DNA of 64,000 bases, from contig OZ365118.1 of the NCBI GenBank assembly GCA_977030845.1, positions 3,100,001 through 3,164,000 of the forward strand. The letters run 5' to 3'. The position numbers and the translations under genes are program-made. The DNA comes from Fimbriosthenelais zetlandica. Lineage: Eukaryota. This document shows, piece after piece, positions 1 through 64,000 of this stretch; the first letter of the stretch is position 1, and every line of letters starts with the position of its first letter. The notes beneath the pieces were generated by a model that worked only from the letters and a program-made list of their open reading frames with translations, did no database searches and had not been told where the DNA came from.

Positions 1-1367
1 CAGTTAGGTCAATCCCTGAACATGAAAATAAGGAATTTAGCATTTGAAGTCAAAAGGCTTAGAAAATCAAGGGATGATAGTGTAGCGATTGTTGAATCCA
101 GCAACATATGAAAGGAATAGCCGAAACAAAATGAGAACAGAATCCATTCATGGGTTTAGACATATGTATTCACAAATCCTAAACGAATCAAATTACCGTT
201 TTAGTCTTGGTGTTTTATATTTTTCGATGTTATTTCCTTGTTCTCGTCAACAAAGGGTATATGACCGTTTAACGGAGTCGGTGTAAATAATAGAGGAGTG
301 GGAGGGTGAGGTAGAGGACTTGTACACGTTATAGTCAACATGATCACATATGGACATAGCAGTAACATAGATTCAGACTTAACGTGCGCCTTCACGGCTC
401 CACATTAATGTTTCAACTCCCCTCACGTTCTACCCGCTACTCAAATCATGACTCAAATCAAACTCAACCAAGGCCAACATATATAATATACTTGCATACT
501 TTGGCTACAATATTGAACGTGGCGATTCTCGTGATTTTCTATATACAGTTTACTCTGACTAAATTAAACACGCATACATTATTATCCTTCAGTGTCATCT
601 TGCATACATAACCCATTCACAGATATATCAACAAACTAGTCATTTTGAAAAATTCATGACCGTCTGACATTTTCAGTGGTGGTTGGTTGGGATGATATAT
701 GAACATTGATGAAGATGGAGAGTGAAGATATGAGATGAAACCAATGACCCATGATATACCAGTTAAACACTACATTAGGCGGCCAACACTGTGTTACGTC
801 TTTTTAAACCATTTCCCCCAACCCCGCACCCCACCCCTCAACTTTGGTTTGAAGTGTTGCCTTGTATAATGCTTTCCAGGCTATACCGATACAAGACATG
901 GTTTAGATCAAAATCAATGACATCTATCAACAAGCCCCGGAGAAAAAACACAGTCCCTCTCCATCATCCCCCTCCCTCCCCTCTCCCATGCAGTGTTTTT
1001 CACCTGTTAGAAAAGAACTATTCGTAGTTAGTCATTCAGAAAAGTGGGACTGATACTCGTTGCGACTAAAAGGCAGCACCTTATCTAATGATACAGAATA
1101 CACCGACGCTGAAGCCTACAATAAAGAGAGATTATCAGCTGATAGACGCCCGGTGATGTCCTGCACCGGGTCATCTATGACATTATAACAGTCACTATTA
1201 CCTCATGGTTAGACACTCTGACCATCTCTCACGCGGGATAGGAGGAAAACAACAGCGTCAGGTACCTGCATATAGCATGGTCATCAACATATGCAATTGT
1301 TCATGTGATGCAAAAAGTAGAGCCCCATCCCTTCCTTACACACATACATATATAGTGTTAGCGGGCC
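1..1367 (-). other. Probable 3' UTR of the protocadherin (continues past the window edge)
   Basis: Lies directly downstream of the TAG at 1368-1370. I found no canonical AATAAA on the minus strand in this interval. Confidence 0.45.
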
Positions 1368-2092
1368 CTATACAACCACATCTTTGGATATTTCCCCAGA
1401 GTCTTGTAATTTTAAGGCATAGTCATTTTGTATGGTGGACTGGGAGTCATTGTGCTCGTGCAGTGTGTTTTGAGAGCTATTGGAGGCCGCTGATAGGGGT
1501 TGGTGTGGTAAGGAAGAGGCCCTGTGTGGGGGATGTGGTAATGTATTATGGTTCATTATCCCTCCATGGGTTGTGTCAGAACTCTGGTGCACCAGTCGGC
1601 CATGGGTGGCGTGACCGTCGCCCAGTTTAGACTGGTTCCTGTCTATAGGGTACACCTGATGGGGGTTGCCCCCCAGTCGCGGGTTCAGGGTGTGGTAGCC
1701 GCGATCCTGCTGGTTGCCTTGGTAAATACCACACTCACGATTTTGTAAAGGATCCCGGGCTGGTAAGTACCCGTATGTCCGGTGAGGTCCATGTTCGGTA
1801 CTGATCACCCTGGCGGGGACCACGCGAACTAAACTGCCCGACTTGCCCGGTGGGTCGATGAGGGCGTGCGGGGCAATGGTGACCCGTTTGGGGGTGTGGT
1901 GGGAACCGGAACCGTGAGGACCAGGGCCGTGGGTGTTGTTGGTGACGTTAGGGGAGCTGAAGGTGTGTAGAGGGGGAGGTGGTGGTTGGGGGATGCTCGT
2001 ACCGTTGCTGTGGCCAGTCGAGCTGGGAGCGTGACCGCCGTTAAAACTCTCCGTAGCCCTCGTCGGCGGACGCGGCGGAATCCCGCGGCCCA
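1368..2092 (-). CDS. Pcdh: Protocadherin terminal coding exon (~241 aa, Pro/His/Ser/Gly-rich tail ending ...EISKDVVV*)
   Basis: Acceptor atttgtgatttttcttgcag| is phase 1 in the 260-aa ORF frame, exactly matching the phase-1 donor at 12302. Long GC-rich ORF with C-ending codon bias; stop TAG at 1368-1370. Confidence 0.75.
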
Positions 2093-2127
2093 CTGCAAGA
2101 AAAATCACAAATATTATAATCAGATAA

Positions 2128-2416
2128 TGACAAAGATGCTTCCACAACAAAGATATGGTCCATATTCTGCCTCAAATGGTTCCTAAGAAAAATAACAAAT
2201 ATTAAAATCACATAATAATTTGGCAATGTAGTAATGCACGTAGATAGAGCCCCCAGCTGAAAATCATACGAGAAACTTGAGTAATCAAGAATGTAGGCTG
2301 GTATTCACCCATAACGGGCTCTATAAAAATTCTAACTAAAAAAAAAGTGACAAGGTGCTTCCACAAGAAAGCAGGGACATGGTCTGAGCAGAGACATCTG
2401 TTTCAAATGGTTCCTA
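2128..2416. repeat. Imperfect local duplication (~60 bp, copies at 2128-2185 and 2348-2416)
   Basis: Shared blocks tgacaa..tgcttccacaa and tcaaatggttccta, 220-230 bp apart, just upstream of the terminal-exon acceptor. Confidence 0.7.
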
Positions 2417-5400
2417 TCTTAATTGAGATAGGAGTAGACAAGACGGTCAGTATTCAACTGCTGCGATTCTGTGATAATATAATAAAGCAAATATAAGATT
2501 ATGGCGGAATTTGATGATCTAATTCCTTGTTTGAGAAGGCCAAAATGTGGTGGTCCGCTGTTGCCATGTTGCTTGCGACACCACTGCGACAAACATGATG
2601 TTTGTACCTTGACCACAAGCTGTACAAAGACAAACATTGAAAACGCTTGGCGTAAAATTTAACCAGTACAACTCCTCCTAATGTTATTCTGAAAGTTTTT
2701 CCCCTCGGAGCAGAATTTAATCACGTAATGGCTGATGGTTTAAATTTCAATTATCTTTAATTTTCATCAGTTCTATTGCTCCCAGACACAGGTTTCCTTT
2801 AATAAAACTTTCAGAAATGAGCTATAATCATTTGATTAAGCACATTCTTTTTCTATTTCCTTTGTAAAGCCTCCGATCAGTGAGTTGTAAATATTTGCAA
2901 AATACCCAAAAAGTTATCGAAATCCAAGCCTCGCAGCGATTCTTATCTTATAATCCGATACTTATTTGTCTCACAAGTTGCTGATTAAGTTTTCTCCTAG
3001 ATTTGCTGGATTGAACGAGTCCTAATATGATATGTTCCTCTCGTCTTCCTTCACTTTCCACTGTCTGATGACCATATAATACGAAATCAGATTCTAAAAA
3101 CCTTTGCTAAATGGAAATGTGCAACACAAGTCGAAGAAATCTGAACGATTTAAAATGTAGAGCACCGGTAAATTTCCATACATAGTGGTTTGGGGAAGAG
3201 AGAAAACAGAATATCTTCTGACATGTTCAGCGTATAGCTGTGGAATTGTAGATTACTACCAATAATCCCAATAAATATAAGATTTCTTTGTGGCCGGGTA
3301 TATTATGGCACATTGGAGGCAAATAATCGATTACTTTGTGAATTGGATGTTTTGCCTGTCCTCCGCTATATATACGCTGTAGTAGCTATCCATTGTCTCT
3401 GTCCACTGACCTTTTTACGACCACAAATCGCAATGAATTCACGATCAAATTAGATTACCTCTAGCCTCTGTCCCCACTTTGCAAATTACCTCGCCAGCTA
3501 ATCTCTGGATTGGCCGCGTGTAATTTAGATTTAGCCCAGACTCTGGTGATGTAGGGGCCTGGCTCTATCAAATTATATATTGTTCATTTGACCTTTTCTT
3601 TGGGTATATGTGAATCCTTGGAAAGACAATTATTCATGGAAACATTTGGTCATATATATACTCTGCGGACGAGTCTCAATAGGGAAAAAGGTCATTAAAC
3701 GACCTCGTTATTCAAAATGAGTGATTTCTTTAGGACCTTTCAGGGACGCGGTGGAGGCCAGTGGGTCGAATAGACTGCCGGCCAATGGTCATAATGGGCT
3801 ATTTGAGGTCTTAAGTCAAGTGGGGGGAAGTATTTCTGCAGGGCTTTAAGCTGAAGACAGAAACGGACATGAGAGAGAGTTAGCTGGTCTTGTAGCTCTG
3901 ATGACCTTTTACTCTCAAGTCTTAAAGCCGTTACTTGTTCCTTGGCAAGCACCAAGATTAGGCCCTCTGTGTGGACAAGGGGCGGCACCCCTCATACCTC
4001 CCCTTTCCTCCACAAGCCCTCAGGCCAGCTCCACTCCCCGTTCCACGCCTTCTTTCCATATCCCTTTTCAATCCTACCCACAATTATGCATGGTCAAATA
4101 GAGTCATAATGACACTAACAAGTCAGTAAATGGGGGTTGGAAGTGTCACGCGGCAATGCTTATGATCGGTTAGTCCCTTTCTTAACAGCTTCTGACACTG
4201 ATACCCTTTGTGTCAGTGGTCATTCATCATCTCAGTGGGCGGTGGTCAGTGGTCAGCAGCACCTGGAAGGACCTGCGGCCAGGTGAGAGTTAGTGATAAG
4301 ACTGACCATGAGAGATGAGTGTATATATATGGTCAGTATAGCTCTGACAGGCTCTCTTCTCACTCTGAGATCTCTCCTCCTGATCTATCACCACGCGGCC
4401 TATCGTCTTCCTATCCATCCCCTCTTGAACTGAGTTCTAGCAGAGAGCGCCTATCGCTTGCCACCATATGCTCATTTTTTCCTGCTTTATTTAGCCCCCC
4501 TGAGAGGTTTTATAAGGTAGCTATAGCCTATAGGATCCCGGGCTATGGAGGAGCCGTCAGTTTACTTGGCCTGGTCTAAGATGAAAAAGGGCCATCCATT
4601 GGCAAGTAGACAGTCTGGGTGACTGAGCATCATGCAATTGCGGCGTTACTTGACCAACTGTTGGGACACTGAACCGCCGGTCATTTGACTAAATAGCCCC
4701 TCCCCGGAAGAGAAATAGCTTTGTTTGCATAGAGAAGGACTCCTGAAAATAAGGCCAACTCCGAGGCTGCTCAGTGAGTGCTCGAGTGGACCCGCATAAT
4801 CTTCTTCGGTTTCAACTTCATAAATGTTTACCACTCCCCAGAGGGGGAACCTGTTGAAGTAGATCATTTTAGAAAGGGCCCAGCACGGCCCAGCTCCCTC
4901 CACATTTCCCCATACTCTCTCCTTCCTTCTATACTTCTCCTCCTATTTCCCTGTTTAGTAAATTATTGCACACAGCCGTCCAGACAATCTTGCAGTCTGA
5001 AGTGTTTTACCAAGGACAGGCCTGTGTTTGTGGATCGATATGAAAGCAATTAAAACGTAGAGAATGGCTGTGTGAAAGCTGGCAGGCAAGACGATACCGA
5101 CTCAATATCTGGACAGTTAGATTAAAGCCAACTTGGCCAATGATTTAGATGTGAAGTGTCTGACAAGGACCAAGGCCTGGTGGATATATATTAGTTCCAG
5201 CAGAATGAGCGCCAAGAAACTCCTCCGAATAGTAAGGGTTTATTAGCAGGTGATGGCTAACAGGGGGGATGTATAATACATCTCAGTACACCAGCCTCGG
5301 GGGCTGATGGTAGGTGGTGTTTTTTAATGAACGCTCCCCTTGGTTTGGGTCGATTAGGTGTGATTTTCTATCACCTGTACTCCCCCCATCTCATGCTCCG

Positions 5401-6382
5401 CCTTCAAAGGCAGACCTGCAACCCATCTTGGCTGGAGGCCTGGGTAATGATCTTATGGGGAGATGTGAGCTCTGAGAACAGGATATTCCTGTCAGAGCCC
5501 TCTCATTGTCTGCCATGAGTGGCCGGAGCCTCTCCTGCCCTTTCTCCAGGTCATCTTGGATTCTGACACTGAAAATCATTCTGACAAAATTTCTAACCAA
5601 GATGGGAAGCAATTGCTGTACAATTTGTACCAGAATAACCTCACATATCGGTTGCCTCTCCTATGCTAACACCAGATCTCAGATTTGGTATATGACGCCC
5701 CTGGAAACTATATGCTAAGTGGTGCCTTTAGCAAGGCAATGATATTTTCATATTTCCAGTGGGAAAAAGCAGAGAAACGTAAGCCAATAAAAGGAAGATT
5801 TGGGAGGGAACTGATGCTTGCCAATGCCATCTCAGGTTCCCGTAAAATAAGATCAGGGAATTCCATGGCAACAATAATGATGTCATTTTAAGTTCCTCTG
5901 TGCATCCCTTATAAGAAGAGGAAGCAGGAATTATGGCTGCACCCAAATAGCAATAACTGAATGGTGAATGCCAGGTCTCTCTGCTCCAGACAGCATGGCT
6001 TGAGTGTAAACACTATGGTTTCTATATCACGATTTATGAGTACTGGAACTGACTTACACTCCCCAAGGTCGTGGCGTGTCAGAATATGGGATGAGAGGTA
6101 GCGGATGAGAATACAGAGGGAGGGATCTCAGCTCAAACCACTGCTGGCAATGTTAAAGGCCTCCATCCCCCCTCCCTACCTCCAACATATACATTACCTC
6201 CATATATAGCAATGTAAAGCTGACTCCTTGACTTTACACCTATAGGTATCCCGCACTTGCTATGTTTAATTAATACTATCCATCCCAGCACATTCAATAA
6301 CAATGCATAAAACATGTAGAAAAAGTCCTTGTTAAGTATGTCCCAGTATTCCTTAGGGAAGTTTTTCTATATTTGCTCTTGA

Positions 6383-6438
6383 AGAATCCCTATGCCTGTG
6401 CTGTGAATGGATGGAGAATCCCTATGCTGTGAATGGAT
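6383..6438. repeat. Short tandem duplication
   Basis: agaatccctatgc(ctgtg)ctgtgaatggat occurs twice. Confidence 0.85.
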
Positions 6439-9400
6439 TGTGTGTTATTTCGTGTAAGGGACATACTATGATACTATGTAATGTATCAGATGCCGGGCGA
6501 GGCTCCGGTAACTACCTCCTATATACATGGGGGCGGGATCATGGTAGATTAGGCATTTATCACCCCTCTCATTACAGTTGCGCTGTAGGTTGTGCCCGGC
6601 CCCATGATAGTTTTATGAAGGAGGCAAAGGCTGGAGATATTTATTCATGAATCTTGAATGTCCCAATCACTGGGCAAGTCCTCCCTGCTAGCGCCTTTCT
6701 CCTCTATAGAGCTGTCGCCTATTTCTACTTCTCCTCACACTGTGTTGCAAGTGCATGGCTTTTCCATTGCCACCTCAAGATTGAGCTAATTCCACCTGGC
6801 CAATTAATTCAAATCAGTTTTTTAATGGGAGCAAATTGGACGGAATCTGTGACTTACAATATAATACTATAGACGAGCGTGTAGGCACAATCGATGAAGC
6901 AGTCTGGATTGCGTTCCATGCAGTTAATGTGTCTGAATAACATTAGGTCCTCTACCTTTCTGAGGGATAAACCGCCATCCTGAAATTGCCATCTTTCCCA
7001 TGGAAGCCTTCCAGACCTTACAGTCCAAACCACACACTTTTACTGTTGAATGTTAGAAAGAAAATTTACTGGGAAGGAAGACAATGGGTGGAGGTTTGGG
7101 GGGAACATTTAGATCTGACACCTGAAGCTGGAACTCTAGGAAGCCACATCCGCCCTTATGATTGATGTGAGTCTGATGTCGGGGGGGGGGGGGAGAAGGG
7201 GCTAGACCTGTCAGCTTGTCGCGGACACTTTAAACAAGAATCACATGTGTATCAAGGGGAAATAAGTTACATGTTGAATGGATGATGACAAGGGTGGACT
7301 CCCTGCCTTATCAGCTTCCAAAATCAAGTGAGAAGTCCCACTGCATCAGGTCTGTATCCACAGAAGAACAATTCACAGTTGTCATATGGATCTATCATTC
7401 TGGCAGCTTTAAGCAATCTTAAGAAATCTGCCTTGTATGTCTGATATTATATCCTATACTTGTTGTTCGAAATAGATTGATTGTCTGATAGGAATATAAG
7501 TTATTTGACATAGAAAATGTCCAATGTTCATATAAAAGCCTATTTCATTCTTCCTATATTTGGGTCACTGTGAAATGTAATATGATGAGCGTGTATGTAG
7601 CTTTGTGATTGTGGTTGTACTGGGCTCATCTTACCAATTTACATGTTACAAGAAGGCGATGAACTCAAGAAAGCCTTGTGTCTATTAAAGTCCTTCAGTA
7701 CTTCCTCCTCCCGACAGTGTCTGACCCACTGGTTGTGTGGAAGGGTAGACAGACAGAAAAGAAATCTTTACTTGTGATTTTTGGTCAGACAAGATGAGCT
7801 TTCAATGCTGAATTACCACCAGAAATATCTTGCACCACCCTTTCCAATTTGTCCAAATAAAGGTTATGGCAACCTTTCCAAAACGAACTTAAATTTGAAC
7901 TTTTATTCTAGAATGAGATCAGCTTGGCTTGTGACAATCTCGTTGAGTCAAAACGTCCGACATTTCGGAGAGAAAAATCCCATTTTGAAATCCTATCTTC
8001 ATTGCACTTTCGATGGAAACAAACAGGCATAGCCGGCCACTAAATGGCCTGTCACTACAATGGCCGCCACCATTGTGACTCCCGCTCCATTAAGTGTACA
8101 TGGCTGGAGGGTAGAATCCCTTCAATAACGGACCATGATTTGTCTGTGTGATACCAGGGTGGGGGAGAGATAGCGTTACAGACTACAGTCTGATATCAGA
8201 GAGATAGACCCACATCGCCAGCAGGTGAGATACCTGCCTCTCCATTGTCCAGTCCTTTGTCAACCCTACATTGTAGTCACAAAACGATTAGTACCTGTTC
8301 CTCCCATAGCAAATTAACGAACCTTCTCCAAACCCGCACCAAAGATCCCCTTGATTGAGAAACCCAACACTTCTACTGGAATATTTAAGCTGAGAATGTA
8401 AACCCGATACGGAATGCTAGTGGGTGATATCAGTGATCGGGGGAGGGGATCTCCAGTCAATCTTCTGATACATAGAATACGCAGGGTTAGTCTGTATCAG
8501 AGGAAAGCATTAATCATGGGATCTTCTATCATGACTTTGCCACTGGCTGTAAGCGATAGATATCCGGGCAGGGAGGCATCCATCTATAGGAAGACTAGCT
8601 GAGATGATGTTATCAGGGTTCACTATCATCATTCGCCTCTTGTCTTGTTGATTTATAGTTGAGATGACCTTTACAGTACAATACACTGACCACTGGTATA
8701 TACCGTATTATTGCACGGTATACAAGGCAACCTCTCCTTGTAATATACACTCCACTGGGCTCAGTTTGTATACAGTTCACTGGAATTATTTTAGTCATAT
8801 TTTGAAGTTGCCAGAAGCAATGCAATATAGATCTATCCCAACAGCTACTCACAAGTCACAACTCTAATCAACAAATACAGACTAGACATTTTCTTTCACT
8901 GTCTGGATCTTGAAAGGCTAGGATATTTGATTCAGATTAGCAAGGAAATGCTAACATTTCTCTATATTTGTGATCAGAAAGAAAGGGAAGGTATAGTTAG
9001 TGAAAGATCAGGTCAGTGTTGACAATTAGCATACATTGGATACACAGACGGCTTCCCGGATAAAGCTTTCCTAGAAAACACAGTCTGCCTTACTCAAAAG
9101 GTCATTTAATCATCTCGATGTCAATTCTATCATTCTCTCTTTCAGGCTCGTCTTGTCCCCGAGCCTCTTCATGTTTAACCTTGAGGATGGCAGTGTCTGC
9201 ATCAAGAAGGCTGGGAATTCATTTACAGGCTAATATTTAGAGCAGTCTCTGCAGACTTTCAAAACAGTTTTATCAATCAACTCGTTGCTATTTTTAAATT
9301 GATTTCCCAGATTTCTATCAGACATAGTCTTTCTTTGAACAATTGAGGTTCATATGCAATGTATTTATGCAATGTATCTCTGTCTAAAGTGCCCTTTTTG

Positions 9401-12301
9401 CTAGGGTTTCATGCCACATGGGAATTTCTCTCTTGCATGTTGTAAAATAGTCGGGTGTTCCTCATTTACTGACCCCCATTTTAGTGGTCAGACATTATTA
9501 TACTAGTGACCACTTCATATGAGCTCAAGAAAAACATGCGACCCACCAGCAGTCTTTCAAAACCTATCGTTCAACTTTGATATAAAATAAGGTGGAACTT
9601 TTATAAACACTGCCATGATATAGTTATAGGCATCTGAGATAGAACCTGTTTGAAGGTTTTTATGAAGTAGTTTTCATGATATCGATCTGCACGTATATAC
9701 ATGGCTGAGTGGTTATCTTAGCTTTTGTTTCTTTTGGGGCATGGTATAGGTGCATCATGTGTACTCAATAATCAATGTGAGAGCTTCTCATGGAGGTAAC
9801 ATTAAGATTTATATGCTGGCTATTCACGCCACATTAGGGGATCAATATATAGAGTAAAGACCATGTAATGACATGATTACATGTGCTTAAATCATGCATG
9901 AGTGGAGAGAGACATGGGTGGAGATGATCTGGTAGTAACGAGTAATCCTGGCAGGCTTACCTCCATGGGATCACTTACTGTTAGAGTATCCCACATCTCA
10001 TGCCACCTATGATCATCACTCACCATCTCTCCGAGCATTAACCCTGCTTAAAACCTTTCTCCAACATTCTCCCTCGTCAGACAAATAAGCATCATGCGTG
10101 GTTAAAATGACAAACTCGCTTGATTTTTTGCCCTCACAAAATCCCACTCATCTGTTGGAGTACAAAGAGGTGCCTTTTTCAGCTGTCATTAACTCGGCTT
10201 GTCATTCAGAGCGTTTTGGATGTTTTGTTAGATTCGGGCTGGTCGGGTATGTAGAGTTGTGAGTTGTGGGTTGTGAATGGTTTTATGCCTTTGAATACTT
10301 GTATCTGAGGAGTTTAAATGGGTGAAGTGTGACTATTAAAGAAACCATCTTCTTCAGTGGCTGAATGATGCAAAAACAATACCAGTCAATTGGTGAAATC
10401 GAGTGTTGCCAATGAGAGATGACAGAGACCTGCGTGTCTCCCCCACTCTGACAAGCTTCTTCTGCTGAACGAATCATGTACGGATTCCCTTTTTTTAGAG
10501 GATTATTCAAATGAGAATTTCTCCCACGAAAAATGGCTTGGATTCTTCAGAAGATGCTGATTGTGAAGCTTTTTCCATGAAGATGTCCAATTTAGAAGGA
10601 GTTCAAGGCCGGGGTCACCTGCCGGATGGCACGATTTCTCTACACGAATGTTCTTATCTTCTCTTAGATTCCCACAAACATCGTGAAATGCCCAAAAACA
10701 ATCCTATTGTAACAAATTCCCCTGCACTTTTCTTCATGGAAATATCATCGATTGCTCTATGGGAGTGAACTTATAACTTGAGAAGACGATGTTTCCATGT
10801 AAACGCCTTCTCATTCACTCACCCAGGTTTTGTTCATGATGACCTTTGGCGTGCATCTCGGGGCAGCATTTTAAATTGATCTGCATCTTGTCCGTGTATA
10901 ACACGTACAATAAATATGCTCATATACAATTCTATGTAAAGGTTAATCACTTGAGATTTATGTTATCTGTCATGTGGGAGGTGGCAGGGATATCTCTTAC
11001 AAGTCGCCATGCCTGGCCTTCTTGCAACATTAATGTAAGCTTATCTCCTTAATATACGACCATAAATGACTTAATATTTCAATAGACCTCTTTAGGTTTT
11101 CTTCAATCATCTTTTATATATTTCCTTTGAAATATTTTGAAATAACTTCTGACAATATTCTAGCAGTTGATGCAGTGCAATTCATAGTTATCGCATTGAA
11201 GTACTTTCAGCTGCAGTGTGATATGCCCCACATTCCCTGCTGTATTACAAATTTATTGGCATTGTTTTTGTTGTTAGCGTCATTGCCTTCCCGGTTATAC
11301 ATACAAGCATCTATAGTTGCAGCTTATTTCGCCACTATTAACTGTGAAAAGTCAGGACATTGGTGAGTCAGGAGATGGCTGTATATGAGGGGAATATGAT
11401 GTACGGCCCCTGTGCCACATCTCAGAATAGTTTGTCTGTTTGTGGATGCCTCGTTTCTCCTACACCGATTCTTATTGATCCCCAGCCAGTCTAACCATCA
11501 CAACTGCCTTCATAATCACTTTCCTCATTCGTGCAATCGCTGTGCGGAGCCTCGTATATGTATAGGCAGTTGCTATAGGCCCGTGTAAATCTTCCCCATC
11601 AGGCCCAATTTACAAACATACATAGGCCCATTTATCAAAGCGAGAAAGTGATTTAGATCATAAATCACATTGCAGCATCGAGGGAAACAAAATAAATGTG
11701 CTAATAAACAAATTGGATCACTGATGGGCCATCAATCTGGCAGGAATACTAGATTCGGTCATCGACCGCTGTAAGGGTCCGGGCAGGAAGGTAATGACGT
11801 GCTTCCCGCCCTATTCCAGCTGTCCTCCACAACCACAACTGGGAGCAGGACTTTTATCAACTATTGAAGCTCCTTCTCAGACCTGTGGATGACAAGCCAC
11901 CCTACTGCCGACTGTCAGAGATTTAAAAATAACAGCTCCACCACTGGCTGGCCAAATATGATGGCCTAATCCTGGCTGACTCTGTACATCAGAATTGAGA
12001 AAATCAAGCACGTACCATTTAAACACAAAATCCTGAGAATATTTTGCAGGAATCGGTCCTTTATGATAGCTTATAATGTGATATGTATGACATCCCTTTT
12101 TGTGCATATAAATTTGCTTAGGGGCATACATTCCATTCTCCCTCAGTGGTCACCACAATTATGATGAATTTTTCTTATGATGGAGGTAGGCTACATGATC
12201 CTATACCTCAATTACTCTATAGTAAATTTGCTAAAATCGCACAAAAGAAACAAGTTAAAATAACATTGAAAATGTTGATGATAAAGGGCTATTATACTTA
12301 C

Positions 12302-12485
12302 AAGTTCCGTGTCCCTGTAAGTGGCCATGAGCACCTAGGGGGCCGTGGTCCCGGTCCTTGGAGTGGCTATGGTCCCGGTCGCCCTCCTCGCTCGGTCCGC
12401 GCCCGCTGTCTGTATTTGACCCCTCTCCTGATGACGTACTCTCCGCGTCACGCTCATGCTTCATCAGCTGGAGGAACTGATGCAC
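12302..12485 (-). CDS. Pcdh: Protocadherin cytoplasmic exon (VHQFLQLMKHERDAESTSSGEGSNTDSGRGPSEEGDRDHSHSKDRDHGPLGAHGHLQGHGT), phase 0->1
   Basis: Acceptor ggtttttggtttgcgttgcag| is phase 0, matching the large-exon donor. Donor CTT|GTAAGT is phase 1, matching the terminal exon. GC-rich island in AT-rich intron. The DSGRGPSE motif resembles the DSG-containing CM1 region of delta-type protocadherin tails. Confidence 0.75.
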
Positions 12486-13224
12486 CTGCAACGCAAACCA
12501 AAAACCAGGAATGACTCAGCATTATCCGGATGTATGGATAATAAAAGATGCGGGAGGGAAGGAGGTGTAAAGGCTAGTGGGGCAGTTATCATTAGAGATA
12601 GTGGGAGGAAGGAAGGAGAGGGGAAGAGAGGGAAGGAAAAGCATTGGGTAGGAACATCAAAGGTCTTAGTGCATGCATCATCGGGTTCAGGCACGTCCAT
12701 CAACAGTTCTTCAACAGTTATCGCTGAGGCACAAAGCCCATGTTGGGAGGGATGATGGACATGTTTAGGGGTAAAAGTCACTAAGGGTACTAGTTGGTAA
12801 GCCTAACAGACCCATTACGACGTTATCTAAGTGAGCTTAACATGAACTGCAATGTGTTTTACATGATCTGTTCCATAAAGGTGTTGCACTTTATGTTTTT
12901 GAAAGGTCATAATTCAAAGAGGTCAGATGCATTACTGAATCAGAGATGTGGGAGCCCCCATAAATGTCCCATCATTGTGCCCCTGATAGGACAATCCTGC
13001 AAGAGTTTAAGCTTCCTAGTATAGTTGGACTGTCTTGGTTTTGTCCATGTATAATATGCTCATGGTCCCGGGAAGTTGGGCCGGCCAGGCTTCTTGGGGG
13101 ATCCATAATATAGGAGACTTGTGGAAGTCCTGGCTAAATGATCACCGGAAACGGTCCATGACCGGAAGTAGTATGGCAGAGGGAGGTGAAATGTTTGTTT
13201 GGTGGGCAGAGAATGGATGGCCTT

Positions 13225-13309
13225 TCTTTACAGGATGGGAGAGGGAAATACTCCACGGGCCAGTCTTTACAGGATGGGAGAGGGAAATACTCCACGGGGG
13301 CAGTCTTTA
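13225..13309. repeat. 39-bp tandem duplication
   Basis: tctttacaggatgggagagggaaatactccacggg at 13225 and 13264, with a partial third copy. Confidence 0.9.
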
Positions 13310-13778
13310 TAGAGACGACAACTCTGTCTTCACATTACAATGGTCTCACCCTGGAGTAAGAAACCGGAAGCGCGCATCTGTCATCCTCTGTTTTGACAGA
13401 ACTTAAATTGCAATCGTTCTGCGGTGAATGAGATTTCATGTGGAGCTTCTATTATGGAAGTTTCCAGCTACTACCTTCAGCTGCGTGCTTGCATACTTAA
13501 ACTTGTGGGAATAAAATCTTGGCATGGTATTTTGAAAGGTTAAATAGCTTGTTCACTGAGGAAGGAATGCCAGAGCTAATTTGTAAAAAGCACATCATTG
13601 GTATTTCCTAATGTCTTGCTTGTGTATTTCCGGGTGCATGTGAAGGGAAGCTGTTGGTGTAACCTTATAAGGGGTGCAGCTATGCGGCATGGCCTTGTTT
13701 TGGTGGGGTCTCCAAGGTGAGGCAAATGCCAAGGCATGGCGTTGGAGCTAGATAATATGTTGTGCTTTGCTGACACAC

Positions 13779-13885
13779 CTTGCATGGTTCCTCCGTGTTG
13801 TAGCGGGGATGGTCAGGCGTCCCCTGAGAGCGATTCATGGCTCGGGCGAGTCTGACCTTTTCGGCACGGACCTGGCCAAAGGCGG
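13779..13885 (-). CDS. Pcdh: Candidate 107-nt cytoplasmic exon (AAFGQVRAEKVRLARAMNRSQGTPDHPRYNTEEPCK), phase 1->0
   Basis: Pyrimidine-rich acceptor cccatccttcactcctcacag| and donor AAG|GTGTGT (weak). Many C-ending codons. With the 40-nt exon it totals 147 nt and preserves frame into the 12485 exon. Confidence 0.33.
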
Positions 13886-14054
13886 CTGTGAGGAGTGAAG
13901 GATGGGTCTTGGCATGGAAGGTATATGTCACCCCTCATCCCACATCGTGCACGCCTCCCTCCTGGGCAGACAACGTGATCTAAGTGTATACTGCTTCAGT
14001 GCCACCAAGGCCTCCAGGGCCCCGTTGGAGGAGGGGCTGGGGATGTGAACATAC

Positions 14055-14094
14055 CTGTGCTTGGAGGGCACCAGTGGTGTCCCGGTGTAGGTAT
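14055..14094 (-). CDS. Pcdh: Candidate 40-nt cytoplasmic micro-exon of the protocadherin (IPTPGHHWCPPST in phase 0->1)
   Basis: Acceptor caccattcccag| and strong donor CAG|GTATGT. Open in all three frames. Phase 0->1 fits between the large exon and the 13885 candidate exon. Confidence 0.3.
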
Positions 14095-14542
14095 CTGGGA
14101 ATGGTGATATATGCTCTAACTAATGGATAGGCATCAATGTGGCAAATGTTACTGTCTGTAAGGTCCTTCAGCTACTTATTCAGACGCAGGCAGCTTTTTT
14201 ACAGTGAGCCCTGAAGAAAACTAAGGTACGTAGGTAATATTTACTACCTCCTTATCTCAGCGTTAAGAGATATAAATGAATCGGATGAATGGAGAGTGGG
14301 AGACTCATCATGGAAAGTGATGATAAAAAAAGAGTAAATCCTAATAAAATCTGACGTAATCGCACTGAGTGACCTGCTCATTGATATGGCCCCGAGCAGC
14401 TGTCTATCTTCTGCTGTGTATCTGTACTGAGACAGTGTTCTAAAGTTACCTTGCCTTATTGCCTTCAGGATTGTCATTATCTATCCTTCACTCATAGGAT
14501 GCATTCTTGAAACTAATGAACACTTCTATTCATATTGGATAT

Positions 14543-14577
14543 TATTTTTGAATTTATTTTTGAATTTATTTTTGAAT
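14543..14577. repeat. 12-bp tandem repeat x3
   Basis: (tatttttgaatt)x~3. Confidence 0.9.
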
Positions 14578-17500
14578 GCAATGAAATCGGAACAGATTGT
14601 TCTCCATAAGATACCTTATCCGTCTAGAGTGCTGTCAGTGATATTCTGCTCTGTGAACATGGTCTATAGTGGATTATAAACCAGCTAGGTAGTTTCCTTT
14701 GAGAGGACATTGCCTACACAAGTTTATGAGTAGTGGAAGACGGTAAATAAGGCAGCAGTATGCACATTCATCAGACAGGAGTCTGCGGGACAGTGATCTG
14801 TGACATCAAGTGTTTTCCTGCCTGGTCCTCAACCACTGGACCTGGTTTTAAATGCCAAAGGTTTTGTCCTCAGGTCTGCATAATAGAAAGGCTTGCCTTT
14901 ACTCCGTCCCCTTTGTGCTTCTTTGAACCTCATTTCCTTTCCCTGTGCGGACTTAAAGGGCATAGCAGTATGTTTATACTTGCTCTTCTTCCTGACCTGA
15001 AGTAAGTGAGTTAAAGAAACAAACTGGTTGCTCTACTTGAATATATATAGTGTCTCCTGCCTTGAGCTACAGCAGATAAAAGGCAAGGCAACTGTACTCT
15101 TATACGGGAAAGTTGTAACATATAACGCTAATACACACTGCCATCTCCATCCCCGGGCACTGAACGCCCTATGTTTTATCAACACAGCTCTCAGCTGACC
15201 TTCTTAAATGATTTTTATATAAATCTTCTTCCTTTTCATGAAACTCTGCTAGATTTTATATAGGCAGGAATCCTAGTAAAAATACTCTCACGCACGGCAG
15301 GCACTCGCTGGAGTTTTTAGTCAGGGCCTTCAAATAACATTTGGTTTAAAAACAAGGAGGTTTGGAATGACTGTAAAGTATCCCGTGGGAGTGAGGCAGG
15401 AGGTTCTGTACTTGGATGTATTATCCCATACCTTCAATCCTTCTGTATAAACTGAATCTTAAGGAATACGTTAATCTCCTTTATAAAGTTTGTCATTCTG
15501 ATCTTCATTATGATGTGTTAATCTTAGATTAACATGATCTTGGTGAATGTGTCATTCTAGTAATACTATAGTGAACTGTTGCATTATAGGACCATCAACT
15601 GAAATGCTCCATTACCTTAGAGCCCTGATGGCCATCAGTTTGGGAAGTTGTGTATGGATCAGGAGCACCTCAGCCAGCATGAGTTAGTCAGATCGATACA
15701 CCGTTGTTATAGTGTGTATCATTATGAGCTTGTTCATACTAAGAACACGCCCCGTATTCATTACATGGTGATTGTATTGTCAATGATGGATATCCTGACA
15801 ATCCCACATCTCAAACACTACTCTCCAAGTCAATTGGTATGCCCACCATCCTGATGTATCGCAACTCATTATAACTAGCAAGCTGATAGGCCCCTGCCCG
15901 AGCCCCAGCCATCTTGCTTTAGTAATAGGAGCTGTGAAGTCATCAGATGCTGTGACATGGCTTTATTTACTAGCTTTCATACAGTATGAATATTGCTTTG
16001 GAGGCCTATTATGATAGGAGGCACTCCAGTCCCCAGGGATCAAAGCCTTGGATCACCAGCTCTTCTTGACTAGGGGAAGAGTCTTATTAACCTCCACTTG
16101 ATTGCCTTTTGTTATTGGCTTTTATTACCATGAACCTTCCCCTACTTGTACATTATGGGGCCTCATCAGCTCCCTCCTTCACCCTATGTAATATTAAACA
16201 TTTCCAGGTTAGCAATTCTAGTCAGCTTGAATATATTCATGATCCCTGTTGTATCATGGGGTTTGTTGCTTCTCTAAAAGTGATAGGATTTGAGAAGAAG
16301 CCATTGACCGGATCTTATATAGTAAATTCAGACTTATTGTGCAGGATGCATTGTGACATTTTGTCATGAAAACACTAGTGATTTTATGTCCGGGTAGAAG
16401 TGGAGCTGCTCATGTGTAACTCCGATACTCCATACACGGAGCAGCTCTGATGACCTACATACAACAGGAATAAGAGATTTCCCTATGACAAGGTCGACCT
16501 ATGGAATGTTAATAAATGGTGCTCGGATTGAGATTGGTATCACAAAGAAAGGGAGGAGGGAGAGGGAGGCCTCCCTTAGAGAGGTGGGTCACAGCCTCTG
16601 GGGGGAAAACGTATGGCAGGATCAGGGATTTATCTGGTCGTGTTATAGGCCTACAGGCGAGCTAGAGGCAGCCAGATAAGGCTGATAAGAGCTGAGAGGC
16701 TCTTTTCTTTTGTAGCTTCTACCTCGAGTCGTGTGCATCGTCAGCACTCACGCACTGCCTAAATGGAGTCTGAGAGATAGCGCACGACCTGCCGACCCCC
16801 TCCCTTATATCAGGCCCCAACTGGAGGCACCGACTACCAGCACCCAGGAAAGACCCCCATAATCGCTGTCTTGCATGTGTTCGCCTGCCTCCCCCGCCCC
16901 CCCCCCCCCACCCGGCCCCCCACAGCCAATGGCGGTCAGAATCAAACACATCAACCACCTGAATTATACAGAAGGGAAGTGCAAGCATCCAGCCTGATTG
17001 GCTTTAAACGATGGTAAACCTTAACCGGGTTCTTGAGGGAAACGTGAGCCACAGTGTAATAGGCTGCACAGACTCCCATCCTCGAGTAACCAGGGCAGAT
17101 ATGGCACACACGACCATACTGTATGATAGATATATGCCTTGAAACAAGCTGCCTCTAAGAGTCCACATGACTCGCTATCTAGACGGCCCTGTGAAGTCAG
17201 ATCTTCAATGTATAAAACACCGCACGCTATTCCTCTGGGCTTTGGAACAAGGGCTCGTTCTGATTTCTCAACCAGTGAAATTGAACCATGTCTCGGAGTT
17301 CTTTTGAGACAATTTTCAAGAAGAACTCAGGCGTAAATGGCCTGTTCCAATCATTGTGCCTTCCATCTTGTTTGGCGATTAAAAAACTGGTATTCACACG
17401 ATGTCATCCAAGCCTGATCAAAATAATCACGGAGGAATTGTTTTTGCTCCCTCGGGTTTAGTTCTTTCTTCGTGGTTTTTCTGGAGGGAGCATGGGGCCC

Positions 17501-20500
17501 TGGTTGATTGCGTTTCCTTCACTATTGCTGAGGAGACACTTCTGGGTGTCTCCTATCATTCACCGGGTTAGCTCAACCATGCAGGCTTTCTCTGCTTCTC
17601 GGTTTCAGCCCAAACAGCATGTTTTTAATGAAAAACACAAGCGTCTGCTGCAACCGGCCACCACCTCCAGGCTTTCTTGTGCTGGGGAACCTTTTTATCC
17701 CATTCTCTTTGCCTGGTCCGGCTTTGACCGCCACAAATAGAAGGTAGGCGATACAGTTAGCCTTGCTGGGGTGATGGAAAGTATTGGAGTCTCCCTGTAT
17801 GCGTCTAGATATCAGCTAGAGCAGCAAAGCCGGGGGCAAGCTTGACAAAGAGCAGTCCCAGAGGAGGCATGGTTGTGAATGAGGCATCATCCCTGCTAAG
17901 ATGCCCATACCATCCTATCTAAAGTACCCCCAACAGCATCAAACCAGGCCCTCCTTAAATGCCTCTTTGCAATATTGAGCACCTAGCAAAGAAGGTGCTC
18001 ATCCCGGTGTCATATTCACTACCTTTACCCATTAGCTATAACCTATTTCCTTGGGTGTTTAGAAACAATTATTACACCCTGCCGCACTAGTTGTATCCTA
18101 TGAATGTTTGCCTGAATGAAACGCCACTTTCCATCTACTACCTACACGTCTCCGCTCTAAGAGGCGGGAGTATTATCAACTGTATCCACGGGGCCGTAGA
18201 TCATTTTTATTTTGTGTTATTAGTATTGGGGAGATAGGGACACGGAGGGTGCATGGACGTGCCCAGGATCCCAATACAGGTTTTACCAAGTAACATCCCC
18301 ACGTATCATCACGCAAAGCCAAGGATATAAAATTTGGATTAGGGCGTATGCGTGATTTGCTTCTTACCTCATTTCAGGGAGAGACTTCCTCCTTTCTATG
18401 TTCTATTGGACTTATTGTTCAACTTTAATGGACATTTTGGGTTTTTGTTTGTTTATCATTGCAATGTGCCAAGGATGTTCAAGATGATTAAGTCTTAATT
18501 AGTAATAAATGCTTCATGGTTATTGTCAGTGGAACTATGAAATGAAAATGAGGTTGTTGTAGGGAGAATCAAGGCTAATCTTTAGCAGCCATAGCCTTTG
18601 GTGTGATATAAGGTAGAAGGTAAATAACGCACCTCTACGTCCCTCTGTGTTAACACCCACGGCCGCATAGAGGGCGTTGTAGACTGCTGCGGGCCGCCAT
18701 GTTGGTGCTGGCCTCGGTTTGGATTTTGGACATGTGTAGAACCGACTGATAATGCTGAGGCATGCGCAGGTGTCAGGGAGCCTGGAGAGACCTGGAAATA
18801 GAGCATGTATAGCGTTATTACTCCACAATCTCTCCCCATCTCACGGCTTAATACATGAACGAGGCATAAATCCAGCCGTAATTTGAAGTGCTGAAGCATG
18901 TGAAAATATCCAGAATCTGAAGGCAACTTTTGTGGCTCGAGTTACATCGATCGTGCCTAATGGGCATTTTTGAACCCATTTCCCACGTGAGAGGAACTGT
19001 TGCTATCGATTTCAACCCAGATTAGAGCTCGTGTAAAGTGGGGCATTATGCCATACGATCAATCTCACTCATTAACTCCTTGTTAAAGCATTAAAGTAAA
19101 GATATATCTGACATATATTCCAGGCATGGGGTAAAAAAACAAAGTGTTTTGCTGACTTAAAGTTTAGTGGTCAAGATTGCCTCTGTGGGAGAGCTCAATT
19201 TAGTAGACTCTGAAACTGCTGATACAGAATTTACCTTTAAACATATAAAACCTAGCCTATATTTTATGTTTCTTTCAAACTTTTCTCATTGTTTTTATTG
19301 CTTCGAACATTCTGTCATTTGAAAGTTTGAAATTTAAAGTCGAAACTTCCACTGGTTCAGTCTCCAGAATAAAGCCTTGCCATGCTCAACCATTGCTTAC
19401 GTCTCCCGACATGCCAAGCTCTGATGTCATCAGGGCTGACTTCCGGTTCCGCTGATGGCCAGTTACTGAGCGTGATGGTCGGAGGGCGAGCATTAGGTGG
19501 ATATAGGCTCATGACCACTGACCATAGGTAGACTGATGAGGAGAAAAATGACCAGAACAATATACAACTCCCCTACTACCCTCTCCTAATGTGGACTTAA
19601 CAGGGCAGAAAGCTTATACAGGTCCGATCCCTGTAGGGCTACTTACATTCCAGTCTCAACCAAACTCCATACACAGTCCCCATACTACATCATTGTATCA
19701 GTTGTGTAATGAAGGAATGAATTCAATTGTCAAGTTTAAGTGTGAACCATTGCTATTTCCGCATTGAATTTATGAACATGTAGCCTATACAGCGTAATGG
19801 GTGCAATCTACAGCACATCAAAGTGGAGTAGCGCTCCTGGCCTAATTACCTTGCAATTATACAAAGCAAGATTTCATTACCTCAATCATTACCTCCCCGG
19901 GAGAGCATATCTACAGAACTACTCCCTGTGGTGGTGGATCATAGCCAAATTCATCATCAAGTCGTCATTTTATTTGCCAAGGATAGAAAAAACAGCTCTG
20001 TATTTCCCCCTATATATCTGTACCAGTTGGTGGAACCTGTTACTCTGCTTTGGGACTACTTTAAGACCCAAACCTAGCATATTCTGGTACGTTTATGGCG
20101 ACTTTCATATCTGGCAAATGTAAAAGGATCGATCGTCAGTGATCAACAACTGTTGTAGCATGCATGGATGAGCTAACAGCCAGTGGTGAATGGTCCCCAC
20201 TGACGGCTTGATGGTGGCACTCGAGCTCCACCAGCTTTAGACACCTCCATTTATCCTGCTCTCCCATACATTTGTCAAGCCCCAGTAAACTCTCTAATCT
20301 CTGGTTTCAATATAAACATGTTTTCAAAGCTCTCCCCCCTTCCAGTTTAAACATATCTATCATCCCTATTCAGCAGGGACTAACTATAGGGCGTGCTTGT
20401 TGCTGATTGCTGTTTTAAAGGCAGGATTAATGTTAGTTATCTTTAAGTAAGATGACATTTGTAACATAGTAATATTTAAAGAATCCCAGACTACTGTCTA

Positions 20501-23149
20501 GGATTACTGTTGTATACTACAAGCCAATTATAGTAGTAGGCACTATAGGCAGGATCAGATTCCACCCATTGAGATTCCAGTCAAACTCATACTATTATCC
20601 TCAGACGACTTAATGCCAGACTGTCAAACCTTTCTGCGAAAGTCTCACTCTGTTCTTGGTAAGGTATCAACCAGATGATTGTGTTCTGAATTTACTGTCA
20701 TTCATGTAGGTGAATAGGTTTGATCATTCATGGCAGCATATTATAATACTATTATTTCCATATGCATTCATTACTCTACGATTGAGGGAATGAAACTTGA
20801 CCCAGCCATTGATCCGATCTTACAGATTATCGTGAAAATAAGAAAGGTCTCAATGAAATCCCCCATGCCCTTTTGAACCAAACCTACTTGACCATGTCCC
20901 CTATTCATGACTTTTCCTAATTCAACTACACAAGATACCTTAGGCCCTTTGGCATCTATAAGACCTGAAGCATTTCATGTTGAACCCTGTACAAGATGGC
21001 CAGACCTTAGAGTGGGCTCCTGGGACCCACTGAGATCTTCAGCTTGGACCTCTCAAGGAAGCCCAACATAAATTCACCAGGGCCATGCTATATGCCCTGT
21101 GATGCTCATAACTCTTTTGTGCAGCCTGGAAAGTCAGGGCTGGCCAGACATAGTGGGGAGTGACTGGACATCCATAAGGTTGACATGCTGGGGCTGATTA
21201 TAGTGATTGCATTGGGCGTGAATTGGTAATGGTAGTATTTAATCTGACCATCTTGTGCACGGGGGTGATTATCGGTGTGATTTGTCCGTGATTTGCACCG
21301 TGATTGGGTTGGCCTCTCGGTGGGCGCATCTCCCAGCCTAGACGGGCCCACCATAAACATACATTACCCAACCCCCTTCATGTGCAGGCTGCTCCAGCCC
21401 GCCACCAAAGATGCCTCCTCACTTCTCACACAATCTTTGTGGTGTTTTGGAAACGTGAGCTTGCTATAATATATGTTTCCACCAACGCCCTATAGCCCCA
21501 CCTATCTCTTCGGTATGCCAAGAAGGCGTCAACCACTCTTTGCCAGTCCAAATACTTAATTTCTCCCAAGGGTTTTTTTTGTTTTAAGAAATCTTTTTCA
21601 CATTTGTCAGTGAGCAGTCTTAAAACAGTTTAGACGTTTTTGTGAGAAAGCCTGGGTTTGCTTGTATGTGTTTTCCCAGAGTGCATTGTAAGATGTGGAT
21701 AAAGAAGAAGGTGACAAAGATGCTGTGTGTGTCTATAGGATAGAGTCAGGCACACCTTCAATAAGTAATCACACGATGCGAGTCTTTTTGTTCTGGATGC
21801 ATCGGGTGCTTTTCCATTATTCCTAGTTGAGTATGAATAACTGATAAAGAAGGTTTTGCTTTGGTTTTTGCACGTTGGATATCAGATAGCACCTATGACA
21901 GAGGGAGAGTGTATTAGTGGCAGTGCCTCTCCCACGTGGCTCTCTATAGTCATATATTTTATATATCAATATAAATCAGGGCCACTTTGTCACGTACAGG
22001 GACATCCCCCACCCCCCCCCCCCCCCCTATACCCTTAACACTCCATACATCCTAGCTGATAGCAACACTCAATGGAATATACCTATACTAATAAATATAA
22101 ACGGGAGCCTCTTGTATCTCAATTCTAAATATTCAAGTGGGTCCAAAAATTCCTAGCAGGTATATATACAGATTTTGGGTACCTCAGTTCTAAGAATATA
22201 TTAGATCTTTATTAGATTTTTATAATTGGAAGTATTGGATTCATGTATTGAGGTGTTTTGGCCTTTTATAAAGTAGGCTATAACACATGTATTGAATTCA
22301 TTTGGCACAATGCAATGTTAGAGATGGGGAAATTATTGTAAAGATTAATGTATATTTATTGGGAGTGAATTGCCCCCTCTGACTGAATGAACCAGGGTCG
22401 ATTATTATCATAGTCTATAATAGTAGATGTAAAGATTGAAGCAATGTCTTCAATAAGATCAGAGGTACGTTGTCTACACTGGGAACCTCCTAGGTTTCCC
22501 CTTACAATCATCATCCCGCATCAAAGGCTTGCTTTCTATACAGACATGTATTCATTATGGCAGGGTCCATATTACACTGTCACAAGCCCGGTGCTGGATA
22601 AGAAAATTTAGCATAATTTGGACAGTTTATCTCAAGAATGCAAATCAAATATTCCATACACAATGACACATGTCTGTCTAATGGAACTATTCCTATATAA
22701 TATTGACAGAGCTAACATGTAGATTAGAGAGAATATGTAATATAAGCTATTCTGTCATAGAGGATATGATCAGTGTGAAAGATGGAGAATTAGTCCCGTC
22801 TGACTTCACCATGGAAACAAAATGTACATTCCCACCACGATGTGAACATAGTTGTATGGCAATGAGCTTTCTAAGCCACCCTGATATTTGCACCGACAAC
22901 TATGCGTCGATCCGCCTGCCTTCTTACCAGTTCATGAATACAAAGTAGTTCCCTAAATGAACTCCTAATGCCTCGGCTAGAGAAAACTGAATTTGAATTC
23001 ATCTAAATTTCCAAAATATACATCCCCAGTGGGTAGGATGTATTGGTCGGGGAGTGTTTTTAGCAGTGGTGGGGGGAGATGATGTCCCACACTATAGTAT
23101 ACGGGCATTCTAGTGTAGATTGCAGCATTGACAGGGCAATCTAGATCCA

Positions 23150-23189
23150 CTCTCCCTCTCACTCTCCCTCTCCCTCTCCCTCTCCCTCC
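23150..23189. repeat. (CTCTCC)n microsatellite
   Basis: Directly visible. Confidence 0.85.
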
Positions 23190-23725
23190 ACAGACAAGGT
23201 ACAGGCCTTCCGCCCTTCCCTTATTTCCTGACACAATTTATTCCTTCGGGGCGCCAATTTCTTGTTCCCAAGACAGGAGATTAACTAGTAGATCGATGAT
23301 GTGTTGTAAATCGTATTATAATGAAACGGTTCAAAATAAGGCCTGGTCTTAACTATAGCTACGGCCCCGGGGAAAGTACAGAGGGGGTACAGGGGAGGCG
23401 GGGGTAATGTACCGTGCAATAGACGCGACTAATTCAGCTGACGGAAAGTGACAAGGCCACGTTTCACTAAAGATAGCTGAGAAAAAAATAGTTGAATTAG
23501 CCCAAAATACATCTGATCCCAAGTGAAGTAGAAAGGAGTGGCATTCACACTTAGCTGAGTTGTACCTAGATCCCACCTGATCCAAACCTCAAGAGCGAGG
23601 TTTGCCCTTCGAAATATGATAAAAACCAGTTTCTATGATCCTAATATCATGGAGATAAAAACGACTGATGTTCTTTATATGTGAGTACATTGTACTCTCG
23701 TTAAGGGAATAAAGGAAGGTTGGCT

Positions 23726-23820
23726 GGGTGGGGGGAGCCCCTTGTCCTAGCTGTGATAACTTAAATGATGGCCGGGTGGGGGGAGCCCCTTGTCCTAGCT
23801 GTGATAACTTAAATGATGGC
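23726..23820. repeat. 48-bp-period perfect tandem duplication
   Basis: gggtggggggagccccttgtcctagctgtgataacttaaatgatggc at 23726 and 23774. Confidence 0.92.
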
Positions 23821-26800
23821 TGTTTGCTGTAATAAAGCACTGCCCCCTAGCGACAGATCAAATGTAATGGCATTCAGGCCCGAGGCGAGAACCCTTCCAC
23901 TTGTTGCTTGGATAAGCACATCAAAAAGAAATCCATTCACTTCTACCTAAAATAATATTTGTTTCGTCTCGCGATGATATTTCCTTCTTTCAGTCGGAAA
24001 AGGGAAATTTATTGCATGAAAAGTTAAAAAGTGGAAGGTTGACTTGGCTAGAAGTCAGTGGGAGGAAGATTTCATTACGTGTTTTAAGGTGTTTTGTAAT
24101 AATAACACGGAAAGCAGTACAAAGCCAATTTTTCGGGAGCAGATTAAATTTCAAATCCTATTCCCAATTATACCGTCTTCAGTATAAAACCAGAGAGACG
24201 TATGATTACAAGTTTGTTTAAAGTTAACTTGGATGAAATCCTCCCAACCCTTGATGCCCCGTGCTCGTTCATTATTCATCTGTGATAATTACGTTAGTCA
24301 CTGTAGCCATTGAGAAAAACACACTTTTTTCCATAATGACATCCAACTATCCATATTGGCCATCACCTGGCCATTTTTTCCCTCTTTTTCATCCCACTCA
24401 AGCCATCACTCAAAACAAATGCCTTAATTTTTGTCCGTCCTTCCACTCGGGACAAGAACACATTTTATTTTTTTTGACTCCACTTCTTGTCGCTGATTAA
24501 TGATTATTTTTCGCCGGCGAGCTGGGTGGGTAATAGATTGCCTGAGTGGCTTCTGTCTCTTTGGATGACTCCACTCTGGGATCATATGATAAACGCGTGA
24601 TAGGATAAAGATCTAGGGAGATAGGCCTAGAGTTTGATGGATGGTCAGGTTCATCCCACCTAAAGTATGGCCCCTTCATGCTATTGTAATCCGACCTTTG
24701 AAGCCGACCAGTGAATCTCTTATGTTGCCCTGGTCGCCTGTATATTGATGTGAAGGAAGAGCAATATGGATACTGCTCTATTAGATTATATACTCCCAAA
24801 GTATACCTGATAGGGCTTGATTCCTTCCTGCCTGCCGCGCGCCCATTGCGGCCTACCAGAAATAGGCCCCCAAGGCACAAAAGGTTGTGCTGAATCGTAG
24901 CTATTGATTGTATTGGGCGGATAGGGGCGATGGGAAGGGCTTTAATGCAATAAAGGGTGAATCTAGTTGTGGGAACCATCGACTGCCTCATGCCCATAGC
25001 TGCACTGCTGGAACCACTGCTGGAAGCCTTTCTCCTACCCAAGCGCTTGGTCGATTTTTACACTTGTATTTGTCACTGTCTTACACTGTCTTCTTAATGC
25101 CCTAAGTGTGTCCCCTTCTATGGTTTCCCTATTGGTTTTATCACTTCTGAATAAGTAACTGATGATAAATCTGTGATTTCTTTGACCCGGTATATAAGTC
25201 TGAACTACTAAGACCACCCACATATATAAATGTTGCAGGCTTTGCCTCTGGCTCCTTACTCCAGCACCTCCAGGGTACAAGAGTCAAGCAGTGAGAGATG
25301 CCTGGCACTGGTCATCTAAATGACCACTAGTATCCATCCATACTGCCTCTTTCACACCTGTACTGGTCAGCCAATGACCATTGGTTGACCAGCCATCAGG
25401 CCTGTCCACCTATATCATGATGAGTCCTGATCATGGGCCAGCTCTGTGGGCTTTTGACAGCCATAGAAACCCATAGGTTTACATGAAGACTGGTAGATAA
25501 AGAGAAAAGGTGGATGGGCGGAATGAGAAGTAATATGGCTCAATATGGGCAACAGTATAGAGGAACAAGGTGCAAGGAAGGGGTGAGAAGGAGATGCAAG
25601 GTGTAGAAGGGGGGATGGGTGAAGGGGATGGAATAGAGCAGGGACAGGAGGAGGAAGAGCAGAAGAAAGAACAGGAGTGAGAGCAGATAGGAAAGAAAGA
25701 AGGAAAAGAGGAGATAGATACCTCATACAGACCCTAAGGGAAGAATAACACCTTCTGCATTATGGATAGACCGGGAATGTCGACTTCTCACATGGTTACA
25801 TTTATTGTCTAAGAAGATGTCATAAATGGCATCATAAGATATAACCTAGGGACAGCGGCGATAAGCCATGGCTGGGGGATATAGGGAATATACTAATATA
25901 GTATGAGGAAAGGCAAAAAACAAGCCCCGGGTGAACGAGCTGGGCCGGGCTGCCGGAGACAGAGCGGGAGATGTAGGAGGTGCCATGGATGTGTATTAAA
26001 ACCCAGCCCACTGAGGCGTGTTGATAGTCTTAATATCATTTATGAAAACAGACGTGGACTGCACGTGAGGCACATGGCCCTATCCTCCCCACTCTATAGT
26101 CTCTAGTCAGGCCCAGGAGGATAAAAACACCCCCAGTTATAGAAGCTGTGAATACAGATTGCCTGTCATTATACTCGCATATCTGATGGTCATTGCTCGG
26201 GACTGTTTCCCTGAGAAAATATAAGGAACAAGTGCAAGTGCGATCTACTATAGTGAACAAATTAGACTTGAAACCCTCCTCCAACCCAATGGGCTTCTCT
26301 GTGATATTTACGAGGCATGATTGGAAGGCAGGCATTATGGTAGAGTGCATTGTACTATAAAGGTAGAAAATAAAGTTGAAGAGAAGCTCATATTGTAGCA
26401 GTGTTGATAGTATGGGAGGCTGAGCTGCTGGGAGGATCTGGGACTACCGGTGGGACTACTCATTACAACTACCCCCCATCATTCAGCCTTATCATCACGT
26501 CACTCCACCCGCTCTCCCTCTATCCCACTATAGGACATGTCCAGGAGCTGGGCTCTCAGTAATATAATAAATTTCTATTATTACAATATCAGTGAAGGGA
26601 GATGTCCGGCCTTTTCCTGTGTCATGTGCTGTGTGGAGGCCTCCATGGCTTCCTCCAGGCCGGCCACTGCCAGCAGGAAGCAGGATGGAGGGGTGGATGG
26701 AGAGGGCCACATAATACGAGCCCAGGAAATGAAGGCCAGTCTCTATCTCTCAGGCAGATTGGCGGAGGCCTCGTGTAGAAGAAGGACTTATTATTTATTA

Positions 26801-29800
26801 CTTCCCACTCCTATCTCTTGGACGGCCTGGCGCTGGCGGTTATTTATTTGCAAAGTGGCTTTGACGCTTTAATATCAGGAGAAGGCCCAGGTTGTGCAAT
26901 ATTGTGAAAAACAGGGCGAGTAGTTGTTTACTATAATAGAGGCTGCCTCCAACAGATACCATCTCCTGCTCCTCATATACCATTATTACTCCCCTATGGT
27001 CAGCCTCAAAACACACCTTACATTTCCATATACACAGACTTAAGATTATATCCAAGCTTTACAATTTTCTTGCCCTGCCAAGAAGACCTATAATTTAGAG
27101 ACATAACTATGATGAATCGTCCTTCCCTTATCATGATTCTGACCCAGTGTCAGTTTCGTAACTTTGTTGACATATGCAGATTACCTGTATCCTATTGTAA
27201 TGTTGTGTAACAAAGCTACAAATATGGGTATAATTATTGGGAGTTTCCCTGCTAATTTGTACACTCGGCTTTTATATGTATCGGCATTTCATAGAATGCT
27301 TTTATACATTGCCTTAAGTGTCAGGTATTGTAAGGGAATCAAAATACTGATTACTATTCATTCACCTGAGGCGGAATGATGAAGATAGATTAAAGACTAT
27401 AATTTGAGCTTGAAAATGTCCCATCTATATAGTGGCCTATTATGTAGAGACCCCTGAAGCAGTATAAATATATATGCAGCTGTAATTGAATGGAAAAGGG
27501 GAATGCAGGGGAATGAATCTAAATGCTTAAGGCTTGAAGTCCAATAGTAAAACTTCAATGAAGTGAGTTTCTCTGTTAATCAATGTTCGGAGTTTGAGGT
27601 TTGAGTTTTGCACCTTGTTATACCTGTTGCCACTACACAGTGGGTGGAGGTTTAGGCTGGAGGAGTCGGTGCAGCCAACATGTGGTTAATTGGTGCATGT
27701 CTCAAGTACCCATCATGCCATCTCATCCACCTATACCCACCCATTACCCCCCAAACCTGGCATCCTCCCCACCTCATCTCAATCACTCCATCCTCCTCTA
27801 TTGACTTCACTACTTAAGCTCCCTCTCTCACAGGTGTGAAAGCTGTAGATTTGACAAGGATGATTGGCAATTATACAGGTCGGTTACGTGGCTCTCAGTA
27901 TGGGGCCCCAACCTAACAGGTGCTTTAGAAAGTGAGCTAAATGTAGGTACTTGAGGGCCAACAATAGAGGTAGAAATGTAAGAAACAGACCGCCTTATTC
28001 TTTGTAGTTTGCTCTCATTTACAATGGTGTGGTCAGTTCACAGTTAGAGGGGGATAATGACCTCCCTCCTGACCGGACATTGGTCACTTAGCATTGTATC
28101 ATGAACACTCAAAACCCAGCGACAATTCATGGTGAAATAAGCCCACCTCCACAAGTGTTAATCTGAAATTTTACATCTGCTGCAAATTACCTGTACCTAG
28201 AAAAAGACCATGTTCATTCTTTCCCTCCCACTCAAAAAAACTTCCTGAAAGTACTTCGAGTTCTCTTCTTAATTCTCAAGACATTTTTTGCCTTCCTTCA
28301 ACTCCATTCGTTAAAGCTCGCAACAACAATGCCTTTTAATTGTTCACTTCGATCAGTTGCAATTAGGGAAACCGTAGGGATTGAATACCATTGGCAGTGG
28401 TATGCGCACACAATGTGGCCCCTTTTTTGTCCATCCTTTTCTCTTTCACCACTGATCACATTCCCAGCAGCGCTTGGTAACAGGAACCGGAAGTGCTGAA
28501 TTATCTGGGATTGATCCCAGTTGCGCATGCCCCGGGTCTTAAGGTACCGTTTGCTCCTGACTAACGCCCCTGGTAACATTTTTTTGCTGTCTTCAAATGA
28601 GATATTTGGGAATGGGCAACGATTTGCGCTTGAGGGCTGCATATATAGCTTGGATGTATTGACAATGGATCAGGGTTTGCAAAGAGGGAATGTGTGCAGC
28701 AATTAGGAGGGATGAGTAAGTGGGGGGAGGGTTGATGGGGGAGGAATGGGGCGGGGGAGGGGGAGAGGAGGGGTGGTAGATAATACAAAAGAGGTGTCTC
28801 TGATCCCCATCTGAAGGGGAAAACCTATAATACATGCATAACTTGGATCTGCTAGATTTCCGTGCGTCTCTGTACCGTCGGAGCAATCCTCATTGATCGC
28901 TCTCAGCTTCTGTCATCAATCGATGTACAATCATGAGACATGGGAGATTATCCCACTGGAGGAAGGCGCTTTTTCTCTCTCTTTCCACCCAGGCATTGAT
29001 CTCCAGGGTGTAGGAGTCTGATTACTGAAGCACCCCCCCCCCACCCCCCCTCCTCCCCCCTACCACCCTGGAGGGTGCTTCAACCTTAACCACCAGTCTC
29101 CCTCCTTGTAAAGCGGGATATTTCATTAAAAAATAAGGCAGACAGCTTCCCGGTAGAATCTATTGGGGAATTTTGGCTGTCTCTTTTATGAAAGGCAGGC
29201 CTGAAGCTTCCGGGATGAGGGAAGATGGGCTTGTATTGCAATCGCTTAATTACTGGAGGAGATAACAGAAGCACCTTCCCCTCCATGTGCCCTCTCATAA
29301 TGCACTTCCTTACCATTGTAAGCTCATTGCTACCAGGGTCTTTCTACCACACAGATGCACTGGGTCGCCTTCATGCAAGGGTCTCACCTCCTCCCTATAG
29401 GTCTAATATGTAGGTGGTGGTATGACAAACAAGAATATATCAAAGTGATGATTATTATGGTTATTCGCTATCTCTGGTATGTAAAAACATATGCTGTTTC
29501 TGAACTATGCCAGGAATGGCTCTTTGATCCATATTTTTCCCTGTAGAAATGGAAAAAATAGATTCAATTGAATCAGAATGAAACAATTGAAAGTACAATT
29601 CTATTAATATGTTTATGACAAGCGAATAAGAATCTATTGAAATCTGCGATATGTTTTAGTATGTCTTTGGTATAGATCTATCTAAGACCAATGTGGCATC
29701 TGAAATGCTTTCAGATGGACTAAGGTGGTAAGTAGTTAATACTATGGTAACCAACTTCGTTAATTATACAGCAAACAGATGGTTACTACACTTAAGCCGA

Positions 29801-30794
29801 AGCTAAAGATCTAAGATTCTTTGTAGATACTTTTAAACACAAGTTCTATTCAAGAATTTCTCAAAATGTCCTCTATCAGACAATAGGTCGGTTTCTTCAG
29901 AAGAGAATCTCCAGACTAGAAGCCCAGCTCGTGTGAAGGGAGGCTTTTATCGCCCTCTCGTCAACTATTGGTTACAAGTGCAGCCCTAACACTGTGCCAT
30001 CCGATCTGATACTCAATTGAAATCCCAGTACGCCTGGCTGCTATTGAATATCTAATCTAGAAAGAGGCGAATGGAGGTCCGATTGTAAAGCATTAAGCCC
30101 CACATCCCACACCCAAAACACAGCTATTAAGTATTGCGCAAGCCATTATCTGATGGAAGCCCCTGTATCATTGAGATGGCAATCAAACCGAATTAAAGGA
30201 AATTTAACAGTAGCAGATTTCACCAACTTTTCGCCGCCCTTTTCTATGGGATTTCTCCTTTCAAGGTTTTCCACTCGGTTAAGCCTGAGCTCTTTTGTGA
30301 GGCAGGGAGGCAGACTGGTGATTAGCAGAGTCCGACTCTGTCATTCCTCCCCCGACCTTCCCATATTAATTGCATCGACCCTTAAAAAGCCTTGGATTGT
30401 GTTTCAAGTGCCTCTTTCCCTTCCAGTTTTCAAGTGGCCAATGAAGGATGTATTTCGCTGTGTGGGTGATTTTCCCTTCTAACAATACCTTCTAATTATG
30501 GTCAGGTGCGCCTGGCAGGCTGTAAATCAATCCAATAGGCATACACTCTGCATGTTTTCTCCGCGTAATACACCCAAAAAAACATATCTAGGGAAGGGAG
30601 AGTGAAAAAGAATATAAGCGGAGTCGGTTCTGATAGGGAATTCAGTGAGTGGGAAGCATGAAGGAAAGCCGGGCTGAGACTGAAGCTGTAATTAGGTTTG
30701 TAAAGATTGTAGGATGTTTATTTGCGAGGCGGTAAAACTAGCCTTACCTCTGATGCCAATCCCCAGGCTCAAGTGATACCCTAATCATTTGACC

Positions 30795-30811
30795 TGCCAC
30801 CAGAGGGAGTC
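30795..30811 (+). promoter_or_regulatory. CTCF-like motif (intronic)
   Basis: TGCCACCAGAGGGAGTC, one departure from the core consensus. Confidence 0.42.
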
Positions 30812-33457
30812 TGGCTGCCAGAGCTCAGACACAAGTAGATCCAGCGGGCCTTATTTAAGGCCTACTTCCACTATACGACCATGACAGGAAAGGGCCATAT
30901 TAAAAATGCAATTAAATGCAGTATTAAAAGCATGAGATTTCCAGGGCAAATTTCATCAGCCAAACGAAGTTATTCAATTAAAGCTTTGGGGGCTGTTTAA
31001 GAAATGAGATGCATGCAATTCGGTCATTGACTTCCCATTTACTGAATGTCCTGCATCTTTAATGAAAAGGGCCCCTGGTCACCTAGGGCTGTAAAATCAA
31101 GGATGCATCAATCTGGGTTGGGGTTGGGGACATAGTTTTTATTCTTCTGTGTACAAAATATTTATTATTCATGAAAAGTAAGGCTGAATGTAGTGGACAT
31201 GGGGTGAGCATGCCCCCAGGTCAGCCCCTGTATGGGGGTTGGGTTTATGTGGGTCTGTAGACTGGAGGGATCCTCTCAGTAACCCCGACACCGCCTCTAC
31301 CATGTTGGAAGCCGACCTTAAACTTGTTTCTCCTCTAACTCCGGGACCCAAGTCTCCCAAGGCAAGACAAATTACACCCTGGCGACAGCCTTTTTACCCG
31401 GCTTGAATTCCACTCAGCGCATGTGATACCAGCCGACCATGCATAAACCAAGACCTACTCCTTCTCCTCTCTCTATTCCCTACCTCCATACTGAGCAAAT
31501 GCATTAAAAATACCATCTTATATACCAGTCAATAGAAGGCTGGAGCTTTTATTTAGCGGGCTAAATGATGCAGAACCAGTGGGAAAACAATGCCATAATG
31601 AAAACCCTCCTCCTGATTTACGCCTGGCAATAACTGTTCTTTGTTGAGCCTGGAGGCTTGTTGGGGAGCGGGGCATTTTTTAAGCAGTCATTTGTCTGCC
31701 ACTCGCTCCCATTGCCCATCCTGACAATGTTAAGCACTAGCCAGCGAAAAGCAAGGTTTAATGTGGTCGCCTATTGTGTAGACATACAGTTAATCATATC
31801 TGACGGGCCCGGAATCGATTTATCCTTCTCGTGATAAAACTCCTTTTAATATTCCCTTTCACTCTCAATGCGATAATAGTGTTTTTTCCTCGTGACATAA
31901 AATGAAAATCCCATACGTTCTTTGTTATAGCATATGGCTAATATGCATGGTATTTGAGTTAAACACAAAGTGTTTATGACAAAGGAAACAAAAACCTAGT
32001 TGAGGGTGAATGGGGCTGGCTGGGGAGGTACATGGAGCTGCATGTTGAGCCTCAGTATACATCCATCTATCTCTATACCTACCCTGCCTATACCCGACAT
32101 CCCCATGTAAAACTATAGTCAATATAGCCCCATACTAAAACTATTAATCACTCCCCTCAGCTATACATCAGTTTTAATTGTGCTAGAGGATAGATAAGGC
32201 AGATTCTATTACCCCTCACTCAAGTGAACCATTTAAAATCAATCAATATTTTTGGGGTATGTAACTGGAAATTTCATTATCATTAGCAGGCCTTGATCCA
32301 GTCCCAATGAAGGAGCCAATGCATATATGAAGGAATTAAAGCCTGTCATTGATTTGACCAGTTTGGCATCGCTGGCAACAGTCCAGACTTAAGAAAGGTT
32401 CAGTCAACTTGAGCTGGACTTTCCAGATGGTACCTTTAATTGGCAGGTATGAAGTTGCTATATAAAACTCATAATAGACCAAGGCATTAGGTGGTAATAA
32501 TCCTCCATGATAAGGACCACTTTAAGTCATTTCATTGAGTACATGTATGTGGAGATTACAGTGCTTAAAGTCCACACCTTCACCCTATACAGATGGCTTG
32601 TATTATTAGCCCTAATCCTGGTCTCCACAGAGGTGCATGCCCTCTAGACTTGTATATGAGGGGCGTTAAATTAGACACGGGACCCCTTGACCCAGTCCCT
32701 AAAGCCCTCAACAAGCGTCTGTTATGTACAAAACATCGCCGCGTCTACACTATATGGTGTTCGCATTGTCTCCTAGTCGCCGACCACCCATTGTCAATAC
32801 CCCCCCCCAGGATTTTCTTGATCTCACTCTATTTTACCAGCCTTACATTCACCGTCTAAAGTGTTGCTTAGCAACTTGAGATTAGTTGAGGTCTGGGTGG
32901 TCAAAGGGGTTGATATATAGACTGACCAGTGGTGTGTATACAGTGGCGAGCATTGGTTCAGTGCTCGCCCACCTGTCCCGAGCCTGTCGCCAGGTCCCCA
33001 TAGAGCCAATAGCAGACTATAATAGGCAGGCGACAATAGAGGTATTTGTACACAACACTATCATTGTTAGTAATCCCCTAATCCTCCTATACATCCTGCC
33101 TCTTCCTTCTTCCCCCTACCCCACACACAGCTTCCTCCGCTGGTATTCAGGCCTTTCACTGGCAGATTGCTTTCACTCTCTCCTTATAACAAGTGTAGGA
33201 ATGGTGGTCCGGGGGTCTCTAAGGGAGACACCCCTCCCTGCTCAAAAATGTGAGCAGAAATAGAGGAAGCTATGGTAAGAATATGTTGAGTAAGGACCTT
33301 TTCCACCTCCAACCACACCCCCCTTTCTGTAATCGTCTGAAGGGCCTTCCAAGCCACTCACCTATGGCCCTTCCTTGTATTTACCTATACCACCCAGGCA
33401 CATCCCAACACACAAATCATTTCTCCCTTCATGGGTTGCCTTTCTGCCGATCCCCCA

Positions 33458-33480
33458 CCCCCCCCCCCCCCCCCCCCCCC
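33458..33480. repeat. C23 homopolymer (longest of several poly-C/G tracts)
   Basis: Directly visible. Others: G13 at 7181, C16 at 22012, C18 at 39961, C14 at 40998, G13 at 61499. Confidence 0.9.
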
Positions 33481-36400
33481 GTCCGCGAAACATAACCCGT
33501 CGATAGAAGAATCACCAGTGGCAAGGAAAGTGCGCACGCAGCTGGCCAAGATGATTGGCTTCGCAGCTTCCGTTAGCCGAGCCTGAGGGCATGTTTAACA
33601 TGTATGGCACTGGGTGGCGCTAGTTGAGATCTCCACCCTGCAAGGTTATCATTTCTTGGCTTCAGGGCTTCCACGGGATAGGAGGTCTTCTCCCTGTGTA
33701 TGTGTGAATGTAAATGCCTATACTTATAGCCTTGGTTGGTGGTTAGGTAGAGGTTACCGGGTTGTTGCTAGAGTTGCTGCAGCGACCCACCCTATAGCCC
33801 TCTATCCCTACATCCCCCCCGCCACTTTACAGCACTATTCTATATGCAACACTGCTTGGAGGTGTGAGAGAGGGAGAGAAAGCTATTGATTCAGAGCATC
33901 CTCTCAATATTCTCACCGCGAACATGAATCGCATCTAGGTGTACTGGAAATCCAGCAAACAGACCCATGTAACTAACCAACAATTGCCTCACATCGCCCT
34001 GCATGACTCCAATACCAATGGATCGGAAGAGAAAAACCAACCCAGACCAACCGTTTGAGAGTTGAATGAAATAAATTTCCCATTTGTTGTGTTTTTATAG
34101 ATAGGCTTCCAAATAAAATCACGGGCCATGGAGGGGGAAAGCAATGTTGGAATGATTAATGATGGGAGGAGGGAATGGGAGGGACGCTTTGACTGTTGTT
34201 AATATATGACACTGACTGGTATTTTTACACCAGCACATCTCCTCGTGTAGAAGGTCAGTTGTGGAGGTTTTTGTTTTGCTCTGATTAATAACCAGCACCC
34301 ATGTAAAGCTGCTCCTCTCTCTCACCACTTTTTGCCCTTCTCCACCTTCTCCTGGCGCCCTCCGCTGGAGGAGACATCGGAAGTAGTGGCCTTTAACACG
34401 TGACGTTCACTTCCGCCTTGCCGTTTGCTGCCCAATGGACGAGCAGCCTACAACCAATGATCCCCACCACCAGCAAGACGGACATGCGCTAAAACTAGAC
34501 TTCCCCTGCTCCTGACAAGTGAGGCCCATAATTATTTCATCAAAAGCTTGACTTCCGCTTCTTAAGGTGACCTGTTGAGGAGAAGTGGGGCCCTTTTTAC
34601 CAGTGACAATTTGATAACTTGCTTGCTCTTATTATCGCTCAATGACTGGTGGCGACATGAACGGGCTGAATGGGAAGCAGATCTGGGGTAATGGTAGGAA
34701 GATCTTAGGATAAAAGGGACATGGAGGTGGCAGGGAGGAGGGCTTTCCCAATGTCCTCATCAAGGCTGAAACTCAAGTGAGGGCCTGTCGATCTGTCAGT
34801 GTGATAACCCTGAGACTGGAGAACGTGAGAAGGCCAGTTAAACACAAACGGCTTATACCTGCCATACTACAAATACTGTAGATATCTCAGCCGTGAGACC
34901 TGTAGCCATTCTCAGCCAACATGTCAGAGATAACCAGTGGTTGTGATAATGGTGACAACAATAATTAGGGGGACCGACCCCGCCACACCCCCCTTTTATC
35001 CTTTTCTAAAGCCTATCATCTTGTCCCTCAATGAGGCGTCCATGACTTATCGAAGCATTAAAAGTCAGCTTTTCTAAAGCTTTTCACTCCAGGAGGTTCA
35101 CCTTGGAAACTTTTCCACATTCTCTGTTCATTTCCCCATAAAATTGCAGCACTGTTCTGCTTTGAAACCTCTCCCTAAAAGCATCAATTTTTCATCCAAG
35201 GTAAAGGGCAGAACGTGCGCTGCACACACTCTCCCCGCCTGAGTCTCTCCCCAATTCCTCTACACTACATTATATGTCGGCCCTGCCAGCAACAATAAAA
35301 CATTGCCGCGAAATGGACCATTTTTAGTTGTGGCAAAAGCGGGGTAATACTTTACAGACTGGCTGCATTTGTTGTGATTTACCTTCCTATTTACCATTAA
35401 CATTGCAGGAGAAAGTAAAACAAGATTCCACCCTAGATTATCTGTACAAAGGCAACGAGAAGAAGGCTTTAAAATATGGCATTTACCTCGCCAGCTTGGG
35501 CGCTGGGACGCCAGCCTTACTCGGCTCCTTACATTGCAATCACAGATACAGTAATCACGATGACATTGTACAGTAAACTGAACAAAGCCAGAAACACAAC
35601 CCAGGCTTGAGACGGCCGCTTTATAAGTCTCCCACTATATTACTAGCCCTGAACTTACATCCGCTCTCAAGCTGACTTTGGTGTCTCGGTCAGTGAAAGC
35701 GGAACATCACCGACAAACATTGACTAAGTATCTTTCTGCTATTATATCCCCGACTCTCCGCTCTTTCAAACTGACCACTGTAGGGACCTCTGATAGGGGA
35801 TACTATGATAACATTTGTTGGTCCACTGACAAAGCCCATGGCTCCATTGCTCCAGTGGACTTTACTGCAACTAAGATTACCCATTGTAGGCAATACCAAG
35901 GCCAGCAAGAAGCCAATACAATGTCCACAGATAGCTTAATGAAGTCCTTGCAACCAATCTCCAGCCAAACAGAATATATTGATCCCCATTTAAGCCAAAT
36001 GTCATCGCCTTAGCTGCGACGCGCTGTCCATAAAACGACACGAATAAATGGCGAGGCTGCTCGGAAATAGGCGCCAACTCTTAACTGTGAAAGTGCGAAC
36101 ATGCTCTGAGTCGGAAATGAAAGTGTTTTACATAATATTTGCTGTGAACAGCTTTACTAAGATCGTGTTGCCCATCCTACATGTGGCGTCAGATTGGAAG
36201 GAGCCTGAGTCATGTTCCATTGCTATCAGTGGGGTATATGGACCTAGGGATATAGCGGGCTATCCGGGCATTACTGAGTCTATGATAGAGTATCAGTTGA
36301 TTTCTGCTACATGTATTCAGGCTAGGCTTGCAGACTCATGACACTTCCTCTTATACTTCATACATAAATTCATGCGGTGTTCCGGGGGAATGAAGACCCT

Positions 36401-37127
36401 GGAAAGCAGTGCTCTGCTTGCGTTATCCAGCTGAGTGAGAATGAATATATAGCTTTATCTCGAGATGGAAAGCATCGGACAACCATCCATCATCATTTAT
36501 TCCAGAGGCAAAAAAAAACATGTCTTTACCGACAAACAACTGGTCTACTTTGATATCCATGTGCAGCCTATGTAGCGATTAAGTAATATAAGGTTGCCAT
36601 GGATACACCACCTTTAGCTTTACATACACCTTCTTTGAGTAGAACATTACGTGTTCCTTCCATATACATATAACTTTAGCTTCAACCTTCTCCTGACTTT
36701 CACAATTATATATGTCTCATTGATTCATATGTTTTATAATAAATAAAAGTTTCGGAAACTTTTAAAGATATATCTAAGGGCAGTGAGGGTTATACTAAAA
36801 GTTTTCTTGTAACAACTCGTTGGTTCAAATCCCTGATAAATATAGAATAACAAAAAATAGAAATATGGATGATTTAGATTGGTATTCAGTCATTGCCTCA
36901 GCCTTGTATCTTTTTGCTGACCTTGCTTTTGAAGGCTGTGTATTGCGGCTCAGCGGTGCATGACGTTGAGAGACAACGTCGCCCTTCTTGTCTGGGGGAT
37001 GACCAGAGCTGGCTTTTGTACTGACTATGACCACGTCATGAGCTTGATATGCATACAGGCCTGTGTGCGGGTAGATAACGCCAGCCAGCGGTCACCCAGA
37101 CCATGACCAGGAGAAGAATAAGGAGGC

Positions 37128-37160
37128 GGGTGGCAGGGTGGCACGGGTGGCAGGGTGGCA
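37128..37160 (+). repeat. (GGGTGGCA)x4, canonical G-quadruplex pattern
   Basis: Four GGG runs separated by 5-6 nt loops. Confidence 0.8.
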
Positions 37161-38462
37161 TGGATAACCAAGCGGCATTCTGTATATAAAGGTATCAACC
37201 ATGAAAGATTCACTCCACCTCTATATCAAAAGAAGATCTGCCATCAATTGTTCCACTGAGGACCGACCCATCTCCCGCAGCCCTGGCGGGAGGAGCTGGG
37301 GACAGAGAGTGGCAGGGATGACAGGTAGACAAGAGGTTGGTGGCCGGGCCCGCGCTGTTTGAATATAACATTGTCAGACTTAATCTGGAGATCAGTGGGC
37401 AGGATGGAGGATGGGGGGAGGCAGCGGTGATAGATGGAGGGAGGTGTAGAGGCTGACAGTGTATCCACAGAGCACCAGGTAAACTGATGGATCACTGAGA
37501 CTGCTAGCATCTTATCTTTACTTATAATACCAGGCCAAATGATGAGGCTAGAACATACAATACCTTATAGTTATACCACCTGTAGTCTACCAGACCCCGG
37601 ATCATTACATGTATGTGTAATATAGGCTTAATATGGTGCCTAATGTATACACTAGTTTCACAAGGTTTTGATCTGAAACATGGTTAGGAAGAGCTCATTG
37701 GTTGAGGACCTATTTGCCAATTGGAAATGCAGAATAATGCTTGTACCACTGACCTTCCAAGACGATTCCATTTGACATGATCTGGAGCCATAGACTTAGC
37801 ATAGGGCCCTGTTGAGGTGCTTCCATAAACTCAGTTTAGTTTTGAATGCCAACATTGGAAACCTTCTCAGACATAAATAATAATGAATGTCTGTATAAGG
37901 ATCATTCTAGAGGGTTAGTGTAGGAATGGAGTGATTGGTAGATAGAGGAGTATAAGGTCTTCAGGTGGTAGCCTGGATAGCTCGAGTAACCACTGACACC
38001 ATGGTGGTGCTAGCTCGTGCTGGTTTACATATTGCCTGGCCTTGGTCGGGGCGGCCTCCTCTATTATTGCCTCACACTACTCTATGATTTTCTTGACAGA
38101 CCAGAAGGTAATACTCTCCAGGGAAGACGTCTTATTTATCTAGCTTTGTCACTGAAGTATATCTTCTCAGTCGTGAGTGGCCGACTAGGAGCAAAGAGAA
38201 ATGACTGTGAACGTAAGTGACTCGTTTTACGCCCACACTTGGTGGAGAAATGCAGAATCAGGTTGAAATCAGAACCCAAAGTAGTACAAGGAAGATGTGA
38301 AACTGATCTAATTTGCTGAAAACTCTTTCTTAGAATAGCATTTCTCTTGATGAGCTTAAGGGCCGGAAGAGCCTCTGGTGAAATTCATCATCTGCTCATT
38401 TCTCCATAATGTGGGAAAAAGAAGAATGATGCATGTAAAGTGTGGTGTGTGTGAGGCGGCTG

Positions 38463-38497
38463 CAGCGAGCTGCTCTCACAGCGAGCTGCTCTCACAG
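38463..38497. repeat. 16-bp tandem duplication
   Basis: cagcgagctgctctca x2. Confidence 0.9.
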
Positions 38498-40710
38498 TAC
38501 TGAGACTGAGATGTCAGAACAATACATGAGAGATGTGAGGCCCACTGAAAGAACCTGTTATTGTACAAGGCTGCATAATGCTTACCATAGTCATACAATG
38601 GTGATACAGTGATAATAACAAGCAATGATCATCACTAGATACCACCTGGGTACATATAGAATATACAGAACTGGATTGAGTCAATGCATTTATTATGGTA
38701 AAAAACAATCCGAGTTTTCTTTTATCAATTGAAAAGGGACGCTGTTGCTCGAGCGAATTCCTTTTACATCCCTCTGATGGTCTAGGATTTGAATGCATTA
38801 TTGCCACCTTGATTCTACGATTCGATACAAATGTTATCTAGCCTTATAAAGTTTCCAAGGAAACATTAGCGAGATTCTTAAAGGAGTTTCAAGATCAATA
38901 AATGCAAGCTCAGCATTTTCTCATTCAGTTCATCCGTTTAAGAGTTGCGGAAAATCATTGAGAATACTGCAAAGACAATTACGGATATTTTACTGAATCA
39001 TTAACATTGAAATGAGTCCTCAAGGGCAAGGGGGGAATCAGGAGTCCTCATTCGCCATTGTCACAGCATTTTTCATTTCCGAGGAATATTGGGAAATGCA
39101 TTACATCCATTTTTGAAATAACCTGAGGAGGAAAATAGTTTCTCGTATCGGGTTCAAGATTTGCACCTTGGCGGTAGTGACTTTCACAGAGATTGCAGGT
39201 CATGGATTATGCGGGAAAAGGTTGATAGTTTTGGGGAACAGCATAACGGTGACATTTTCTTACATTTAGTTATTTTTTATCATCAAAAGGTCTCATGAAA
39301 CAATACTAAATATTGTTTGTTTGTACCTACATTTTTAGTGTGAAACATGAACATTGTGCAGATTTACCATCCTGTGAATTCCTCAGGGATGCTTTGTTCT
39401 TGAGTGAAAATGTCACATGTTTAGTCCTCTAAAGACCCGACTTAACACCCATTAAATGGATGTCTGTTTAAGTTGCTGTTGTACTCATGACTTTTATAGT
39501 AATCTCGCTGATATGAGCTGCCTATAAAGAGGGTTTGTTCATCACTTGTTTTATGTTAGATTTTAACATTGTGTAAATCCCAGTCTTGATGAGTGTGAGT
39601 CATTCATGCCTTTATCAGCTTCATGCTGCTCGGCTCATGTATAAGGAATGTTTCTGTTTATGACACGGCCTAATGCCTGCTATCTGTGATAGTGAATGGT
39701 ATAAAGTATAGCCTGGCTCCTGCTCTTCCATCAAATCCGTACTTGTGACATGAGGGAGAAAGCGCGTCGAGGGACGCTTTTCGACCAGATTGTCTCCCAT
39801 CGCCTACAAATGTGGCCGGTGTCTGTGTGGCCTAAGCCGTCCATATATCTGCCAACTCCTCTCTTCAAAGTGTCGCTCAACATGAAAAAGGACCGATCTA
39901 TCGATTGATTCCAGCAAGGTCGGGCACCAGGGTGCAGGGTGCCCCAGTGGACCCCCCACACCCCCCCCCCCCCCCCCCGCCCCTCCCCCTCCCACCATTG
40001 CCCGTGACAGATGGGCGAGGGCTTCTTTTCAACACTCGGATCATAACCTTAGCTTTCCTTAGACGCTGACAACTACAGCCCATCGATCGGCACCTTACAA
40101 AAAAAGAAAGCAAATCCCCATTTCTTCTCTTGAGTAGATATTGAGTGAGCTACTCGCTGCTTCATACAGAGTACATATGGGAATATAGAGACCTAGAGAG
40201 CAGCTCACCTATAGAACATGCCTCTCTATGTCCAAATCTTATGGGTGCCAGGAAATAGATGGTGAAAATGGTAAATGACAGCCGGAGTGACCTGAACAGG
40301 GGCACAATTATATGTCCAACACTCAGGACAAATCCCAATGAGGGCCCTTAGTCATATTACCTTTTAAAGGTATTATGATTGGCCGTCATACTAGGTCAAA
40401 TGTTGGAGCAAGTGCAAGGCCACCAGCTGTCAGGGCAATTGCCTTTTCTTTCTTCTCAAGGCCGGCTCAGAAATATTCACACCATTGGTAGGAAGAATGC
40501 CAATGACAAGCGATGGTTTTTTTTCTTCCAATTGCATTTAGGGTTTTTTCTCTCTTCCGTGCCTCCTGGATTTGGTTGAGGTTGAGGCAATTGTTCACCT
40601 CAATTATGGAAGTGCTGGCACACAAAGAGGTCCGAGGTGTGAGGGGAGGAGGATTGAGAAAAGAGAAGGACAAGAGGGAGTGAGAGATTTAAATGGCTAC
40701 TACAGTATAG

Positions 40711-40746
40711 ATGGATAGAAATGAAAAATGGATAGAAATGAAAATG
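40711..40746. repeat. 17-bp tandem duplication
   Basis: atggatagaaatgaaaa x2. Confidence 0.85.
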
Positions 40747-43700
40747 TTTAAGTGCATTTCAGCTGGCAACTGTGAACTCTATGGAAAGCTCCTTCTGTAC
40801 AACTGGGAGTACTGCAAGAGCAACAGCGTACTGCAATTGGAGCAAAGAAAATGAGAAAGGGGACGAAATAAAAGCAGAAAATGGAAAGTGGAACAGAAAG
40901 CGTGGTATTTGAGAAACTAGGGCCGCATCAAAAGGTCGATAGTATCTCTTTATTTTGGTTCCAGCCTCCATATAAGCGGCCCCTTCTGGATCCAGCACCC
41001 CCCCCCCCCCCACCTAATGGCTGAGTTAGTAGGGGGGGGGGATACACGGGGGCAGTGCTGGCCTTCCGCAGACAAACAGTTACAGAGCCCCCAGTGGGCG
41101 TTACATGCACTAGAAGCAGTGTACATTCATTAATTCTCCATTCTGCCCATTCACTGCGCGCAGTTGAGCTAAAGGTTACACTTGTTCAACCTTGATTTAA
41201 ACCTCCTTTAAGTCCACTTCTGACAAACTCGACCACCTCCACCCAATCCCCACAGGCCTGCCTTTAACTGATGAAGGCTGAGGATGCTGTCTATCAGCTA
41301 AAACAATCTCTCCGCTTTTTTTTTCTCGGAATCTCATTAATCCCTCAATGATTAGAAGGGAAAATTTCAAACGGCGGTGTTGGGGACAGGAACTTCAAAC
41401 ACCCGGCCATACTCCTATTTTCTAATCGATTTCATGCCCTCCTCTATACTTGTGGGGTGGTCTTTTTTCTTTTCTTTTTTTATTACTGTAAAGCTATTTT
41501 TATTATATGTATACAGTTTTTGATGTTTATTCTCTTCTGTGTATATTCTATAGGCAGATTACTAGCTTTTTGTCTCACGGTCTCATACAAGGCCCATACA
41601 AAGTACATTAGATGAAAGCACCTATGTTATATGCATTAAGTCCTCGGTTGATACATTCACTAGTTCCCGTTGAAAAAGTGCCATAATGTTTTTACCAAAG
41701 GAACAGCTGTACGCTTTCAAATATATTTTGTTGCACATTTTCCCTTAAGAGAGCTACAGGTGACATGAATTCATCTGAACATCTAGAGATGTTTTTTTTA
41801 TTTATCCATTCATTTGGAATTGATTCCAAAGGTTGCCCTTTCCCTCCGCCAAGCCAAAAAAGGGTTCTCCACCCTTTTCCTAAAACCAAGAGCTTTTTCA
41901 TAAGAGGAGAGTGGTTTACCCTATACACAGTATTGGTGGTCTAGGTAGGACATTTCCCGCCTACATTTTTCATGTAGGACCCCCGTGCACCCCCTGCCAT
42001 CTATAAGGCCACCCCGGTATAGACCTAACTAGATCAGAATCCAGGCCATTCTCAAGTCGTGGCCAGATTGGATAGAGAAACAAGATGAATGTACAATTAA
42101 TTCAAGAGTGAGTCCCCTGGGCTGGAGATAAACGAAGACGAGTAGGTTTCTTAAACGAGTAGTGGATCTATCCATTGACCATCAGGTCCATCTTGCCAAT
42201 AGAGGATACAAGCATTGAGGCCCCATCCACTAAACGGATCTCCCATCGACTGGTCATTCAATTGAACTCATCCGACGGCACATTCTCATTTACATTTTAT
42301 CACTAAAGTACCTTTGGCTTCAAAGAAACCACCGCGGAAGTTAAAATCACTCGGGTTTAAAAGAAGCCAGGAGTTGTATTGATATCCAATGGAGCATTGG
42401 TTGAGTGGATTGTGACTTGTAAGGGAGAGGTTGGGGAGGGATACGGAAGGCGAGAGATGGGGGAGTGAATGAACATGGTTCTTGGTAGATACTTGCCCCT
42501 CACACATGTATCAGTGGTTACATTGAAGCCACCCACAGGGCCATCAATGACCACTCATATCATACCCCAGACATGTCCCGTACTCATTATGCACCATTCA
42601 GGCACCCATAAAAGCCCACAGATCAATGTAGCCCACGTTTGCATGATGTTTCCATCCCATAATAACCCCTACACTCCATCCCCTCACTCCCTCCTCCTCC
42701 TCCGCTCTAAATTCTATTCACAAAAACATATTTCAGCCAAGAAGCACATGAAGAAGGTCTGAGGTAAGATGATGCATGTATAGAGGGCTATAGACTGGAC
42801 ACTAAGCAAGATGGACGCTACTATAAGAGTGTGGAATAATCCAATGGCCTCGCCTTAAGTTGTCCAATAAAGCCAGCCACGCCAGCACCCATGTTGCTTC
42901 AGCAGGCGACTTTTGCCACCTAATTGAAGGTCTTCGCGCCTTTTTCATAAACACACTAGCCTTCTCCCCCCAGGCGATCGATGGCTTCGTGGCCAGGCAA
43001 AGATGCATCGTTCTACAACATTATTGAAGGCTGTTGGATCATTATGAAGGACCTTTTAGGGCATTATGTGAGCCGGCTAGACTTGAGCCACCCATCGCTC
43101 TTCATACTTTTACTTAAGTCCCTCATCAACTGACGGGTCTCTTGCGATCTATCTATACATCATTACTTCCGTCCCTGTGTGTCATCATGTGTCAGGGTAA
43201 CTACTGACTATACGGATTATCAATGAGACTTAACGTTGATACCATCCAGGCTTACTCATTAAATACCACAGCCCCTTGCCAGTCAAGCCTTGGTAATCGG
43301 TCGAGGCATCAATTAGAATCACCCTCCAGTTTTACATCCAGACTATTTCCTAATTACTTTGATCGCTATCAAATGGATCCTCTCTCATTTCTTGAAGATG
43401 ATCTAGTAGGTCGCTTGTATAAGGATTGTCACTTGTGGGCTCACGAGCTTCTCTCGTATCTATAAAAGGCAGGTCAGATGTAGGAGAGGGAGGAGGGGAG
43501 ATGGAAGAAAAAAGAGCACAGTGACTCCAGACAGCTACATATATCATTGTGAGGGGAATGTTATGAGTGCTTTAATAGCGGACCAGCAATATGAATGGTT
43601 ATGTGCAGTGTAATCACTCAAGATGACATCAGGGATGAGATATTCTATACATTCAGGTCCCAAGCCACTTATATACCAGGTCCAAGTCATAATAGTAGTT

Positions 43701-44832
43701 GTCTTATATGGATTAGCCACCATTGCTATGTATTGTTATGCCGGATGACTCAAGAATTATATATATGAGTTATTCCAAGCCTTCTCAGCGCGGGAGAGCT
43801 TGGTAATTAAATTAATTAGTACCTACATTTAATTAGAGAATTTTAATTGTATCCTTATAGAACAAAGGTAATGGTAACATAAAATGTTAACTTTTTCAAT
43901 GTGGATTAATTTAATAATATCTGGAGCACCCATTGCATAATAGATAACATTATGGTTTATGATTTATGAGAAAAATACTGTACTCTTCTGATGTAATTCA
44001 GGAAAGTGCCTCGGGAAGAATCTTTTATGATCATATATGCACTAGAAAACATCATGCGTATTAGGCATGCAATGATGTGCATGTTCTTGGCTTGAGATAT
44101 TCCAAAAAGCATTTACCATTCCACTACATCTCTGAAGTTTATATATATGGACCTATATATGGAGTTCAATGGCCCTGGGATATATGGGCTAATTGAGTCA
44201 TGGAGATGGTTGTGCTACCTGATACCTCATACTTCCCAAGGCCTCATTTATTTATATGTAAAACATTACATATATAAATAATACTTCATCTAGTGATCAA
44301 ATGCCTTGTGCATCTTTCTTTATAACCTTCTGTTAATCAATAAGATAATATGTCCCTCATATCAGATCTTTTTACATTTGTTTTTCCATTGCTTTCCATA
44401 ATTATTTTCATCCCTTCATACGTTTTGAGATGTTATTTGATGTTTCATGTAATGTATTGACATCGTCTTCTATACCTCTTCCATCTTATCATATCTATGA
44501 TGTACTATTATAATTTTTTCCCCTGTGAAGCTTCAGAGAGGTCTGATTGGTTTTACATGGAACCGCTCCCTCCCTATATTATATAAGACCATTAGCTATA
44601 CAAGAGGCCGACATCTAAGCCCCATGCTTGTAAATACACTCCCACATGTCATAGATAAGAAATGTTCCTTAAGCAAAGATGAACCTCCCCTCCCCTTACA
44701 CAGAGATGGCGGAGGAAGCTAATCCTGCCTGCTTAATCTTCTTTCGTTCCAATATTGCTCAGTCATTGCATTAGAGGAAGCCTTTATTAAATAATAAGAG
44801 ATTTAATTGAAGGCAGAGTTAATCATGTTGGC

Positions 44833-45730
44833 TGTGTTTTCACCTAGCTGTGGGGGTGGGGTGGGCTGGATGTTTTCACCTGTGGGCTAGGGGCTGGGCT
44901 GGGTATTTTCATGTACTTTTCGGGGTGGGGTGTATAGGTTATGGGTGTTTTCACGTACCTGTGGGGGTGGGGGTGGTATGGGTGGGGTGTATAGGTTATG
45001 GGTGTTTTCACGTACCTGTGGGGGTGGGGGTGGTATGGGTGGGGTGTATAGGTTATGGGTGGTTTGACCTACCTGTGGGGGTGGGGGAGGTATGGGTGGG
45101 GTGTATAGGTTATGGGTGGTTTGACCTACCTGTGGGGGTGGGGGTGGTGATGGTATGGGTGGGTGTATAGGTTATGGGTGTTTTGACCTACCTGTGGGGG
45201 TGGTATGGGTGGGGTGTATAGGTTATGGGTTTTTTCACGTACCTGTGGGGGTGGGGGTGGTGATGGTATGGGTGGAGTGTATAGGTTATGGGTGTTTTCA
45301 CCTACCTGTGGGGGTGGGGGTGGTGATGGTATGGGTGGAGTGTATAGGTTATGGGTGTTTTCACCTACCTGTGGGGGTGGGGGTGGTGATGGTATGGGTG
45401 GAGTGTATAGGTTATGGGTGTTTTCACCTACCTGTGGGGGTGGGGGTGGGGGTGGTGATGGTATGGGTGGAGTGTATAGGTTATGGGTGTTTTCACCTAC
45501 CTGTGGGGGTGGGGGTGGGGGTGGTGATGGTATGGGTGGGGTGTATAGGTTATGGGTGTTTTCACCTACCTGTGGGGGTGGGGGTGGTGATGGTATGGGT
45601 GGGGTGTATAGGTTATGGGTGGTTTCACCTACCTGTGGGGGTGGGGGTGGTGATGGTATGGGTGGAGTGTATAGGTTATGGGTGTTTTCACCTACCTGTG
45701 GGGGTGGGGGTGGTGATGGTATGGGTGTAG
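44833..45730. repeat. G/C-skewed minisatellite (units of 51-69 bp, mostly 63 bp) spanning the exon/intron junction, each unit carrying a 5' splice donor
   Basis: Unit (minus) ...ccatcaccacccccacccccaCAG|GTAGGTgaaaacacccataacctatacactccacccata. Donor exon-end positions are 45696, 45633, 45570, 45501, 45432, 45369, 45306, 45243, 45192, 45130, 45073, 45016 and 44959 (spacings 63,63,69,69,63,63,63,51,62,57,57,57). Degenerate copies extend to ~44833. Confidence 0.97.
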
Positions 45731-48452
45731 ACTTATCCTCGTCATGATGGTGACGGTGATGTTGATCGCATCCATCCACTAAGTCCACGTGTGTCTGCTC
45801 GTAACGGTTATTCATTATAAACTGCTTATTATTCCTTTCTTTCTCAAAGCCTTTGTTCCTACAGTTGTCCTCCGCCTCTTTGGGAGGGTCATTGGTGCTC
45901 AGTAATGTTAGAGCTTTCTTGGGGCAGTTATATTTGCCGTTTTTTTCATTCCGTCCTGATCGCCTTAGAGCAAGAATGGCAATAATTAGAAGCACTACAA
46001 TTACTCCTGTTACGCACGAGACAATGACTACAATCATTAAGTTATGTCCCAGGAGGAAGCCCCCTCGACCTGTGTTGAAGGCAATAGTGTGATTCACCAT
46101 TATATTGAGTGTCGTTTTCGCCAGGCGGGGAGGCTCCCCATGGTCTCTCACAGCGATTTGTAAGTCAAAAGCTTCAAAATCAATATTTTTCAACTTTTCA
46201 TTAATGATTGAGACACTTCCGGTGGTGGCATCCACACTGAAAAACTGCCGGCCAGACCCCTTCACCACTTGGTATGTGAGGTTGCTGTTTTGCCCTATGT
46301 CTCTATCGAAGGCTCTCACCCGGGTGATTACATAACCTAGGGGTACCATGTTAGATATATGAATGGTGTTGTTGGTTTTGGAAGGGAAGTCAAAGACTGG
46401 GACATTATCGTTGGTATCTGAGACATACACTGATACGGTAACACTGCTGGTTTTAGGAGGTGTTCCTTTGTCAATAGCCTGCACCAGTAGATAATACACA
46501 GAGTCGTCTTCTCTGTCGAGAACCACCTTAGTGGAAATGGTGCCACTCTTGGGGTTAACAGTGAATTTATCTATGGCGTCTGGCGTGGGGAAGAAGGAGA
46601 ACTCGAACTGATTGAATGGAGGAGCGTCCCTGTCTATGGCGTGCACCACACCCACTTCTTTACCTGAGGGTTGATTCTCCATCACAGCGAAGGAGTAGCC
46701 GTGCTGGCTGAACTGTGGACTCTCATCATTAACATCCTCAATGTCCACCGTGATGGTGGCTACGCTAGTCCGCGGCTTATCCGCCTTGTCAGAGGCGATT
46801 ACCCTGAACTTAATCTGCTGAATCTCCTCGTGGTCAAACATGACTGAAGCACTGACCACTCCAGAGTTGTGATCCACCTTGAAGAGTTTCTGGTAGTTTG
46901 GTTCTACATCGTACCTGATGGCGCCGTTATTGCCAGCGTCTGCGTCTGTAGCATTAACATGCGCTATGAAAGCTCCTATGAAGTTATTCTCTATAAGTGA
47001 GGCTTGGTATTGTGTGCGTCTGAATAAGGGGGAGTTATCATTGATGTCAGTCACTCTCACTGTTATATGTTTTATAGCCACCTGGGGATCTAAACCTCGG
47101 TCTCTACAAGCTATAGCTAGATTATAATCGTCCCTAGTCTCCCGATCCAGATAGGCTCTAGTCACTATCTTGTACTCACTCTGATAGAGCTGCTGGAGAG
47201 TGAAATGATTGTCATTTAGTGAACATATAAACTGGCCGTTCCTGCCTGAGTCCGGGTCGTTGACAGTGATGTGGGCCACGAATGTGTCTAAATCAGCATC
47301 CTCAGCAATCTCTGCTAGACTGGTGCCGCTAGCCGCCAGCGTGTTGACCGTGATCTGCGGGGCATTATCATTCTCATCCCTGACTTTGATGATGACAGTA
47401 GCATCCGCAGTCCGTGAGTCTGGGCTCAGATCGTGAGCGGTCACTGATAAATGATAGATGGAATTCTTCTCATAGTCGATGGTTCCCTTGACATAAATCT
47501 CACCCGTTGAATTACGGATGCCAAAAAGCTTCCCATAGGATGTTTCAGTGGTGGTGGAGAAGCCATAAATGACCTGGCCATTCAGGCCGATATCATGGTC
47601 ATTGGCGTGGACACGCACGATGGGTTTCTGTGGTGGGGTGTTTTCCACTATAGAGACTTCGTAGGTGGTATTACTGAATACTGGGTCATTATCATTCACA
47701 TCGTTTACTGTCACCATCACATCCACTGAGCCGGATTTAGATGGTGTACCTCCATCATACGCGAAAATCTTCATCTGGTAATAATCCTGGATTTCCCGAT
47801 CCAACATGGCTCTGGTGACTAACCTCACCTCAGTGGATCCATCCACCTTTGATTTAGCATCCAATTCAAACTTATCTGTGTTGGAGAGAAGCTCATACCT
47901 TTGTATGCCAAAATCACCACTGTCAGGGTCTATAGCAGTTGGTATCACAAAGCTGGCTCCAGGCATGGCTGATTCAAGCACCTGGTAGGATAGACGGGGT
48001 TCAGGGAAGCGGGGGGAGTTATCATTACGATCTAATATATTAACTTTAACCTTAATGATCTCCAGGAAGCGGAGTGGGTCTGGGATGACAGCCACTACAT
48101 CCAGCTGTACCGTACATGTACTTTGATGGGCACAGATTTCATCACGGTCCACGGGGGGACCTGTACGTAAGATCCCAGTGTCTTCCTCAATGGTGAAACC
48201 CAGCTCAGGTCGGGATAAGAAACGAAATTCAACATTTGAGAGCTGGGATTCGGTATAGCGGCTGCCGACTCCTGCATCTCTGAACACATTGCCCACATAG
48301 GTGCCCCTCTGAAGCTCCTCCTGTATCCTATATGGCAGCTCCATGTGACGAGTCTCCTGGGCTTTACTTTCATCCAGGTGTCCTAACAGTACAATAGCTA
48401 GCAGTAGTAGAGACCTACATACCAGCATTTCAATACTCCCGTACCCAGACAT
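45696..48452 (-). CDS. Pcdh: Protocadherin large first coding exon (919 codons): signal peptide, 7 extracellular cadherin repeats, transmembrane helix, juxtamembrane cytoplasmic segment
   Basis: The 1108-aa ORF 45126..48452 has a hydrophobic N-terminus (MLVCRSLLLLAIVLLG). Six DxNDxxPxF/I-type linkers (DRNDNSPRF, DVNDNDPVF, DENDNAPQI, DINDNSPLF, DVNDESPQF, DTNDNVPVF) define 7 EC repeats, with DRE/DYE and AxDxG motifs and an EC1 C-x5-C (CAHQSTC). TM is LMIVVIVSCVTGVIVVLLIIAILAL (~45966-46040), followed by RRSGRNEKNGKYNC. The first donor CAG|GTAGGT ends the exon at 45696 in phase 0. Identity is near-certain; the 3' boundary is ambiguous because the donor is repeated. Confidence 0.95.
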
Positions 48453-50254
48453 CTCTATAGCTATGAGTAATGGTGAAATAATCCCAGGTTAATGAGTTGT
48501 TGTGGTCAAGTGTAGGTGGGTGGTAGGGGTGGCAGGGTGTGAAGGTGTGTTGGTATGACCATATCTATAATCCAAGTGATGTTCAGGTATGGTTAAACAC
48601 CCTTTATCCACCGCCACATGTAAACTCTGATCCTATATCTACTGTAATCCCTTCATGTGTTGGCATCTCCCACTGGAGGGATGGGTGCTCCTACTCCTTC
48701 TATGCTCCTCCTGCTTCTAGCAAGGATTCAGGAGCTTAGGGTGGATACCACAGAGATGGGGCCGCTCCTCTCCTTCACTTCCAAGAGCATGACTTAAAGA
48801 CGATGTCCTGAGACGATATTTACAATGTGTGCAACAAGCTACACAAAGATAACTAATACAATCCACCAACGATAGTTAGCACAAGACAACTTCTCAAACT
48901 GAGTACCAAGTCCCTTAGTTCCATACCACTTAAGTTTCTAAAAGAAACACACACATATCCAATGATGATTCAAATTAAATATAGTCCTTCCTATTGTTGA
49001 ATTCACTATAAAAGCCCACTTCATTCAAGAAGGTTTTTTGAGGTAAAATCCAATAGTTAAGGGCTTGTCAGTGCACACAGGGAGTAATAGGTGAAGAGAA
49101 GGGTTGGCAGTGGAGATGGTGTGGACTCTCCCAGGCCTGCCTCACAACTGACAACTGGCGCTCTCCGCTGACGCTAGTAGTACTACCACCACACAGGCGC
49201 CACCCACTAGCGTCAGGGAGAGATGCGAGCCCTCCATACAGACTGGCAATAACTCCACATCCCTTCTACCATGAGGATGTGGGCTACAAAACGATTCCTA
49301 AATCTAGACGGATCAAAAGTTTTTAGAGAATACTGATATGCTATTTTGTCAATGGTCAGTTTATTTGAATATTAGGATAATTTCATGGAAATATTTGGAA
49401 TTTGAGGCAGATGCATTCCCCTCAGTGCATGATACTAGGACTATTTTTGGGGAAACCGTTATAAAATATTCATGAAATTGTCCAATATTTTAGTTTTTTC
49501 TATTTGAAGGAATTATGAAATATATGTGGATAGGATGTTTTAAATCTCTGGCAGGGTTTGGGACAAATTATGGATATTTTCTTGTATCCTTCTCTTCCTT
49601 TTAGTGGTGGGAGAGTGGTGTAGAGAAAAAGAGAGGTATATAGAGGGAGACAGAGGAAGAGAGATTGCGGGAGAGGTATGGGGAGAGAGTGAGTCTTGAT
49701 GAATTGTGAAGTTGGGCCTTTTTCTGGCGAACACAAGGCGTGGAGCTCACTCAGCAAGCGAGCCCATGAATACTTTAAGTGCTAGGATAACTCACACTGA
49801 CGCGTATACGGCCTCGCTGCCCACCTCACTCTCATTCAATACGCCTGCCACCGATACCTAGCTTTACTATTGACCCCCAGGTAGGGTGGTTGCTGGGGGA
49901 GAGATGGGGGAGAAGAGAGAGATGGGGGGATAAGCGAGTGAGAGATCACTCAGTGGTATCTTCAAAGATATATGCTAAAAAGAATCAAAGATAATTCATA
50001 AGAAACCTCGGTTCTTTTATAAGAATGGGGTTTCTTATTCAAGTATCACTTGGAATTATTAAAGCTGGAACTTCATGTATAGTAGATCTAGCATGTTAGA
50101 TCCACTTAAGAATCTAGCATGTTTAATATGGTTAAAAATTAACAATTCATGAGGCACGATGAAAGGGAGATGGTTTAGCTGGATGGAAGTTGTTCCCACC
50201 CTCACTGCCAGAAGCCGACTGAAGAAGGGTGGCATGGGGGTGGGTTAGCGCAGC

Positions 50255-50370
50255 CGCTGATTGGTGGAATCCATGACAATGGGAGGGATTTCATTGGTTG
50301 CTGTGGTGATTGGAAGTATGATGGGTTGAATGACCATGGGCGGGATGTGTGTAAGGGGGGCGTGGCAGGG
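50255..50370 (-). promoter_or_regulatory. Candidate proximal promoter: three CCAAT boxes plus GC boxes
   Basis: ATTGG at 50260, 50293 and 50309 (minus strand CCAATCAG, AACCAATGA, CCAATCAC), GGGCGG at ~50338 and GGGGCGTGGC at 50357-50366. Located ~1.8 kb upstream of the protocadherin ATG. Confidence 0.45.
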
Positions 50371-51998
50371 CTGGGGGGTCAATAGCCGGGCTCAGGGCGA
50401 TTAAACAGGCATTACTTCTCACCCAGTCTACAAGACAACCCATATGGGCTGATTAATTTATCATTTCAATGAGAGGAATTCCTCCTCAAGTGAGGGTATT
50501 TGTACTATATATTGTTAAGAGGAAATTGATGCCAAATAGGCCTACAAGGGAAATTCTTGATTATATACAGCTAGAGATTGTTCCATAAATCTCTCATCAG
50601 ATTTGAGATAAAAGTGTCACATTCCCTGGGCTATAATACACGTCATTTCTCATAATACCAATTAAAACTTATGCCATTAGTGTGAAGGCTATATGGTATT
50701 CCATTACACCCCGACCTTCTGCTCAAGAGAAAATGAAAATAGTTGGGATTTCCTTTTCCAAATATCCAGACATATCATTTCTGTTTACCAGACCCGAGAC
50801 AATTCACAATCCATTGATACATTGAGTTCGATACCGTATTTAAACTGGATAAAAACGACCTTTTCATTAATATCAACTTCCAAATCCCAATGTGTTTCAT
50901 GAAGAAATACACAAGTAATATCCTGATGATATTGACACATGTTTAAAACAAATTTTATGCAGCAAGATTTCATATCTCCTATCCTATAATGAATTAAACT
51001 TTAAAAAGTGAACTAAGATTTTGTAGGACCTGTTGTGGACAATTTCTGTCAACATCCATAGTCAATGCATCCCAGGTTTACCCATTTATACTTGAGGAAA
51101 ATATATAATGGGTATATACGAGTATGTAACCCATTACCACTATATGGATTATCCTATTACTTGAGGGATAATGATATAATAATTGCTCATATGAGAGTAG
51201 TGACTCTATACCCATATCACTATTTCACCTTCACTCCCTCTTTTGGGAAGCTGAAGTGAAACAGTCCCAAGGGGAAGAGATGACAGATGATGAAACTGTC
51301 CTAACAAAAGCCTTGGCTGCTCTGCCTTTACGTTGAATGTGTTATAATTATAATTAGCTCGCCCACCTATTGCAGTTATGATGGTCCAGGGCTTTGTCCT
51401 ATTCATTGCACCATTTACAGGACCACCATAGATAGTCGTAAACATAATCATTATATTCCCTACGCTCTAGTTCAGCTCATAGAAAAATGCTTGACAAAGT
51501 CTCCAGGGAAGAGCATTAAAACAAATGGATGATAACTGCTGCAATAAACGATTACTGAAACCCAATTCCGGTCTCAAGTGTATTCCATGATAAAACATGG
51601 CGGACTGGCTGTCATTGCCAGTCTAACAGCGTTTAGCATGAAAGCCTCGTCATAATGCATCATACACACCAACTTTCTATATAGATTAAGCACTGGTGAA
51701 AAGGATTCCCCAATATTTACGATGAAAGCTGAATATTAACACCCAAATTGATGGCACATGTTCATTCCCACTGGTATAATTAAAGTGCTGCTATTATCAC
51801 TCCATCTTTTCCCCATCACTTCTCTTGCCTTCCATTCACAGCAACAAAACTGGGCCTTCATAAACACTTATTTAGAAGTATCTATTTTTCACGGGCTTTT
51901 ATGGGTGAGCTGGGAGAGGAGTGGCCAGGGTGAAGGCTCACTGGGGACAAGTCCAGTCTGTGGCTAGTGTTTACACAAAAGTGACCGCCTGCCCCCAT

Positions 51999-52012
51999 CT
52001 GCCACCTAGTGG
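51999..52012 (-). promoter_or_regulatory. CTCF-like motif
   Basis: Minus strand reads CCACTAGGTGGCAG, a full match to the CCASYAGRKGGCRS core. Confidence 0.5.
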
Positions 52013-52618
52013 ACATAATGGACGTGAAGATGTATGCCGTGGGCGAAATGAAGCTTATTAGGAGGCATTAAGCCCCCAAGGTATGTCTCACCCCGACAGT
52101 CATATTTCTAGTGGGTTATGCCGCAAATAAAATAGGCCTTTTACAGTTGATGTGAACAGCAATTCTAAGTTGGGAAAGAAGAAGGGACTAGGTAATGATT
52201 ACTAATTAATTAGGGGGCAATTGAAGATGAAGTTTCCCTGAATATGAACAATAGGCCTAAATAATTTATCCCACAGAAGGCCCTATATGTGTATTGCCTC
52301 TTCTCATAACTTTTAGGGCCTACTGGAGTAGGCCTAGGCTCTAAATTTATTATAGGCCTATGCTACCTAGCTGCTGCTATTTTCTCATCAGCAAAAAAGT
52401 TCCCCTAGATCAGGATTTGAACCCTGGATCATGGTAATGGATAGGCCTAGCTAGACATAGGCCTACACAATTTCCCCATGCATAAAGATATAAGAAAAAA
52501 AGCAATATTCAAAAGATAAGTCTTAGGCTAAAGGAAAGCCTCACGTGTTGCTCATGAGGTACCCAAGCGAACAGAGCCCAAGGCCCCTGTTGATGGAGAA
52601 AAAACGGGTTTACCTTAC

Positions 52619-52800
52619 CTTTGTCACGATTAATCTATTCCCCTGCTGTTTACTGAGTGAAATGGCTTTAACTTGCAATAAATCAGGCACTGTCATAATG
52701 AAATGGGGAAGAAATTGGCGAGAAACATGTGTGTATTGCTGGGATGATCTGGGATATCCCTTGTTGATGGGCGGAGTTAACCTGTAATGACGTCATCGTA
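52619..52800 (-). other. Candidate non-coding first exon of the protocadherin
   Basis: Strong donor CAAAG|GTAAGG (intron starts 52618) just downstream of the CRE/YY1/GC-box cluster. The 5' end is unknown. Confidence 0.3.
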
Positions 52801-52835
52801 CATCCGGGACCTCTTATTGAGGCGGCCATTTTAAA
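52760..52835. promoter_or_regulatory. Candidate core promoter: GC box, full CRE palindrome, YY1-type motif
   Basis: GGGCGGAG ~52769, TGACGTCA ~52787-52794 and GGCGGCCATTTT 52821-52832 (AAAATGGCCGCC on minus). Donor-like sites on both sides (minus AAG|GTAAGG at 52619, plus AAG|GTACGG at 52930). Confidence 0.45.
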
Positions 52836-55264
52836 TAGAGAAGGGCATCGTGTAGATCACAGCAATGATTTCATCGAAAAAACCCACATAATAATGACTT
52901 TAACCGTTCAAATGTGCTGTTTACTCGAAGGTACGGTGTCTATCTATTGTTTAGTGGAGAAAAAAGTTGTTGACAAAGAAGGGGGCCGGGGTGAAAGCGA
53001 TTTTATTTAAGGTTGTTGACACCGCCATTGACACTGTCTCTGTCTGTAGTGACTTGTATACGATGAAAGGTAAACACATCAGACTTATTCACATTAATCA
53101 TTATTTCAGGTCGGGTTGCTGTATATGGAGTGGAATATGCCTATACTATTAGTGGTAGGAGAGGATTCGTTTTAAGGTAGGCCTATATTCTTCCTTGGTA
53201 GCTTAAGAATGAAAGTAATAGGCCCTATGCCAATATAGGCCCTATGCTTAAATTAATGAGTTGATATTCAGGCCTACGGCTATCGCCCACCCTTAAGGCC
53301 TTACTATAGTTTAGGCTTACGTTTGTAGGCCATAGGTTATGTCAGAAATTAGAAGGGGAAATGCATTTGTGTTTTGTGTAAAGTATGCCTTATTTTGTGT
53401 AAATTCTTACTTAGTGGCCACATAGTAGGCCTAAAACTAGGCACGACTATAAACCAATACCTTTATCATCACTTGTAGGCTTAATTTTTGTTTTAATCGC
53501 TTTCCAGGCCTGTGTTTCAACCTCCTCATCGACTTTAGAATTGAGGAAATAACCCATCAAGGCTTGTCAAGCTGTGAGCCCCTTCCTAATCACTGAACCA
53601 GCAGTACAACCAACCCACCAGCTTCCAAGGTAATTATGAGACAGTGACCTAATTAAACCCACCCCCCTTCTCCTGACCCAGGAGTATGCTATTCTGTAAC
53701 ATCACGTCCGTGTGTCATTATTGAGATAATTATAATGTCTATCTATATTATCCTTACACAGAATCAATCCTAATCAAATCATGTTAATCAGTTCTGCTCA
53801 GGCAAAACCCTGCGCCAATTATTTTGGCAATTTCTAATACTTTGTACGACCCAAACTAATGATTTGATTTTTATAATTTCTTTTACCTTAAAAATACAAC
53901 AATTTAAACATCATTTCATATTTCTTTCAGGAATCAGATTTGATCAGATCTTCCTGAGCTTAGGGTCACCCTCCAGAATACAAACTCCATATATTATAGG
54001 CCTACGAGGTAAGTTTGAAATATATTTATTTGTGATTCGCTGGAAGGTGAAAAAAAGGTGATATCATTGTTGTAAACACACACCACTTGTAACATAACAT
54101 TTTGTAAGACAGTACAAGGTGCTGAATTCAGGTATTAAATGAATGAAAATCCCAGCTCAAGCTTTTACATATATTCACCTTCAGTAACACAATATTCCCT
54201 GTATTTCTTTTGATCTGGGATATAGTATGCTGCCCATCCTTTCAGATATAAAATCCAAAGCTTTCACTGGCTTATGGAAATAACAGGAATAATATTTCAC
54301 TTGATTTTTCCCGAGTAGAATTGAAGTGAAGTATAGTGGGTTGCTTCTCTTGTTCCTTCATTTATTTTGCAATTCAATAGCCCTATTGTTTCCTTATTGT
54401 CATCCATTTTAGTCTTTCACATAATACAGACTGATATTAAGCCACTAATGTTATCATACTTTAACTGACATAGATGAATGTCCAGCCAGTGCTGAGGTAG
54501 ACGGATAATAAGCTAATTAAAATACCCACCAAAAATTATTATAGTTGAAACTAATGGAAGTTACCTGGGCATTTTATCTATAAAAGCCTAATCTGTTATC
54601 TGACTGGTGATTTTAGTTAGGAGTGCTTAGATGAAGCTTATACCCAGTAGAAGGACAGACCCTTTTATTACAGACCTAAATCGGGCTCTGGATGTTTAAC
54701 CCTTACTCTTCTTCCCACCCCGAATTCCTCTGAAAATAGACTTCAGAATTATGATCCAATCTTATTCTCATGAAAATAATTGACACAATGTCTTTCATGA
54801 TATACCCATGAAAAGCCATATACCCTGATAGGAGTAGTCATGCTTAGCTATATCCATGTAGGCCTTCTTGTTCACATCGAGGTTGTACAATCCTTGTATT
54901 GGATTTTCTTCCATGTACATGTATACCATTGATAACCACTTTCTGATTAATGTACCATATGTAGAATTCCACTCCATTTCATTTAAGATGGTCTTATGTA
55001 CAAACCATGTCTATATATACATAACCTTTGGGGAGAAAAATAAATAAAATTCCAGCCTCGCCCATTTACTTGTTGTTGGGCTCGTCCTAGTGGAAATGTT
55101 GCTTGACTGGTCGCCAGGCAGCTGAGGTTTGTAGGGAAGGATGTCCCCTAGATGTGAACAACTCTATGATCAGGATTTCTATTGATCCCTGAGCGGAAGC
55201 CAATGTGGAGAGCCCAGGCCTGCACGTCCCATTAGAAGAGATACCAATGTCCTGAGAGACAATA

Positions 55265-55362
55265 CCGCCCTCTGCCGCCCCACCTCTCACCCACAGCTTT
55301 GACCTTTCCACACAATTGCGCCCCCTGCCTGTCTCCTACCTTTCTTGGCACTAGGGGGCACC
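55265..55362. promoter_or_regulatory. Cluster of three partial CTCF-like motifs
   Basis: Minus CGGCAGAGGGCGG (55265-55277), minus AGGCAGGGGGCGC (55318-55330) and plus TGGCACTAGGGGGCACC (55346-55362). All are imperfect at the 5' CC. Confidence 0.3.
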
Positions 55363-56170
55363 TCTTAGCGCCAGGCATTGTGGGCTTTCTCTCTCTTGTA
55401 AAGATCGATGGGTGAGACCCTATGCTTAAAATCCATCCTTATATCTGCATTATTCCAGCTTTTAATATTAAACATTTATGGATCACTCTTAAAGTGATTT
55501 TTATCCTTTGTACATCACAAAATTCATGGCCATCTAATTTTTAAATAATAATGCTTTAGTCTTACTCAAACTTAAATAGATACATAAATCTGAACTTAAA
55601 TCCATTTAAATGCAGATGAAAAATGATATAATTAATAGATAGATTAATAGATGTATGGATTTGTTATTAAAATTGGAGATATTTCATCAAAATTAGTTGA
55701 GAAATTAATGTGTTTACCCCACCTTAAGATAATTCTCCATATAGATCAGGGAATGGCCTTGGGGCAGTGGCAGGCCCTACTCTCCAGACACATGGGTCAA
55801 GAGCTCTGGCCTGCGAGGAGAATGAATAGCCTACTGATCAGAACCCTGACCATCTCACCTGTGGTCACCTCCTTCAGGTGGTCAAGACTGACCATTAGAA
55901 GCTTACCCCATGTCCCATTAGACCCTCACCCTTCTCACCTATCATGCGTCTGAGTGGGTCTTTTATCCTGCGTGTCCAGGATTTCTTAACTATATTCCTG
56001 CTAAGGTTTATAGGGAAATTCAGTGATCTGATTTTTTTTTTACAGAAAATCTGAAAAAGAATCTAGGAAATAGATTAATATTTATAAGGTCTTGAGATCC
56101 ATTGAGCTCCACAAACCTTTGTGAGGTACATGGCTGGAGTTGCTCTAAACTCCATACCAACTATTTTCTC

Positions 56171-56189
56171 AAAAAAAAAAAAAAAAAAA
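56171..56189 (+). repeat. A19 tract
   Basis: Directly visible. No target-site duplication or retroelement body recognised. Confidence 0.85.
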
Positions 56190-59100
56190 GTTCGAGAGGG
56201 CAGATCTGGGCGACACCAGTGCCGACTATGTCGTATCGATTGAGGTAATCTCAGGCGCGTGTTTGGGATCGGGGAATGTAAAAGGACATGTTAGAAAGTT
56301 GGCCAGTTTGAGCGGTAAGTGGATCCGCCTGCCACCCCGCAGCCCATCAAGTCCACGCCCCTGGCAATTTAAGCAAACCCCAGGGGACGACTCAACGTCT
56401 TCTAATGCCAAATGTCCACTTTTCCCTTTGATGCTTTTCAGATTTTATTTCCCTCTCAAAATGAATATTGTAAAAGGTCCGGGAACGGAGCTAAAGTTCA
56501 CGACAAGCCGAGGTTGATTGGAGACCTGTAGGAATAGATTGTATTTATATGAACACTGTGATAGTAATATGGTACAATATCAGTCATAATCTATAGACAT
56601 AAATACAGACATCTCCCGGCCACACCTTCCCCCTTCCATTCCTATTTTATCAGGTACAATCTCTGTCTAAAAGGGAAATGTACATGTAGGAAGAAATGTG
56701 ATCCAAGTGTATACGATTCTAATCTGGATAGCTTTAAGCAAATAGACATTTTTCTTCTACATATAGAATAGAGACGGGTGATTATAGTGGCTCATAACAT
56801 TACAGATTCCCTTTGTATTTAGTCAGCTTGACAGGCACGGCTATTGGAGGTGTTTTACACCCGTTTGTTGTGAATAAGTTAGTGGGGAAACACTCCATCT
56901 AGATGTTCATTTTTAAATGAGTCATTATTCAAATATCTCACCAATTTCACATGAATAACATCCTCAGCTTTTTTCATCAGTTGAATCATCTGTCTATATA
57001 TTATTTGGTGATTTTTACATTTACAGTTATATATTTATCTTTTTTAGATAAAAAAAAAACTTCATCCGAAAGAAACATACGTCCAAATCCACCGCTTCTC
57101 ATCCTAACATCTCTTCATGATGTACGATTTCTTCATCCCTCAATCGGTGGGTACTCAATTTACCATAATTGTTATCAGTGTTGACCAAAAGAAATGTCAG
57201 CATTTGGTAAATTCTTATGTTTGATTATTGATATGCCATGTACTTGTTCCATGCAATGTATATCTCGCCATAATTTGTGACAGCTTAAAAATTCCTACTT
57301 ATTGCTCTCCAGTTGATGGTAAGTTGAAGTGGTAAGTTGTATTAACATTCGTACTTGTTCAAATCAGAATTAGCATCACTTTGAATGATCAATGTCAATG
57401 TTATAAATCCATACGAGCGCACTTAGAAATTGGTTAAAAAATTATGGATTAGCGTTAGGTGTATTTCGATTTGTAAATGGTAGGAGATCGGTCAATATTC
57501 TGATCGATTAAGTCCTCACAGACATTTGGACTGTGACAATGGGGCGGCATGGAGCCAGGCGACTGAAAGCTTTTAGATTAGCCTTATCAATGATATGAAC
57601 TTTCACGTGAAAAAAATAAGTCCATTTGAGATAGCTTCAGCATCGGCCAATTGAATCGACAATATGAATAGGCTTCAGTGTTACACTTCTTGACTGAAAG
57701 ACTGTGTTTAATTAATGGCCTTTCAAATATTGCCTGGGTTTCTGTTGGTGCAATGATTCAAATAATGAAATATTGTCAGCATATCTCATGTATTCATAAT
57801 ACAATGTTTCAGGGGACAAAGAGATGGAAACGGTTATGATAACAGTTCATTGCACTTTAATTATGGATTCCCTATATTGAAATGTCATAAATACATTGTT
57901 TTTCTCTGTGATGACAATTAATTATGGGAATCCCTATCTGTAGAAATCATAAATGGATTATTTTTGCTGGGGAATTGACTCGGTCATATGTCCCATATAT
58001 GGGTGGCTGTAAGCTAGTATTGGTCCTCAGTAAATTAATGAGGTGTATATTGGTGAGCATGCAAAAACTGGGTGCGAGTGACATAGTACAAGGCCTGACT
58101 TTACACAGCTCACCCCGGGGGAGGTTAGCCTCCAAGATCAATGGTCACCGGCCCCGTCTATAATGAATGGAAATCATACATGTTTTAAACATATCCTTTC
58201 TTCACGGCGCTGGCCAGGCTGGGCCATGCATTGTGTGCGATGACCCCTCAGGCCCTGCCAACACACTTTGCTATGGCCTTTATCAGTTAGCGCGGACCAG
58301 GGCCACTCGAGAGGCCCTGATAAAAGCCACCCTGGAGAAAGGTGACATTACTCCAAGGCGATCAATGATGTTGGCTATTGTACTGCCGGCATGCACTGCT
58401 CCTGATCTCAGCCCCAATCTCAATGCTGGAGACCAAGTTTCTATTGATTGATTGCTATAAGGCAGTTATTCTCCAGCTCTCTCCTCCATTAGAATTTATA
58501 AGAAAGCACAGTGTATTGATTGCCCGGAATAAGCCAGTCAGCCAGTTGAAATCTATCCCCGTTTGGAATTTAATTTAGTTTAAACAGACTTGTTGCTTAC
58601 ATCTGGCACAATTGAATATTGACTAAATATTGACCTTATAATATTATATTAGTGTTGCATCTTTATCTATAAGGGGTTGATACGATTTTTAATAGATAGA
58701 TAATCAGATTTATTCCTTAAATTTAATATAACTCTATAGGTTAGAAGTGTGTGATATTGGGGTTTTTGCGCATTCTGTGTCTTCTCCACAAATGGAATAG
58801 ATTTTGATAGTAATATTTTGCTGTTCGCTCCTCATTCTGGCCCAGGTAATCCCACCTACCATGGAATCCATCGATCTCCCGGTTTTTATGCCGTATTTTA
58901 TGTCAATGAAGGCGGCAGAGGAACTTTCACAAGAGGCCACTCTCACACATTATACTTTGGCCTGGGCCAGAAATATGCCTACTGATGCGGGAATGATTCC
59001 AGGCTAAAAGAAACTATTTTTCACGCTTTGAATAGTGATGTATCTTGCTGTTCTTTCTTGTTGCTTACTCGAGCGTATATTCTACGGAATATCGACCATA

Positions 59101-61220
59101 CGGTAATAGATCATACCCCCGTATTACTTTCCCTGTATGATCTATTTTGAGACGAAAAATATACTTAAGATATGCCTTTATGAAAAGGCTCTTGTGAAAT
59201 CAATTCACACGCGCAGCCTGTTGGAGTTTTATTCAGATATTTGCATTGTTTGTAAAGGTCAGTGCACTCTAGAGGGAGTGTTTCTGAAACGCCCATAGAC
59301 TTAGCATTGTCTCACAGACTACATATTATGAAACATTCCCCTTCCTATCAACAGATAGCATAAATGAATGTGCAGTGAAAGCCATGTATTCATGAGACTC
59401 AATCATTTATATAAACGACTAGATAAATATTCATGGATGAATTCATTCTTGTGAAGATTATCTATGGATTCGTGGCTATAAGGATATTACAGCCTGAGCA
59501 TATGTGCAAATCCTATACTACTCCATTCCTAACACTGATGAGGGCCCCATCCTCACACATCCATTGGGTGGGTTTTTTACCAGGAGTAAAGTGTGTATAC
59601 CTAATATTTAGTGGCAAGAGTTTCACAAATATACCAGGGTGGTAGGGAATAATTCATTCCATCAAAAAGTCCCCAACTTCGGACACGCAATCTAATATGC
59701 ATACAACTATTGTAATGACAATGTAAAAAGACGACCAGTTCTATTACCCGGCGATGCTAAGCAGATGAAATAATAGCGCCAGCCAGTGGTTCTCTGCTCC
59801 TCTGGGGGTCTTTCTTGTAAACAATTTGCCTCGGTGGAGTATAGTAGTTTACAATAACAATCATCAATTGGAGCTGGAGCTTCTGTAGAACCCAGGGGTC
59901 TGGCATCTTGGTAAGGCTTGTTACTGATTTTATCTTATCACAGCCTCAGTAACATATTGGCTTATCACTGGGCTGTTTCTATGTATTATATGTACCTCGT
60001 CTATGTCTCAGCCAGCAGGGCAGACAATCAGTCAAGCATCTCCCCCGAGTATTGATTCTATTATGGACCAGGTCTGATTTCAGTCAGCCATCCTCTCATC
60101 CTGTCATTGGCCCTCAAATTGGCCTCCTCCATAACGCCGTTACTTAGGTTTTTTATAACCTAGAACATGAAAAGATCACAAGGTGATGGAATAAACGATG
60201 AAGAAGCCCAGAAAGAAATTTCCATATCCCCCCCGATGGATCATCATAAAATATAATAAAATCGGAGGAACAATTTCCATTCTTCCAGCCCCTCTCTCTA
60301 TATCAATTGCTAATGGGTTATAAAGTCCGTAAGAAGAATATCAAGTATTTTATCGGAAATCCCTGAATTAGTAATTCCCGGCGCCAATCCATACCAGGGG
60401 GATGTCTGTAGAGAAAAAATCCCACGGTCTGGAATAGGTTTTAGCTTTTGCTCATTTTTAATGTTTTATTAGGTAAAGAGGGACCCGTGGGAATAGGCAC
60501 ATCTAGACAGAGGGGTGTATAAAAAAAGATATGTGGAGACTTGAGCTTAGTCTATCTATACTCTGCGAGATATGTTACGTTTAAAAAACATATTAAAGCC
60601 TTGATAGCTTTAAATAATTCTGGAAATACTCAAGGAATTCCATGGGCGGATCTGGGGGTAGGTCCAAGGGGTTAGATGAATATTGTCACTCACATATTTG
60701 TGTTTTCCCACAAGAGCCCTCAGCTTTACACAGGCTTATATTTACATTGAGACCAACCCCAGGTGGAGTAGGCCATCGATGGAGCAGAGAGCCCCAGGGA
60801 ACGGAGACAGACAGCGATTGATTCTCATAGTATAAGGTCCTCCCTCTCCCCCAGTGCTGTTAACTGTAAAGGTGCCGGCCATGGCTAAGGTCAGTGTAGA
60901 GACATTTTGTGGAGGTCTATCGACAGGACACTCCTATACCCCCCAATAAATCTTTGTACTGCTCGGCCTTTTTTGTGGGGAGCAGCTCTCCTGTTGGACA
61001 GCAATGTATTAGCTCAGAATGGATTTAGCACGTTTTTCCTGTCCGGTCCAAGTGAACACCCTTCAATCATGGCAGTGGTGGTCTATTACATATCAACTAG
61101 AGATACAAGCTTGGACCTATCGTAGAGAGGAAAATCCACAAATAGAACACTTTCCTTTCTAAAGCACTTCCTTCCCTCCTCCAACTTCCCCACCAAGCAC
61201 TCCCCATTATCTGAATACAA

Positions 61221-61474
61221 CAAGATGGCGGTAGAGAGGGGAGCCTCAACTAGATCTGCTACCACCGGATGCTCCGACAATTCCGGAAGAAGAAATTAAT
61301 GGATTACGATTGATGGCGCTTTTATTTCCCCTTAGAGAAGTTTTATGAATGGTAGGCCAAGGTTAATACGGCCGGGAGCCGGCGGGGGCAGCACCTGTCG
61401 CGCGACTGTGGGCGATAAAAGGCCATCTTCTGGTGGTCGCCAAGGTGATTAACAAACAAGACTCACATGGCGGT
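61221..61474 (+). promoter_or_regulatory. CpG-richer promoter-like island with YY1 and ETS motifs
   Basis: CAAGATGGCGG at 61221-61231, further ATGGCG at ~61313 and ~61467, CCGGAAG at 61283-61289, local CpG enrichment. No associated long ORF. Confidence 0.38.
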
Positions 61475-61730
61475 TTTACATGACGGGGGGAGGGGGGAGG
61501 GGGGGGGGGGGATGTCCATGATCACTGGTCATTACTGTTATATCTCTCCACCTCTCACCTCACAGGTTATACTCCCAACCTCTATACTTTAACATTCAAC
61601 TTAAGGCCAGATCCACTGGCTGGATTGCCCTCCAGTCCAGTGCTGGATCCAGGGGGCCAGGGGCCCCTTTGGTGATGTTTTGAATTGCTCAAATATTTTA
61701 GGGCATGAATCTGAACCCCCCTTTTACAGA

Positions 61731-61835
61731 TCTGTCTCTGTCTCTGTCTGTCTCTGTCACTCACTGTCTCTGTATCTCTGTCTCTCTCTGTTTCTGTCTG
61801 TCTTTCTCTCTGTCTCTTTCTCTGTCCCTCTCCCT
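61731..61835. repeat. Compound (TCTG/TC)n pyrimidine microsatellite
   Basis: Directly visible. It explains the low-complexity shadow ORFs at 61582-62082. Confidence 0.9.
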
Positions 61836-63199
61836 CCATCCCCCTCCCTCTCCCACTCTCCCTTCCTCCCACCCTCCCCCTGGATCAGCCCCAGGAGACA
61901 ATAGGATACACCCTTGCCTTATCCTGACTGATCTTTACATGGGGAGTGGATTAGGTGAAGGTGAGAGGAAGACATTGTGTAAATACCCGCATGTTAATCT
62001 CGAGCTGCACCCATCCCCTTTGTTGACGCAATGCAGTCTTTTACCACTAATCTCTCATCCAATGATCACAAACAATATTTAGTGGTTCCTAAAAGAATCT
62101 GTCTGATGAATGGATGGTCTTAAGAGATGAATGATAATGGATTGGTGGGATTAAAAATGATAGAAAGGTCATTGGTGATTAATAATTAAATTTTTCACAA
62201 GATTACCCTGAGATTTGCGCTGGTTTTGTTATACTACTTTCAATATGGTCAGTAGTAGCAGATGGCCATTGTACACCATTTATATCAGTCATGTGAAGCT
62301 GCACTGTTTTATACCACATTATATCACAGTGTAGCCCTCCTCACCTATAGGTCTGTGTGCGGGATGGCCGCCCACCAGGGAGAAGACACTCTGACTTATG
62401 CCTATCATACATAACTGGTGTCAAGGCCAAATACAGATTAATGGGTACTTGGTGGTCAGGCTGGTACATTGTGTGCGGCCTCTATAGCCCAGCCCAGGTC
62501 CATCTCATTGCTTTATTTCTATTAAGTCCCTGACCTAGACAGCCTTGAGGAATGGCCAGTGAAGAATTAATGTTCCCCCAATATAACCTTGAACCATTTA
62601 CTCAGTTATTCCTCAAGCATACATGCTGAGAAAGCAGACCTCTGGCAACCAAAAGGTCTTGGCTCCAGTCGACCGAAATGCCCAGAAACACTGACAATCT
62701 TTATCAGGCAAAAATCCTCTAGAAACTACAGACTAGTGGTTGTATTTTCAGCCTGGATATTATATTTTGCTTTACATGTATGACCAGAAGTCTACCAAAA
62801 CTGCTTCTGGTTCCCCAAAACAAATGTTATACTCAGCTATGCGGAACCGACTGTTTCGGATTTTCCCTTCCAGCTCCCCTCCCTGGTATATTTTAAGCTG
62901 GCTTAATGGGAATAACGGTCTCATGTAGGCTGCTTTTTGAACAAAGGCATTCAAACATTGGTTCTGGCCTGTGCTTTGTCAGTATCGCCAGGAGCGATCC
63001 ATTAAATGGCCTGTCTGTAGAGATATTTGGTTTTCCTATTATTGTACCTAATGTATGATTCATCAATGGACAAATTAAGGCAGACAATGCTTTCAATGCA
63101 TTGCTAATAGTCCTGACATGGACCTGGAGGACCTTTGGTTATGTTGAGCAGCTATTCATCAACTCTGCCGAGCCACTCTTACAGCACCTTCCCTGTCCC

Positions 63200-63492
63200 A
63201 TCCCTCATAGATGCTTCAACTTAGACAATAGATCCATGGCTCAGATTTCCTGTTCAAAAATCCAAGATTCCCCATGGCTATCCTATCATTGTTTCTTAAA
63301 TTTAAGCTGGTTTCACTTGCTTTAAAAAATGCAACGTATGTGCTGGAAGGTTTTAGGATGATCCCTCCTGGATGTTTCAAGTCATCTAAGACAATAGCTC
63401 TATGGTTCAGATTTCCTCTCGAAAAATCCAAGATTCCCTTCATGCACTTCTTGGAAATTCCAGCATTGTTTCTTAAATTTAAACTGGTTTCA
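63200..63492. repeat. Diverged tandem duplication (~115-130 bp copies, period ~165-177 bp)
   Basis: Shared blocks atccctc..gatg.ttcaa, agacaatag..catgg.tcagatttcct, aaaaatccaagattccc and cattgtttcttaaattta..ctggtttca. Confidence 0.8.
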
Positions 63493-64000
63493 ATTGGTTG
63501 AAATGATACAAAGCTTGTGCAGGAAGACTTTAGGATCCATCAAGACTAATATATTAACATCTTGCATCGCTTGGGGTACCTATAAAGTTGTAATTGATTG
63601 AATTGGCCCGCTTACAGCCTGCGGTACAATGTACAAGTGATAAATCGTGACATTGATCAGTTTACTGGACGCCTGATGAGTCACAGGGGTGCCCTCATGT
63701 CTTTTAATGCTTGTAATAAAGATAAACATTATCAGGCCCGGGGTGTTTATCAATTAGAAGAGAGAGCACTTGGAGTGGATGTTTATCAATCTCACAGCCC
63801 TCGTGTAATTGCCTTGTAATAGTTCCAGCCCTCGTCCCCCTGAACCCTAATTCACCCTCCAATGTCCACCCTCCGGCTCTCCCAATTTGTTGACCAAATA
63901 TCCTTTATCTACAGTGGGGAAGCACTGAGAGGGAACCATCCAGTCCTTCACCTATCTGTATTATTATTTTTGTCTTGTCTGAATCCCACTCCCCAGTGAA

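Follow-up and report, generated by a model that had tools for sequence, protein, structure and literature searches.

The 64,000 nucleotides of Fimbriosthenelais zetlandica DNA that we analysed (contig OZ365118.1, positions 3,100,001 to 3,164,000; hereafter the window) contain a whole protocadherin gene on the minus strand. All gene features below are on this strand unless stated otherwise, and there are no N letters in the window. The coding part of exon 1, delimited by its open reading frame and by Pfam, lies at 45696-48452. It comprises 2757 nt or 919 codons and ends in phase 0 with ...STPIPSPPPPPQ at the first splice donor. The exon encodes a signal peptide, cadherin domains, a transmembrane helix (the hydrophobic stretch MIVVIVSCVTGVIVVLLIIAILAL) and a juxtamembrane region. 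Read without splicing, the frame continues into a read-through ORF of 1108 aa (48452-45126). For this ORF, Pfam reported Cadherin in six stretches (E 4e-99) and Cadherin_2 (E 6.5e-16), and no cadherin C-terminal domain. Its best named relative is Pcd11x of Platynereis dumerilii (53% identity); the other named matches are from the annelids Ridgeia and Paralvinella. Delta-type protocadherins have six or seven cadherin repeats and one transmembrane helix, and they lack the catenin-binding tail of classical cadherins. Judged by its sequence, the gene is an annelid delta-type protocadherin with a giant first exon and small cytoplasmic exons. Pcd11x is built in the same way, with one giant first exon for the ectodomain, the transmembrane helix and the proximal cytoplasmic part, followed by a few small cytoplasmic exons.

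Three further exons complete the gene. Exon 2 (18633-18791; 159 nt, 53 aa, phase 0-0) was detected by tblastn with residues 921-976 of Pcd11x. It is bordered by the acceptor tatttccag|G and the donor GAG|gtgcgt, and it ends in ...RPWVLTQRDVE, similar to RPPWPLTQRELE of Pcd11x. Exon 3 (12302-12485; 184 nt), found in the sequence and by tblastn, runs from phase 0 to phase 1. Its product, VHQFLQLMK...SGEGSNTDSGRGPSEEG, shares 67% identity with residues 971-1009 of Pcd11x. Exon 4, the last coding exon (1368-2092), follows the acceptor ttcttgcag|TG in phase 1 and ends in ...ISKDVVV before the stop codon at 1370-1368. Exons 2-4 match Pcd11x and two further relatives (P0038 and P0034), including SGEGSNTDSGRGPSEEG. 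The exon 2 segment is present in Pcd11x and P0038 but absent from P0034, and exon 2 may thus be a cassette exon. Pfam families were found neither on exons 3 and 4 nor on the intronic ORFs. The first-pass annotation had paired the array of donors described below with the acceptor at 12485. This acceptor is real and in phase 0, but the next exon is more likely the one at 18791-18633, which had been missed.

The joined model (48452-45696, 18791-18633, 12485-12302 and 2092-1368) has 3825 nt and encodes 1274 aa with a single terminal stop. It is collinear with residues 11-1172 of Pcd11x at 45% identity over ~1200 aa, and its first intron spans ~27 kb. As the model that starts from the first donor has an open frame and matches the order of an annelid relative derived from mRNA, it supports this donor as the border of exon 1, and we infer that the exon/intron border at 45696 is genuine. 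Just before the exon-end motif, at 45741-45763, we observed a His-rich insert (QHHRHHHDED, encoded by CAY repeats); the orthologue P0001 shows ANEDD at this place. The insert is a second change of the slippage type within the same 100 nt.

The end of exon 1 is the first copy of a minisatellite. Tandem Repeats Finder detected it at 44923-45727 with a period of 63, 13.1 copies, 92% matches and a score of 1074, which makes it by far the strongest tandem repeat listed for the 64-kb window. Two-copy tandem repeats also occur in introns of the gene, at 13225-13309 and 23721-23820 (39 bp and 48 bp, with 95-98% matches). On the minus strand, the array is a head-to-tail repeat whose units align in register. 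The Tandem Repeats Finder result, the donor list and the unit alignment together delimit a core at 44959-45727, which consists of the exon-end copy and 12 full units of 63, 63, 69, 69, 63, 63, 63, 51, 62, 57, 57 and 57 nt in this order. Each full unit closes in CAG, followed by GTA(G/C)GT. Two degenerate units of 79 and 36 nt (44844-44958) follow towards the 3' side; they were recognised from the sequence and from the alignment with the intron of an orthologue. In the copy next to the unique intron, CAG|CTAGGT, the donor GT is lost. Units 1, 5, 6 and 7 have the same sequence, from which unit 4 departs only by 6 additional nt; unit 3 also has these 6 nt, and unit 2 is marked by an A>C change. 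Length variants of the units differ by steps of 6 nt, which reflect an internal sub-repeat (CCCCCA/ATCACC). A search with 25 nt of the unit matched the window 13 times against 0 expected, and all 13 matches lie within the array. The array is therefore a local expansion, and a dispersed element or transposon was ruled out as the source of the unit.

The unit spans the exon/intron border. It had been described as ~30 bp of exon end plus ~33 bp of intron start, a split that is approximate and can be verified only in part. Based on the unit alignment and the comparison with the orthologous contig L001, at least 31 nt (ACCCATACC...CACAG) derive from the exon end. At least 14 nt (GTAGGTGAAAACAC), which persist after the array and in L001, derive from the intron start. 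The 18 nt in between can be assigned to neither side; they may be a diverged copy of exon sequence. On the plus (template) strand, the region 44844-45730 consists of 48% G and 8% C, which is typical of the classical unstable G-rich minisatellites. A strict G-quadruplex pattern fits only the 57-nt units and their neighbours within the array. Furthermore, the array contains plus-strand ORFs of 106-191 aa (GVGVV... text), which are by-products of the repeat.

To characterize the donors, we listed every AG|GT(A/G) site in the region with a script. The array contains 13 CAG|GTA(G/C)GT sites, the number given in the first-pass annotation. With phase counted from the ATG at 48452, the first nine donors are in phase 0 (last exon bases 45696, 45633, 45570, 45501, 45432, 45369, 45306, 45243 and 45192), and no stop codon lies ahead of any of them. 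Use of the first to the ninth donor would add 0, 21, 42, 65, 88, 109, 130, 151 or 168 aa. These results reproduce the earlier claims of nine stop-free phase-0 donors and the proposed ladder of lengths exactly. The additional residues had been interpreted as a polyproline tail; this interpretation does not hold, as the modules would sit within the cytoplasmic domain, where ~355 residues follow from exons 2-4. According to the donor script and the unit alignment, the remaining four donors (45130, 45073, 45016 and 44959) are in phase 2, because a 1-nt deletion has left unit 9 with 62 instead of 63 nt. The donor at 45130 itself creates the in-frame TAG at 45128-45126.

Seven of the nine phase-0 donors read CAG|GTAGGTGA and are identical over at least 11 nt, whereas the donor at 45243 reads CAG|GTACGTGA and that at 45192 reads CAG|GTAGGTCA. 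The 5' end of U1 has a generally known sequence, for which ViennaRNA duplexfold predicted pairing energies of -12.6 kcal/mol with GTAGGTGA, -8.7 kcal/mol with GTACGTGA and -11.8 kcal/mol with GTAGGTCA. The seven upstream donors thus pair with U1 more strongly than the ancestral GTACGT type (-12.6 vs -8.7 kcal/mol). The GTACGT type, which is also the donor of L001, remains in units 8, 12 and 13. In each of the seven GTAGGTGA donors (45302-45692), a second GT is present 4 nt downstream (TAG|GTGAAA, phase 1). If used, these weak tandem donors, which overlap the main ones, would cause a frameshift.

The unit reads CCACCCCCACCCCCACAG|GTAGGT and thus has the formal shape of a recursive splice site. 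Such ratchet points juxtapose a 3' splice site, consisting of a U-rich tract and AG, with a regenerated 5' splice site and occur in long introns. Here, the tract is rich in C and A and nearly devoid of T, in contrast to the genuine acceptors of the gene (tatttccag, gcgttgcag and ttcttgcag). We consider it unlikely that the array forms a series of ratchet points.

We then compared the locus to its closest orthologues, which are available as ORF calls on genomic contigs and share 91% (P0001), 85% (P0002) and 78% (P0003) identity with the protein. There are three orthologues in all, located on L001, on L004 and on L002 and L003, which are two contigs of one assembly. In all three, exon 1 ends with (T/N)IPSPPPPPQ directly before GT, and the ORF reaches a stop codon 2-19 codons past the exon end. 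The first-pass annotation had proposed that each unit recreates the 5' splice site of a protocadherin exon, and the orthologues, which end the exon at the same motif, bear this out. It had also asked whether related species carry one donor or an array. The orthologous contigs carry a single donor and no repeat: CAG|GTACGT in L001, CAG|GTAAGT in L002 and L003, and CAG|GTTAGT in L004. As L001 extends ~820 bp past the donor into unique intron, its single copy does not result from an assembly break. More distantly, Pcd11x and the other relatives differ from the window gene in that they have no repeat at the end of exon 1. The exon of Pcd11x ends in ...STIDHKTLE instead of the IPSPPPPPQ that is found in the window gene and its three orthologues.

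The alignment with L001 also places the insertion. The DNA of exon 1 is 80% identical between the window and L001, and the unique intron after the array (~44700-44843) can be aligned to the initial ~110 nt of intron in L001 (L001:5010-5140), with the matched blocks TGCCTTCAA…TCTTATTAT…TAATG…GCAAT. If this conserved intron start is a splicing element, it now lies ~850 nt from donor 1. The single donors of the orthologues and the alignment of the intron after the array show that tandem duplication has inserted the repeat exactly at the exon/intron border. With one donor in three related species, the array is recent and lineage-specific; on this comparison, it arose after the split from the three orthologue lineages. 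Exons 2 and 3 were not found within the 10-kb downstream flanks of the orthologue loci, where the introns are presumably longer. We also observed two conserved non-coding blocks 1.2-1.9 kb upstream of the ATG. The blocks at 49697-49812 and 50284-50365 are 90.5% and 84% identical to L001:810-925 and L001:262-343, respectively, compared to 80% for the coding exon. Constraint on elements of the 5' UTR or the promoter may account for this.

Does the array itself carry signs of function? That the frame stays open as far as the ninth donor says little in favour of function, because 63 is a multiple of 3 and the length variants come in 6-nt steps. The other two frames, 1 and 2, are closed by TAG and TGA inside GTAGGTGA, and thus only the exon's own phase could stay open. 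In addition, the identity of units 1, 5, 6 and 7, with unit 4 differing only in length, indicates that these units are too young to have accumulated stops. Units 1-8 differ by a handful of substitutions, most of which change the amino acid (N to T, G to R, N to K), and these give no sign of constraint. From 5' to 3', the array decays: units become shorter, a 1-nt deletion and a TAG appear, and two degenerate units and a lost GT follow. This decay suggests that the distal copies are not needed and that the working donor or donors lie upstream. The 3' part thus decays like an intron, which fits the use of an upstream donor and a neutral remainder. Neither a same-species protein nor a transcript turned up in the searchable collections: a query with the full exon 1 gave no match above 91% identity, exact look-up of the 1108-aa ORF with three alternative starts gave none, and a query with the exon end plus the array found no match among the searchable proteins.

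Minisatellites that reiterate a splice donor have been described before. In the human genes F7, CBS, IFI6, LMNB2 and PDGFA, the first unit of a minisatellite spans an exon/intron border (Borensztajn et al., PMC1557585). In F7 intron 7, the unit of 37 bp is present in 5-9 copies, and splicing takes only the first donor of the series; the later copies can work in experiments, but 5'-to-3' scanning lets the most upstream site prevail, and among the later copies only perfect-consensus sites gain some use (PMC1557585). Splicing is likewise confined to the authentic donor in LMNB2, with 10-15 copies of a 100-bp unit, and in PDGFA, with 16-18 copies of an 81-bp unit (PMC1557585). More than one donor is used in two of the genes. 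In intron 2 of IFI6 (6-16), which has 25 pseudo-sites, splicing uses the authentic donor and the next two, and the same holds for the 31-bp VNTR of CBS exon 13/intron 13 with its 15-21 units (PMC1557585). The CBS unit corresponds to c.1444_1467+7, that is 24 nt of exon and 7 nt of intron (PMC2630376). Lastly, the VNTR in ABCA7 intron 18 starts at the exon 18 donor and has 25-bp units that each begin with GT; one unit is retained via the second donor at a minor level, and the length of the VNTR affects splicing (PMC5954066).

The array in the window has a unit within ~10-100 bp arranged head to tail, a first unit on the border and a near-identical donor in the later units. It is thus a minisatellite of the F7/CBS/IFI6/LMNB2/PDGFA/ABCA7 type, an arrangement already described, and by analogy its donors would be used as in these genes. 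The first-pass annotation had presented the array as a new route to protocadherin diversity and had overlooked this class (PMC1557585, PMC5954066). There are differences among the likenesses. F7 resembles the array in that the first unit spans the border and the authentic donor is followed by identical copies; however, exon sequence makes up just 4 nt of its unit, whose length is not divisible by 3, whereas the unit here has 63 nt with at least 31 nt of exon and nine copies in frame (PMC1557585). LMNB2 and PDGFA have units of similar size that reiterate an exon/intron junction, but they are vertebrate genes. IFI6 and CBS are junction-spanning with many donors and are the nearest precedent for the use of multiple donors; they differ by short units, by the use of the first three donors only instead of a graded ladder, and as human genes unrelated to adhesion receptors or proline-rich motifs. 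In ABCA7, retention of the unit is out of frame and harmful, and the array is purely intronic from the GT onward (PMC5954066).

We therefore consider it probable, at roughly two in three, that the array is a lineage-specific border-spanning minisatellite of which an upstream donor is used, the rest being neutral intron. A segment of ~57-63 bp across the exon 1/intron 1 border would have been duplicated in tandem to give 13 strong 5' splice sites. From the human precedents, the donor at 45696 is expected to be used, perhaps with minor forms of +21 and +42 aa. The spliceosome would mostly take this most upstream donor and join it to exon 2 (phase 0) at 18791 or, with exon 2 skipped, to 12485. 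The canonical product would be the 1274-aa protein. Possible minor use of the second and third donors would add one or two repeats of the conserved PIPSPPPPPQ motif. The remaining array would be spliced out as the first ~850 nt of the intron and evolve neutrally, so that the array would have little or no function. This choice of donor is most likely given the mammalian precedent and the pattern of decay. The upstream-first rule comes from mammals and the rules of annelid splicing may differ. The conserved intron start adjoins the last units and could favour distal sites over exclusive upstream use. Furthermore, the first seven donors are identical and pair strongly with U1, which makes competition among them possible.

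A second explanation is that several of the nine in-frame donors are used in a graded way and yield a ladder of isoforms with 0-8 extra VGENTHNLYTPPIPSPPPPPQ modules, which alleles of different copy number would shift. The nine stop-free donors, seven of them identical and strong, are what this explanation needs. IPSPPPPPQ is kept in the three orthologues though the preceding residues vary; it is thus probably a functional motif, of which each unit carries a copy. IFI6 and CBS employ two extra donors of comparable arrays (PMC1557585). In all the genes studied, however, use stops at the third donor at the latest, and three of them use the first donor alone (PMC1557585). The open frame is explained cheaply by a unit length that is a multiple of 3, by hexamer steps and by identical young units, the substitutions in units 1-8 lack a sign of constraint, and the orthologues manage with one copy. 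A graded dial of proline-rich modules, as first proposed, would run against the precedents and is unlikely. Neutral expansion with one donor in use, which the first-pass annotation had offered as its alternative, is the better reading.

The 1108-aa ORF, which stays open through nine in-frame units, could also represent an isoform in its own right, in which the array is not spliced and the protein ends within intron 1 at the TAG at 45126, without the conserved cytoplasmic exons. Short isoforms that terminate in the intron following the large exon are known from vertebrate delta-protocadherins. Directly after the array and ~320-340 nt past the stop, we found the hexamers ATTAAA (44807-44802) and AATAAA (44788-44783). 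These hexamers are not conserved in L001, however, and are expected by chance in an AT-rich intron. U1 sites suppress nearby polyadenylation, a process known as telescripting, and thirteen strong U1 sites should do so here. Thus, we regard such an isoform as improbable.

We give even less weight to a harmful allele, in which the distal donors (45130-44959) would be favoured and the mRNA would keep the TAG at 45126, with degradation or a truncated protein as the result. A proximity effect is known for duplicated strong 5' splice sites, and the conserved intron sequence adjoins the last units. This effect has been described as contested, and the F7 experiments favour upstream choice (PMC1557585). 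The distal units also carry the weaker GTACGT type, the last copy is without GT, and the gene is otherwise intact in all four exons. Finally, only one assembly was seen and tandem repeats are error-prone in assemblies, but that the array or its length is a mis-assembled single junction is very improbable, as an artificial expansion would not give ordered unit differences (63/69/51/62/57), point changes and a decaying 3' end, and there are no N runs nearby.

For annotators, our analysis implies that the 1108-aa read-through ORF is not the protein and that the gene model gains a missed exon 2. The biology of the protocadherin would be affected only if splicing did reach the extra donors, and the present evidence makes this unlikely. 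Choice of a distal donor, if it occurred, would be harmful via a frameshift and a stop. If graded use were true, one gene would produce isoforms with varying numbers of PIPSPPPPPQ docking modules, placed after the juxtamembrane region and before the part encoded by the conserved cytoplasmic exons. Among junction-spanning minisatellites, the array would then be the first one shown to generate an in-frame series of modular proteins instead of silent pseudo-sites. On the reading that we prefer, with an upstream donor in use, the array is a clear-cut invertebrate case of an arrangement that is rare but already described, in which a minisatellite born at an exon/intron border offers many identical donors. 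With seven identical strong donors 63 nt apart and the first nine keeping the frame, it is a natural substrate for studying outside mammals the rule that the most upstream site wins.
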